NCBI GenBank assembly: GCA_965645245.1
Contig: OZ287078.1
Span: 434,001 to 498,000 of the forward strand
Reading direction: 5' to 3'
Origin: Massalongia carnosa
Lineage: Eukaryota
DNA length: 64,000 nt
Shown: in pieces, positions 1 to 64,000 of the stretch
Layout: each line of letters starts with the position of its first letter
Position numbering within the stretch: the first letter of the stretch is position 1
The notes under the pieces: generated by a model
The model's input: only the letters and a program-made list of their open reading frames with translations
Database searches by the model: none
Told to the model about the DNA's origin: nothing
Made by a program: the position numbers and the translations under genes

Positions 1-790
1 GAAGAATATTCTCCTTGACTCCGCAGTCGATCACAGCGACGTGGAGATCTCCATTGGGAGAGCTGACATGAAAAGGAGCCTTGGTGCTGACCCTACGAAC
101 AAGATTGATCTGCTCAGGGTCGACAAAGGCTTCGTCCTGATCTGCATCGTATTCCTCGCCAATCGTGATTCGAGCCAAAGAAGAACCCTGTTCCCGCAGA
201 TAGATTACAATCGCCCGAGTATCCACACCAGAAATAGCAGGCACACCTTCCCTGGCGCACCACTGACTCAAACTCTCAACAGCAGTCCAGTGACTATATT
301 GCTCAGCAACATCCGCAACCACCACGCCAGAAGCCTGGATGTTGGGAGACTCGAAATGTTTCAAAAGACCATTTTCATCACGAACCGAGGATGGCACGCC
401 ATAATTGCCAATCAGAGGCTGGGTGAATACAAGGATTTGACCACGATAAGATGGGTCTGTCAATGATTCGGGGTAACCAACTAGGGAGGTGGTGAAGACG
501 GCTTCCCCGGAGATGTTAGACTTGGCCCCGAAGGATTTCCCATGGAAGACCGGTCCATCCTATAAATAGCATCAACATATGTTTGCACTATGGTGCTCTC
601 AACCTACTCTGATGGTGAATGTAGCACGATCGTGCGACACAGGTGTCGGCCCAGATTTAGAGACTGGGATTTGACGAGTGTTATGAATATCCACGGTGGC
701 TAAGAAGCGTAATTGGTTACAAGATGCTGCGAGCTGCTTCCCGAAGTTGAGCGGCTGCAAAAGAGCTGGTCGATACAGGCGTGAAAGCAT
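1..790 (-). CDS. CPA1: Arginine-specific carbamoyl-phosphate synthetase small subunit, 5' part (runs off the window start)
   Basis: ATG at 790 with a mitochondrial-type presequence ([11 protein letters not shown]). GT..AG intron 607-560, then [56 protein letters not shown], the CPSase small-chain N-terminal signature. Confidence 0.95.
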
Positions 791-832
791 TGTCCGGCTG
801 ATAAAATGATAGGTTGCTGCGTTGAAATTACT

Positions 833-1018
833 TCAATTTACCGAAGCTTTCCACACCTGGCCTAAGAAGCCTGTAAGTTGGAGTACGAAACTTGTGAAGA
901 TAGTCTTTACCGGAGATGTAGTCCTGTAAAGGATCATAATCAGCTGTGATCGAACGCACGATTGCGCAGGAAGCAGAGGAAATACCTGAGATGTATAGAC
1001 GGTGACAGAGCCACGCAT
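833..1018 (-). CDS. Arginine attenuator peptide (AAP) uORF, three exons, 24 aa
   Basis: Exons 1018-986, 923-911 and 861-833 joined by GT..AG introns give MRGSVTVYTSQDYISGQVWKASVN*. This aligns without gaps to Neurospora arg-2 AAP (MNGRPSVFTSQDYLSDHLWRALNA). The stop lies about 40 nt upstream of the CPA1 ATG. Confidence 0.93.
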   Translation of the reverse strand: MRGSVTVYTSQVFPLLPAQSCVRSQLIMILYRTTSPVKTIFTSFVLQLTGFLGQVWKASVN

Positions 1019-1902
1019 AGACGCAACGGTGCTCTACGCACTCGGATTCTTGAGGGTTATTGTGTGGATGGACTATTTTCAAGATAGAAAACAGAAAAAA
1101 GCCTTATGAAAGTCCCAACGTTATCGTGACTGACGTTCTGTTATGTTGATTAGGTATTTTTGCGGTTAGATTGATGCAACAGATCGTGCTCTTTGGGTGG
1201 TACTGGGTGTCAAATAATAGTTATGTTTTCGCACTGTGGAGATAAGCAGTATATCAAGATCCAATCCGGGGGAGTAGACTGGAAGCGGAGAGTTGATGTT
1301 GAAAAAGAGGAGGTGAAGCGGAGAAAAGCAAGGTCTTGTTTGTGTGCCGCTTATCGGATATCGGATCGACATGCCTGCGTAGGGCTGGTCGGATAATCCC
1401 TTCCATTCAACCTCATTACAAAGTATAGGCGTTACTGTCGCAGGACTGATCTATGCACTCCCCAATTCTAGTGCCGGAGCATGGACTCTGTGCTTTGTAC
1501 AGAGTACAGACTCGCGTGCTCATCGCATGGATGGCTTTTCAGCGAGAGCGAAAGGCAAAGAGATGGTCAATGCTTTTGCTCAACTTGCATAGAACGAGAC
1601 TTTGATGAGGCCACAAAGGTGAACCATAGTGACCCGAGGTGCACGAAGCTCATGAGATGGCACTTAAACGTGACATGGGAATTAGTTACTCCTTTCTATC
1701 TATACAAAAATGACAAGAATCCATCTCGAAAATGCTCAATCACAAGCTATGCGACGAACTCCCAACCTTACCTACTAGGAATTAACCCCGCACTAGGAAG
1801 GGTATCAACAGATGTTGCGGGGTCAAAGTTTGAAGAGTAAGGAATATTGACAGTGTAAAATAGAGCAGAAAGCAGGTCAATATGGGATTCCAACTTTCCA
1901 AC

Positions 1903-3681
1903 CTAGAGCCCCGACTTCATCGAAACTTTCTCTCCGTGTTCAGGCAGAGGGCTCAGGTCCCCATGAACGTAGTCCCGCTGGTGCTCAACAAAGTCGTACT
2001 GGGGATGAATTAGCGGATAGATCCGGCACAGCGAGGGACAAAGAACATACGGCAAACTCGCCAATCTCGGCGTCGTCGATACCGTTGATCTCAGCGTTTT
2101 CGGAAGCGCGCAAACTCAACCCTGGGATTAAGTTCATGATGAATAGAATGATGCAGGTGCCGCCAAAGGAGTACGTGAAACCTGTCACGCTGTCCGCGAG
2201 TTGATAGGCGAGTTGGATGTAGTGGCCGTTGAGCCAGCCTCCCGGGATCACCGTGAAGCCGTCGAGATGCGCGACGTAGTTACTGAGCACCGAGGTTAGC
2301 AACGACGGACTCGTGACGGCCGAGGGAGATGTGCTCACGCTGCGAAAAATCCGGTGAGAAGGTTCCCAACGACACCGCCCACCGCGTGCACAGCAAAGAT
2401 ATCCAGGGAGTCGTCCACTTTAAACACATATTTTAACTTGGTCGCAAAATTGCAAGCTATGGCTCCGACCACTCCAAAGACCACCGAGGACCAGACGGGC
2501 ACGTAACCAGACGCAGGGGTAATAGCGACCAGTCCTGCGATGGCGCCGGAGCAGAAGCCGACAGTGGACCATTTCCGGTCAAGGCGATAATCCAGAAGCA
2601 CCCAAGTGAAGCCTCCAACCGAGGCTGCCATATGAGTGACCACACAGGCCGAGACCGCACGCAAATTCGCGCCCAAAGCAGAACCGCCGTTAAATCCGAA
2701 CCAGCCGACCCACAGGAAGACAGTCCCGATGACGACGTGAGTAACGTTGTGTGGCCGGTACGGAAGACCATGGAGATCGCTGTAGCCACGCCTTTTGCCG
2801 AGCATGACAGAGTACGCCAAGGCCGCCGCGCCCGAGGTGATGTGGACTGGCGTTCCTCCTGCAAAATCTAGGCCACCCATCTTATACACCCATCCAGCAG
2901 GATTCCACGTCCAGCATGCTACAGGATCGTAGATTATTGTGGACCATACCAACATGAACACTACGCAAGGGAGCATACGCCCTCTGTCCGCTGCGGCGCC
3001 AATGGCTAGGGCCGGTCTAGATCATTGCGATATCAGTTGGATTTCTTAATCCAAACGCTTCTCGGAAGGGCTCACGTAATAGCCGCGAACATGCATTGGT
3101 AGATGGCGAAGAGTAAGTCTGGAATCTTCGGACTCCCTACGGACGGCTGAGCCAGGACGTTTCGGAATCCAATATTATCCAGGTTGCCAATGAATTTGCC
3201 AGCCGTGTGTGAAAACACGAGCGAATATCCCCAAAAGAACCATTGGAAGCTGACAAGAGCCGCCGACATCAACGATAGCCAGATGAGCGATAGTGCTGAC
3301 TTGCGCCGGGCGAGACCGGAGTAGAAGAAGCTAGCGGCGGGTTAGCTTGCACTTAAACTGAACGTGAATCCCGTTAAAAAAATATGGTTTAGATATCGGA
3401 GATTTCTTACCCAACACCTGGAATCATGAGAAGTACCAATGCCGATGAAGTCATGATCCATGCCAGATCACCCGACTATCAAAAAGAGCGTCAGCAAGTA
3501 CACAACGTTGATATGGATTTGCTTCCCCCGGTCCAGCGCATACCGTGTAAAAAACATTGAGATTTTTATTAAATGAATCTCCACCGGTAGGAACGGTGCC
3601 ATCATAAGGTTTGAGAACTGTGAAGTTCAGGGTCGCTAAGTCTCCAAAGGTTACTACTTTGTTGGGGTCGACGACCGACAT
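1903..3681 (-). CDS. Ammonium transporter (Amt/Mep family), multi-exon
   Basis: Motifs GDLAWIMTSSALVLLMIPGVG, FFYSGLARRKSAL, DFAGGTPVHITSG, LWVGWFGFNGGS, GLVAITPASG and DDSLDIFAVHAVGG. Several GT-AG introns. TAG stop at 1903-1905. Confidence 0.95.
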
Positions 3682-3839
3682 CTTTACTGTCTGCTATGCT
3701 GGATCAATCTCCAAGAGCGAGTAGAACAGAGGAAAGGGTTTGTACTTTGAGGGACGAAAGCACCTTTGTTGCGGGCCGGGGGGGGGGTCATATTCTATAT
3801 ACCATTCCTTCAAGGAGGGTGGGTGGGGCAGGCGACCAA

Positions 3840-4015
3840 ATGCTAATGGATATCTCAAATGCGCCACCAAAGGTTACCGCCCCATGGCGGCCAGGTTATC
3901 ATCTGCAGCCTCCGGTGTTTGCCGCAGACAGACATGGGGAAGCAGAAAAACAAAAATCTTATCGCCGCTGGAGTGTCATTTCGTGGAACAGGTATCATCC
4001 GGCTGATATCTCTTG
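3840..4015. promoter_or_regulatory. Cluster of GATA/TATC cores upstream of the ammonium transporter (possible AreA/NIT2 sites)
   Basis: About five GATA/TATC cores within 160-330 nt upstream of the ATG at 3681. Mep genes are known targets of nitrogen GATA factors, but short motifs also occur by chance. Confidence 0.3.
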
Positions 4016-7000
4016 GGATGGATGAAGGGGGTTCGAAGTGCTCTCAGCAGCTCGCCTAGCACACGGGCCCCATTGGCAGCCGTTTCGAGCTTGAGAATTC
4101 CCGTTCAGATAGGTTGCAGCTCATTCACTCCAATCAGACCACGAATAGCCCTGAGAGTCCCGGGGATCTCGGTCTTCCAAGCACGAGAGATCTTACGTGG
4201 GATTCTGCCGTCGGGTGACACGATATGATGCGGATGGATACAGAAACGTGTACTGTACTCTGTATCGTTCATTGTAACAGGATACATGACATGTGGCACT
4301 TTGCCCGGCGCTAAGCCTCTTTCCACGCCATGGTCTAGAATAGTAACATAGCAAGGGGTACCTTAACTCTAACAGCTAACCATGATAGCATGTGTCGATA
4401 TCAATGGTCCGTCAGAGTCCTGACGCCTCCCCGACTTCCCTATCTCTAATGAGTCCCTATGAAATTTCAGCTTGGTGCATTCGTATCGATGAAGATATGC
4501 CTCGTTACAGCCGGAATCGAAAGGGTGTAATGGACAGGCTAGGCGTGAAGATGGCGTGGACCAAACGCCCAACCGGCGTACAGAGTACCAGAGTACGATT
4601 CTTCATGATACCGACCTTTGTCGCCTTGCACTCTTTTGCCTGCAGATAAGGATGCAAGTGGTTTGGACGGAAGCGGGCTAGTGGTTTTAGCTTGCAGATA
4701 ACGAACCTTGTTTCGCATTGGCTGATCAGCTGATTGGCTGATGGAATGGGGCCAGAATGGTTGATGGAAATCCAGAGAGGTAAAGGAAGTGTTCGCTTCA
4801 AACGTTCTGCATGACCAGAAGAGGAAAACGGCACGGAGGATGCACCAAGCGAAAGTTTTAACGTCGCTACAGAGCAGCAGGATTTCCGGCTTACTTATGT
4901 TTTCCCGTTCAACCTTGATGGTTCAGGCAAATGACGAAGGTAAGGTGTCAGATCACTACGCATCCAAGTATTGAGGTAGGGGATGACTCTATCGCCTTAT
5001 CTATGGCGGCAGCAAGGCAGCGGGGTGTGGAGTGCGGAGTGCGGACCGTTGTTCTACTAGTCAACGTTAGTTGGGTGGTTAGGTCTTGGGGGACCATGAA
5101 CTGGCTCATTTGGCTAGTATATAGAGTGATAGATTTCTCAAGTCTCGCCACCTTGCTTATCTCTAGATAGTTAGGTCGGTCATGCTACGATGCCAGTCCC
5201 CTGTTCGATACTTGAGACAAAGTATTCTGTACAATACCTTCAAGGGATGGGAGGTGATTGGGTCGTTGAGGGTGAAACTCTCGCCGGGGAAGGTTTCCTT
5301 CAGAACCGACCACCGGACCACTTCCACGCCTCCCATGCTGTTGTACAGAGTGCTCGGTAAGGAAATGATGATGCATTATGCAAGGCGTGCATTGGTTGCA
5401 CATCAGACCAACGCCAAGCATCAAAGGCCGAAACCGATCGTTGGTCGCTCGCTACCGAATCCCAACTCCTACCACTTAGGGTTATTCAACCTGCCCCCGG
5501 TGTGCCCTAGTTGTCTACCCTGCCCTACTCCAATTTGCCCTATTGCTCTCATTTATCTTCCCTAATCTCTCCTAATCTACCCTCATTTACGCCGGCAGAG
5601 GGGAATGATAAGAACAGTTCGGCACTCTGATTCGTCCATGGGGGTTTTTCCCTTATTCTCCCCAGTTTCAATCAGGTCATTCATTGCCACGGCTCACCCG
5701 TTACGGCGGTGAGTCGGCGAGTCGGGGAGTCGGCGAGAAAGCTCTTCGTCTGTCTTTTTCGGTCTGGGGTTTTGGGTTTCGAATGCTCGTTTCACAAGTT
5801 TCTGGCCTGCAACGTTACTCGGTTACATGCGTCTGTACGGAGTAGGAAACCCAAGGTTTTTTTTATGTACCGATACTCCGTACTTACCCCAACTGCTAAC
5901 ATTGGTCATCAATAATTCCAGCATCGATGCGCTGGATATGTACAGAATACCTTTAACTACTCGGCTTGTTATGCGGCCTACGGATCGAAACCACGAATCA
6001 TGCAATGCAAAATGCCTCATGTCACGCCCGCAACAGAGCCATAAGCTTTCTGCAAGATTATACGCCGCACGATGGACCTGAAATAAATAAGATGAGTGAA
6101 TCGATGACATGGGCCACAGTTCTTTCACCGCTGGAGCATGGAAGTTTATCGCTACCGGGAATCCTTCCATCCAGCCAAGGTATCAACGGCAGCAGTCATG
6201 TACCATGCCGGAAAATGCTGCATGTACACCTAAGTATAAGTGGTTTGCTTTACCTTGATCACCACAAGCTTGATGGTTTCGTCTTGAACTATGCTATTTC
6301 GTTTTCTCATATAGGTCCAGGTCTCTTCTTTCTGCTTAGACGATGCGTTGCACCAGCTGTGAGAATGATGCAGAATCGTCGGTTCTGCGGACAGCCTCAG
6401 CGCATCTTCTTAAGGACGTCGAAACATCATGGGGGATGAATAAGAGAGTCAAGATACTTCTGAATTCTCAAATCGCGAGAATCGGCCTCTAACGTCTGAG
6501 GAGAACTGACGAAATGGCAGTGCTAGATTCGCAATTCAGCAACCGTCTGTCTGCGAGAACCTTCGTGACTCAAAATGCCGGGGCAATCTCCACCCGACCA
6601 ATCGAAGAACTTCACACCGTAACGTGGACACAATACAGTAACACTGCTTCAGTCTCTCGAAAAGCAAATAAAGCTTTAAGAGGATTCCTCCCCTTGGGCA
6701 AGCGTGCGCAAAAAAGCAAAGACACCAACAAGCCCACGTCTACGCTACCAGCTTACTTTATCCAACTCCTAGAGGATTCCGGTCGTTGTGCGTGCTACCA
6801 TCAAAGTTTCAGCGTGCAGCGTCATGCTGCCAGGATCAACGCACGTCAAAGGCCCGGTGGGAAGCGGTAGGCAGCAAAAGCGTGATCGCTTACCAATGCG
6901 TCAATCTAACGAGGATCGTGCATAGAAATAATGGGGTCCCCGCAAATTACTTGAAAAGGCGATTCAATCATCGCGGCCGTCGTGGTCTTCCCTCAGGCTG

Positions 7001-7261
7001 TCCCCAGATTTTCCCTTTGTGTTGATCTATCTGAGCGGTCAGGCATGGGGAACGCGCCTTGTAAATCCTCAGCTTCCGAGCACAAACCACCTGCGACAAC
7101 ATAGAGTATGCCGGTGATGTGGAGCCCTAAGCCGACAGTGTGCATCATGGACCGTGCATTCCGGGAATGGGCATCTCTGACGCAGATCGGAATGTACTCT
7201 ACTTATACTCCGTAAGGGAGCGTTGTCGAGCAGGCTGCACCCTCTCCATCGGGATGCTTGC

Positions 7262-7505
7262 CACGCGGGGACCAAAAAAGTCAGGACACCAAAATTTTCA
7301 CTCCACCAAAAACCTTCCATCATCAGACAATTTAGTTATTATGCAACGTCAATAAACATCCCAATTAGAATCTCATGATTGTCAGGAAGTATATCCTACA
7401 TCTACTAAAGCCGAAGTACAAGTTGTGTGCAACTTTAACGATGCGAATGAGAGATTTTTGGTGGAGTGAAACTTTTGTTGTCCCAATTTTTTTGGTCCCC
7501 GCGTG
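7262..7505. mobile_element. 244-bp MITE with ~50-bp imperfect TIRs (CACGCGGGGACCAAAAAA...) and a 5-bp TSD (CTTGC)
   Basis: Left end cacgcggggaccaaaaaagtcaggacaccaaaattttcactccaccaaaaa. Reverse complement of the right end cacgcggggaccaaaaaaattgggacaacaaaagtttcactccaccaaaaa. CTTGC at 7257-7261 and 7506-7510. No coding capacity. Confidence 0.88.
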
Positions 7506-10500
7506 CTTGCCAATCGCGTGTGCAAATTCGCTTCTACGGTTGGTACCGAGCCATATCTATTCTGTCAAGTCGTTACTTATTCAACCAGTTCTTGGCGGTT
7601 GTTATGTTCATGCTTGAAGTCTTTTTATTGAAATCTTTTGAATTGCGACAAGCCTTTGCGCTCAGTTTTGGAGATTCCATAAGTTTCGAGTTACAATTTA
7701 TCACTTCACTCATTTCTTGGCTTTCTATTCCCTAAGCCTTCTTTTTTGCTTTTCAGCGTTTGACTCAATGTTCCAATATTGTAAATCCAAAGCAAACATG
7801 GTCATGCAAGCATAAGGGCGTGCTACGTCTCGTTATCCTAATTTCCAATGATCCGACATCGTCTCCCTACCCATAACCTGCCCCAGAAATTGATGGGAGG
7901 TTCAACTGCGTCTCTATACAGAGTACCGATCGATCAGTGCAATTGTATTTGCCAGAGGGTTGCTAGCTATTTGGCTTGCCGCTCTACTTCCCATACACCC
8001 GTATCCTAACAATTAAACCTCGTTCCGGAACTCTGCGTCTCAAGTTTGTCTGAGCTGGCTGTCTGAATTCATTCGATCCAACGAAATTCATTTCCGAAAT
8101 TCCATCTGTACGAACATTCATTCCAGTCAGCAGATATTCTTTCTGCAGGGAGTGAAAGGCGGAAATCGTCATAATTGCATCGTATTGTTTAATCGTATTG
8201 TTAATGGAGGCAGCCAAGGATCGAGCTTTTTCTTTGCATGCATCACAGGTGCGTTTTGTGGATACTTTTTTTCTTTTTTTGCGCCTTCATTCAGCACAGA
8301 CAATTTCGGCTCCCAAAATAAACAAACAAATACTACCTCTATACCTAAATAAAAATCGAGTTACCCTGAGCTAGTGTATTCCCTGTTCCTCTGTACAAGT
8401 ACATACGGAGTAATGATTCAAAAAAAACCCTTCGCCAAGTATTAAAAAGTAATCAAGCATATCCTCAAGTTCGTTCGGAGCCATGTCCACAACAATTCTC
8501 TCGTCCAACCCCCTTTCTTTATTTAAAACTTCACAAGAGGGAAAGAAAGCATCCTAGTCAAGCCATTTCAGGTATGTACTCATATGCTTCCGACGAATTC
8601 CCTAACTCCTTAATCGCACGTCTCTCTCCCTCCCTACCTCCTTCTCTCTTACATGGCTCGTATCCCGTTCTGTCCATTTCTCAATATATCTCAATAAGTC
8701 CCCCTGATCCTACTCTATTCCCTGGTCCTTCCAGAGATCTCTGCTGAGAACGGACCCTTACGACTCTTCCGTCTTCGTTTAGTTGTCCGTTTCCGTGTCT
8801 TTCAGGTTGATCAATGATTTACATGTATTGGAAGGATATTTTTGTCTTCACCAACGGAACGAAATGAAATAAAACCAATCGTTACGTTGAGCGGCTTGCG
8901 CGAGGGTGTTTAAATGAGGTAGGTAGATAGAAAGATGAGAGGTAGTAGGTAGACAACTCCATTTCCTTCTCTTCCCTGGATATTCTTTTCCATCTATAAC
9001 TTATTCATAACATGATAACACACAGCATATCACCAAAACTTACCAACTAAACCACCTTTACTACTCTTTTATATTCTTCATCTTGTCATCATTGAAAATA
9101 CAAGGGATATACGACTTCTCGAAAATTAAATTAAACAAAACCCAAGATCCAAATGCGCGAGAATAATTCCATCTTGAATTCCTCAATCAAGTCTGATTAG
9201 CAGTCGCAAAAGGGCGGGGCGGTCCCTCTTTTTTTTGTCATTCCTCATGCTCTCCGTTCAGAAACCCAGAACTCCTGCGACTGGATGTCTCATTCTTGTG
9301 TCTGTTTTTAGGAGTCATGCATTTGGTTCGTATTATATGGTATCATTCTCTGCTCGATTCTTCTTGTTAAAGATGTGCGTGTATATCTTTGCTCAAAGGG
9401 TGTTTCATCCAAGCTCACATGATATTTCGGTTTTATTTTCGTGGTTTGTTAATGGCGATTTAATTACATTTTCCTTTTCGTGCACAGTCCTTCTTTCCGT
9501 CATCAATCCTTTCTTATCCGGCTATTTATTGCTTCATCGCCCGTCCGCATCAAAACCCATCGAATCTCAAAACAGGCATTCACGAGCCATGCAGCTAGAA
9601 GCAGAACAACCCTATCAATCAAAAACACCAACAAAGCCAGAATGAATTCCTCAGAATGTGTGAGTTCCCAGATTAGCATCGGGCTAGCCTCCCTCGCCAA
9701 GTTTCAGCGGAAATGCCATCTATGTCAAAAGCTAGCTTGCAGAAATTAACAGGGTGGCGCATCTTTAAACACTAACGACATAGGTATCGTATCTAAACGG
9801 GAGCGTGGGAAGAACGATAGTCGAACGGGAACATTCTGTCCAAAGAAGTGCGAGAGAAAGAGTGAATGAGATAAACGTGCCCTTTGGATCCGGGGATTTT
9901 CGTTATCGACGACTGGTTATAACGAGTGTCGAATTCTATATACATGTAGGTCTCGTCCACGAGTCAATTTCACATGATTGTTATTTTTTTCCTTTTTTCT
10001 TCTTGAGATACAAAAGCGCGAAGACAACACCATTGAAATGGCTGAGGTTGTATGTCGGCGGGATATAGGGACTAGACGGATTGGTTCGTCGAAAGACTCG
10101 GGTAAGAGTTTCTTCTTGTTTCTGCAGGAGAATGCTTTGACTATGGGCTCCTGAAACGTGGTCTTGTTGTTGTTGTTGTTGTTAAGAACGATCAGGGAAG
10201 AAATAATCCATTCCGATATATCCTCAAGTTCTCTATATTCTGATAGACGCGTTGTCACTCCACCCATCCCTCCCCCACTCCTTATTCTTCTTCTACAGTA
10301 TCTAGATAACTACTCCATACCTGCCTTCTAGCCTAGTCTATCAAACCCATTTTCTCCCTCCAAAAAAGAAGAAAATCACAGTCTTCGTCCTGGTAGACTC
10401 ATCATTCTCCATTATTATAAAAGAGAAAAGAGGTGCACCTTTCTTCTCTTTTTCTTCGAAGGAGCAAGACCTGCTTTTTTAAATGCCCTCGATTCATACC

Positions 10501-12457
10501 AATCGCGGAAAGAAAATCTTTTTGTCATAACCAGCTGAGACTTTTTATGTAACCGGCGGTGTGGTGGTGGATATAGTGCGGTTAATGCGGATTTTTTAAT
10601 TATTTTAAGGTTTTGATGATGGGAGGAGGGGGGAGACAAAAGGGGGGCGAAGAAAGGAAAGTGAGGGGTTTGGGAAAGGTTGAGAGGAGAGGGAGAAGAG
10701 GAGGAGGATGAGGAAGTGTGAACATAATTGGCATTTTTTAGGAGGTGGAGCTTTCTTAAAAATCCGATATTTCTTGTATTCAATTCTTTATTTCTCACAT
10801 TTCACTCTGTTTCTTTTTTTAAAAAATTTCATCCTATTCTTACGTATGTCGTCCGTCTTATCAACCTCTCTCCGCCCGCTACTTTCTTTCATCTCTTCTT
10901 ATTCCTCGATTCACTTCTCGTTTAATTCCTTTCATTTCGTGCTGGAGTAAATGCTGCCATTAAAATAGAGAACGAGAGAGAGATATATAGAAGAAAGATT
11001 GACTGATTGATTGATTGAGAAAGATCCAAAGATGAAAAGAAAATAAATCAACGAATAAAAATGCGGGACAGGCTTAAAGAGATAAGCTGAGAACACGGCC
11101 ATTAAGAATTCGAAAGATAGATAAATAGGTAAGTAGGCAGGCAGGCGGACAGTCGCTAGATCATCGGGTTATGGACAGACTAGCTGCATTCTGTACTGCT
11201 CCATCAGGCCATCTAGAAAAATACATAGATAGGCATCCGTCTAAATCTCCTTCTTACATAGTCGAGTTTTATAAAGCGGACCCCTCCTTGGGAAAACCCT
11301 TCTTTTAGCGAAACCCTACACCTCGCATTTCCCCCGCCTCAGACTCCCAGTTACGATGTCACAAGAAGTGGGAAGAGAAACTATAAACAGGAAAAAGAAT
11401 AATGGGAAAAGCGAGTTAACGTCTTGCGTCACCAGCTTTGTCGTTATTTGTCTCCTTTTTAAAAAGGAGAAAGGGGAGAGGGTTGGGGTTGGGGAAAGGG
11501 AGAGGGTGGAATGGAAGAAATAAAAAAAAAGGGGGGGGGGGTAAAAATTGATAGGGAGTGGGATAGGGATATGGATATGGATATGAATAAGAATGAACCG
11601 GAGAAATTAATGTTAGTAGATTAATAGATGAACAGGTAGACAGACTGACCGACCGACAGATCGACAGATCGGCGAACAGACCCAAACTGCATCGAAAGAA
11701 GAAGCCATCCGATAAACAGATATATATGTAAGACAAATGAACAACAAACAAAACGTTGAATAAAATCACTCCTTTACCACCCCCACCCCCCCCCAATATC
11801 TCGACAATCAACCATTCGTTCTTTTTTCTCACCTCTTCTTCTCGATTAGACGAAGCAATAAAACAGACAAGCAGACACATAGTGCAGAAAGAAGAAGGAG
11901 GACGAGGACGAGCAGAAATTCGAATAAACAGACAAGATACGACGATGCTATCAACAATAAACGCAACAAAAACTAATGTCCCTCCAGAACATCGCCTAAC
12001 CATCTCCCCACCCACTCCCTCCACCAACGCCTTACCCCCAGGTCCCTTTTGGCTGTCACTTCTCGCCAGGGCTCTCAGCTTCAGCTTCTACCCCCTCTCC
12101 CGATCCCAATCCTGGCCCTTTCTCGGCTCTCGGTTTTCTGTTTGTAGATTGGTAGGTAGATGGGGAATTTTTCCGTAAGGAGGTAGGTGAGTAAGTAGAT
12201 GAGGTTCCAAGGGGCTCTTAAGTGTGGTGCTGGTGCTGGTGCTGGTGCTAGAAATGAGGGTATTCTTATATTATATAGGAGGGGAGGGGGATGGATTGGC
12301 GGAAAGGTGCTGTGAGGGCACTTCTCGTTTATCGAGAACGGCTAATGGGAAGGGATCGTTGGGTTTTTATGTATGTAGGCTTTGTCCTGGGAGCCTAGAG
12401 AGGGTCGGTAGGGAGTTTCCAAGATATGCCTGATAGCGATGGGTTTCCGCTCTCCAT

Positions 12458-13119
12458 TCATTTCTTACCTATATAAGAATGGCCCTTCGTTCCATCAGCT
12501 CTGTCCCCGCCATCCCCTCCTCCAATTGCTTTGCCCCCATCCACCACCACCTCTTCCTCCTCCCCCTGCTCCACCAACAACGCAGCGTCTCCCTTCCCCT
12601 CACCAACTTTCCCGTACTTCTTCCTCGCCTTCTTCTTCCGATTGGCCCTCTTCTTCAGCTTCTCCTGCGCCTTCATCGCCACCCGGCTCTCCGGACCCTT
12701 TTCTATCTCCTCTAGCTTTTCGGCCAGCAGGCGGCGGGCTTCCTTGCGGTTCTGCGCGCGGGAGCGTGTGGCTTGGCATTTGATGACGAGGCCTGAGGGG
12801 TGGTGTTTCAGCTGGACGGCGGAGGATGTTTTGTTCTGGGAGAGGGGTTTTAGAAGAAGAAAGTAAGAAATGGGTTGGTTGGGTGAGAGGGTTAGAAGAA
12901 GGGAAGGGGTTGGTGTGGAGGGGGGGGAGGACAGACGATTTTTTGACCGCCCGGGCCGCTGCCCTTAAGGAATGCTTCATCGATGTCGTTTTCGTTGATG
13001 ACGGGACGGGGGGGCATGCGCCCTATGGCGTTGCTGGCTCCAATGCTGAAGCGTTTCGTGAAAGAGGGGAATGAGGTGGCGAGGGCCCGGAATGGCAATT
13101 GGAGGAGTGGGAACGTCAT
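12458..13119 (-). CDS. Mitochondrial RF-1-domain (GGQ) peptidyl-tRNA hydrolase / ribosome rescue factor, C12orf65/MTRFR-like
   Basis: Exon 13119-12937 ends IDEAFLKGSGPGGQKI. After a GT-AG intron, exon 12835-12458 reads NKTSSAVQLKHHPSGLVIKCQATRSRAQNRKEARRLL followed by a Lys/Arg-rich tail. Confidence 0.88.
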
Positions 13120-13502
13120 GGGAAGGGAATCAGGGTGGTCTTAGAAGACCAATTTTGGAGGAACTGGGCCATTTGGAGGGGAATGGTACATGTCTTCATA
13201 TATATGCAACGCGATTGCTCTTTCAGATAGAGTCGACTTATCCCTAAGACTGAAATGTTGAAAGTAGAAGCGTGATCCACGGAAAATAAACGTTCTGTAG
13301 GGTACTTCGTAAACATCATCCCCGAAGCGTTAGTGCAGTAAAAATGTATAAGGTTACTCAGCATTCTACCTCTAAAGTCTAAAGCATTTTAACTAAACGC
13401 CAATAGCATGCATCATCAGCCCAAAAGCTGTTTGGAAAAGCACGTCTCCAGCCCAAAAATTCCACCCATCCCCCATCCCTAATAGCTCAAGAGTTCTGTA
13501 CA

Positions 13503-15460
13503 TCATCTCAACCTCACCGGCAAAACCCCCGTAGCAACCCTCTGCCCAACCATAACCTCCGCAACTGCCTCCAGCGCATCCTGCGAATAATCAAAGCAGC
13601 AAACCCCCCACCAGGCTCCCCAATCCCCCTTTAAATCTCGCGGATCGCCTGCGCTCCCGACCACCTTCCTGATCGTTTCGCCTCCCGGTAGCGCCGCCTC
13701 ACGCTCCTGCACGACAACCCGCACGGCGTGGATGAATTCTTGCTGCGCCTCGGTGAAGGCGCTACTGGCGTTGCGAAGGACGAGCACGACGGCCGAGGCG
13801 CGGGTAAGGAATGCCAGGTGCGTGCTGGTCAGGCCGGCGGAGACGGTGTAGGGGACGTGGCGAATGCGGGAATGGGAGCGTGAGAGGGCGCGACCGAGGG
13901 GTTCGAAGGGATCGGAGGCGGCGGTATTCGAGGAGGGATGGGAAGGGGAGAGAACGGTGGGGCTAAGGAGGACAAGGACCGAGGTTGGGGAAAGATTAAG
14001 GAGGGGTGTGGGGCTGGTTGTGAGAGTGGTGATGGAGGCTCGGTAGGCGGCTTTAGCGAGAGCGACGTTGGCGGACAGGATTGCAGATGGGTTTTGCTCA
14101 GGGGTTCGGGTAGCATCTCTGGTAGCGAAGCGATCCTTGAAGGTGGAAATACGCCTTGCTGCGGCCAAAATAGCCGATTCGCTCAGGGTCTGGGCCTGGG
14201 TTGCAGCGTAGATTGCCTGAATATTGGCGATCCGAGTCTCATGATGAGTGGAGAGCCGGACCATATCACAACCCGCCAGCAAAGCTTGAAGTGGTGCGTG
14301 CTGTGCGCATACGAAGCTTTCCGGGGATATTGTCGAGCAGTCGAGTATCACAGGACACTGTAAAGTGAGGCGGCCGCGCAAAATATGTTGGATGATTGTA
14401 TCCATCGATTCGCCTGCCTGTGCTTGGTTGTGAAAGCCATGGAGGTTGGAAGAAAGCTGTAGGCTATCGAGACATCGCGCTTGGATGAGCCGTTGTAAAG
14501 GTATGAGCCCATCTTCCTCAATCGCTTCAGCGGCATCAATCCCATCCTCTTCACGATGTATAGCCGTATAAATATCCTCTACTGCTGGACCCAAAGCTTC
14601 TATCGCGCACGATGCCACACGATTGGAGTGTAGGCCCTGTATGAAGGCTAACGCATGGCTGCTTATCGTTTCTGCTTCACTGCCAAAGCGTCGCGATCCA
14701 TCCAGTGGTTCTGTGAGATCTGTAATGAAATCGAGGAGTGGTTCCTTCAGCCAGTTGATTCCGATCAATGCAAGTTCAGCGCTCAACCCCTTTCCAACGC
14801 TCGTTGTGATGGACGGTGTGTTTGAGGCGGCGAGACCTAGGGCGCTGGGGAATTGAGTGAAATGTAGGCCATCCGTGAATCTGCCAGCCTACATTGCTCA
14901 CAGATCAGCTTAATTCATCTTGAAAATAAAGCTACCTTGAGTAGATACGCCACGAGTCGCCTTAAACTGAGCTGGTCTTTAACCCCCACATTCCAGCTCG
15001 ATCCCAGCCATAGCTTTATACTACGCGGCTCGAATTGCGAGAATCCGACGCTGAACATCACAATTGTCTAGCAATGATCAAGAGCTGTTGGTCTGTATAT
15101 TGACCCAGAAACGAGCAGTCTCCAGCATGAGGCAGAGGAAATGTGGCAGCAGAAGGAGGAATTCCCAGAAGAAAGGTGACGCACCACAATGGGCTCAAGA
15201 TCAACTCCAACCAAAAGGGGCTGGGGATGCCCAGCAGTTTGGGCTAGTGTCTGAAGTTCCTCGACCAAACGTGAGGCTTTTGCAGCATCTAAGAAATCGC
15301 TCAGCCATCAGGTAAAGGCAGGCCTAAACAGGATGATGTACCTTGGAATTTTGATAACTTCAAAACCACGCTCCCTACAAAATAGTCCGAAACAAGGGTC
15401 CGTACCGAAGCTGTTAATGTAGAAATCTCCACAGAAATTATGAGTCTTTGACCCAAAAGC
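13503..15460 (-). CDS. Divergent glycoside hydrolase family 3 (NagZ / beta-N-acetylglucosaminidase-like) protein; true start lies further upstream and is uncertain
   Basis: Exon fragments LLGQRLIISVEISTLTASVRTLVSDYFVGSVVL, ELQTLAQTAGHPQPLLVGVDLE, FPSALGLAA, ELALIGINWLKEPLLD, SRRFGS, ILRGRLTLQCPVILDC, ALLAGCDMV and a C-terminal GVLPV follow the order of GH3 NagZ-type domains. Confidence 0.75.
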
Positions 15461-17086
15461 CTGCCAAAATTGTTAGAATCCTACTGGGCGACACGGAGAC
15501 TAATGTAGCTTGGAATGGACATAGGGCGCCTGGAGAACCAACACTTTTTGCCGATCACTGATGCTTTCGGGTCCACCGGTTGTATAAGCGGCCAAGTCAC
15601 AACATGCCTGTCTCGAGACGTTAGAACTTGGTTTGCGTTAGGAGCCCGGGGATACCCACCGATGCCATTGACAATCCTTAACCTTCGCATCTCTCGGCCC
15701 CTCCAAAGCCCAAAGTTGTTCGGTACTTTATCAGCAGTTGCCCAAGTCGCCCTTGGACTATCGCAGAGCCAAAGGAGAAGCCGGACCATACTGAACAGAT
15801 TAAAAAGCTGAGCAGAAAGGATAGGATCTTATGCTGTGTAATCCTAAGAGCTCCACCATCGCTCTTGCCATCTCTCCCTGACGACACCTCTCTCACTCCG
15901 ACGGTCCTATGTGCTAACGTGCGAACGTGCGAACCACATTGCCTATACGTACAAGTCGCTGCATGAGATGATCCATGTGATAGGGTGTCTCTGCCGCTAT
16001 CACACTGAAACCCTTCCCGGACCCAAACCAGATAAAGCTTACGGTGAAGTATAAAAGGGAGGTAAGAATTTCTTAAGCTAAATAAGCCCCCAAATGATGA
16101 GAGAGTACCCAATAGAAGGGAGGGGTCTAGATCGAAAGCACACCACTTTCAACCTTTTACGCCTTAGCACCCCTTTCCCGAAACCTCGATCCTTCCAACA
16201 AACAGGCAGCTGTATCCCCGGATAGATGAATAGAGTTGCAAGCCGCACCAACGCTTATGCATGCCATTGCAGCATTGACGTACCCCTTCGTCATGGATCA
16301 CGGCGATTGTGGTGCATCATCAGGGCAGATCGAGGTTCTTGGACAGGATCACAAAAATTTGCGAGCCTCCATGAGAGATGGCTCTTCTGAGGGGCATTGG
16401 GCTCGCAACGCCACACTGCACCTCTTACACAAATGAGATATACCCATGATCTCATACACAAGGATGACGCCGTCAAAGGAACGTCTCGAACGGAAAACAC
16501 ATGTGAAAAACCATTCCAGCGACATGGTTGAGGTAGAAAGCCCGCATCAGCTGGTAAGGTTCCTGCAAGCCTCAAACAAGGGAAGATTTAACTATCAGGG
16601 GTCAGAAGTTCATTCCCAGCGAATCTTGCCCGCGCCTAGGAACCGAGCATCTTTGTTGGTAGAAAAGGTTTTCCGGTGGAGTGGAAGCTGGAACACCTCG
16701 GAGACGATCGTCATGGCATTCTACCTCAATCTAGATTTCGATCACAGCCATGTTGAGATACCTGGCTGAAGACCTGGGTTTTGTGAGAATTAGCACCTGA
16801 CCAGTTTAGCGGATGCATTAGGATAGATTATAAGTGAGAAATTGAGTTTCCTGAAGACACTTTGCATCCATGACTATCATATTGTAGTGTGAGGGATCCC
16901 GATCCATGGCAGCGCCAAATTATTCAATTGACTGGGAACTGAATTGATGTAATGGGGGGTGTCAACATGACGCTTTTCTCTTTGCAACTCGCTATTCGAT
17001 ACATCCTCCCACCCTGATGGCCAGTACCACACATATCACGGAACTAGAAATATTTGTAAAATAGGAATAGAAAGAGAGACAAGGAG

Positions 17087-19656
17087 ATGCCAGCCGCCAC
17101 CAAACCTCTGTGTAAGACATTGCATTGCTGTTCCTCTGTCATCATCAACTGATCATTAGAGAAGATGGCTCGGACGTAGAGATCAACGAAGCAGTCTCTG
17201 AGTTGATCGCCAGCAAGTTTCCATCAGACCAATTGATATTTGCGCACTTACTAATTGATGATGTGACAGCTTCACGTTCATCGGATAAGACGGAAACTCT
17301 ACTTGCTGTCCCTCACATCCAAGTCATATCCGAATATGCGTATCACTATGGATTGTCAGCCCTACACCTCCAACAACTCCTGGATATCATTACCCTTTCC
17401 AACTCCTTGACCCGTGCAAGCCGTGTCAAAATCATCAAGTCTCTGTATCCAGCATGTAAGGTGTCATCCGATCTCGTCTGTACTATGGTTAGCTCGCTCG
17501 GGTATGGAGTGTCGAAGCCTGCCGCCACCGTGCAATGTTTGCTGCTGAGATGGATTATTATGATCTACGATGTACTGGAGGATTCTTCAATACTCTCAAA
17601 TTTATACAGTGTGCTCTTCAATATGCTAGACATGTTGAGCTTGCGGTATGGAGTCAAAGATTCAATCGTTGGCTTCGCTAACGCTTTCAGAGCCCTTCTT
17701 TGCCAGCTTCTTGCCATGATAACTAGAAAGAAACACGTTAAACCATTCCGAATCCAGTATTTGTTAGTAAAGATTATCTCTACCAATGCACAGAAACTAA
17801 TGGGTTGCAAGACAAGCGCTTTCCACCAGCCTGAGCCGCGAACCATCTTTGACCGGCTTGCTTCGGACATTTGAAAGTTACTGTTCAGATCCACCGTTCG
17901 AGGAGACAGCCAAGGGACGAGCGTCTGCCTTCTCTGTGGGTACTAGACCCATCCTCACTATCAGGAAGCTGATGCCTTTCCTAGCATCCGGACACAGCAT
18001 GGCGCGATAGACTTCAGATTATCCAACAAGAAAATGGATTTGATGCAGGAAATTCCCGTGATGAGCCGTTTTCGTTCACATTGACTCGACGAGGAATGAA
18101 GAAACCTCGCGTCGCCGGTAACAAGACACATTTGGAGCGCTCCGGACAAAAGGTAAATTCAAATATTCAAAGAATGATGACCAGTTTCGATGATTGATAT
18201 TTGTTGTAGTCATCAATTACTCTTGAGGCTATCAATGGAGTGAACGACTTGATTGATAACCTAGAAAATGTCGTTGTTCCTCCCCAGCTGATTTCAGCTA
18301 TTGACGATCCGCTCCTGCAACGATATTTGGAGCTACGATCCAACGCAGAAGCGATAGCTCAGATGGATGGATGGTTGACCTTGTTCTTCGATCAACAGCT
18401 GAAAAAGGCTGAGCAGAACCAGATGCCTAGCAAGGCACTGTCAAATATGTTTTCCAGGATACTTAATTATACTCGATATTCCAAGGTTGGTTATTTAGGA
18501 AACTGAAGTCGAAATTAAGCTGATCAGATCAGACTCTTCCGAACGCGGCACAGTCATTCTTCACACGCTATTTATCAATTTGGAATGGAAAAGAGGATCG
18601 CGATGTAATTCTTAGTCTTTTGTCTTATGTTACAGTCCAACCATTCGAAGGTGTGTTTGTCAATCCCATTAGAAATTGCCCATCTCCTTCTTCACGTTAT
18701 ATTTTTCATAAAAAAGTTGCAATACCTGACTTATTCTAGACCTTCAATCCGACCTTTTCAAAAATCTAGAAACCGCTCTTCTCGACAACAATCCCCAGTC
18801 CACCACCATCCTCCTGGAGTTCTACACCACCCTCCTCCGCCGCTGGACTGCCCAACTCCTCACTCCCCACCCTTCCACCTCTATCGCCCCAGCTTTAAAA
18901 ACCCTAATAACCCACTCCTCCCTCCTCGCTTTAACGCTTCTTACCTCTTCCCCTCCGCATCCGAGTACCCTCTCCGCCACAATCTCGCACTACTCTGCCC
19001 TTTCCAGCCTCATCACCCACCACCCAACCCTGCAACCGCCCAACCCCGAACCCCTAACCATCTACCTTCTCGCCTTCCTCTCTCCCTCCCTCCCCACCCT
19101 CTCGGGCCTCTGCTCCATCCTCGCGGCCCACAAGCTCGCCCTCGAAGCCGCCCCCCCGACAGCCCGCTTGGATATTGCAACATTCAACGGCTTCCTCATG
19201 GATCTGTGCAACCTCCTCTGGCGTTCCCGTGCTTTCAACACCACCGATACCAATGCGCTCGGCTGTCTCTTTCCCGCCTCCCTGCTCTCATGTCTGACCT
19301 CCTACCTTTCTTCCCTTACGACCCCCCTAGACACCCCCGCTTACACGCTCTCATCCGTCTTCTCGCTCTCGCACAATCCAACGCTGGCCGCACTAAGCTT
19401 CGCCGCATTTCGGGAGCGGGAGGATCGCGCCGAGGGGACTATTGCGGCGAGGCACGCGGGGCCCGTGGGGCAAAGGAGTTTGAACGTGTTGGCGGAGGCG
19501 GGTGGAATTAGAGTGGGGTGGAAGGAGTATCGGGTTGAGGTGTTGGAATGGCTGGACGAAAGGGGCGTAAAGGGGGTGGGAGAGTTGATGGGGTGTACGA
19601 TGAAGGGGCTGATGGGAAAGGAGGGTGGCGGTAATGGGGGAGGGGGTGTCTTGTAG
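17087..19656 (+). CDS. mis6: Inner kinetochore protein CENP-I / Mis6 / Ctf3 family, multi-exon (start approximate)
   Basis: IIKSLYPACKVSSDLVCTMVSSLGYGVSKPAATVQCLLLRWIIMIYD, LCQLLAMITRKKHVKPFRIQ, FNGFLMDLCNLLWRSRAF and EYRVEVLEWLDERGVKGVGELM are characteristic of fungal CENP-I. Confidence 0.85.
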
Positions 19657-22406
19657 GTGGGCTGCACGGGAGGAGCCTAGGTCGGTTGGGGAGAATCAAC
19701 TCATTCATCCCTTATTCGCCCTGCTCCTGCAGCCGAAAGAGCCTCAATCTCTCATCACTAACTTCTCGTTCAAGCTCACAAAACTGTCTTAATTCATTTC
19801 ATCCCCCGCTCCCCTTTTTTCTTTCATTTCCTTTCCTCTCTCACTTTCCCTTTCCCCTATTCATCTCCACCTTTCTTACTATCCCTTCGTATCTCTACAA
19901 CCCCCCTTCCCCATTAAATTCCACCCCCCAACTCTCGAAGAACCATTCATTCCTTCCCGTTCGTTCTCGTTCATTCCTCCATCTCCACCTCCCATCTCCA
20001 TCTCCATAGTCATCTCCCTTCCACTCCACCGCCCAGAATGAAGGACAAACAAACCCGCATAGAGCTTTCCCTTGCGTACGTACGGAACGTTGATGGCCCG
20101 TTTATTGAGGCTGGTTCTTGGGCTTTGGGGGGGGGAGGGGGTTGGGGATATGAAATTCGGCGGTTGGGTGGGTTTGTTTTTGGGGGGTTTTAGTGCCTTC
20201 TTTTTGGGGGGGAATCGGGGTGGGAAGAAGAAAAATGTCTTGGCTGCTTGCTTTCTTGCTTGATCGCTCGACAGAACTACCTATTTAGTCCCTTTTCATT
20301 TTCCCTTTCTCCTTTTTCCTTTTTCCTGAGCTTGCTTGTCTCTTTTTTTTTTTTTTACTTATTTATTTTGTCTTCTTCTTGCTTTCTCACCTCCTTCTCC
20401 TCATCCTCCTCCTACTTCTTCTCTTTCTTCTCCTTCTCCTTCCTCTTCTCTTTCCTTATTCGTTTCTCCTCACAAAGTTCTTTTTCCAGAAATATCCTCA
20501 ACAACAACAATAACACTTGCCTCTCCGCTCTACGACCGTTTATGATCCTCCATAACTCTCTAAATTTATGTTCCTTTTTTTTCCTTCTCTAGGCTAGTTT
20601 TCTGATAAGTGATGAGAAGGAGAATGATGCATGGACGCGAAAGGACAGACAGATTTGGAGATGGAAGGAGGGAGAAGGAGAAGGAGGTGAGCTGGATGAA
20701 AGAGAAGGGGGAGATATTCTATAAGGCTTGATGAAACGACAGCAATAGAAAAGGGGTAAACGAATTTTGAGGTTTTTCTCGTCGTCTTTCTTCAACATTA
20801 CTTCTCCGTTTCCTTATCATTATTGATTTATGGTGTTTTTTTTTGTTCGCTTTACAAATAACATCTTTATTGTATTTAAGAACCTACATTCTAACGTTAT
20901 AGCATCCAGCTCATTCAGATAGACCAAGTATATGAGAAGCGACGAGACGAAATCCATGAAAAATTATGCGAGGGTTTCTAAATTCCAGTTTTTTTTCCCT
21001 TAAGTCATTTTTTTAAAAAAAGGAACAATGAGATAAATCATCAAGAGAAGAAATTTACACATAAAATAAATTCCCCGTTCACCAATCTCATTTCCTTAAT
21101 ACGCCTCCCCTCCTTTCTCCGACCCTTCTTCCTGCCTGAACACGAGACATTTAAAACAGAAGAGCAAGACTGTCAAGCTAAACATCACAGAAAATCTAAT
21201 ACAGTCAATTAGATGAGTGGTTTCTAATACCAAAATTAAAATTAAAAATCATTAATTAAGAAACAGAAGTATGATAGGAAATCTATAAACCCAACCTATC
21301 TCCTCGTCCCATCCCCCCTTCTCCTTTAATCCTCAGAATAAGATAAGAACAAGTTCAGCCCTCTCAACAACCCCCTCCCCCCTAAAAAAACCAGAAATCA
21401 AATACAGAAACAGAACACTAAAGGGAAAAAAACGAAATAATCGAAAATTCTCGCCGACGCTGCTTCCGTCATGGCATCAACCGAGCGCACAAAAATGGAG
21501 TAAATGAACGAAAAGAGAGAATAAAAGAAACAGTAGGATTGGATAGAATAGAGTAGATTAGAGTAAAATATAATAGAATCTTCAATCACAAATAAACCCC
21601 TATTCCCCCCTCCTCCTCTTTCCCCCTATTCAAGAATACATAACCACTCCAAAACCCACTTCAAACCCTCATAATACATCACCCATTCTGATCCAGAATC
21701 CCGAATCTCTCAAATTCTCAACACGAAATTACGAAATCACGAAAACCATCAAATCCACCTAGGGCATGCATGACGGAAGCGATGATGACGAATTCTTGAT
21801 ACGCGGGAAGCAAGGGGCGAAAAGTGCCGGGTGTATGTATATACGAGAGTTTGGGACTGGGGGATTGGGAGTTGGGCAGCAAAAGGGGGTTAGAGAAGAA
21901 GAAGGAGAAAAACGGAGGGGTATATATATTCTTTTTTATATTCGCCTTTATTGGTTTTTCTTGTTGCTGCTGGGGTTTATTTACACAGTAGAAGTTCGAG
22001 GGAGAGAGCGAGATAAGAGAGGGAAATTGGGAGGATTGGGGGGATCTAAAGAGAAAGGAGGAAGAAGAGGAAGAAAAAGGGGAAAGGGGGAAAGGAAGAG
22101 GGAGAGTTGGACGGATATATATACCCGTTGAATCAGAATTACCTTGCTAGACTTAACATAACCCCGAAGCAGGTTAACATTACGTGAATAGAAGAAAAAC
22201 TCAAAAGGTTGGAACATGTATATCTATCCATCCATTCGCGCGCTAGGCCCGGAAAACAAAACCGAAAAAGTGGGTGTATCAGATGAAAAAACAAAAGCAG
22301 GTACCTATCTTACAAACCTCTTCCACGCTCAACCAACGAAGGAGGGGGGAAACCATCCCCATCCTACCAAAAGACACAAAAAACCTCCGCCAAGCAGCTT
22401 AGGTCC

Positions 22407-22900
22407 TCAAAGCCGCCCTAACAAATCCAGTATGTCCTCCCCCTTCATGGCTCTCCCTCCGGCGAAGTCGCTCCCAATTCCCCTAACTTCCTTTACCGGC
22501 ACCCCGGTAGCCTCTTCACCCGCGTAATAGAACCACGCCCGCCTTGCCATCATAGTGACGTGCTCGGGCAAGTAAAGCGAGGCGGCGATGACAATCATGG
22601 AGAGAACGAGGAAGAGGAATGAATCTATAGTGTAGCCGAAAGGCAATGGTTAGCTCTCTTTCTCTTCCGTTTGGCGGTGTTTATTTAGCGCTGAGGAATA
22701 GGCTGGGGTTGGGGAGGGGGGGAGGATATAGGGATCAAAAGTGAAGAGGAAGGGAGGAAAGAATAAGAGGTGAAATGAAAATGAAAACACGTACTGAAAA
22801 TAAATTTCTCCGTTGGCGTAAGCATGTAGAGCGAAAACGTCACTTCGTACTGGTAGCGTTTCCGTTGGAGCCAGCGGAGGAGGGAGGAGGTATAGAGCAT
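22407..22900 (-). CDS. Serine palmitoyltransferase small regulatory subunit-like protein (ssSPT/Tsc3-like), two exons
   Basis: LRWLQRKRYQYEVTFSLYMLTPTEKFIF, an intron, then SFLFLVLSMIVIAASLYLPEHV...RAWFYYAG. Matches the ssSPT family pattern (Y-E-V-T-x-x-LYML-x-P-x-EK plus one transmembrane helix). Confidence 0.85.
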
Positions 22901-23692
22901 CCTTGTTGCTCCGTTTTGTTTCCTGAATTGGCGCGCACCCTAGCTCACGCCCTCTCCTTCTATTGCCTAGGTTTCCGTTCGAGTTGCGGCGGATCAAAGG
23001 TGGGTAGGACGGATTGAGGGAATCGCGATCTCGAAGGGTGGCAATGGGGGTGATTGAGAGCGGTTGGCGGCTTGGATGAGGTGGAACGTTTGATGAGGCT
23101 AGTGACGGAGTCCTAGGAATAGCACTGACGGTAAAGAGTTTCGAGAGAGGAAGCGCGCGTAGGTTGCTGGGTGCTGAGGTGCGAAAGATGGAATCAGTAT
23201 TTGATAGAGTCACGGGATATCCGTCAGTTTGGCACATCACGTGACTTAAACTTCCTGTTCTCTTGAACCGACGATCGATGGGGATACCCAGCAACTTTAG
23301 GCTAGTAAATTAAGGGTAATGGATGGTCAATAGGTTTATGACCGGAATGTAGAAATGCCCCAGGCGAGTTGAATGAACATGAATTTTTGGTACTTGTCGC
23401 CAATCTGTCACTCTAAAGAAAAGGAGCAAAGCATCGCTCTTCGCCCCATCGCTGCAACAATCAACCAAACTCTAAAAGACGCACCCCTTCCCTTCCTCCC
23501 TATGGCTACGATCATCTTCCGCTAGAACCACCAGTCTTTCTCATATCAGCATCTGAAGCTCGTGACAACATGATCTAATCGCTTGCTTGTAGGATGATTG
23601 AGACGATCTCAATATACGCACACAATGGGCTTGCGAAAGTGCTGAAGAAAGTCAGGATAAATCTCGGCATATCTCGATCGCCATGACTTTCC

Positions 23693-25205
<1,513 letters not shown>

Positions 25206-26370
25206 TGCGATTAGCTTGGTGACGGGAAAAAAGGATGCGAGAACGTCAAGTCGTATGGAAGAGTGGATGGATCGTGTTTCTGAGCACAGGTGCCAGAGGT
25301 TGATCAGAGTCAAAGTGGGTGGAATAGGAGTTGGGCTGGACAGGTCGTTGGAGGGGGCGATGACAGGAAGGGTTGAAGAAACGCCTGTGGTACAAAATTT
25401 CTGTGGGCTGAAGCGGCAAGCGAGACTAAAAACTTAGTTGACGCCAAAAGTGAAGGGGTCTTGCCACTTTGCCTGTTGTTGGAGAGGGTATAAATTGAAT
25501 CGGTGGATTGAGCCTTCCTGAGATGCCCAGGTTTACGGTCTCCAGAAGTGCTGTAGACCTGACTTCCACTACTTGTATCTATTCAATCGAGTCTGCCTGT
25601 TCATCTGTATAACATACGGCTTACGCAAGTCAAGAGCAATGCTAGCAGGCAGCAGATTTAACCCCCATAAAGTAGAACCATTACACGCGTCCTTCAGTGT
25701 CCTCGAAGCCTTTTTCGTAGTCCCATCTATAGGTACTAAGAACAAGAGTGCTATTCAGGGGAAACCTCAAACAGGGAATAAACGGGAGAAAAGGGGATGA
25801 GAAATTGATGGGTTTCCCTCTTTGGTGCGCTAGGAATGACATAGGGGGAGGTGGAATAGGTATTCAAGTACGAGCACCTATCGAGTATTCAGCTATCGCT
25901 AATCTTCAGCCTCAAAATTTCAGTCGACGCTCAGGCGCTTGGGTCCTGTAAGTATACATATGTACTGAATATGTAAAGAAAACTTACAAGAGAGTTTCAT
26001 ATCATCACGATCCGCCCTCTAAGCGTATGGTCAACATGTCAAAGGCCTGATGTCACTCATTAGTTGATGCAATGGAAACGAGGAGAACCTTTGCGAATTC
26101 CACAACCCTTTTCCGACTTTTAATCATTTAGACATGGCTAGAAATGGTCAGAACAGGACAAAGCTAGCTCTCAAAGCTCTATGATACCGGCTGTGACTCC
26201 GGGTCGAAGGTTGCATGTTGAGCAGTCAAAAACTTAATGCTTTCTGCATCCAAAATATCCGCCTCTCCATAAGGCTTTCGTGGGTACCACAACTCGATTT
26301 GTGAGAAAACAAAGCAGCTTCCACCACTACCTCTATCCCCGTCCACGCCCCCGTCCCGGGCTAGTAAATC

Positions 26371-27210
26371 ATGGACCCAGGCATGAACAATCTCCTAAAA
26401 TGGAGTCTGGAAAATACCTCCACCACTTCCCCCACCTCCCCGCCTCCAGCTCCGCGAACCACCAGCCTAAACGCCGAAGCCCTTAAAGTGCTCATGGGCG
26501 GCCCTAGCGACGCCGACCTGATGCGCGAGTCTATGGCCGCGATCCAGTCCGCCGACATCTCGCTCGAGGACAAACTGGTCGCCTTCGACAATTTCGAGCA
26601 GCTGATAGAGAGCATCGACAACGCGAACAACATGCAAACGCTCGGGCTGTGGACGCCGCTCGTGGCCTTGCTAAGTAGTGAGGAGGAGGAGTTAAGGCGT
26701 ATGGCGGCTTGGTGCGTGGGTACGGCCGTGCAGAATAACGTCAAGGCGCAAGAGCGGGTAATTTTTTTTCTTTTTTCTTTCGTGGCCCCTCTATCCATTG
26801 TCCATCGGAACAACTAACCTCAAACCGCGCAGCTCCTCGTCGTCAATGGTATCCCGCCCCTCGTAAAACTCGCTCTGCACGACCACAACGAGCCCGTCCG
26901 GCGAAAAGCCATCTATGCTATCTCGAGCGCAGTACGAAACTACCAACCCGCACTCGACGCCGCTCTTCGTATCTTACATCAGAAGCTACTGCCGAAGCCG
27001 AAGCCGGAGGCGGAGGCAGGGGCGGAGGCAGGAGCGGGGGCGGGAGCGGAGCCGCAGGGACCGGAAGGCCGCAAATCGGAGGGGGCGAGACTGGAAAAGG
27101 GCGTGGATGCAGGGGATATGGAGGCTGTGGATTTTGTGATCGAGTGTTTGAGGAGAGGGGAGGGGCTGGGAAAGAGGGACAAGGACAAGAGCGGTGCGGG
27201 GGGCAGGTAA
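26371..27210 (+). CDS. FES1: Hsp70 nucleotide exchange factor Fes1
   Basis: [59 protein letters not shown], one intron, then [23 protein letters not shown] stop at 27208-27210. Confidence 0.93.
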
Positions 27211-28159
27211 GATGAGGAGGGTGGTGCGGGTGTCTGTGGGTAGTGGATTAGGAGGGATTTCGCGCCGGTGGAGAGATGCATGTATGCATGTCTTCTTTCT
27301 TCAGTTTTGTTTTCGGCTACTACCAAAAAATAGATCGATACGTTACATAATGCGAACAAAATACCTAACCACCCACTAAATTGCCTCTCTGCCCCGCACC
27401 ATGTAACGAAATATGGTATGCTGAACCCCGAATTTCGCTCTCAATTCGTCAGGGAAAGAGAGAGAGAGATCTCCGCTCATCATGTCGGGAGGGGGCCGTT
27501 CATTGAACGAGGCAACCTCCCCAACGCCAGATGCGATGCGATGCGAAGCTGGCTGTGCTTTGGAATGGGAGAGGGGAAAACTCTCGCGAGCGCTCTTGAC
27601 CCCAAACAGCAGCAAACCGGATGGGTGCACTCCTCGGTCTTCCTATGCTAGCTTGGTAGAAGACTGAAGGTTTTTCACTGCGTGACTCTCTCTCTCGTTC
27701 CCTCGTTCTTGGCGTGAGGATCTAAGCAACATGCAGATAGATGCATACAAGGTATGTCTCTCCAAGTACTGTCATGATGGAAAGGCGCTACAACAGGAAC
27801 GTCTCTCTCGCTGAGGTTACATGGTTATATGACGGAAACTATGCCGCGAAGATTCTCCACTTCCTGTCCCTGGCGCGTGGGAGTGGGTGGTAGGGATTCC
27901 TTGGCGGATTCCTTGGCGAGATGGAGGATAAGATCGGGTTGGAGACGGAAGTCGAGATGGAGGAGGTATTAAGGATAAGGGAGACAAATGCCGAGAAAGG
28001 AGAGCAGCGAATGGCGCAGCAGGGAGGGAGGACGGGAGGATTCAGCTGCGTGTTAGGTAATATCAGGGCTCACGCGGGGTCTGTGCTGTCACAAGCTAAT
28101 CTATCTCCATGCCTTGGTTTGCCACATTGAGGATTGCTTGCGCAACTCTTCCCCAGGCG

Positions 28160-29053
28160 TCATCGCACTTCCGGCGTCGCAGCCGCAGCGACTTCAGCAT
28201 TCATGGGCGTAGCGTCCGTATCTATGGCTGGGGGCCTGCCCTCGAAGATACGCCGCCACCACGTAGGTGGGTCGAGAGGGCGCTGGTTGTCGTGCAGGGA
28301 GGGATAAACATCGCTGAAGAAGTACCAAACTGTGTTTTTTTTTGCGTTAACATCTTTGTCGTACTGTTTCATTAGGAGGTCAAGGGAGGACATACTGTGC
28401 CCAACGATAACGCCACAGATCTCGTCCTTGGGAATACTTCCATGTAGCACAAGGCTAAATGCCATCAATACCCATGGCAAGTAGGGCGCGGTGAAGACTA
28501 GCAGCCCCAGAAAACTTATGCGGGTTTCCGGGTTTCGGCGTGACCAAATGTACACCAAGCTACTGCTGAGGGCGGAGCCGAGAAACGGCATGGAGAAGAG
28601 GGGTGAGAGACAAAGCAGGATAGAGACGGCGTAGAGGAGGAGCCAAGAGAATTGAGCGGGAGAATGGCCAGAAGATTCTTCGATGAGGCGGGAGTACCGT
28701 TGCAGGAAGAAGAGGTGGAAGAGAAGGTCAAGCGACAGAGGGCCAAAATATATGAAGGTAGTGAAAAGACGCCAGTACTGATGTTGCAACCATCAGTTGT
28801 GGGGCTGGGGATCTGAAGGAATCCCTTAGAGTAAAGAGCTCACCTGGTTCTTGACGAACACGGCGCGGAAGCTATAGAAAAGCTGGAAGGGGGTAATGAT
28901 GTGGCATTGCACCAGGAATGAGGTCGCGAGGGTAGCGGCGGTCCACCAGCGTGTGCAGACTGGCATTTCGTAGAACCATTGCTCCAGCGGAAACTGTCCC
29001 ACTGCTCCTCCCCCTCGCCCGCCGCCTCCGCCAAGAAAGTTGTCCATGTCCAT
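28160..29053 (-). CDS. DER1: Derlin (ERAD rhomboid-like pseudoprotease)
   Basis: PLEQWFYEMPVCTRWW, QYWRLFTTFIYFG, RYSRLIEE, LVYIWSRRNP, APYLPWVLMAFS, GVIVGH. Two introns. Confidence 0.93.
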
Positions 29054-29705
29054 GTTTGCTTTTCGTTGAATGAAAGGGGATGGTATAATGTAGCCACGAG
29101 GAGCGGCGTGAGGAGTTAAAGAATCAAGAGTTTAGGAAAAGCAAGTGCCACACTTGCAGCCATTCCTAAGAGAAAGCCTTTTTGGGGGTCTTGAGATACA
29201 CCTGGCCTCAAGATGAGCAATCATGACAAGTATAAGCGATCAGCCTTATCGTATCATTGTTAATCCATCCCGCTTTGTGCATAACGCTAAACCTGTTTCG
29301 GTCGCTGCCAAGATCTAGGCTCTGGACTCGGTTAGTCGGCTCTATTTGTCAACGAACCTCTCTTCGGCGACAGCAGTCAAAAGAGAGTGGCTGGGGTCTG
29401 GGAAATAGCTACAAGTCACCTCTGGCTCCAGACATTGGGGATGTTTTTTGTGTATTTCACCTCAATTCACACCACGCAACAATGTTCATGACCCTCACTA
29501 CTCTGTGATAGCAATAATTCCAAGTGTGCGCTTCCTAACCGACGCGTCGCGAAGCCAGTCACATTCCTCGCTATCCATTTTGAGAGTCCATCAACATCAA
29601 ATTCTGCGAGCCTCGCGGTTCTCCTTCCGCTTCTCCGAATTCTGTATACGAGAATCGCGTTTCTGTGAATAGAGGCTCCTCCTGCAGCGAAAAATTCACA
29701 GTCCA

Positions 29706-30426
29706 ATGCCCCCAAAAAAAGCTGCTGGCGTTGCCCGTCCTCGAGGCCGGCCCTCCACTGGCAGAGCAGCCCCCGCGCGGAAAAAAACTTTCAACTCGAA
29801 GAAAAGAAAAAGTGATGGTACAAGACAAGGTGCGCGCGGCTTCTCCTTTGATACATTGCACGGGATACTTGCCTAGTACATGCGTTCTACCTTGAAATTC
29901 ACGATCGTTGTATCCTATTTGACCGCAATATCTGCAATTGCTCGTTGCGTCTTATAACACGATTAGGCAATTCAAACGCTGACCTATTAAGTAGACAACA
30001 ACGACGGCATAGCCCGCAAGTCAAAGCGCTACCGCCCGGGTACTGTCGCCCTCCGCGAGATCCGCCGCTATCAACGCTCCACCGACCTCCTCCTCCTCAA
30101 GCTTCCCTTCTCCCGCCTCGTAAGCCCCTTGCTTCCCCTCCAATCATCCAATCCCCAACACGAAAAAGCTTCATGTAATCTAACTAACCAAAAAAACGCC
30201 TCGGTAGGTTCGCGAAATCGCCCTCTCTATCGTCCCCACCGGCGGCGAGTCTTTGCGGTGGCAATCGCAAGCCATCCAAGCGCTCCAGGAGAGCTGCGAA
30301 GCCTTCCTGGTGCACCTCTTCGAAGATACGAACCTGTGCGCCATCCACGCGAAGCGCATCACAATCATGCAGAAAGACGTGCAGCTTGCAAGGAGGATTA
30401 GGGGGGCATGGGGTGGGTTAGGGTAA
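29706..30426 (+). CDS. CSE4: Centromeric histone H3 variant CenH3 (CENP-A/Cse4)
   Basis: Divergent basic N-terminal tail [19 protein letters not shown]. Histone fold [97 protein letters not shown]. The extended loop 1, LRWQS and LVHLFED distinguish it from canonical H3. Confidence 0.93.
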
Positions 30427-31736
30427 GCGCGAGGGGAAGAAGGGGTTTGGGGGACCGGGGTTAGAGCTAAAGGTGAAAGGGTCCGAGGTGTTTTTTCCTT
30501 TTCTCGTGTCTGGGTTGGTTCGGTTTAATTCCGTTGGCTGGGTTGCGAGAAAGTGGAGACATCCTATTGGGGGGAGGGCGCCTATGGGCTGTCATGTCGG
30601 GGTTTGGAGACTAGGAGAGAGGGGGATTTCGTTAGAGCTTGATACGAAGGAAAGTACTACTTATGTACTTATTCGTGTTCTGTACCTATGTATGTCCAAC
30701 GGCCGCCTGGTTCGCTACTTGGTTTCCCGGCTCTATCTATCATGTTTTCAGTCTATTTCTGTTGTCATTATCTCTGCGCTAAGTCTTCCTGGACGTTTGC
30801 GCTTTGCGCCTGCGCTTCTGTGTCGGGCTATCGAGGCAAGATTACAGTATAGCATGACATAGTCGATCCCGGATGGAAGGGGACATGGGGGGAGGGAGGG
30901 GGGCAAGGAACAAGTTTTGCTTTGAAACTTCCCCCTTCTCTACCTTCCTGGCTAGCTAGCTGGCTAATACGGGATGAACGAAAGTGAAGAAGAAGAAGAA
31001 GAAGCTGTAAAGGTAGTTGGGGAAGATAGGTACATAGGTTAAGAGGGAAGCAAGGCAGGGAGGGAGGGAAAAGGGGGCTCATTTCGGCGCGATTTTGAGG
31101 GGAGAGAGAAAGAGAGAGAGCTAGCCTGATGCTTGCGGATGGAAGTATGAATAGTTAGGCTAAGGGAAGGGGCCAAGGATGGAGGAAAGGTTAAAAGGGG
31201 AGTACAATTGAAAAATAGGAGCGGGGGTAGGTTGTACGACTCAGGAGGTGGGCCCAAGGGGGGGTAGTTTGAGAGGGAAGGGCGATGTACTCGTAAAGGA
31301 GGGGGGGTTTGTTTTGCCTGTCTTTTCCCGAGAAGGGAAAAGGTGGAGAGGGCGATAGGGAGGTAAGTAAGTAAACAGCTACCCCAGATCTACCAATCTG
31401 CCAATCTACCTAACAGCTCCTCTAGCAAAACCGAAAATGTACACATAGCTATAAATAATAAAGCAAAGGAAAACCCCTCCAAAGCCTTCGAGAAGAGACA
31501 TCAAGGTGGCAAATGGGGGGTTAAGGCCATATAGCTAACTTCTTACGCATTTCAGCGGCCGCCTTAACCAGTAGCGCTAGAGGTGTTTCGTTGGTCGAGA
31601 TAACCGTCCGTTTGGCACCCCATTCCTGGCCCCCCGAGATTCGTCCTGAGAGAGACATACAAGCAATAAAAGCCTGGTTCATGCCATATAAATCGTTCCT
31701 GAACGTCTATTATGACTTCTCCTCGCCATCAATTAA

Positions 31737-34293
31737 TCATCCTTCGCCATTCCCACCTCCCCACAGGCCTCCAGGCAAGCCCTCCGCGATCTCCCACCCT
31801 ACACCCCTCGCTTCGGCCGCCTCGTCCCATTTGCCAGCGACGTCGAGGGTATCGGCTAGCACTCCAGATGCCACGCTCCCCCACAACCGATCCTGACATT
31901 TCTGCGCCAGGTTGCGACTTGCCTGTGCGCTCTTCTCCGCTTGTCCGCCGACGACGCCCTTGAAAAAGAGCCAGGACATGACGTTCAGCGTAACACACAT
32001 GAGCTGGTTGTTGGCGCTCTGCTTGGCGAGCTGTAGCGCGGAGTGGAGGTGCTGTTTTGTGCGGAGGATGGTCGGAGGTGGCTGATGATGTAGTGATGAG
32101 GAGGTGGAAGAAGATGGAGGGCAGGTTGCTAAGAGAAGGTGGTGGGCGGCGAGGAGGGCTTTATTGGATTTTGATTGGGGTGCAGAAATAGGGGTAGTGA
32201 CGGCGGCGAGGAGGGTGGGAAGCAGATGATGGGATGGGTTGGTTGGAGAGCGGATTATGAGAAGGGTATTGAGCGCGGACAGAATAATGAGATCATGGTG
32301 GAGGGGGGAGATAAGGGACGGCTTTGTAGAGGGAGAGAGGGGGACGACGAGAGAAGAGGATTGAAAGATGGAGAGAGCGATGGAGAGGTTGCCAGTGCCT
32401 TGGTGAATGACGCCAGACAGGTAAAGAATTTGGATGGATAAAGGGGTAGCAGCGCTTGAGAGGGAGAGAGTGGATGCTGTTTCGTTTAGTTGGCGGAGTT
32501 GCTCCTGGGCTTCGATCCAGGCCGTGCGGGCACAGAGAGCGAAAGCAAGGTGGAGTTGCAGCTGGCAATTTAGGTGTTGCCGCCAGGCATTTCGGGATGC
32601 TGCGGCTTCGATTGGTTGCGGGCTCTGACGTGGCTGCTGCAGAATTTCTGATAATCTGGGTTAGTAGGTTTCAGTATTCCTACAATCTACTTAGGATACT
32701 GACTAGCATGTGATCGCAGCCCTTCCTTGAACATTTGCTCTGCTTTCTGACCGTCCATTGTGTTCCGGTGAGCCATCGCTATGCCACTTAGTAGGCAGCC
32801 GAGCGTGTAAACATCTTCCCTCAGCATCCAATTGAAAATTAATACCGTCTTTCCGTCAGGCAAATATTGTAGAACGCCACTATTGAATTTCGTCCCTAAT
32901 GAGCCTCCGTGAGCAACGGAGATGGCGAATACGCCGTCATCAGCTTGAGAATGGTCTTCACGCAAGGCCTCCAAAGTAGTCTGCAGAGCTTGCATTTTCG
33001 CCACTGCCTGGCCGGAATCAAACTTTAGCAGCGTAGAGCAGAGATCCACGAATTGCATCAAAGCCGCGAGGTGTGGGAGCGAACCAACAGCGGGATCTAA
33101 CTGTTGGCTTCTGGCAACAGCCAGAGCACGTTGAGCGTGTTCAATGTTTTCATTACTGTTAGATTGGCGCAAGTGGATCATAGCCTCCATGGTTGTTGCC
33201 ATGGCGAGAATTGCTTTATCGCCATGTTCGTTTGAGAGAGCGGCAATACTCCTGATATGGCTCAATGCAGAGAGAGTATCTGGATGAGTTGCGAGTTCAA
33301 GTGATAAAGATACTCGAAGAAATCTAAATGCATATATCCAAGCAATATGCTGATAGCTGTACTAACTTAGTTGGTTTTCTCATCAAGGCATGGAGACGCT
33401 CACGCCACGACATCTTCAATTATCCCGTCTAAGAATTTGAGAGAGGCACGTGAATTCTGCTGAAACAACACTCGGGCCAGCAGATGTTGCATATTATATT
33501 TCAGATCGAAGAATTTGTGCTTGATGATACTTTAGGTAGATTCGCTAAATTTAGATGGGCTTCACCTACTCTATCGCATATGATAATCTATATGTAATTT
33601 AGCATTTGGATAGATGGGGTTCGATAAATGAAATACCCCTTTATTCAACGCTTCTTCGGCTTCAGTCGCATTGTCTGTCTCCTCGTGCAAAACTGTTGCG
33701 TATTTTAAACGTACCGCCGCTTCCAGCTGAGGTTGTAACCTCCAATTCTGATTCCCGTTTAGATACTTTTCTGATGCCTGAAACCAAGATCCTACCGTGA
33801 GAACTGCCTCGAGACATCCTAAACCAGTGGCAATAAGTTTGTAATAGGTTTGCATATCCGCATCCCTTCTCCCAAACGCCATCAGTGAGCCATCACCATG
33901 GGCCGCTACAAAGTAATCTTCGGCGAGCGACAGAAGAAGTAGTTGATGGTCTAGAGGGGGAGCTGCTGGTATTGATTGTAAAACAGCTCCGTTTGGCTGA
34001 GCTGTCCCCGTATGGGCGGGTATTAGACTTGACACTGACCCATTCGGGGTGCCTGATGGCCATGGCCGGTAGACCGGACCAGTTTGTTGCGGCCACAGCT
34101 TTATCTCATCGACAGACTCGTATTTTGATGCGACATGACTGTTCTGCAAGAACGCGGTACCGTTGTCGCTAAAAACGGACTCGTCATTAGAGGACCGGAT
34201 GTCTTGGTATTGGGGAGCGGTACAGGGAAATTCCGTGGTATATGTTGGGACAGTGACATTCGACCTCTCGGACGGGTAGGCCATGAATCCCAA
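31737..34293 (-). CDS. Cohesin loader subunit Scc4/MAU2/Ssl3-like TPR protein, multi-exon
   Basis: LLLSLAEDYFVAAH, YYKLIATGLGCLEAVL and EAAVRLKYATVLHEETDNATEAEEALNKG match the fungal cohesin-loading-factor N-terminus. Helical repeat exons continue to the stop at 31737. Confidence 0.8.
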
Positions 34294-34549
34294 GAGTCAT
34301 CCTATCGAGCCAGATAAGATCTCGTCTGTATACGCTTTCACATCCTCGACTTGACGAGATACCTATTTCTATTTCGCGACTTGGATCTTCCGATAAGATT
34401 GAGCGCGCCCACTCGCCCGCGTGCCCTAACTATCAATTGAGCAAGGGCCGAGGCTAATTATTAAACGAGTCATCCAACAATGTAGTCACGGGACTTACAT
34501 GAATATTATTTTGTCTCTTCACCCAAGGCGTTGATATTCACACTTCAAC

Positions 34550-36114
34550 ATGGATATCTGGCGGCTTTTTGGATACGCCAAAGCCTCATTCCATCACGCC
34601 CCTAGCACGATTAAATTAAGCTCCAAAGACGGGATGAAGACAGATTTGTTGGAGATCTGCAAAACCGCTACTCCCCCATGCAGACTGAATCCGTTCTTGT
34701 TCAATGGACATCTACAAACATTCTGGACAGCGGTCAAAAGTCAGGTGGTTCCCATTTACTACAAGCGTAAGATATTCGACGCCGAGGATCCTGCGTTTGC
34801 GGGAACGTTCGCCGTAGATTTCGTTGTTCCCTCCTATTCCGAGACGGATGAATTCCTGCCACCCAGGACCACGTTCTACAAAAACCTTGAACTCGAAGAG
34901 CTTGGGTCTCTAGATGCCAAGCCAATGCTAGTCACGCTACATGGTCTAAGTGGTGGCTCCCATGAAGTGTATTTACAATGTGTTCTACAACCAATCTTTG
35001 GTGAAGGCTGGGAGGCATGCGTAATCAATGCCAGAGGCTGCGCAATGAGCTCGATTACTAGCGGCGTGCTCTATAACGCACGAGCAACATGGGATATACG
35101 ACAAGTTGTGAAATGGTTGAGGAAGACGTTTCCAAATCGGCCCCTATTCGGGGTTGGATACTCGTTGGGTGGCAACATCCTCGTTAATGTACGTCCAGTA
35201 GATGAGCTGCGCCCATAATCGGGCATTGTAGACCTGATAATAGCTCCGCATTACTATAGTATCTTGGAGAAGAAGGTGCAAGCTGTGAGTTGAAAGGAGC
35301 GGTGGTATGCTCGAACCCATGGAATCTTGATGTTGGGTCAAAAGCGCTCCAGCGATCCTGGATTGGGCTAGAAGTGTACTCAAGAACGATGGGATCCAAT
35401 ATGAAGGGCTTATTTGATACGTCTGTCTTTCTTCTAGGCTGCACACATAAGGTATTAGCTGACACATGATGGCAGTCATATCGAAGAGATTCGGAAAAAC
35501 ACTCGAGTCGACATCGCCAAGGTACAAAAAGTCAGATATCTGCATGATTTTGACAGGTAGTCCCCACACATAGAAGCTATCTTCGAAGCTGAAGCGCCAT
35601 AGGGAGGTTCAAGGACCAACGTGGGGATATCCCACCGAAGGCGCGTATTATCGTGATGCTTCCTCTTGTGATACCCTTCTGGCTGTAAAGGTACCTCTTT
35701 TTGCCATACATGCCGAAGACGACCCAGTACATTGAAGTCTGCCCCGTGTTCTGTCCTTTCCTTACTTTGGTGCAGATTGCCGTTACGGAGGCCCTCCCTC
35801 TACAGGAAATCGGCCAAAACCCCTTTGTCGTAATGTGTACCACTTCCCTAGGTGGACATCTTAGCTGGTTTGAGCTTGGTGGTGGGAGGTGGTTCGCGAA
35901 GCCAGTGAGACGCATTTGTTAATTCGAAAATCTTACCTTGCTGATCAAACACTACTAGATAATCCAATTCCTTACGAGAATGGTTGAAAATATCGATCTT
36001 ACCAAACCACGAGAGTATGATGATCCACATCCTCTTGTCGACCTCGAGGTACCAAACAAGGCTTTATCGTTTGAGCCGCTACGACGGAAGCTCCAGGTAA
36101 ATATCAAGTATTAG
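34550..36114 (+). CDS. Alpha/beta hydrolase, Eht1/Eeb1/YMR210W (ABHD1-3) family acyltransferase/esterase, multi-exon
   Basis: LNPFLFNGHLQT, LHGLSGGSHE, INARGCA, nucleophile motif GYSLGGNIL, HAEDDP and GGHLSWFE. Confidence 0.9.
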
Positions 36115-36165
36115 GCGAAGCCTCTCTTTATAGTAAACCTAGACGTATAGATTTGTACAACTGCT

Positions 36166-36860
36166 TCATGCGAAAGAGACTCGCTTTCGACTAGCTTTGG
36201 CGTCCTTCGCAACAGTTGCCACGGAATCAACGAGTATTTGATCAGCGTCAGCGTGAGAGCTTCGCTTCCGCTTTCGGCGCATAGAATCCTTAGTGTCCTC
36301 CTAAGTAATTCTTAGCACATCTCAAAAGCCAATTAAGACTAGACGTATATACCAGTTTCAGTCTCCTTTGTTCCTGCTTCACTTCCGCTTCTTTCCGCCT
36401 TGCTTCTCTTATCTCCTCCATTTGTCTGCTCTTCATCATCTTGCTCTCAATTTGGCCCTCCTTGTTCGCATTGACTATCGCAAGGATTGTCATCATACTC
36501 TCCTAGCCATGGGGAAGCTGTAAGCGTCACATCTTAGAGTGCGAATCCGTTCCCTTCGAACTAACGTACTTGATCGTCTACAAACACTTTGCCCTTCTTC
36601 TTGCCCTTGGGTAATTCCACCCCCACAGGAGTTATCATGTTCAGCTGCGGAACTCCTAACTCTTTATCGGTATAGAATCTCCGTTTCTTCTTGACAGGAC
36701 CAGCCGCAGATTTAGTCTTCTGTTGTTTTGGAGGGGGGGCTTTAAACTTCTTTGAAACTCGACTTTTTGTATCTTGGGATCTAAAGTTTTTTGAACCTTT
36801 GCTGCCTTTATCGCTTTTGCTGGTACTTAGCTTGTTTTTAATAGTCTTCGTAGGAGCCAT
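36166..36860 (-). CDS. LOC1: 60S ribosomal subunit assembly/export protein Loc1, three exons
   Basis: MAPTKT start, [53 protein letters not shown], ending VSFA*. Confidence 0.88.
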
Positions 36861-38166
36861 TTTTGGTGACTTGTTGATTACAGTTGGTGTTAGTGTTAAA
36901 TATTCATTTTTTAGACTTTCATCAAAAGGAATGCGCTGAACCCGCGCTAACGATACCACTTATGCGGGGAGAACAATTCATTTACGATATTTTGCGCTCA
37001 CCTTTAAGCCCTATGCCGTTTCTATACTTCCTAATTCCAAAACTACAATTAAATGAAGCTCCCACCGTTTGCTCTATTAATGCTTTCTTCTGCCGCTTTC
37101 TGCGACCATCCTAACTCATCACTCTATTAGTACAATAACACCTTCAGTGACAGACCTAACCCGACACGAACTACAGAAGAGGACTATGGACTCAGTACGC
37201 CAACCCGGTCATCGTTATCTAACCAAGCGAGGCCTCCTCTAGCCATACACTGGCTCCGGGGTTCGACTGCCAACACTATAACTTGTTGACTAAGAAACAC
37301 CTAGCGCCAGAGAACAAGAGTTTATACAAAAGGATGTCTCCCGGTCTAATCCGAACAACCTTCAGGAAATGTACCGTGGGCTGCACAACTGTCTCTCTCT
37401 CCGCCTGCCGCAAGATGCGGTGACAGAGCAGTAAATGATCGTCTTAAATACTTCACCGACGTTCTTCTGAGCCTGGTCCGAAAGGGTCCATTAGCCGTGT
37501 TCACAAAGCAAACTCTCAAAGTCAAAGTGCGGGGATTTGCGGCATTGCATGATCAGAAAATCACTTTCACCGGTAAACATGTCCGTGGGACTGCTGAGCA
37601 GAGGCTGCTGCGCTGTAGATGTCGAAGCAGAGAATACCTGGCGAAGATCGAGGACCATCACGTAAAAACTATCGAGCATTCCCAGCTCATGGGTATTGAA
37701 GACGCTGCATATGTATCCCCTGAATGCAACGTTGTCGGTAAACAGCTGGGCAGCTGGATGGCGCAGTCCAGAAACTTATGCGTAAGGCAGGAATAACAAG
37801 TCTTCCATATATTCTCTTTCAGTGTACTCGTAGTCAACAAGGTCTCTACAACCCCTCGAGACTTGGAGTGACTGTGTTATCGTACGGTGCATTTACACCT
37901 TGCTCAAACAAGTCATCTTTGCTCAATAAGTTAGTAGTTTTCTAAAGCGCCAGATCTCTTATCTTGCGGAAGAAGACGAATTGTAAGGACAGATAAAGCA
38001 TCTGGGTCACAGTCCTTGGTACGAGGTTTTTTTGGGGCGGCTTCAACAAGACCGGTTCATGCAACCCATTTTCTCTATGAAAGAACATTGATACAGAGTT
38101 TGCAATTCGGCGAACTTCGATCTAGCGAAGCTGCTCACGGCGCACAAGGCATTGGCGCATAGGTGG

Positions 38167-39452
38167 CACGCGAGGGACAAAAAAAAACTACACCAAAATT
38201 TAACCGGGTTCAACCCCCACCAGCAATTTACATACAATTTTGATGGGATAATCACCATTTCAACAATCAGTCATCCAATTCATTCAATCTATTCAATAAC
38301 CAGTCATTTTACCCTCACCATCCAAAACAGCTCTCAATCTATCTGGCATAGTAGACACCCGTTCATTGATAAATGCCTGAGAAACGTTCGCCCACCACTC
38401 ATAAATTAGCCCCTTGGTCGTACTATCATCCCAATGAGGATATTTTTTTAAATATTGCTTCGGGGCCTGCCAGCAATTTTCTATGGGGGCCAAATCAGGT
38501 GTACATGAATAGTTGAAATAGTGCTTCAGATCGTTGTTCTGCTTCCGAGTGCGTACAATGTTTGATTTGCCTGGCCCATGTCCAGAATCACCGTCTTCTT
38601 CTAAGACGAAATCGTGTTTTGCTTCAATCCAGGGCTTCACAATAGGCTCCAATATAGAGTCGATATAGACTCGTTGACTCATCTTTCCATTGAAGTTTCC
38701 AGGAACTTTGTAAAAGTAGATATCTGACTTGAAGTCATGACCTGCTGCAGCCCAACAATGATGTCTCTTCTTGACGGCCTCGTCTGGCTCATCTGCTTCT
38801 TGAATACAATCATGACAATAACGTTCACCTAATCTTCGTATGATACGTAATTTGCCCTGAGGTCCCCATCCAAAGTGCACTTCGTCGCTAAATCGAACTT
38901 GTTTCCAGTCTTCTGCATTTGGATATCTAGAAAGCATAGCATCTGACCACTTCATACGAAGCTTTCTTGTCTTCTCCTTCACCCATCCCTTTCTCCACGC
39001 AATGCATTTGTGATAATCCATGGTGCCCATGATTCGTTGAATGGTTTTGCCACTGCAGTCTAGGCCCACTTCGAAGCCCAATTGCTCCCATGTAAGAGCG
39101 CGCGCCTCCATACCTTCTTCTTCCAATAGCCGTTCCATTTCTCTAATCAATTTAGGTGTAACAATTTTGTGACGCCCACGAGCTTCAGAAACATCGGAAT
39201 TATTATGATGACGGCGTGATGAGGCTCCTTCACGCAGGTATGCATAGCCCCTCGTACGTTCCACATCAAATGTGCGAAAAACATCCGCTTTGTGATAAGA
39301 AATGCCTTGCTTTTCGCAAAATTCAACGGCTCCCTGAATTTTAGCTTTGGTAGGAGTCTCGATATGTTTAGAATTCATAACAATGATGATTATCCCATCA
39401 AAATCGTATGTAAATTGAAAATTTGGTGTAGTTTTTTTTTGTCCCCCGCGTG
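38167..39452 (-). mobile_element. 1286-bp autonomous Tc1/IS630-type DNA transposon with CACGCG termini and a 5-bp TSD (GGTGG)
   Basis: Outer TIR 38167-38201 vs 39418-39452 match at 33/35. Inner TIR segment 38224-38259 vs 39382-39417 match at 34/36. GGTGG at 38162-38166 and 39453-39457. Encloses an intact transposase ORF. Confidence 0.93.
38293..39378 (-). CDS. Tc1-like DDE transposase, DD37E, 361 aa, uninterrupted
   Basis: Probable start MNSKHIETPTK just inside the TIR. HTH-like N-terminus, then WKQVRFSDEVHF (first D), VLEEDGDSGH (second D) and 37 residues to PDLAPIENCW (E), the Tc1 SPDLNPIENxW signature. C-terminal MPDRLRAVLDGEGKMTGY resembles the Tc1-family tail. Confidence 0.92.
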   Translation of the reverse strand: MNSKHIETPTKAKIQGAVEFCEKQGISYHKADVFRTFDVERTRGYAYLREGASSRRHHNNSDVSEARGRHKIVTPKLIREMERLLEEEGMEARALTWEQLGFEVGLDCSGKTIQRIMGTMDYHKCIAWRKGWVKEKTRKLRMKWSDAMLSRYPNAEDWKQVRFSDEVHFGWGPQGKLRIIRRLGERYCHDCIQEADEPDEAVKKRHHCWAAAGHDFKSDIYFYKVPGNFNGKMSQRVYIDSILEPIVKPWIEAKHDFVLEEDGDSGHGPGKSNIVRTRKQNNDLKHYFNYSCTPDLAPIENCWQAPKQYLKKYPHWDDSTTKGLIYEWWANVSQAFINERVSTMPDRLRAVLDGEGKMTGY

Positions 39453-40945
39453 GGTGGCTCGGGGTCATTTGAGCGGGTAAACATGTACCTCCGTATATAC
39501 ACTATGTAACACTCGTCTGAAAAGATGACGGTGGATTTGCTTAACAGAGTTACGGGTTGCAGCTCCCTATATCGTACTGGCCTTTTCCTATAATTATATG
39601 TTACCTTTTCGACACTGAAATTGTCTACAAACTATTACTATATCATCTAGCATAGGTGTTAGAAGTGGCTTGAGACGACCTACTGCACTCCTTTTTGCGC
39701 CCCTGAATAAGCTGGTGTCCGTGCGTTTATAGCGTCTTATTCACGGCTACAATAAGAAGCTACTGACAAGTAAGTAAACTCGTTGTATATTCTTTGCCTC
39801 TATTCGACTCATGCTGAGTAGTCAGGATTAGATTGGGAACAATTCTCATCAAGATTAAATTGATAACCGTCGCTGTTTGTGATCGTCGCTACAAGTAGTG
39901 TTCCATATTTAAAAGACATACAATCGTCGAATACAGAGGCAAATATAACCCTCCTTAATAAAAAAAGGACCTCGCGACCACCTTCTTTTGGCCCCCTGCA
40001 ACAATCCCTGCAGACCCTTTGCAATATACCAATTATAGAACTTGCCGCGAAGGAGACTCCTTAAAAAATAAGGAGGAGGCCGAACCGAACGGAAGGCCTT
40101 TTCATTATAAGGAGGTTACCGAACGGGGCCTTAGACTACATACCTTAAACGAGCCACATTCAATTACCCCTCATTTTTTTAGAAGACTCAAGCCCACCAA
40201 ATTCCCATGCTACGCCCTACATTAATGTAGTTAGCGTACGAATTAAGGCATCACAAACTTGCCCTCTTTGATATCATGTATTAATCTGGGAATGTCTAAG
40301 ATCGCAGTCCTCTGCAAGCTCTTTCGTTGAGCTACGCTCTATCGCAGTTCACCTGTATCCAACCCCCTCCATTCTCATTCTCATACTGGCACGTCAAAAA
40401 CCGCAAGGTTAACTGAAACATAGAAAGAGACTCAAGCTGGAGGAGTAGAAGTAGACCTCCCATCATTCATCTAATAGAATATCACATACGCGGAATAACT
40501 TAGCGTTTCTAGGAACACATATCCCATAGACCCCAACGTAAACCTTTATATATTCCATACCAATGAATAGATGATGCTGAGGATCAAGGTAGATGTTGTT
40601 TATATAAGATTTAGAGACATTCAGCCACCTAGATTCAAAAAGCTCACCAAATTTCCTAAAAATGGCCTTGTCGAATAATCAGTCATCACATAAAATATAC
40701 GTTAAAATGCTAAACGACAGAAGATCCGGTTGGAAATGTACAGCAATTCTTTGTATCCGTTACACTTCTTGCCGCGCGGCTCCGCATAGGAAGTCACAAG
40801 CGAGATAGCTATTAAACTGTAATACCTCGTAAGAACAGGGCTATCAGCCTTGTCGTACTCGTAACTCGGCAGAGACGTCGTACTGCTTCGTTCACTTCTT
40901 CGCTCATGATCGCATGAACCTCCTGTCTACACAATCCTCAAAACC

Positions 40946-41640
40946 ATGTCTAGCCATCGCCTATTTCGCTTTCCGAAACCTGAATGGCTGAATAGCCCCA
41001 ACACGCGGACAGCAGGCGTCTACCTATCCGGTGCACTCGTGCGTTGATCCTCCTAATATTACTTGTCAAATACATCCAGCTAATTTGGAAGCTTATAGTT
41101 CTCTTTAGGGTTCTTCTTTTTCATTGACGCTTCTACATACTCCCACTCTTCTAAGAATGGCTCCCTGATACATATCAAGTTTGTTGATTGGATCCCCGGA
41201 ATTTGTTCCTCGCTCGGTATGCTGGTCATCAACTCGATAGAAAAAACACGTTTGAGTGCAGATAGCTATAGCTATTCTGGGACTGGTGTGGCTTGGAAGG
41301 CTAGGCTTGTGCTTTTCTTAGGGTTTGCGTTGATGGCTGGGGGACTGGCTGGTTCAGTGGTGAGTCCTTTATTTGCAGAATAGAGCTCTGCAGCAACGGG
41401 TTAGTAGTGCTCATGAGGTTGGTACACAGGCTGTCCTTGCGCTCAAGTATATCCAGCCGGGGTTCCCATTCCCGACTCTATATTTTGGGATTGCGAACGT
41501 CATTGCAAATGGACTGATTATGCTAAGGTATGATGATACTGTTTTTTTGATATTCGGGTTTGGCTAATCTAGTTAGCTCTGTCGTCCTCTGGGTATCTCA
41601 GAATATGGAAGATGACTACACTTATAATCTTGCTTTGTGA
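40946..41640 (+). CDS. VPS68: Vacuolar protein sorting protein Vps68, four exons
   Basis: Manual splice: MSSHRLFRFPKPEWLNSPNTRTAGVYLSGAL|FSLGFFFFIDA...FVDWIPGICSSLGMLVINSIEK...AWKARLVLFLGFALMAGGLAGSV|AVLALKY...|SVVLWVSQNMEDDYTYNLAL*. Confidence 0.9.
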
Positions 41641-42037
41641 GATTTCTATTTTGGGGTATCCCGAGATCGGCGTTGCAACGAGTTTTGCGACTAGGCGTAT
41701 ATAACATTATCAAGAACAGGCAATTTGGCCATGAATTAAACTGGTATTATATGCACCGGAGAGTTTGCGAGGAGAAATCTTGTTTTGCTTAAGAAGAGTG
41801 AGCGACCCTCAGATGTCGATGCAATCAAGGTCAAATGTGACAAGATCGGTCTATAATGCGTGGAATGAGCGGGTTAAGGTAGCCTACCTCTCTTGCCGTA
41901 GGTGTTAGAAAGAGTTTCGAACATGTCTCTAGGTCGGGCTGCACATGATAATAACTTTTTGGGATTGTATGTTGGATCTAAGTAATTCGACTCGTTCGTT
42001 TCCTACGACTTTTTTAAAAGAATGCACACTTCCGATA

Positions 42038-43954
42038 ATCGTGCCAAAACACTAAACCCCAACCGAGTCAGGGTCTAGTGCCCATGACGCATTCAGCCTA
42101 CTGACGCACTTTTCCCATTTTTACTACCATTTCCGCTACAAATTGGGGACAACAACGGTTAATCAAGATTTCATTGATTATGACGCTGGTAAAACAGCTT
42201 TGCTTGCCTGGGCATTGATCGAGCGATGCGTTTATACCTTTTGTCTAGGGCTATCTGCTTCTTTTCAGCAGCTAGTTGGGCCCATTCATAGGCCAGCCTG
42301 GTCATTTCCACCTCATTCTGACAGCGTTTTGAGGTTTCGGCTCGTACGTCCCCCACGGTTATGACCCCTCCCTTCTGGGCGACCTTTCCATCCAGTTTTT
42401 TACGGGCCGCCTTTGCGACGGATTGTTGATGACTGGCCAGAAGGTCCCGTTCAACAATCTGACGTGCATGAGCGCTGGAAATGGAACCTTCACAAATCGC
42501 CCCACATGACGCTCCCATTCGTTGTCCAGCACCTTGTATTTGGCCAGACTCATACGGAGACGCATACCGTATTCAACCACCTCTTTAGTCGTACGGGGCG
42601 TTCTGGCGAGCAATGGGGCTGACGAAGGTGGGGGCGGGGTAGCAGGTCTTCGGGTCTGAATAGCCTCCAACTTTCGAATTACCACATCGGGATTGTAAGG
42701 CACCAAACCCCTGTTTCTGAATGACGATAATATAGTGGCCGAGGTGAATGTTTGATTTCGCATGCGCTGAAAAATCGACAAAAAGTCGAGTTTGTCGAAA
42801 TCTGCCCCTCTGAGTCGTACCAGTTCGTCAATGCCTTCGGAATGATAATGTTTTAAATGGCTGAAAACATCCTACATCCAATGGCTGAGTGAGATGTGTT
42901 GAATGAGGCGGCAAATGAAACAATTCAATCTGTTTTCGTTTGGCATATGTAAAGAACTCGTATGTCATATGAGATCCATATCCGTCCATAATCAACATAC
43001 GCCAGGCACCTACCTGACCCTTTCGACTGTGTTTATCAAAATGTTTCAGCCAATCAATGGCCAAGTCATCATTGGAATAGCCGGTAGGACTAGTAGTCAA
43101 CAAAACATCGTCATTCAGGTCGTTCTGCTGCGCCCATTTTTCGAGAATCAAAACCCCCGCGATAATCACCATTGGGGGAATGTCTCGACCACCAGCACTA
43201 ATACACTCACAGGAGGTGACGTATTCTCTGTTGTCTAGGTTTGTCAACAACAGAGGCTTTCTGGAATGACCTGACACCACCCAATGAGCCCTGCCACAGC
43301 CAACTCGAAAGCCCGTTTCATCCATGTTCCAAACATCCTCGTCCACTATTCCCCGCGCCTCGCGCGCAGCCCGATATGCCTCGAAATATTCACGTATGTC
43401 CTTTGCATTGTGCGCGTGTTTTCGCTCGGCCGCCAAAGGTTTTTGTTTTCGTTTGAAGAACTGAGGATTGCGATTGAGGAAACGTTTGGTCGAAGAATTG
43501 CTGACGATGGGGGAGTGAAGGCGTCTAAATGGGCTTCTCGAAGTAGATAATTGGCAGCTCCACGAACCATTGGAAATCTGGCTGATTGTTCAGCTTGATC
43601 GAGCATTCGAATGTAATCACAAATAGCCAATTCCTGTTCATCAGATAACGCCTTGTTGGGGGGAGTTCGGCCAATGCGCGAACCTCCTCCAGCAAGTCGT
43701 CTTTGAAGAGTACATACGAACGTCCACGCCAAAATCAATGGCTGCTTCGCGTATACTTCGAAATTCACCCGTGTCCCACGCGTTTATAGCGTCAACAATT
43801 CGATCCTCCTTATTAGAATATGAATTAGTCATGGTGGTGGTGGATGAACGACGTGGTGGAAATGGTAGTAAAAATAGGAAAAGTGCGTCAGTAGGCTGAA
43901 TGCGTCATGGGCACTAGACCATGACTCGGTTGGGGTTTAGTGTTTTGGCACGAT
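42038..43954 (-). mobile_element. 1917-bp pogo/Fot1-like DNA transposon with ~98-bp TIRs and a TA TSD
   Basis: Left end atcgtgccaaaacactaaaccccaaccgagtca...tactaccatttcc is mirrored at about 43857-43954. TA at 42036-42037 and 43955-43956. Confidence 0.93.
42171..43832 (-). pseudogene. Fot1/pogo DD35D transposase with four frameshifts
   Basis: HTH SIREAAIDFGV..TLQRRL, CENP-B-like LSDEQELAICDYI, WNMDETGF, LIMDGYGSH and 35 residues to TQPLDVG. The frame shifts at about 43713, 43510, 42855 and 42487. Confidence 0.9.
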
Positions 43955-45171
43955 TAGGGAATTTATTAGTCTCTGCATTGGCAGGTATTTTTTCAGCAAG
44001 TGAAGGTGTTGATCACCATGAAAGGATTGGTGAACCATTCACGGCTTTGGGGTGGTTATAATTTTTAGGCTTCAGCACTTTATATCTAAATTGCCTTCAA
44101 CCTTATGTTTTCTTTTGGAACCGCCTTGGTTAATCCTTAGAGTTTCCCCATTTACGTCCCTTTAGCAAACCCTCATGGGAAACTCATAACAACTTCTAGT
44201 TTATCTAAGTTCCCATCAAGCTTAGCCACCGAGGGACCAGGTTCGATCTTGGCCAAGTTCTGTCCTCGTCAAATTCTACAACCTATTGAACATTCAGGAA
44301 ACAAACATGCACCCATCAGCCCGTCAAAATACCTAAGAGACTCCTTTCAATACCAGCGCCCCGCGAGGAATATGATATTCTTTACGGACGCTTCAACAGT
44401 CTCACTCAGCAGATGGTATCTCATTCTACGATCAAAAAGCTTGCAATGTTCCTGTGTCCCCTTTGCATAGGCCCTTTCAGCTCGAAATATCTGCAACCAC
44501 CAGAGTATCAAGCAGCTCGCCTACAAAACGGAGTAAACAAGGGTGCTAAACCACGCGTTCAATTTGCTCTGAAGTCTCAGGTGCTGTCTCGAGCCTCGGG
44601 CGGAGGAGAGTGACATTGCAGGGTGCAGGCGAGAAGTATGTCGCACAAGCAAGGCATGCATGGAGGCAACGATGTGAGGCTATAGCAAATACATATGGAT
44701 AGATGGAGATGGCGCCGAGCTGCCGATCGTAACAAGGAGTATGCTTTTGCGAAGGATATTGAAATCAGCTCGTCAGGGAGAGGCTTATGCTGAGATTTTG
44801 AAATGGGCTGGTAAGCTAGTGTCCGTTTGTTCATATCTACAGCATCATGTTGGGTTTGAAACCTATTGGTGCTGGACTAATCATCGGAATGGTAGCGGTG
44901 TTGTTCCTTGTATCATCTTAACACCATTTAATCAATTTAAAACGTAGCTTTATTGTAGCTTAACTGTATTAGCATCGGATTGGATGACCGATGAAGTCTC
45001 CTAGTTGAGTGTCGAAAGCATACAGTATAATCGAGGGCATTCCGTACATTTCCAAATTCTGTACACCTTGCACGAGTAACCTACCCGTGACCCCTGTTTG
45101 GAACCTAGAGCAAACGAAAATTATTGATTATATCAACTTATCACCGTCATAACCACAATAGCTTTCTCTGA

Positions 45172-48100
45172 ATGAGCATCAGGTCTTTCAAAGGTGCCTT
45201 GACGCCCAATCAAGGTTATATATGCCTACAGTGCCGTTTAAAAAAAAATGTCAGGAAGGTTGGAGACGCCGGACGATACTACCGAACGAACTCTCTACTT
45301 CCCAGTAATTCCATACACAGCTTACTTGTCGATAAGTCCAACAGCTTCGATCTGGAAAATAACATAAAAAAGCATGAGCACCCTTCAGATGCCCGACGGG
45401 AGAGTATTACTGCCCGAGAGTCCAACGTGAGTGCTTCAATAGCCACCCTTCACCGTTCAACAGTCTCGTAGTTCATTTGGTTGCTTAATAGGGCTAAATT
45501 TGTAGCAGATAAACCTAGGTACTCTACAAGCCTTTACCCAACCAAACAGCAGTTCACTGCTACTCCTTCAAAAAAAGTTCGCTAAACAACGTCAAGAAAT
45601 TGCAGACCAACTCCCAAAATCTACTCTACTGGAGCTTGAAGATTCACAAATTCAGCCGCTAGATGAGTCCCACTACGAACCACCCATATCTCTCAGTCAT
45701 TGCAAACATGGGACTGACAAGTCACCATTGGATTTTCCGCCCAGGGCTACTGAAAATGGCGAGGCTATCAAATATTCATTGCTGACAAAAGATGCCCCCA
45801 ATTTTCTTCTAGTTGCTTTGTCGGAAACAAGCTATGATTCCAATAAAAGTACTAACGAATTTTCAACGAATAAGCTACTAGGAGGAAATGGGCATGCTGA
45901 GAAGATTATTGATAAAGCTTCAATGGTCGATGGGCGGGAAAGAAAAGGCTCAGTTGACGCTCTAAACAGTCAAGCAGTTTTCATGAAGGCCACACAAGAG
46001 AAGACAAACGATCAACCCGAGCTCGAAGGATTTGGATCGAAGCAACAGGTGAAGCATCAACCCATGCAGTCTCGAAGACTGAGAGGGAAACATGTGTCCA
46101 TCATCAAGCCCAAAACTGCCTCAAACCGGAAAGCCCCCCAGGCGTCCGAGGATTCCACCGGTGAATCAGCTGGGATTAGGGTTGTGGGAAAAAATGAGGA
46201 TCTCGAGAAAAGTATGAACAAAACATTGAAAGCCAAGCCGCAGAGTGAAATCGATGCTCTAGAAATCCCTCTATCAACTATGGTAAGGGTTATTACTAAG
46301 AAAGATGAAAAATCTCAACCCTCAAAAGCTAGCTCAGCCAAAGCTGTGAAGCAGCAATCCAAGCAATCTCGACGAAAGATCGGAAATCCTGGGCGAAACA
46401 AACTTATCAGGGCCATCCCATATGATCCTCCCTTAGTCACACCCTTTTTATCGAAACTTATTATCAGGAAGCAAGCTCAAGGAAACTTGGCCTCAGAGCC
46501 CAAGGTTCTTCCCGTCCCTCTACCTTTAGATAAAAGATACGATATTCAAAAGATTAAAGTGAAGGAGCTCAAGCTATCAGGTATTTTTTTTGGAATGAAA
46601 AGCGAAGCGACTCTTTTGACAATGTCTAGCAATCGAAAGAAAGCAAAATCCTGTGCCCAATCTTTCTCATGGACTTGACCGGGTGCTATTTAAGTAACTT
46701 ACCTTTTCAATATTTGGGCTATAGATAAGCTAAGATTTATCGCAGCTCAGGCGTTCATCGATTACAAGATTCCCGGTCTCGGGTTTTCAACTTCGATCCC
46801 TATCTGCAGACCATCATGCCTGTGCCAGAATTCGATTTCAATGCCCTGAACGAATATGTTACATCATCAAAGGATAAGTCTCTTCAGGAACTCGCACAGT
46901 TTCATGGAAAACGATATGTAGGGTCGACCTCATCCATGACCGGCGTCTTAGCGCACTTTCATTTTCTTTTATCTCAATGGCGTGATGTTAACCCCGAAAT
47001 GGTATCAAGTGTTTTTCCCGACAAGATGACATCTTTTACAGAGATACAAAGATGCCCAAGTGCCATTTTCCTGAGATGGAAAAATGGAACCTATGCCATT
47101 GACGCTGACAAGGAATTCGCGTCGGCTAACATACTAAGCATGCTCGGTAAATCAATGGAGAAGTTGCTGACTTTGGACAAAAGCGATTTTGAAAAATATC
47201 GCAAGTCAAACTCCGCAAATAGCCCGGCACAAAAGAGAAATGACCCCGAGACCTTTCACTACTCCACTATGGGTGACTTTCTAATGCGAGCGCAACTCGA
47301 CGCACACGATCCTCGTTTACCAGGAACAGGAATGTTTGATCTGAAGACCAGGGCTGTCGTATCTGTCCGTATGGACACCCAAAATTACGAACTCGGCGTC
47401 GGCTATCAGATCAAGACCGATAGAGGGAAATTTGAATCTTTCGAGCGCGAGTACTATGACATGATCCGGTCTGCATTTTTGAAATACTCTTTGCAAGTCA
47501 GAATGGGCAGGATGGATGGAATCTTTGTTGCCTTTCACAACGTGGAAAGAATATTTGGCTTTCAGTACATTAGTTTAGAGGAAATGGATTTGGCGTTGCA
47601 TGGCAAATCAGACACGGTGATTGGTGACCAAGAGTTCAAATTGAGCTTGGACTTATTGAACAAGGCCTTGGAAAAGGCTACTAAGAAATATCCCGAAACG
47701 GTGCGTACGCTTTTCCGATACCCTTGAAATTTTGCTAACTAATTAGTCGCTTCGCATACATTTTGAGACTCGAGACACGAAAACACCATTCATGTATATC
47801 TTTGCTGAACCTGTAACCGAGGCTCAAGTGAACGAGATACAATCCACAAACGAGGCCAAAATTGCTGAATTCGAGCGAAAAATTCTTGGTCTTCATGGCA
47901 AAGAAGGACCGTCAGAGGAGCGTGAGCCAGACGAGGAAGGGAAATGGGCGGATATTGAAGCCAGCGTAGAAGAAGCAATGCAAAAGGACGAATTGTCGTT
48001 GACAGCGCCGGATGCGAGTGGAGAAATAATACCTGAAGTTCAACAAGAAAGCAGCTCCCCTTCGGAGCATGAGGGTCTTCCTTATAACGAGAGTCCCGCT

Positions 48101-49015
48101 GCAGACCTGAATGGGGATGACCTCGCAGCATCTAGCAGACCTGACGATGATCAGATCGATACCGAAGAGGAGGAAGCAGAGGAGGAAACAGAGGAAGAGG
48201 AAGTGAAAGTTGAAGTGAGAATTGAAGAAAAAGAGGAAGAGAAAGATCAGGAACCGGGAGAGCGCTCGGACGAGATTGATGAAGACGAGGTTGAGGAGAA
48301 GATGGAGGACGAGCTAGAGCGAGCTAAAGAAGGAGAAGACGAATTCGTGGAGGACGGAGATGAAGCGAATCATGCAATAATAAACGGGTTTAAGGAGATG
48401 GACAGCGCAGGATCCAGTCAAACTCTCCACAACGCCAGCATTTCCAATGAAGCTGGAAACAGCGCTGAAGCTTCCACTCAAGAGGATCCCAGCACAGCGA
48501 ATCCGATCATTGATAATCTCGACAGTCAAAAACCCATAGCTGATGGAGACTTCGATGATACAAAGGCTTCGGAAACTGCGAATAGCTCCTCTGAAAGCTC
48601 ACATGACGCACCATCCTCAGACATTGTGAATCAAGAAAAGCCACCGATGTTCAAAAAAGGCGACATGCTAGCGATGACTCTCACCATTCGCAACCGGATC
48701 AATGGCAACTACGTTCTTCGACCCACGGCTCTAACTGCCAAAGATAACTGGACGGTCGAGTATTCATTGACCGAAATCGATGATCCAAATCGAGCTTGGA
48801 CTCTTTATAAAGCATGTCAACTACGCCGTGCAAAGAAACTCGAGTTTTCCAGAAAGGAGGAAGGGGACAAGATTGATCCTTATTTGGCACATCTACGAAA
48901 GATCAGTCAACAAGGAGCGGTTTGGAGGGAAAAGATGGACAAAGAAGATGAGGCACGACCAAAGATTGTTTGGGGGCAACCTGTGCCGCATCTGCCGCAG
49001 AAATCTGACGGGTGA
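45172..49015 (+). CDS. PET127: Mitochondrial RNA-processing exonuclease Pet127, multi-exon, with long N-terminal and acidic low-complexity insertions
   Basis: VPNLSHGLDRVLF, RSRVFNFDPYLQTIMPVPEFDF, YVGSTSSMTGVLAHFHFLLS, LMRAQLDAHDPRLPGTGMFDLKTRAV, FEREYYDMIRSAFLKYSLQVRMGRMDGIFVAFHN. The 5' exons are less certain. Confidence 0.92.
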
Positions 49016-49123
49016 TAAGCAGTGGGGATGAAGGCGTGCTTCGTAGCTGTGTTGACTCAATGTAATTCCATAGATCCTTCTGGTAGTATTTTGGGTGTTT
49101 AGGGAGCGCTCATTAATGGGCAC

Positions 49124-49187
49124 GAGACCACCCGGAATCGAACTGGGGGTAAATTACCTTCCACTCAATACTGAGTGCCAATGTCTC
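49124..49187 (-). other. 64-nt tRNA-like fold lacking an anticodon arm (B-box/T-arm present)
   Basis: Minus strand reads GAGACAT TGG CACTCA GTAT TGAGTG GAA GGTA ATT TACC CCCAG TTCGATT CCGGG TGGTCTC. Terminal GAGAC/GTCTC pairing, a 6-bp hairpin, a 4-bp hairpin, and a T-loop TTCGATT in a 4/5-paired stem. Confidence 0.35.
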
Positions 49188-50032
49188 AATGTCCAGACGG
49201 AGTAAAGTGGAGGGTACTGAGTTTTGGGTACAGAGTATTGGGTACACCGGTGATGTGCTACACCGGTGATGTGCTAGGCAGGCGTACCTGGCAGATAGGG
49301 TCCATTTCTGTAGGTGAATGGCCGTGAATGCCTAAACAGGCCTCCATCTAGGTTTATGCAGGTTATGCAGGTTATGCAGGTTAATGTAAGCATGCCCGCA
49401 CGGTATCGTGCAGCCGCGCCCGGAAATATGGATCTTCCGAGATCTCTCATCACAGTCTTTCAGTTTCGGGCTCTCCTCCGGCCTTGTTTTCGTGGATCCC
49501 AACCCTTACCTAGTTAACGTTGATGGTACCCTGAGGGAACCAATGTCATAGGTAGATACCTCTAGGGTACCCACGTACACCTAGGTGGGTACCTTACTCG
49601 GTACTTTACCTTTCGATCATCAGACCCCCCAACCGAGTTGCATCATGTTTCTACACCTCCGCTCGCCACTACTTCTTCGTCGGCTTCTTCTTCTTCTTCT
49701 TCTTCTTCTTCAGTCATCCTTTTCTGTTGGTGGCTCGAGCAACGGCAGGATCACGTTGCTCTTGCCTCCTGGAGTGTTGTGATTCCGTGATCCTTTTACG
49801 CAATTCATTTATCCGCAAAGTAAAATCCGGAACATGATACCCCACAGGACTGGGTTACTTCTCGCCCACAAGGACAGTTCAGTACAACATCACACCTGGT
49901 ACTTATTGCGAGTTGCTTGTCTATATCGCTCCCCAGCTTCATGGCTACACAGTGGTGACCAATCCAATTGACTATATTCTTCATCCATACCCTTCGTCCC
50001 CAACACCTAACCCAGATATTCCATTATCAGAC

Positions 50033-53000
50033 ATGACAGATCGACAAAAACGGAAGAGTCTGGGCCTTTTTCGGCCTTCCATTGTTCCACTAACCCCAAT
50101 CAATGATGGGAAAGCGCCCGACTCACCTATCAGCGTGTTGAAAAAGCGCAATCCGTTGTCATTCGCCTCGAGCCAGCCATTGTCAAGCCCGACAGGAAGC
50201 ACATCAAGTAGTATTCCACCCAGCTTGGATCTTGGCCGTGCCGATTCTAGCGGTAGCACGGGTAAACCGTCTCCCAAAGCGCGACCCAAAAGCCTCCAGA
50301 AAGCTCGACCTTCAAGTTTCTTTGGCTCCCTGCGCTCTCTACATTCGCTTCAAGATGAGGGGGAGAATCTTACGCGGACTTCATCAATACAGTCATCCGT
50401 GCATTCAGTCAACTCAGGCTTGGAACAAACCGTTGGCTCCGGCTTAGGAGCAACAGACGTTGCTGCGGGCGTGGTCTTGCATCATGGGGCCACACAATCG
50501 TCCGCCGGAATGTTTAGGAAGCGAAGTCAATACCTTGTGCTCACTGACTCCCACTTGGTTAGGTTCAAGAGCCAAAATAAGGCTTCAGAAATGTTTCCAA
50601 GTATCCCAGCAGTTCTTGGGAAGCCGGGCTCCGTACGGCACTCCAGGATAAGTTCAAGTGGATCTCTGCATGAGCTCTATCCATCAACAGAACATTATTC
50701 TGCTGTACGACTTAACCACATTGTTGCGATACATAAGTTAGATGACGGACGGCCTTATTTCAGCATCGAAATTGCCCATATGGACCAGAAAACAAATCAT
50801 GCATCGGCAATGACGCTTCAACTCAATGATCCTAGGGATTCTGAACTATGGCTGTCTTGTATTCGAGCTGCTGCGGAGAAAGCGCGTTTGGTTGACCCTC
50901 TACCGTTTTCGCAGAACCTTGTTGAATACACTGCACGAGCTTTGGAACAGGATAGAGATTACGATCCAGATCAATTTCATATGTTCAAGGTTGTGCAGAG
51001 AGCCCGCAGATGTGGTGGAAGATCATCTTCAGATGACCTCGCGAAATTGACCTCAAATGTATGCATTCTGGCCATCGGGGTTTACAAGCTTCATCTGGTT
51101 CCGCTTCCCAAAACAACGCGTACTGCCTCAAGTACGTCATTATCTGACATGATTGGAGCTTCGCATGGCATCGCAACCCTGACCTCGTTGAACGTGCAGA
51201 ATTTCGATGATACGTTTCAACTCAACTTTCGAGTTCCGCTTCGGGAGTCTACGGTACTTTGTCTTGCATCATCCTGTGTTACTGATATTGCGCTGTGGAT
51301 CCGACAAGCTGCGGATTATGTGAGACCTGAATGGATGGAGCAACCGTTTACTTGGAATGTGCCCCAGAGCTTAGATGACGAACTTTTGCCAGTTCCAGCT
51401 AAGGAAGAAGATAACGCGTGTTTTGACCGAACTTTAACGGCATACTGCGCCGCTTACGATATCGACACTTCAAAGATCCGATATTTGGTCAACCACGACT
51501 GTGAAGATGCCCCTGCATTTCAACTGCTTCGCCCTGCTGACGCTCGGCGAGTGAAATATACATTGTTGGAACTACTGGCTGTCATGCGGGCACTACGCTA
51601 CAATGAATCGTTTACGACCATTTCATTTGCAGATATTGATCTAAACGTCCTTCACGGTACACAAGATGAACAAGGCTGGGACCATGTCCCGTGGACAACT
51701 CGATCAGGGGAGCCTCTCACGATAAGTCACCCAGAGAAGTCTTGGCTCCTTGTGCAAGAAGTACGGGCCTTGGCCTTGAAGAGTAGAAAGCTTCGACGAT
51801 TGGACTTTTCTCATTGTTTGACGAAAAAGGTGCAAGACGGCGCTGTTGTCCAGGAAATAGGATGTGGCTTTTGTGAGGCTTTGTTTCCGCTCTGCGCAAA
51901 GCAACTGACGAATGTGGACTGGATCATATTGAAGGGAATTGCTCTTGAAGAGATTGACGTTGATTATCTTTATTCAGCCGCAATCGAAAAATCATGCCAC
52001 TTCCGAGCGCTTGATTTAGGAAGCTGCGGGTTGATGGAACGAGGCATGACTACTGTTCTTGAGGCTATATCACGTCAAGCAGCCACTATGGAGTCACTGG
52101 ATCTTTCCGGTAATTTGGCGCGAATGGATCCGCAATCCTTGCACCAGCACATTCATAGCTTCGGCTACCTGCGGAAAATCAATCTATCCAACATCTCTCG
52201 AACCTCTGGACCTGAGCCTCTGATCGCAGCAGATGTCCTTTTGACGTGGAAGTTGGAAGAAATTAACTTCAATCGGACCTCATTGAACGCGCAAAGCGTT
52301 GTGGCCTTGTCCATGTATTTACAGAGCTCCCAATCGGATACTCTCCGTGCATTACGTCTTGAACAATGCCAGCTGACTGGATCAGACCTGGCCTCCCTTC
52401 TCCTCTCGATGAATAGGGGAGTGAACAGAATTCGCAACTTACATCTCTTCGTCACGGAAAATCGTCTTGAACAGGGGCATGACCAGCTCGTTAGCGCAAT
52501 TGGTCGTTCCATCACTCCAAGCCATATGACAATGCAAATGTTGGAATACAGCAACGAGCACCACTTTGGGGATCTCATCGGTGCTCTATCGAAGAACCGG
52601 TCGCTTCGGTACCTCGACATATCCAAAGCATCTTTACCCAAAGATGCGAGTGATAAAACTTGCGAGGCGCTACGGAAAATGTTCATCAAGAACAACACTC
52701 TTGAATTGCTGGACCTTTCGGGAGAAGAGGCCCACCTAGAGGTAGCTAACTTTGGAATTGGGCTTAACCACGCCCTGACGGGTCTCAAAGAGAATGATAC
52801 CCTGAGAATCCTGCGGATCGAGCATCAGAGACTTGGCCTCCAGGGCGCTAGCACCCTTGCCTCGGTCGTGGAGGTTAACACCGGGCTTCGCGAGATCCTA
52901 TGTGAGAACAACGAGATCACTTTGCAGGCTTTCACCGTGCTGGTAAATAGCCTCGAACACAACACTTCGCTCTTGTATCTCCCCCTCATGGACAGCGATA

Positions 53001-53530
53001 AGTCAACGTCACTGAAGAGGGTCGACCGGGAAGTGGAGGGCTTACGAGAAATCGCTTCTAGCCTAACGGCCAAAGCTGCGATGAAGAAAACATTAAGCGC
53101 TGCCAAGTCCAGTCAACGTTCCTTCTCCAGTCGGGCTCTCGATCGGTCCAAGGTCGCACCGTATGCCTACAGCAACGACAAGGAGGCCCGGGCTGCTGTT
53201 GGCGATCTGGCGAAGCAGTGGGACCACGCCAACGCACGCCTGCAGAAGTTTCTGACGAGGAATCACAACCTTGCACATGGTGCTCTTGGTGAAGAGGAGG
53301 CATCGGCGTCCATTGACGCTCTCACGGGGAGGATGGCAGGCTCGAGCCTCGACACAACGCCTCGGGGGGAAGTGGATCGGCAGTTGGGTCAGGCGGCTAC
53401 AGCGGAGACCGCCAGGGCGATTGATGAATACGATGGAAGAGGCTCCAGCGATGTTGAGGAATTGCGAAATGTGGACGAAAACGACGACATTCACGCAGCG
53501 CTGATGATGAGCCGCAGCTTGCTTGTATGA
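50033..53530 (+). CDS. Large intronless PH-like plus leucine-rich-repeat (RNI-like) protein, CARMIL-like architecture
   Basis: Single 3.5-kb ORF with first ATG at 50033. Ser-rich N-terminus, PH-like segment (YLVLTDSHLVRFK...WLSCIRAA), ALRYNESFTTISF, and repeated LxxLDLS motifs (FRALDLGSC, MESLDLSGN, LRYLDISKA, LELLDLSGE). Confidence 0.8.
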   Translation: MTDRQKRKSLGLFRPSIVPLTPINDGKAPDSPISVLKKRNPLSFASSQPLSSPTGSTSSSIPPSLDLGRADSSGSTGKPSPKARPKSLQKARPSSFFGSLRSLHSLQDEGENLTRTSSIQSSVHSVNSGLEQTVGSGLGATDVAAGVVLHHGATQSSAGMFRKRSQYLVLTDSHLVRFKSQNKASEMFPSIPAVLGKPGSVRHSRISSSGSLHELYPSTEHYSAVRLNHIVAIHKLDDGRPYFSIEIAHMDQKTNHASAMTLQLNDPRDSELWLSCIRAAAEKARLVDPLPFSQNLVEYTARALEQDRDYDPDQFHMFKVVQRARRCGGRSSSDDLAKLTSNVCILAIGVYKLHLVPLPKTTRTASSTSLSDMIGASHGIATLTSLNVQNFDDTFQLNFRVPLRESTVLCLASSCVTDIALWIRQAADYVRPEWMEQPFTWNVPQSLDDELLPVPAKEEDNACFDRTLTAYCAAYDIDTSKIRYLVNHDCEDAPAFQLLRPADARRVKYTLLELLAVMRALRYNESFTTISFADIDLNVLHGTQDEQGWDHVPWTTRSGEPLTISHPEKSWLLVQEVRALALKSRKLRRLDFSHCLTKKVQDGAVVQEIGCGFCEALFPLCAKQLTNVDWIILKGIALEEIDVDYLYSAAIEKSCHFRALDLGSCGLMERGMTTVLEAISRQAATMESLDLSGNLARMDPQSLHQHIHSFGYLRKINLSNISRTSGPEPLIAADVLLTWKLEEINFNRTSLNAQSVVALSMYLQSSQSDTLRALRLEQCQLTGSDLASLLLSMNRGVNRIRNLHLFVTENRLEQGHDQLVSAIGRSITPSHMTMQMLEYSNEHHFGDLIGALSKNRSLRYLDISKASLPKDASDKTCEALRKMFIKNNTLELLDLSGEEAHLEVANFGIGLNHALTGLKENDTLRILRIEHQRLGLQGASTLASVVEVNTGLREILCENNEITLQAFTVLVNSLEHNTSLLYLPLMDSDKSTSLKRVDREVEGLREIASSLTAKAAMKKTLSAAKSSQRSFSSRALDRSKVAPYAYSNDKEARAAVGDLAKQWDHANARLQKFLTRNHNLAHGALGEEEASASIDALTGRMAGSSLDTTPRGEVDRQLGQAATAETARAIDEYDGRGSSDVEELRNVDENDDIHAALMMSRSLLV

Positions 53531-54337
53531 TCACGACGACGGGGAATAATGACGGAGCACGACGGAGGGTCTGCAGGCCGGTTGGAGACTTTTAGCCGGT
53601 GGTTTTCTCTCGCACTTGATACCCATGGTGTTGATGGGTTCCGAGGCGTCGGTACGGTGAAGACGGTGGGACGGTGGACCAGTCGTATGGCTCCTGGATG
53701 CAACGTCATGGGGAGGACGTACTCGTATACTTGTCGATGTATTATTTGAGCGAATACAGTTTCGCATTACGGAGCTACTCCTACACGCGCGCACACGTGA
53801 AACGTACAACCGCATGAGTCGTTCTTCTTTGCGCTGCCGGATGACGGCGACGCGTGGTGTCCACGTACGCGAATCTATTCTGGATCCCCACCACCAATAC
53901 ATGGCTGGGGGCGTCTTCAATCTGACTGTCTTCTTTTGTTTTTTTTCTCTTTTCTCTTTTCTAGGGTTGCACGCATGGCGCGTCTGACGGCTTTCCCTCC
54001 CCGTAGTTATCGACCCACTGGTACGGAGTACTCCGTAACGATCAAGAACACCGTTTCGACAGGATTACCAGGTAAAGTACCAGGTAAAGAGTAGTATGTA
54101 GTTTGTACCTACCGTCACGTTTCTGGTAGGTGGGGGTGCGAGGATTCAGGCAGTAGACCGAGGCTGTGGAGGCTGTGGAGGCTGTGGAGGCTACGAAAGG
54201 CTGTGAAAGGCGACGCGGCTGTCGCATAAGCAAGTATACACCTATCTATCTACCGAGTACCTATTTTCGCTTTCGCATATTCGGGCATGTTCGGCGGGGG
54301 GTTTTTTTTATTTGCTAAAGATTCTGGAACTCTTGGA

Positions 54338-54385
54338 ATCTGGACTCTCGACTCTGGACTCTGGACTCTCGACTCTCGACTCTCG
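54338..54385. repeat. 7-bp tandem repeat (TGGACTC/TCGACTC)n
   Basis: tggactc tcgactc tggactc tggactc tcgactc tcgactc tcga. A 9-bp GAGGCTGTG x3 array also lies at about 54160-54192. Confidence 0.85.
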
Positions 54386-55468
54386 ATCAATTCATCCCGA
54401 TTCCCCGTTCGCTTGGCTTCTGATTGGCTGTTTGCATCCAACGGGCCAAAGGCCGCCGAGAGACGATCTCCTTCCGCAATCGGCCACTGGTGAAATCTTA
54501 CCCCTGTTTTGGAACAATACCGAGTCGAGAGTCTAGAATACGACTTCTGTACGGAATACCGTACAAAGTACTCTGTACCTACAGTACTTCATGCATCATG
54601 CAGGATCAATGCAGCTTCATACAGCTTTAAGCAGCCTCAGAAATGCAGGCAGCTAAGGACTAATCCAGCAACGCGATTGGTGCATAGGCGACCGTTGGTG
54701 CTTGGCAAAGATTGGAAACGAATACCTCTGTACCATCTCTGTAATCCTTGTGATGAATCTGCGATGTGCACACGGATATGCATAAAATAAAATAGTTTAA
54801 CTAATTTAAACGACAAAATGATATGCAAACGCCGTTTCACTGGAAATTGTTGTATGATACGCCGGGATTCACCGGTAATTTTCATGTCATATTCATGTGC
54901 GGTCGTGTGATTACGGGTAATTACCAGAAGAGAGTAGCAAAGGAGAAGGCGAAAAAAGAGTCTCTCAACCAACTTGACGAACTTGTCCCACTTTCATTTT
55001 TCGCTCCGTTCAATCTGCCTTCTTCACTTTCCTTAATTGATCCGCGTTCAACAGCCGGTCCTCTGTACCATTACTCTGTAATCCATTTCAATCCTCAATT
55101 CTCAATTCTCAATTCACAGTTCCCAGTTCATTTAATATTGTTGATTCATTGCAACCTCCATACACTCCCCCGTACAACCGCACAACCGTACAACACCCCC
55201 CCCTCCTTCCGGCATACAACTCGCCGCGTTCTCTTCGTCGTCGACAACCTTACTGTCATTGCCTGTCGTTGCACCATTGCACCGTTGCACCCTATGCGGC
55301 ACCAAAGAGCTGGAGATACAAGTCCGTAGCCATTGACATCCATCCCGCCTCTCCCACCACTCCCCTCCCCTCCCCTACGGCCGCTTGCGACATCGTCGAC
55401 CAGCCAATCTGGCCATCCCAAGCCTTGGTCATCTGCTTCGTCGCTTCGCAACCCCCCCCGTCCTCATT

Positions 55469-56623
55469 ATGCGTCGCGGTCTCGCCATCTTCCTCGTCAT
55501 CAACCTTCTCGTCGTGGCCTTTCTCGTACGAAGCGTCTTCACCCTTCTCAGCCTGCTCGTCGAAGATGGTTCGGCTGGTGCAATCCACAGCCCCGAGATC
55601 CCCGCTCCGAATTCCCCCTTGATCGACCACATGCCGCAGCTCATACCGAAAATCATACACCAGACGTACGTCAACGACACCATCCCGGAGCATTGGAGGG
55701 AGGCGCAGCGGTCGTGTATTGACCTGCACCGAGACTATGAATACAAGGTAACATGTCCCCGACCCGGGACGGCGACCGGGACGGCGACCGGTAGGCGGTG
55801 GGCTGACTTGGTGCTCCGAAGCTGTGGACCGACGTCAAATCACGCGAGTTGATTGCAACCGAGTATCCCTGGTTCCTCGCCACCTTTGACAACTACACGC
55901 AGCCCATTCAGCGCGCCGACGCCATTCGCTACTTTGTTCTCGCACATTTTGGTGGCATATACATTGATCTCGACGATGTGAGTGTCTCCCCCCTCTCCCT
56001 TCGCCAATCCGCCCTCGACATGCTCACCAGCTTCCCAGGGCTGCAATCGCCGACTCGATCCCCTTCTCTCCTACCCCGCTTGGGTGCGCCGCACCGCTCC
56101 CACCGGCATCTCCAACGACGCCATGGGCTCCATCCCCGGCCACCCCTTCTTCCTCCTCGTGATCGCGTCCTTAAAATCTTACGACAAGAACTGGCAGCTC
56201 CCCTACGTCACCGTCATGTACAGCACCGGTCCCCTCTTCCTCAGCGTGATCTGGAAGAAATACATGGCTTCGGGCCGCGACGTGGGCGACGGTCCCGGCG
56301 GCGGGCGCGTCCGCATCCTCATGCAGGAGGAGTACAATCGGCACGCGTGGAGCTTCTTCAGCCATCACAAGGGCAGCAGTTGGCATGGGCGCGACGCCAA
56401 GCTGATCTTCTGGATGGGCGGGCACTGGGTGATGATTACCGCGGCGGGGTTCTTGATCGCGGGCGTGGTGGGAGCGGGCCTCTGGTGGGTGTATGGGCGG
56501 GTGTTGCTGGTGGGGCAGCGCAAGGGGCAGGTGGGTGGAAGGAAGGGGGGATGGTCATCGCCGAGGCTGTGGGGGTTGCAAGGTGCGAAGGAATACGAGC
56601 TTTTGCAACGGCATGAGGTGTGA
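55469..56623 (+). CDS. SUR1: Mannosylinositol phosphorylceramide (MIPC) synthase catalytic subunit, GT32, three exons
   Basis: N-terminal TM, IPKIIHQTY, YEYK|LWTD, IQRADAIRYFVLAHFGGIYIDLDD (DXD motif), PTGISNDAMGS, VMYSTGPLFLS, GSSWH and a C-terminal TM. Confidence 0.93.
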
Positions 56624-57864
56624 AGTGTGCGGTTCCCCCCGGGGGGGGGTTTACTGGGGAGACACGAAGGCGTAGGATGGGGTTGTACGATGATTGTGTT
56701 GAGATGTACTAATGTTACCAAATTCTTGTTCTTTCGTTCTGGAGACACGGGGTTACTCGGCATGGGGGAGAGGGCGGGGTTATGCTAGGGATCCACCCCC
56801 CCAAAGGAAAGAACCAAGCAAGAATAAGCAACGAAAAAGAACGGGGGGGCCTTTCTGGTGGCGCCGGGCGCGGGCAAAGGATTCAAACCCGACCCTTTCG
56901 GAGGAACGGGAAGGGTATATGCTGTGCCTTTTACAAGACCTTTTGGTCGCGCAACAGGGGCGTCTTTCTCCCCTTTCTCTTGTGTTTGTATATAGTCCTT
57001 CGATCGTGCTGCATGAGGAGAAAAGGGGAAGAGAGGCGGAAGGGTTGTATGATAGTTATACCCGTCCGAGTCCGTTCGTTTTTTTATTTGTTTAAATTTT
57101 TGGGGGGGATCTCGATTCCCGAGTTCTTAGAGTTCTGAGTTTCGAGCTTGTTTTTTTTTGGGGATCTTCGTCCCGGCTTCTCTCCTGCTTTAACCCCTTT
57201 TCCCTTCCGCTTCTTCCTCTTCCTCTTCTTATCTCTCGATCTATCTATCTAAAGCGGTATCCCCAGCTAGCTTCTTTCTCGACACGATTATAGATCGTTA
57301 GATAGCTGGTTATGTCGGTGAAGCTTTACGTTTGTGTGGGTGAGTGTGTGTGTGTGTGTTCTAGATTGGGGGGGGGGAGGGGGGGGAGGAAGAGAAAAAG
57401 AGAGAGTTGTGTCAGGTTGTAGGGATAGGGATAGGTGTATATATATATGTAGGTTAAAAATGGGGTTTTTTCCCCCCCCCCCAAAATCTCGAAGACTAGA
57501 CTTTGACTTGACTTATCAACCTTTAATTCTCCCCGCTTTCACTTTCGCGTTGGAAACCCGAACCCCCCCCCCCCCCCCCCCCCGTTCGTGTGTGTTGGAA
57601 AGGAGTGGGTATAGTTGTGGAATAAATAGGTGATTGGTTGGTTGAATGGATGGATGGATGGATGGCTAGGGAGGTGGGAATGGGGGGGGGGGCCACTTTC
57701 GCAACGGGAAACAGAAAAAACCTTCGACTAGCGGGAAAAATAAAAGGGAGACACCCCTACGGTTAGGTATAACAAACAGTACGCTCATAACCTCCCCATA
57801 CCTCTTCCCTTCTTCTCTTCTCGTCGTTCTATCTATTCCCCCCCCCCGCCAAAAAAAAACAAAT

Positions 57865-58470
57865 TTACCAACAACTCCCCTCCTCCTGACCCCGACAGAT
57901 GTCCTTCTCGTGATAACTCACCACCGAGCACATCCTCTCGTCCACGTCGGCCAGGCCGAACCCGTCCACGCACACGGTCCGGCACGTGGCGACCGCCTCC
58001 CACCGGCGGCGGGTGACCTCCCCGCCCTCGGGGAACGGCAGCGCGCGCCGATGGCCGTTGAACGAGAACTTGGCCCACGGCTCGTACCAATAGCGCCAGT
58101 AGCACAGGCGCGCGCCGTCGGCGAACTGCCGGCACAGCTTCCCTGTCGTGCGTAGCTGCACGTCCTCGCGCGTGTCGGAAACGGGCACGCGCGCGTGGTG
58201 CGCGAATAGGTGCGTGCGGTTCATGGCGTAGCTCCGCGCCAGGTGCGCGTTGTGGTAGGCGAGCCCGTGGTGGGTGGCGGAGGCGCGGTGGGCGGGTTCG
58301 GGCCCCGCGGGGTCCAGCGTGCCGTGGCAGTGGCAGACGGTGAGGGTGAAGAGGTCGTGGGCCGGCATGCTGGAGTTGGTGTAGGGGAGTGGGTCCGGGC
58401 CGGGGCTGGGGCCTGCGAGAGAGAGAGAGGCGAGGAGGGCGGCGGCAGGGAGGAGGAGGAGGAAATGCAT
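57865..58470 (-). CDS. Small secreted cysteine-rich protein of unknown function (201 aa)
   Basis: Signal-peptide-like MHFLLLLPAAALLASLSLA, 9 Cys, an N-glycosylation sequon NSS, and strongly GC3-biased coding sequence flanked by low-complexity DNA. Confidence 0.7.
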   Translation of the reverse strand: MHFLLLLPAAALLASLSLAGPSPGPDPLPYTNSSMPAHDLFTLTVCHCHGTLDPAGPEPAHRASATHHGLAYHNAHLARSYAMNRTHLFAHHARVPVSDTREDVQLRTTGKLCRQFADGARLCYWRYWYEPWAKFSFNGHRRALPFPEGGEVTRRRWEAVATCRTVCVDGFGLADVDERMCSVVSYHEKDICRGQEEGSCW

Positions 58471-59813
58471 TTTCCTTTTTTCGATGGCTTTGGAGAGAGT
58501 ATGTGTGTGGTGTGTGGTTTGTACGTTTTCTTATTCCTTCCCCCCCCAGTTCGGCAGACGGATGGTAGTGGTGATGATAGCAAAGATTCTGCAAAGGGAA
58601 GAAACTGGAAACAGAGAGATAAAGAGAATTATATAACCTAGTTAGTTATATTCTCACAAAAAGAGACGGCATTCTTCGAATCAATCTTGTGGGGTTGGGA
58701 AAAAATGAAGGTAGAAAACCCTGCTTATCTGCTTTTTTGGTGGTACATGGGTATAAAATCCCAGCCCCAGCGCATACTCTATTGTGTAGGTAGGTATGCA
58801 AATACCGGGGATTGGGGTGGGAATCCGTCCCAGAGAAACGGAAAGTAAAAAAACTGCTGGAGAGAGATCTTAAAAAAACGAAAACCAACCCCTTTTAAAA
58901 ACCTCGGAAAACGTTAACAGATATCAACGCATATGGTTGCTGGCTTTGAGTAGACCAATAGAATCTGCGCTTCATCGGTCGGAACTCAATCGAAGATGTG
59001 CATCGAGAATAGTTTTCATGGAGGCAAGCACTAGTAACTACTCTCGATCACTCCCATTCTTCTTTTAGATCACCTACTGGTGCACTTCTAAGCACTGCCC
59101 ACGGCAGACGCGGGTCTGCCATGGATAAAGATTAGTTGCATGAAACCGGTCCTCTAAGATAGTGGGGCTGGCGTAGACAGCATGATTCATAAGAATTCTG
59201 TATACCACATATTCTAGAGCTAAGCAGCCGGAATGGATGAATGAGGTTGAAAAGATGGTTGACCTAAAAATTTTCTGTTAATTTACAAGGAACCAAATCA
59301 GAGTATAATATATAGATCTTATCATCGCTATAAAGATTAATATGAAGCATATGGCAAGCGCGGGGATAAAAGTCCGGTAATTTCACTCGCTCTGCAGACT
59401 CGTAATATGCACGCAGCAGTCGAGTATAACGTATTAAGAATTGAAACAGAAATACCTAAAATGTAATTGGAAGATGGAATAAGGATTGACCACATTCGTG
59501 ATTTACGCTTAACTTTATCAAAACCGTAGTCGGGGCAGTAGGGGATTATGATTGTAAGGTTAGGAAAAAAAGGTTTCTGTGCTCTAAAGAATGGCTATTG
59601 CTTAAGCTCTTCAAGCCGCTCAAGGATAGAACGAAAATTTTAATTATCCCATGCGCTTTTTGTAAACTTGGTCACAATAACTGGTACTGATAAGGAGAGC
59701 CTTCAAAGATTGTGTAGCTGATCTAAATGTCGGTTTGATTAGAGTATGAGCTTTCATATATAACCATAGATTAATAAGATGGTTACAGCATACCTTAAAC
59801 TAATATTTAGCCA

Positions 59814-60361
59814 TCAAGTTCCCTTTCCACAAAACCTAGCATCTCTTGACTCATATCCATACTGATCCTCTTGATCATAAACTTCGTCCTAATCAGTATT
59901 GTAAGAGCCGGACTCACGGGTGACTCGGCCTCTCAACGCATCACTCAGCTCAGAAGCATAGCAGTTGTTTGGCCCATTCCTGTAGTTGCAGAAATAGGCC
60001 ACGACGTTATTGGAAATTGAGTAAAGGTTCAGACCACCGCCAACAAAGGCGCTATTCCCGCACTGCGTTATAACGCCGCCGTACGAAACATACGTGTCCC
60101 GTGGTTGATGGCATAGCCACCGCAGCTGATCCTGCTGGGCCCTGTATTTTCGCGCTTGACGGTAAACTTAGCACTGTTGGTAAGACTACGGGACACTTTA
60201 ATATGTAATTCGCCAACTTTCCGGATGAAGGTATGCTTGGCCTCGCCAGCATCATCAATGGAGGCGCTGTAGACGCCATTGGGGTGATTAGCAGGAATCG
60301 TCCAGCCCGAGCGAGCAGCAGTAGCGCTGACGGTGAATAGAAGGATAGACTTGAACAGCAT
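59814..60361 (-). pseudogene. Small secreted Cys-containing protein gene with one frameshift and one in-frame TAG
   Basis: Signal peptide MLFKSILLFTVSATAA, a Kex2-like KR site, then ISCGGYAINHG. Adding one base at about 60098 continues DTYVSYGGVITQCGNSAFVGGGLNLYSISNNVVAYFCNY...NNCYASE...YNTD*DEV...YGYESRDARFCGKGT*. Confidence 0.65.
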
Positions 60362-61793
60362 GACGCTTCGGAATAGTTGAAGCTTTGGACAGGTGATGAT
60401 AATTTAAAAGTGAAGATTAGTCTTATAAAGAAACATCCAAGGAAAAAGTCTGCTTCTTATAGATCGGCCGAGGGACTTTAATTTACGTGCCAGGAGAAGT
60501 AGCCGCAGGCACAGGTTCAGGATATGAGCATTTCCTACCGTCGTTGTAAAGCTGCGAACTCTCTATTCAAGCACATTTTCTAAAGCTCGGTCATAGTCCG
60601 AAGTATGACTTTCGTCTATCGGAGTTCCAACTTCATTTTTAGGTACGAACACAGGCTTCGTTAGCCTGTGGTATTGGACACTTGAACCTGCTCGGGCTTT
60701 TTCGAGTGTTGCAAGTGGCTATGGCCGGCAACGTCACCTCCATAACATACATTTTCGTACCTGTATCTTTTTTAATGATCGTTACACTAGATGTAGTGAC
60801 AAAAATTTTGCAACCAACTAGCCGGATTAAGGCTTACACATCACGCTTCATGACCGGAGCATTGGTCCTTGGTCTAGACGGATGGCATTGGTGAAAAATT
60901 TTATCATCAGTTCTCCAAAAAATGCTGTTAACCTTCCTAAATTGAATGGTTTCCCCCAACTAAGCTATTAGTACGCACCTATCAGTGCATTAAAACTCGC
61001 TGCTACGGTTAGCTAACTGAACGATTGTGTATTCTAGAGATATTCTTCCAGTTAAAGAAATCTCCTGAATGAGCGCAAGCGGCAGGACTGTGAGCCATTT
61101 TTGTGCCGGGGATTAGACTTTAGAGCTTGAGAGAGACACCCTTGGGTCACTTAAAGATATACGAAAAATTCAGTTCAATGAGACCAATGCCAATACTCGA
61201 CGTAAACTGGTCTATACGCAGTTACTTGACTAACGAAGAGGATAAAAATTGTATATGAATTCGGGGTTCATAGTTGATAGAAGATATATGGGAGCAGATA
61301 GTAGAAGTATGGCTATTAGAGAGCCTAAAATTGCTAAGTTCCCTCTTATATTCACCAAAAAGGCATTTTTGCCAATCGACGTAGTAGAGCTTAGCTTGGG
61401 GTAAGGAGAGTCTTCTCTGTTCTCAAAATCTTGAAGTGTCTGGTGGGGAGAGATGTTAGCATAGCAGTGCGCGATTGAGGTGCGCTTCTCGAGTAGACAA
61501 CCTAAATAGAAACGGCCTTGCAAACTGTTTGTCGTCACTCCTGATACCTCTATCCTACTAAATTGACTAACTGCTCGCAACTCCTGAACCTAGCTTAGGC
61601 ATTCCACGTTGTCAAGCGAAGCATCTTCATCAAATATCAAGCAAGCGCTTCAAAAGGTCGGGTTTTCTAATGCGCTGGAGCTTAATGAGGAGAATGAAAC
61701 AAATCAAGAGATAGTGGAAGTGATGAGGATAAAGATAACTTTGAAGCGATTCTGTGCTTGGTGCTAGGAAATTTTTATCATGAGATAAAGGTT

Positions 61794-62050
61794 CACGTGG
61801 CTGACAAAAAAACCGGGACACCAAAACCCGCTTCCCGGAACAAATCAAGCAAACTTTTCAAAAAAGCATCTTTCTTGAAAATCATTCAGCAACAAAAACA
61901 ACCTGAAAAACCTTGAAGTCTTCTCAGATGACAGAACACATATCAATCTTAAGTTCCTCAAATTATTAAGTGTAGGAAAAAATAATTGCATGATATTGTT
62001 CTACGCGTAAGAGTGCTCAAGTTTTTGGTGTCCTGGTTTTTTTGTCACTA
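61794..62050. mobile_element. ~255-bp MITE related to the CACGCG family; right tip eroded
   Basis: Left end cacgtggctgacaaaaaaaccgggacaccaaaa. Inner 25 nt (61802-61826) vs 62023-62047 match at 24/25 as an inverted repeat. Shares the A-tract + GGACACCAAAA layout with the 7262 MITE. Confidence 0.7.
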
Positions 62051-62159
62051 GTTACCTAATAGGGACATTATTACCTAATATCACACCGCTAAACGGATTT
62101 CGGAATGAAACGGTCAACTTTTTCCCAAACAAGCCTATTTCCTCCACAGAATTCATGAA

Positions 62160-62794
62160 ATGAGTCGTCGCCCTAACCCCCGCGCTGCAGAAAGTGATGC
62201 CGCCGCCTCGGAAGCAGCAAAGGGTGCTCTAGCAGGGGCTGCGAAGGTCTGATTAACTCACCCATTTAATTTAGTCCCCTCACACGACAGCGCCTCTTAG
62301 CTCCATCCCCCATTCAGCCTTTTCTTATGTCTCCGAGAGAGAGTATCTTCGCATCAATGGCGGCATAGACTCGCTAATATCCCCGATGGTTGTGTAGCTC
62401 GGTCTCTTTGCGGCGGTTCTGGGCGCGGCAGGATATGCATTCTCTCCGCTATATAGAGGGGTAACGGTGCAGTTCAAAGTGTGCGAAGCTTGATTCCATT
62501 GCCTGTTCATGGGTTTCTCTAGCCTCTAAATCCCACCACCCTATCTCCTAACTATATCTAATACCTACTAGCTTCATTCAGCTCTCATTTATGACGTTGG
62601 GTGGCATGATCGAAGCCGATCGGCGACTGCGGGGATATGAAATCAATGTGCGGCGAGAGAACAGAAGGAGAGTAGACGAGGCGGTCTGGAAGCGGTGGGA
62701 AGAGATGCTGGAGGAGGAGCGTAATGGGGATGGAAGTACGAGGGCAGTGGAAGATCGTACAGGGAAATTGAAATGTGAGGAAAGAGAGGAGTAA
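62160..62794 (+). CDS. Small two-TM mitochondrial respiratory supercomplex factor Rcf3-like (HIG1-related) protein, three exons
   Basis: Manual splice: MSRRPNPRAAESDAAASEAAKGALAGAAK|LGLFAAVLGAAGYAFSPLYRGVTVQFKV|FIQLSFMTLGGMIEADRRLRGYE...*. Confidence 0.75.
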
Positions 62795-63627
62795 GAGGCT
62801 TTGGGGAGAGAGGATTGGGAGCAATACTGATAGAAATTTTGGGATTGGAGGGTCTACAAACAGAGTTGGCGCTGTGGAGATTGGCCCTTATAAGATCTCG
62901 AAGACTTGGTGCAGCAGAACCACCCTAAAGGACAAGCGCACTATAGATCATCTGTTGGAGGTCCGCGATGCTAGTCAAGCGATTTACACTGCAAGAGCAA
63001 AGTTGAGAGCGACGGGGAACTTGAAGGAGCAGCGTAAGAGGTTGAGCACAGAAACGCTAAGGGTACAGGAGAGCAAGCCCAACTATCCTGGCAACCCTTT
63101 TCCGTCTCTCCCCCAAGCTCTATCGGGCGCAAAGACCAGGTGAAAGACGTCAGGACTGCTCAGCAACGCAACTGATAGTTTCAGCGACAGCTGAATATAG
63201 GAAGACCGAATGAGCAGCCCTAGGAAATTAACAACAGGTATTTTCTCCGTAATCTGCTATGGCTTGGGCAAGGTGACCAACCAACGCCGAGGTGTTTTGA
63301 AGAGGTAAGGTAGTTTGGGGGTGAGGTTAATAAATTTTCTTGTGCTCGCCTACTATGGCGTAGGGAAAGAAGTGGCTGTCTTAGGACAACGATTTATTCC
63401 CGCCCCTTAATGATATTGTATATAGTTAGGTAGATGCTAAGTATCTGAAAAACAACACAATGAGCAGAGCGCAAGGCTTGAGCCACTAACAAGTCATAAA
63501 TAGGTAGTAGCAGGAACCCCAAGACTCATGCAACAATGAATGATTCATAACATTACTTACAGGAATAAATGTATGACTCGAGGAGTCTTGATATATTATA
63601 TGTCAAGAAGACAATCTGGCTACCAAG

Positions 63628-63770
63628 CACGCGGGGCCAAAAGAAGTTTAGTTTCCATAACCAAGACTAAGTAAGGAGACTGTTCTTTTCACTTCAAATA
63701 GTTTATGTAGTTTTCTGAAATAATAATACGTATTGAAAGTATTTTTATGTTAAATCTTCGGCCGCACGGG
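63628..63770. mobile_element. Possible degraded short MITE of the CACGCG family
   Basis: Left end cacgcggggccaaaagaagttta. Weak inverted counterpart taaatcttcggccgcacggg at 63751-63770. AT-rich interior; no TSD recoverable. Confidence 0.4.
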
Positions 63771-63779
63771 CTCTTATCT

Positions 63780-63809
63780 TGATGATGATGATGATGATGA
63801 TGATGATGT
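63780..63809. repeat. (GAT)n microsatellite
   Basis: About nine GAT units. Other microsatellites include (CTT)n at about 49684-49711 and (GTT)n at about 10163-10183. Confidence 0.9.
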
Positions 63810-64000
63810 ATTCATACTCCGATATGACACAGGCCGTAGGCCGGCCCATGCGGGCAAAGCTATCTAAGTTATGTTACATGGAAAACCTTTCACAGGTGTA
63901 AAAACCATATCCCTTGATACCCGTCCGATGTGACTTCGGGTCGACGTCGGGCGGGAGACGCAGTGCAAAAGACGTGTGGGAACTGTAATGCCTTGTGAAA

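Follow-up and report, generated by a model that had tools for sequence, protein, structure and literature searches.

The window, the whole 64,000-nucleotide stretch of Massalongia carnosa DNA analysed here, contains at 38167-39452 a 1286-bp element with CACGCG termini and one transposase gene on the minus strand, as well as a MITE and two further relatives:

38160..38161, no strand: TA step lying one base beyond the left pentamer, within the extended target consensus (position -1 is A/T in 21/21 rebuilt targets)
38162..38166, no strand: left target-site duplication GGTGG, read from the sequence and from flank tabulation
38167..38259, plus strand: terminal inverted repeat (TIR) on the gene's 3' side, starting CACGCG; outer block 38167-38201, inner block 38224-38259
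38293..39378, minus strand: intron-less transposase gene encoding 361 aa and a stop; D166, D263 and E301 form the DD37E triad
39382..39452, minus strand: TIR on the gene's 5' side, ending CGCGTG and adjoined by the transposase start codon
39453..39457, no strand: right target-site duplication GGTGG, read from the sequence and from flank tabulation
7257..7261, no strand: left target-site duplication of the MITE, CTTGC, read from the sequence and from flank tabulation
7262..7505, no strand: MITE of 244 bp with CACGCGGGG termini; 54-nt TIRs, 89% complementary
7506..7510, no strand: right target-site duplication of the MITE, CTTGC, read from the sequence and from flank tabulation
61795..62050, no strand: degenerate MITE-like relative; inner TIR blocks match those of the MITE, outer termini decayed and duplication unreadable
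63628..63660, plus strand: lone left end CACGCGGGGCC... of another family member; partner end absent from the window

The imperfect inverted repeats of the 1286-bp element span ~71-93 nt; the left one begins with CACGCG precisely at 38167 and the right one finishes with CGCGTG precisely at 39452. Complementarity is 94% both between the 35-nt outer arms (38167-38201 with 39418-39452) and between the 36-nt inner arms (38224-38259 with 39382-39417), and the 22 nt between the outer and inner blocks of the 38167..38259 repeat have no counterpart in the other arm. Neither junction has TA and both flanks read GGTGG; the read coordinates thus bear out the termini, flanks and missing junction TA given in the preliminary description of this DNA. 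A single perfect 5-bp flank repeat has a chance expectation of ~1/1024. Reads and contigs from four sequencing runs (three studies) were also mapped on window positions 36900-40700, where contigs of other copies cease to match at 38167 (three in X2, one in X5) and at 39452 (two in X4), indicating that the true ends do not lie beyond CACGCG.

The longest open reading frame (38293-39468, 391 aa) has its ATG outside the element; the ATG at 39378-39376 is the most likely true start, yields 361 aa and coincides with the point where the 96%-identical protein P0001 begins. The frame is open and the motifs FSDE, EEDGDS and PIENCW lie at residues 164, 261 and 299, placing D166, D263 and E301 (numbered on a 362-aa translation) at DD37E spacing, in agreement with the Tc1-like transposase of 37-aa spacing described earlier from FSDE, EDGDS and PIENCW. 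The window copy scores below the Pfam cut-offs for HTH_Tnp_Tc3_2 (27 bits, cut-off 31.5) and DDE_3 (PF13358; 26 bits, cut-off 28.6); P0001 scores above the latter cut-off (32.6 bits), and PF13358 is a precomputed annotation on most relatives. A profile built from 30 relatives found one real match in the PDB, Sleeping Beauty SB100X (5cr4, E=4.5e-15). The AlphaFold model has a pLDDT of 73.9, with region 175-196 and the loop after the second Asp below 50, and the top 15 Foldseek matches listed for it are all catalytic domains of Mos1, Sleeping Beauty or SETMAR/Metnase (TM 0.70-0.76). Its N-terminal region is modelled as helical at residues 11-49 and 76-131 and resembles in fold, if weakly, the Tc3 bipartite domain (E=0.15, probability 0.95) and Pax5. 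No RAG1-like match was found in Pfam, and no RAG1 or Transib chain is among the fold matches listed. By sequence and predicted fold, the protein classes as Tc1/mariner and not as Transib/RAG.

Named protein matches come from Pyrenophora tritici-repentis, Colletotrichum, Chaetomium globosum, Botrytis and Xylaria. At E<=1e-30 the relatives comprise 221 clusters at 50% identity, and the 90% cluster of P0001 has 42 members; the element belongs to a large clade spread through filamentous ascomycetes.

Flanks were tabulated from coordinates for 30 independent insertions with scripted termini, consisting of the window element and metagenome relatives, and duplication on insertion was read from direct repeats rather than from a filled/empty site pair. 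A perfect 5-bp flank repeat is present in 21 of the 30, versus 4 of 870 permuted left/right pairs, and TA at both junctions in none (0/30). Exact repeats of other lengths are few (k=2, four; k=3, two; k=4, none; k=6, none; k=7, one). The 21 elements with perfect repeats include relatives at 41-66% identity, and the 19 that are placeable occur to either side of the midpoint root in a 51-row tree. The preliminary description had proposed a Tc1/mariner-type lineage with changed target-site geometry and a 5-nt stagger, and had regarded TA or inconsistent flanks at other copies as evidence against it; both the proposal and its prediction for other copies are upheld across the sampled tree.

Could the 5-bp repeats be something other than target-site duplications, either because the ends were misplaced around a true TA duplication or through chance or microhomology? 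The first observation rested on two elements only, and nine of the 30 scripted elements have no perfect repeat. Such a reading is nevertheless at odds with the excess over permuted pairs, with the lack of TA at both junctions in every scripted element and the near absence of exact repeats at neighbouring lengths, and with the points at which other copies part from the window. The method itself recovers TA where it is expected: a pogo-type element 2.6 kb away (42036-43956; 104-nt TIRs, DDE_1 77 bits, frame broken), which had been pointed out as a TA-duplicating neighbour, does have TA at the beginning of both ends, as a TA duplication would yield. We regard the misplaced-end or chance reading as largely refuted and highly improbable. 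Duplication of 5 bp characterizes the family, whose members have flanking repeats that differ in sequence from one to the next, and no flanking TA.

Among the nine scripted elements lacking a perfect repeat, L016 agrees at four of five flank bases, L001, L038 and L059 fit a 5-bp repeat only with an offset of 1-2 nt, and L013, L018, L022, L055 and L072 do not fit one. Nine extra elements read by eye, with decayed or ambiguous termini (L027, L031, L033, L036, L044, L045, L057, L065 and L074), include no perfect repeat, giving 21/39 when scripted and eye-read elements are combined. One might speculate that the left flank of L018 is an excision footprint, and read the offsets of 1-3 nt in L001, L038 and L057 in like manner; neither reading is counted here in favour of the duplication. 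The L059 sublineage possibly makes a 7-bp duplication around the same core.

The element impala of Fusarium oxysporum is compact (~1.3 kb) with one intron-less transposase of ~340-360 aa, and both impala and mimp, its MITEs, duplicate TA. The window element resembles impala in its compactness (~1.3 kb), single intron-less gene and possession of MITEs, and differs from it in the 5-bp duplication, its clade having TA in 0/30 elements. A statement by Dupeyron et al. 2020 (PMC7325037) gives DD37E as the spacing of the impala subfamily, which is also that of the window transposase. The mimp/impala TIR expression printed in PMC5579170 aligns in register with the terminus of the relative L014, which differs from it only at terminal positions 3-5: the terminus begins with CA, and the inner motif GGG..GCAAWAA is equally far from the end in L014, whereas bases 3-5 are CGC here and GTG or GTA in the mimp expression. 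That expression, as printed in PMC5579170, leaves two flanking bases free, and it has no match in the 403,772 bases examined. No Fusarium protein or impala entry is among the best 120 matches of either of two protein searches, and none is found among the cluster names for 10 distant relatives, which name only other ascomycete proteins. The absence of Fusarium proteins from the best 120 matches points to a clade distinct from impala proper, its likeness to impala being drawn from published statements and from the resemblance of the TIRs.

The CAC termini that the preliminary description gave for the element are those of only part of the clade, and members starting CTCGCG, CAAGC, CAAGTGGG, CACCCTGG or CTCCCC also show 5-bp duplications. 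Transib and RAG elements combine 5-bp duplications with CAC-type termini, and it might be supposed from this that the ends and the duplication belong to another superfamily of Transib type, the Tc1-like gene being a captured passenger. We find this scarcely credible. The same ends accompany the same single gene in relatives 41-96% identical, and these elements, at 1.26-1.5 kb, leave no space for a second gene; the inner TIR motif is impala-like and in register with the expression printed in PMC5579170; the clade members without CAC share the duplication length; and Pfam gave no RAG1-like match, and the fold matches listed contain neither a RAG1 nor a Transib chain. The transposases are unrelated and the resemblance to Transib/RAG is convergent.

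The element has a DDE triad with Tc1-type spacing, a short single-gene organization and TIRs starting with CA, and it lacks the TA duplication; its membership of the superfamily is by homology, despite the missing hallmark. Our main reading, to which we assign a probability of about 0.85, is that it is a compact cut-and-paste DNA transposon of the autonomous type, in the Tc1 family of IS630/Tc1/mariner, with DD37E spacing as in the impala subfamily, and that its clade makes 5-bp duplications by a stagger mechanism that we infer.

The 21 rebuilt targets yield a symmetrised, palindromic 11-bp consensus, TA-S-[CCWGG]-S-TA, in which position -1 is W in 21/21, position 7 is W in 19/21, position 8 is A in 16/21 and the middle base of the duplicated pentamer is W in 17/21. 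Loose-end flanks of other copies in the sequencing runs agree with it (...TAT-TCGGA and ACAAC-ATA...), and the flanking motif is weak on 18 out-of-sample ends of imperfect elements (seventh base W in 11/18, eighth base T in 9/18). Target choice is thus specific, and the relaxed choice suggested in the preliminary description is contradicted by the palindrome.

Under the main reading, a transposase dimer holding both ends would capture a roughly palindromic 11-bp target of this form. It would join the two 3' ends to opposite strands, at phosphates that are separated by 5 bp and mark the edges of the central pentamer, and gap repair would then duplicate this pentamer. The A/T steps that flank the duplicated pentamer may be what is left of a TA recognition now displaced, or may lend the target flexibility for bending. 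We infer both the dimer and the stagger geometry; a palindromic extended target implies a symmetric dimer. Sleeping Beauty has a homologous catalytic domain (5cr4, TM 0.70-0.71) and shares with the window element CA-initiated TIRs and a palindromic extended target; its paired-like N-terminal DNA-binding region has a putative counterpart in the window protein. It differs in being DD34E rather than DD37E and in duplicating TA instead of 5 bp. An alignment near the second-Asp motif places three extra residues after that motif in the window protein and pairs Ser-Gly with the Pro-Lys of Sleeping Beauty. The Gly/Ser-rich loop DGDSGHGPGKS, which follows the second catalytic Asp and exceeds its Sleeping Beauty counterpart by three residues, could be a candidate determinant of the stagger.

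Staggers other than 2 have precedents in the wider group. Tc4 and Tc5 of Caenorhabditis elegans and Zator, which have pogo-like or Zator transposases, duplicate 3 bp (TNA in Tc4 and Tc5). The present clade differs from Tc4 and Tc5 in duplicating 5 bp without a T..A frame and in having a Tc1-family protein. Zator is named as a separate superfamily of the group in the pogo paper PMC7386202. Compared with Zator, exact 3-bp flank repeats occur here in just 2 of 30 elements. Phage Mu and retroviral integrases act across the major groove with a stagger of 5 bp or 4-6 bp, at weakly palindromic targets where flexible steps favour bending, and the window transposase would work in a similar way on a symmetric, weakly palindromic pentamer target. 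They are nonetheless other DDE families, multi-domain or multi-subunit and without homology past the RNase H-like core, and Mu and intasome chains appear in the Foldseek results only at E>0.3.

We tentatively propose, at just short of even odds, that an ancient Pezizomycotina-wide clade of the Tc1 family re-set its stagger from 2 to 5 bp while keeping A/T steps, often TA, outside the pentamer of the target consensus (with L059 possibly at 7 bp), and that this family is undescribed. No published Tc1- or impala-like element with a 5-bp duplication was found in the full text of openly accessible papers, the literature that was searched. Passages in papers on TRT (PMC5630946), Tc1/mariner phylogeny (PMC7325037), fungal cut-and-paste elements (PMC5751038) and Dici (PMC13469147) treat TA as general for the superfamily. 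The Dici transposon was considered as an already described 5-bp case and rejected, the relevant passage of PMC13469147 reporting TA, and a paper on the Pyrenophora pangenome had no bearing on the question. While these passages and the literature result speak against it, it is quite possible, if on balance doubtful, that the family is real and already catalogued with a 5-bp duplication in Repbase, Dfam or a fungal transposable element library, which would leave the finding right and not new. In favour of this are the size of the clade and its presence in well-studied genomes, with named matches as listed above; consensus sequences for such elements have very likely been made by those who curate fungal repeat libraries.

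Insertion at TA and its duplication are used as a defining character of the IS630/Tc1/mariner group, and annotation programs find and classify members by TA, so that in fungal genomes this clade's elements are likely to carry wrong boundaries or to go unclassified. Relatives with a 5-bp stagger on an 11-bp palindromic target are a natural experiment on which parts of a transposase set strand-transfer spacing and target choice, questions that have been approached in Sleeping Beauty and Mos1 with structures and mutants. If the proposal is true, the target-capture geometry of an otherwise uniform superfamily is evolvable, and the clade offers a natural compact Tc1-like vector for non-TA targets with a GC core. 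At ~1.3 kb and with a single intron-less gene the elements are very small, which would allow an active copy to be tried as a tool for mutagenesis or gene delivery with targets unlike those of TA-restricted vectors.

In the four runs, depth within the element is ~40-300 times that of its flanks and many contigs are at least 99% alike; the family is high-copy in its host. The window copy itself carries at least 25 positions at which all or nearly all other copies have another base, and four substitutions (C129W, W279R, S294T and G329W) at residues conserved in at least 90% of 29 relatives, versus one in P0001. Junction contigs bridge its insertion in 4/4 runs, and a search of the same four runs for the empty site found no joint that skips the element. 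These differences, the conserved-residue substitutions and the presence in every run make the copy look older, and it is probably older and possibly impaired. The suggestion that it may still be mobile is therefore sustained as far as its open frame, intact DDE triad, two TIRs and high-copy family are concerned, and weakened by this copy's base differences and substitutions and by an insertion common to all four runs and three studies; we consider it unlikely that the window copy itself is still autonomous and mobile.

The MITE at 7262 had been put forward as a relative with its own 5-bp duplication, and the CTTGC repeats at 7257-7261 and 7506-7510 confirm this. Over its first ~37 nt it is ~81% similar to the ends of the autonomous element, and no transposase homology was found inside its 244 bp. 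As a non-autonomous element it is a passenger either of the same transposase or of a sister enzyme. The flank of the lone left end at 63628..63660, CTA-CCAAG, is in keeping with the target consensus.

The terminal inverted repeats (TIRs) of the element stop exactly at CACGCG and CGCGTG with GGTGG directly outside both, and no TA is present at either junction in the window sequence, as the preliminary description had stated.

Features of the element and its surroundings (window coordinates)
38167-39452: the element, 1286 bp, ends CACGCG / CGCGTG
38162-38166 and 39453-39457: direct repeat GGTGG, immediately flanking both element ends
38167-38201 and 39418-39452: outer TIR block, 35 nt, 94% complementary
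38224-38259 and 39382-39417: inner TIR block, 36 nt, 94% complementary
38293-39468, minus strand: longest form of the ORF, 391 aa
42036-43956: pogo/Fot1-type element, 104-nt TIRs, 96% complementary; DDE_1 77 bits, frame broken into several ORFs
61795-62050: decayed MITE-like relative
63628: lone left transposon end

The left TIR arm carries a 22-nt stretch missing from the right arm. The sole long ORF is on the minus strand, and the transposase start agreeing with P0001 (a database transposase 96% identical to the window protein) is the ATG at 39378, which adjoins the inner TIR and gives 361 residues; with a gene of this length abutting the TIR, the element is almost wholly gene. The longest ORF form begins at an ATG in flanking DNA beyond the element's end (39468) and reads through the TIR into the transposase, and gene callers could output this as a chimera with 30 spurious N-terminal residues.

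The window protein scores 27 bits against HTH_Tnp_Tc3_2 and 26 bits against DDE_3, both slightly below the curated cut-offs, and P0001 clears the DDE_3 cut-off at 32.6 bits. Its catalytic triad consists of D166 (FSDE), D263 (EEDGDSGH; assigned, following the Sleeping Beauty alignment, to the Asp five residues ahead of the His) and E301 (PIENCW), a DD37E spacing. A profile of 30 relatives gave one real sequence match in the PDB, the Sleeping Beauty SB100X catalytic domain (5cr4, E=4.5e-15), and the top 15 fold matches listed for an AlphaFold model (pLDDT 73.9) comprise Mos1 transpososome chains, the Sleeping Beauty catalytic domain (TM 0.70-0.71) and SETMAR/Metnase, with no RAG1 or Transib chain among them. 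These results bear out the proposed Tc1-like transposase with FSDE, EDGDSGH and DD37E, and homology places the protein in the Tc1 family; the CAC ends and 5 bp that it has in common with Transib/RAG are convergent. The element is thus Tc1 by homology, yet breaks the family's textbook target rule.

Whether the ends run past CACGCG was checked with contigs of four public sequencing runs placed on window 36900-40700. Summed contig depth within the element is ~40-300 times that of the flanks in the four runs, a figure that is not a copy number but shows that the element is present in many copies. Contigs of other copies cease matching exactly at 38167 (three in X2, one in X5) and behind 39452 (two in X4), and CACGCG is therefore the limit of homology between copies; two further contigs cease at 38165, their own flank by chance ending in GG. 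Applied as a control to the neighboring pogo-type element, the method finds TA at each end, as expected from the preliminary description. Another repeated segment adjoins the element at 39688-40131, with loose contig ends at both limits, a summed depth ~10-100 times that of unique flanks in all four runs and no obvious coding frame.

A word-indexed search returned 331 protein matches, with Pyrenophora, Bimuria, Clathrospora, Ophiobolus, Macroventuria, Colletotrichum and Rutstroemia as named hosts; searching with the Colletotrichum member added Chaetomium, Parathielavia and Botrytis, and Xylariales and Coniosporium supply distant members. Every named host is a filamentous ascomycete, and the runs containing the window are labeled lichen metagenome or carry coded organism names. 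An exhaustive search gave 221 clusters (50% identity) at E<=1e-30 and 916 at E<=1e-10.

To follow the duplication across this clade, 79 metagenome loci encoding relatives at 40-68% identity were taken, and element ends were set by aligning the upstream stretch of each locus with its downstream stretch in reverse complement, plus a terminus-motif scan. We dropped before the count loci that repeat one insertion (L007=L006, L017=L016, L024=L022, L029=L028, L046=L045, L075=L074), loci sharing the site of L004 (L008, L009, L020, L021, L034), loci with a flank or end missing from the contig (L019, L026, L043, L049-L051, L062, L077) and those with no convincing repeat pair (L056, L076 and every locus with an alignment score of at most 31). 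The scripted count covers 30 independent elements with termini set by homology, both window elements included. An exact 5-bp flank repeat is present in 21/30, including a second copy in L039 (4393-5684, TATGT), and TA at both junctions in 0/30, so the duplication of 5 bp instead of TA that was described for the window is a trait of the family. Exact repeats of other lengths are few among the 30 (k=2: 4; k=3: 2; k=4: 0; k=6: 0; k=7: 1), and permuting left and right partners gave 4/870 perfect matches, all due to two pentamers occurring twice each. Among imperfect cases, L016 matches at 4/5 flank bases, L001, L038 and L059 match perfectly only with one or two extra bases at one junction, and no flank repeat was found in L013, L018, L022, L055 or L072. 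Nine further elements with decayed or ambiguous termini, judged by eye only (L027, L031, L033, L036, L044, L045, L057, L065, L074), include no perfect 5-bp repeat, though L057 would have one with a 3-nt offset; overall, the exact repeat occurs in 21/39. The CAC termini noted earlier hold for the window element but not across the clade, as CTCGCG (L028), CAAGC (L042), CAAGTGGG (L041) and CTCCCC (L047) occur among the 21.

Elements with 5-bp duplications occupy both halves of a midpoint-rooted maximum-likelihood tree (51 rows, built without partial matches and duplicates, L041 and L058 among those omitted) and are present in most of its starred clades; the trait is therefore old within the clade. 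Their tree neighbors are Colletotrichum/Chaetomium, Pyrenophora and Rutstroemia proteins.

Several loci show individual peculiarities. L059:668-2024, a 41%-identity relative with termini CAAGGCC, has a perfect 7-bp direct repeat CCCAGGT on both flanks, equal to a CCAGG core plus one base each side; this may mark a sublineage with the same palindromic core at the middle of a wider, 7-bp stagger, a single case whose sister L072 has no repeat. In L018 (2340-2362) the left flank reads CCCAT-CGTG-CCC ahead of the terminus and the right flank opens with CCCAT, which could be what an earlier excision left behind (pentamer plus terminal bases) before the element re-inserted, or could reflect a small rearrangement. 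L039 holds two same-family copies 700 bp apart (2401-3692 and 4393-5684) with their own duplications, CCTCG and TATGT; the one translated (2501-3598) contains 18 stop codons and shows a composition skewed relative to the rest of the alignment, a pattern that suggests repeat-induced point mutation. L004, L008, L009, L020, L021 and L034 are six contigs of different records with one insertion site (right flank CGTGGGTAG...), the left end being truncated and fused to other DNA in L008, L020 and L021; they appear to be orthologous copies from related genomes, some shortened by deletions afterwards.

Pre-insertion sites were rebuilt from the 21 elements with exact 5-bp repeats. Position -1, two places outside the pentamer on the left, is A or T in 21/21 and its mirror on the right, position 7, in 19/21, against a background A+T of 52%; position 8, next outward, is A in 16/21, the pentamer center is A or T in 17/21, and pentamer bases 1 and 2 are C in 13/21 each. 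The symmetrized consensus is TA-S-[CCWGG]-S-TA; in place of the relaxed target choice supposed earlier, the target is specific and symmetric. The window element's own site is TA-G-GGTGG-C-TC, and the loose-end flanks of other copies agree with the consensus (one ends TAT-TCGGA, one begins ACAAC-ATA). In the imperfect elements (18 ends) the motif shows only weakly (W 11/18, T at the next place 9/18), as expected if some of their flanks are no longer original; this is no independent proof.

The family combines a Tc1-type transposase and CA-initiated TIRs with variable 5-bp direct repeats and a palindromic target. A transposase dimer holding both ends would attack one phosphate on each strand, the two lying 5 bp from one another where the central pentamer meets its flanks, and gap repair would duplicate the pentamer. 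On either side of the pentamer, the A/T steps may be a remnant of per-subunit TA recognition, now moved apart, or alternatively flexible steps that make target bending easier. A conserved loop, DGDSGHGPGKS, adjoining the second catalytic Asp and poorly ordered in the model, is a candidate determinant; in the profile alignment it exceeds its Sleeping Beauty counterpart by three residues after the second-Asp motif, with Ser-Gly in place of Pro-Lys. As a caveat, impala is also DD37E and uses TA.

Impala of Fusarium oxysporum, compact in build like the window element, is the closest described relative. The DD37E spacing of the impala subfamily, as given in PMC7325037, is common to both. The mimp/impala terminal expression of PMC5579170 aligns in register with the terminus of L014, sharing CA first and GGG..GCAAWAA at equal distance and differing at bases 3-5 only; this expression had zero matches in the 403,772 bases scanned. 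No Fusarium protein is among the best 120 matches of either protein search, which suggests that the clade is distinct from impala proper. Full-text literature searches (PMC5630946, PMC7325037, PMC5751038, PMC13469147, PMC9594970 and PMC5579170 among the papers covered) yielded no description of a Tc1- or impala-like transposon that duplicates 5 bp; prior cataloguing of the family, in Repbase, Dfam, subscription journals or supplements, is quite possible.

The family looks recently prolific. The window copy, described as intact and possibly mobile, has an open frame and an intact triad, but at 25 listed positions, mostly transitions, all or nearly all other copies in the four runs have another base. 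Its protein differs from P0001 at 13 residues and departs at four (C129W, W279R, S294T, G329W) from residues conserved in at least 90% of 29 relatives, P0001 departing at one; the window copy is unlikely to be the active one. The proposed comparison with empty sites found none in the four runs (three studies): no contig skips the element, and junction contigs show the insertion at this site in all four. The MITE (7262-7505) is related to the element, as proposed, through ~37 terminal bases at ~81% identity, and its interior has no likeness. Just downstream of the lone end at 63628 is a (GAT)n microsatellite of ~13 units (63770-63810).
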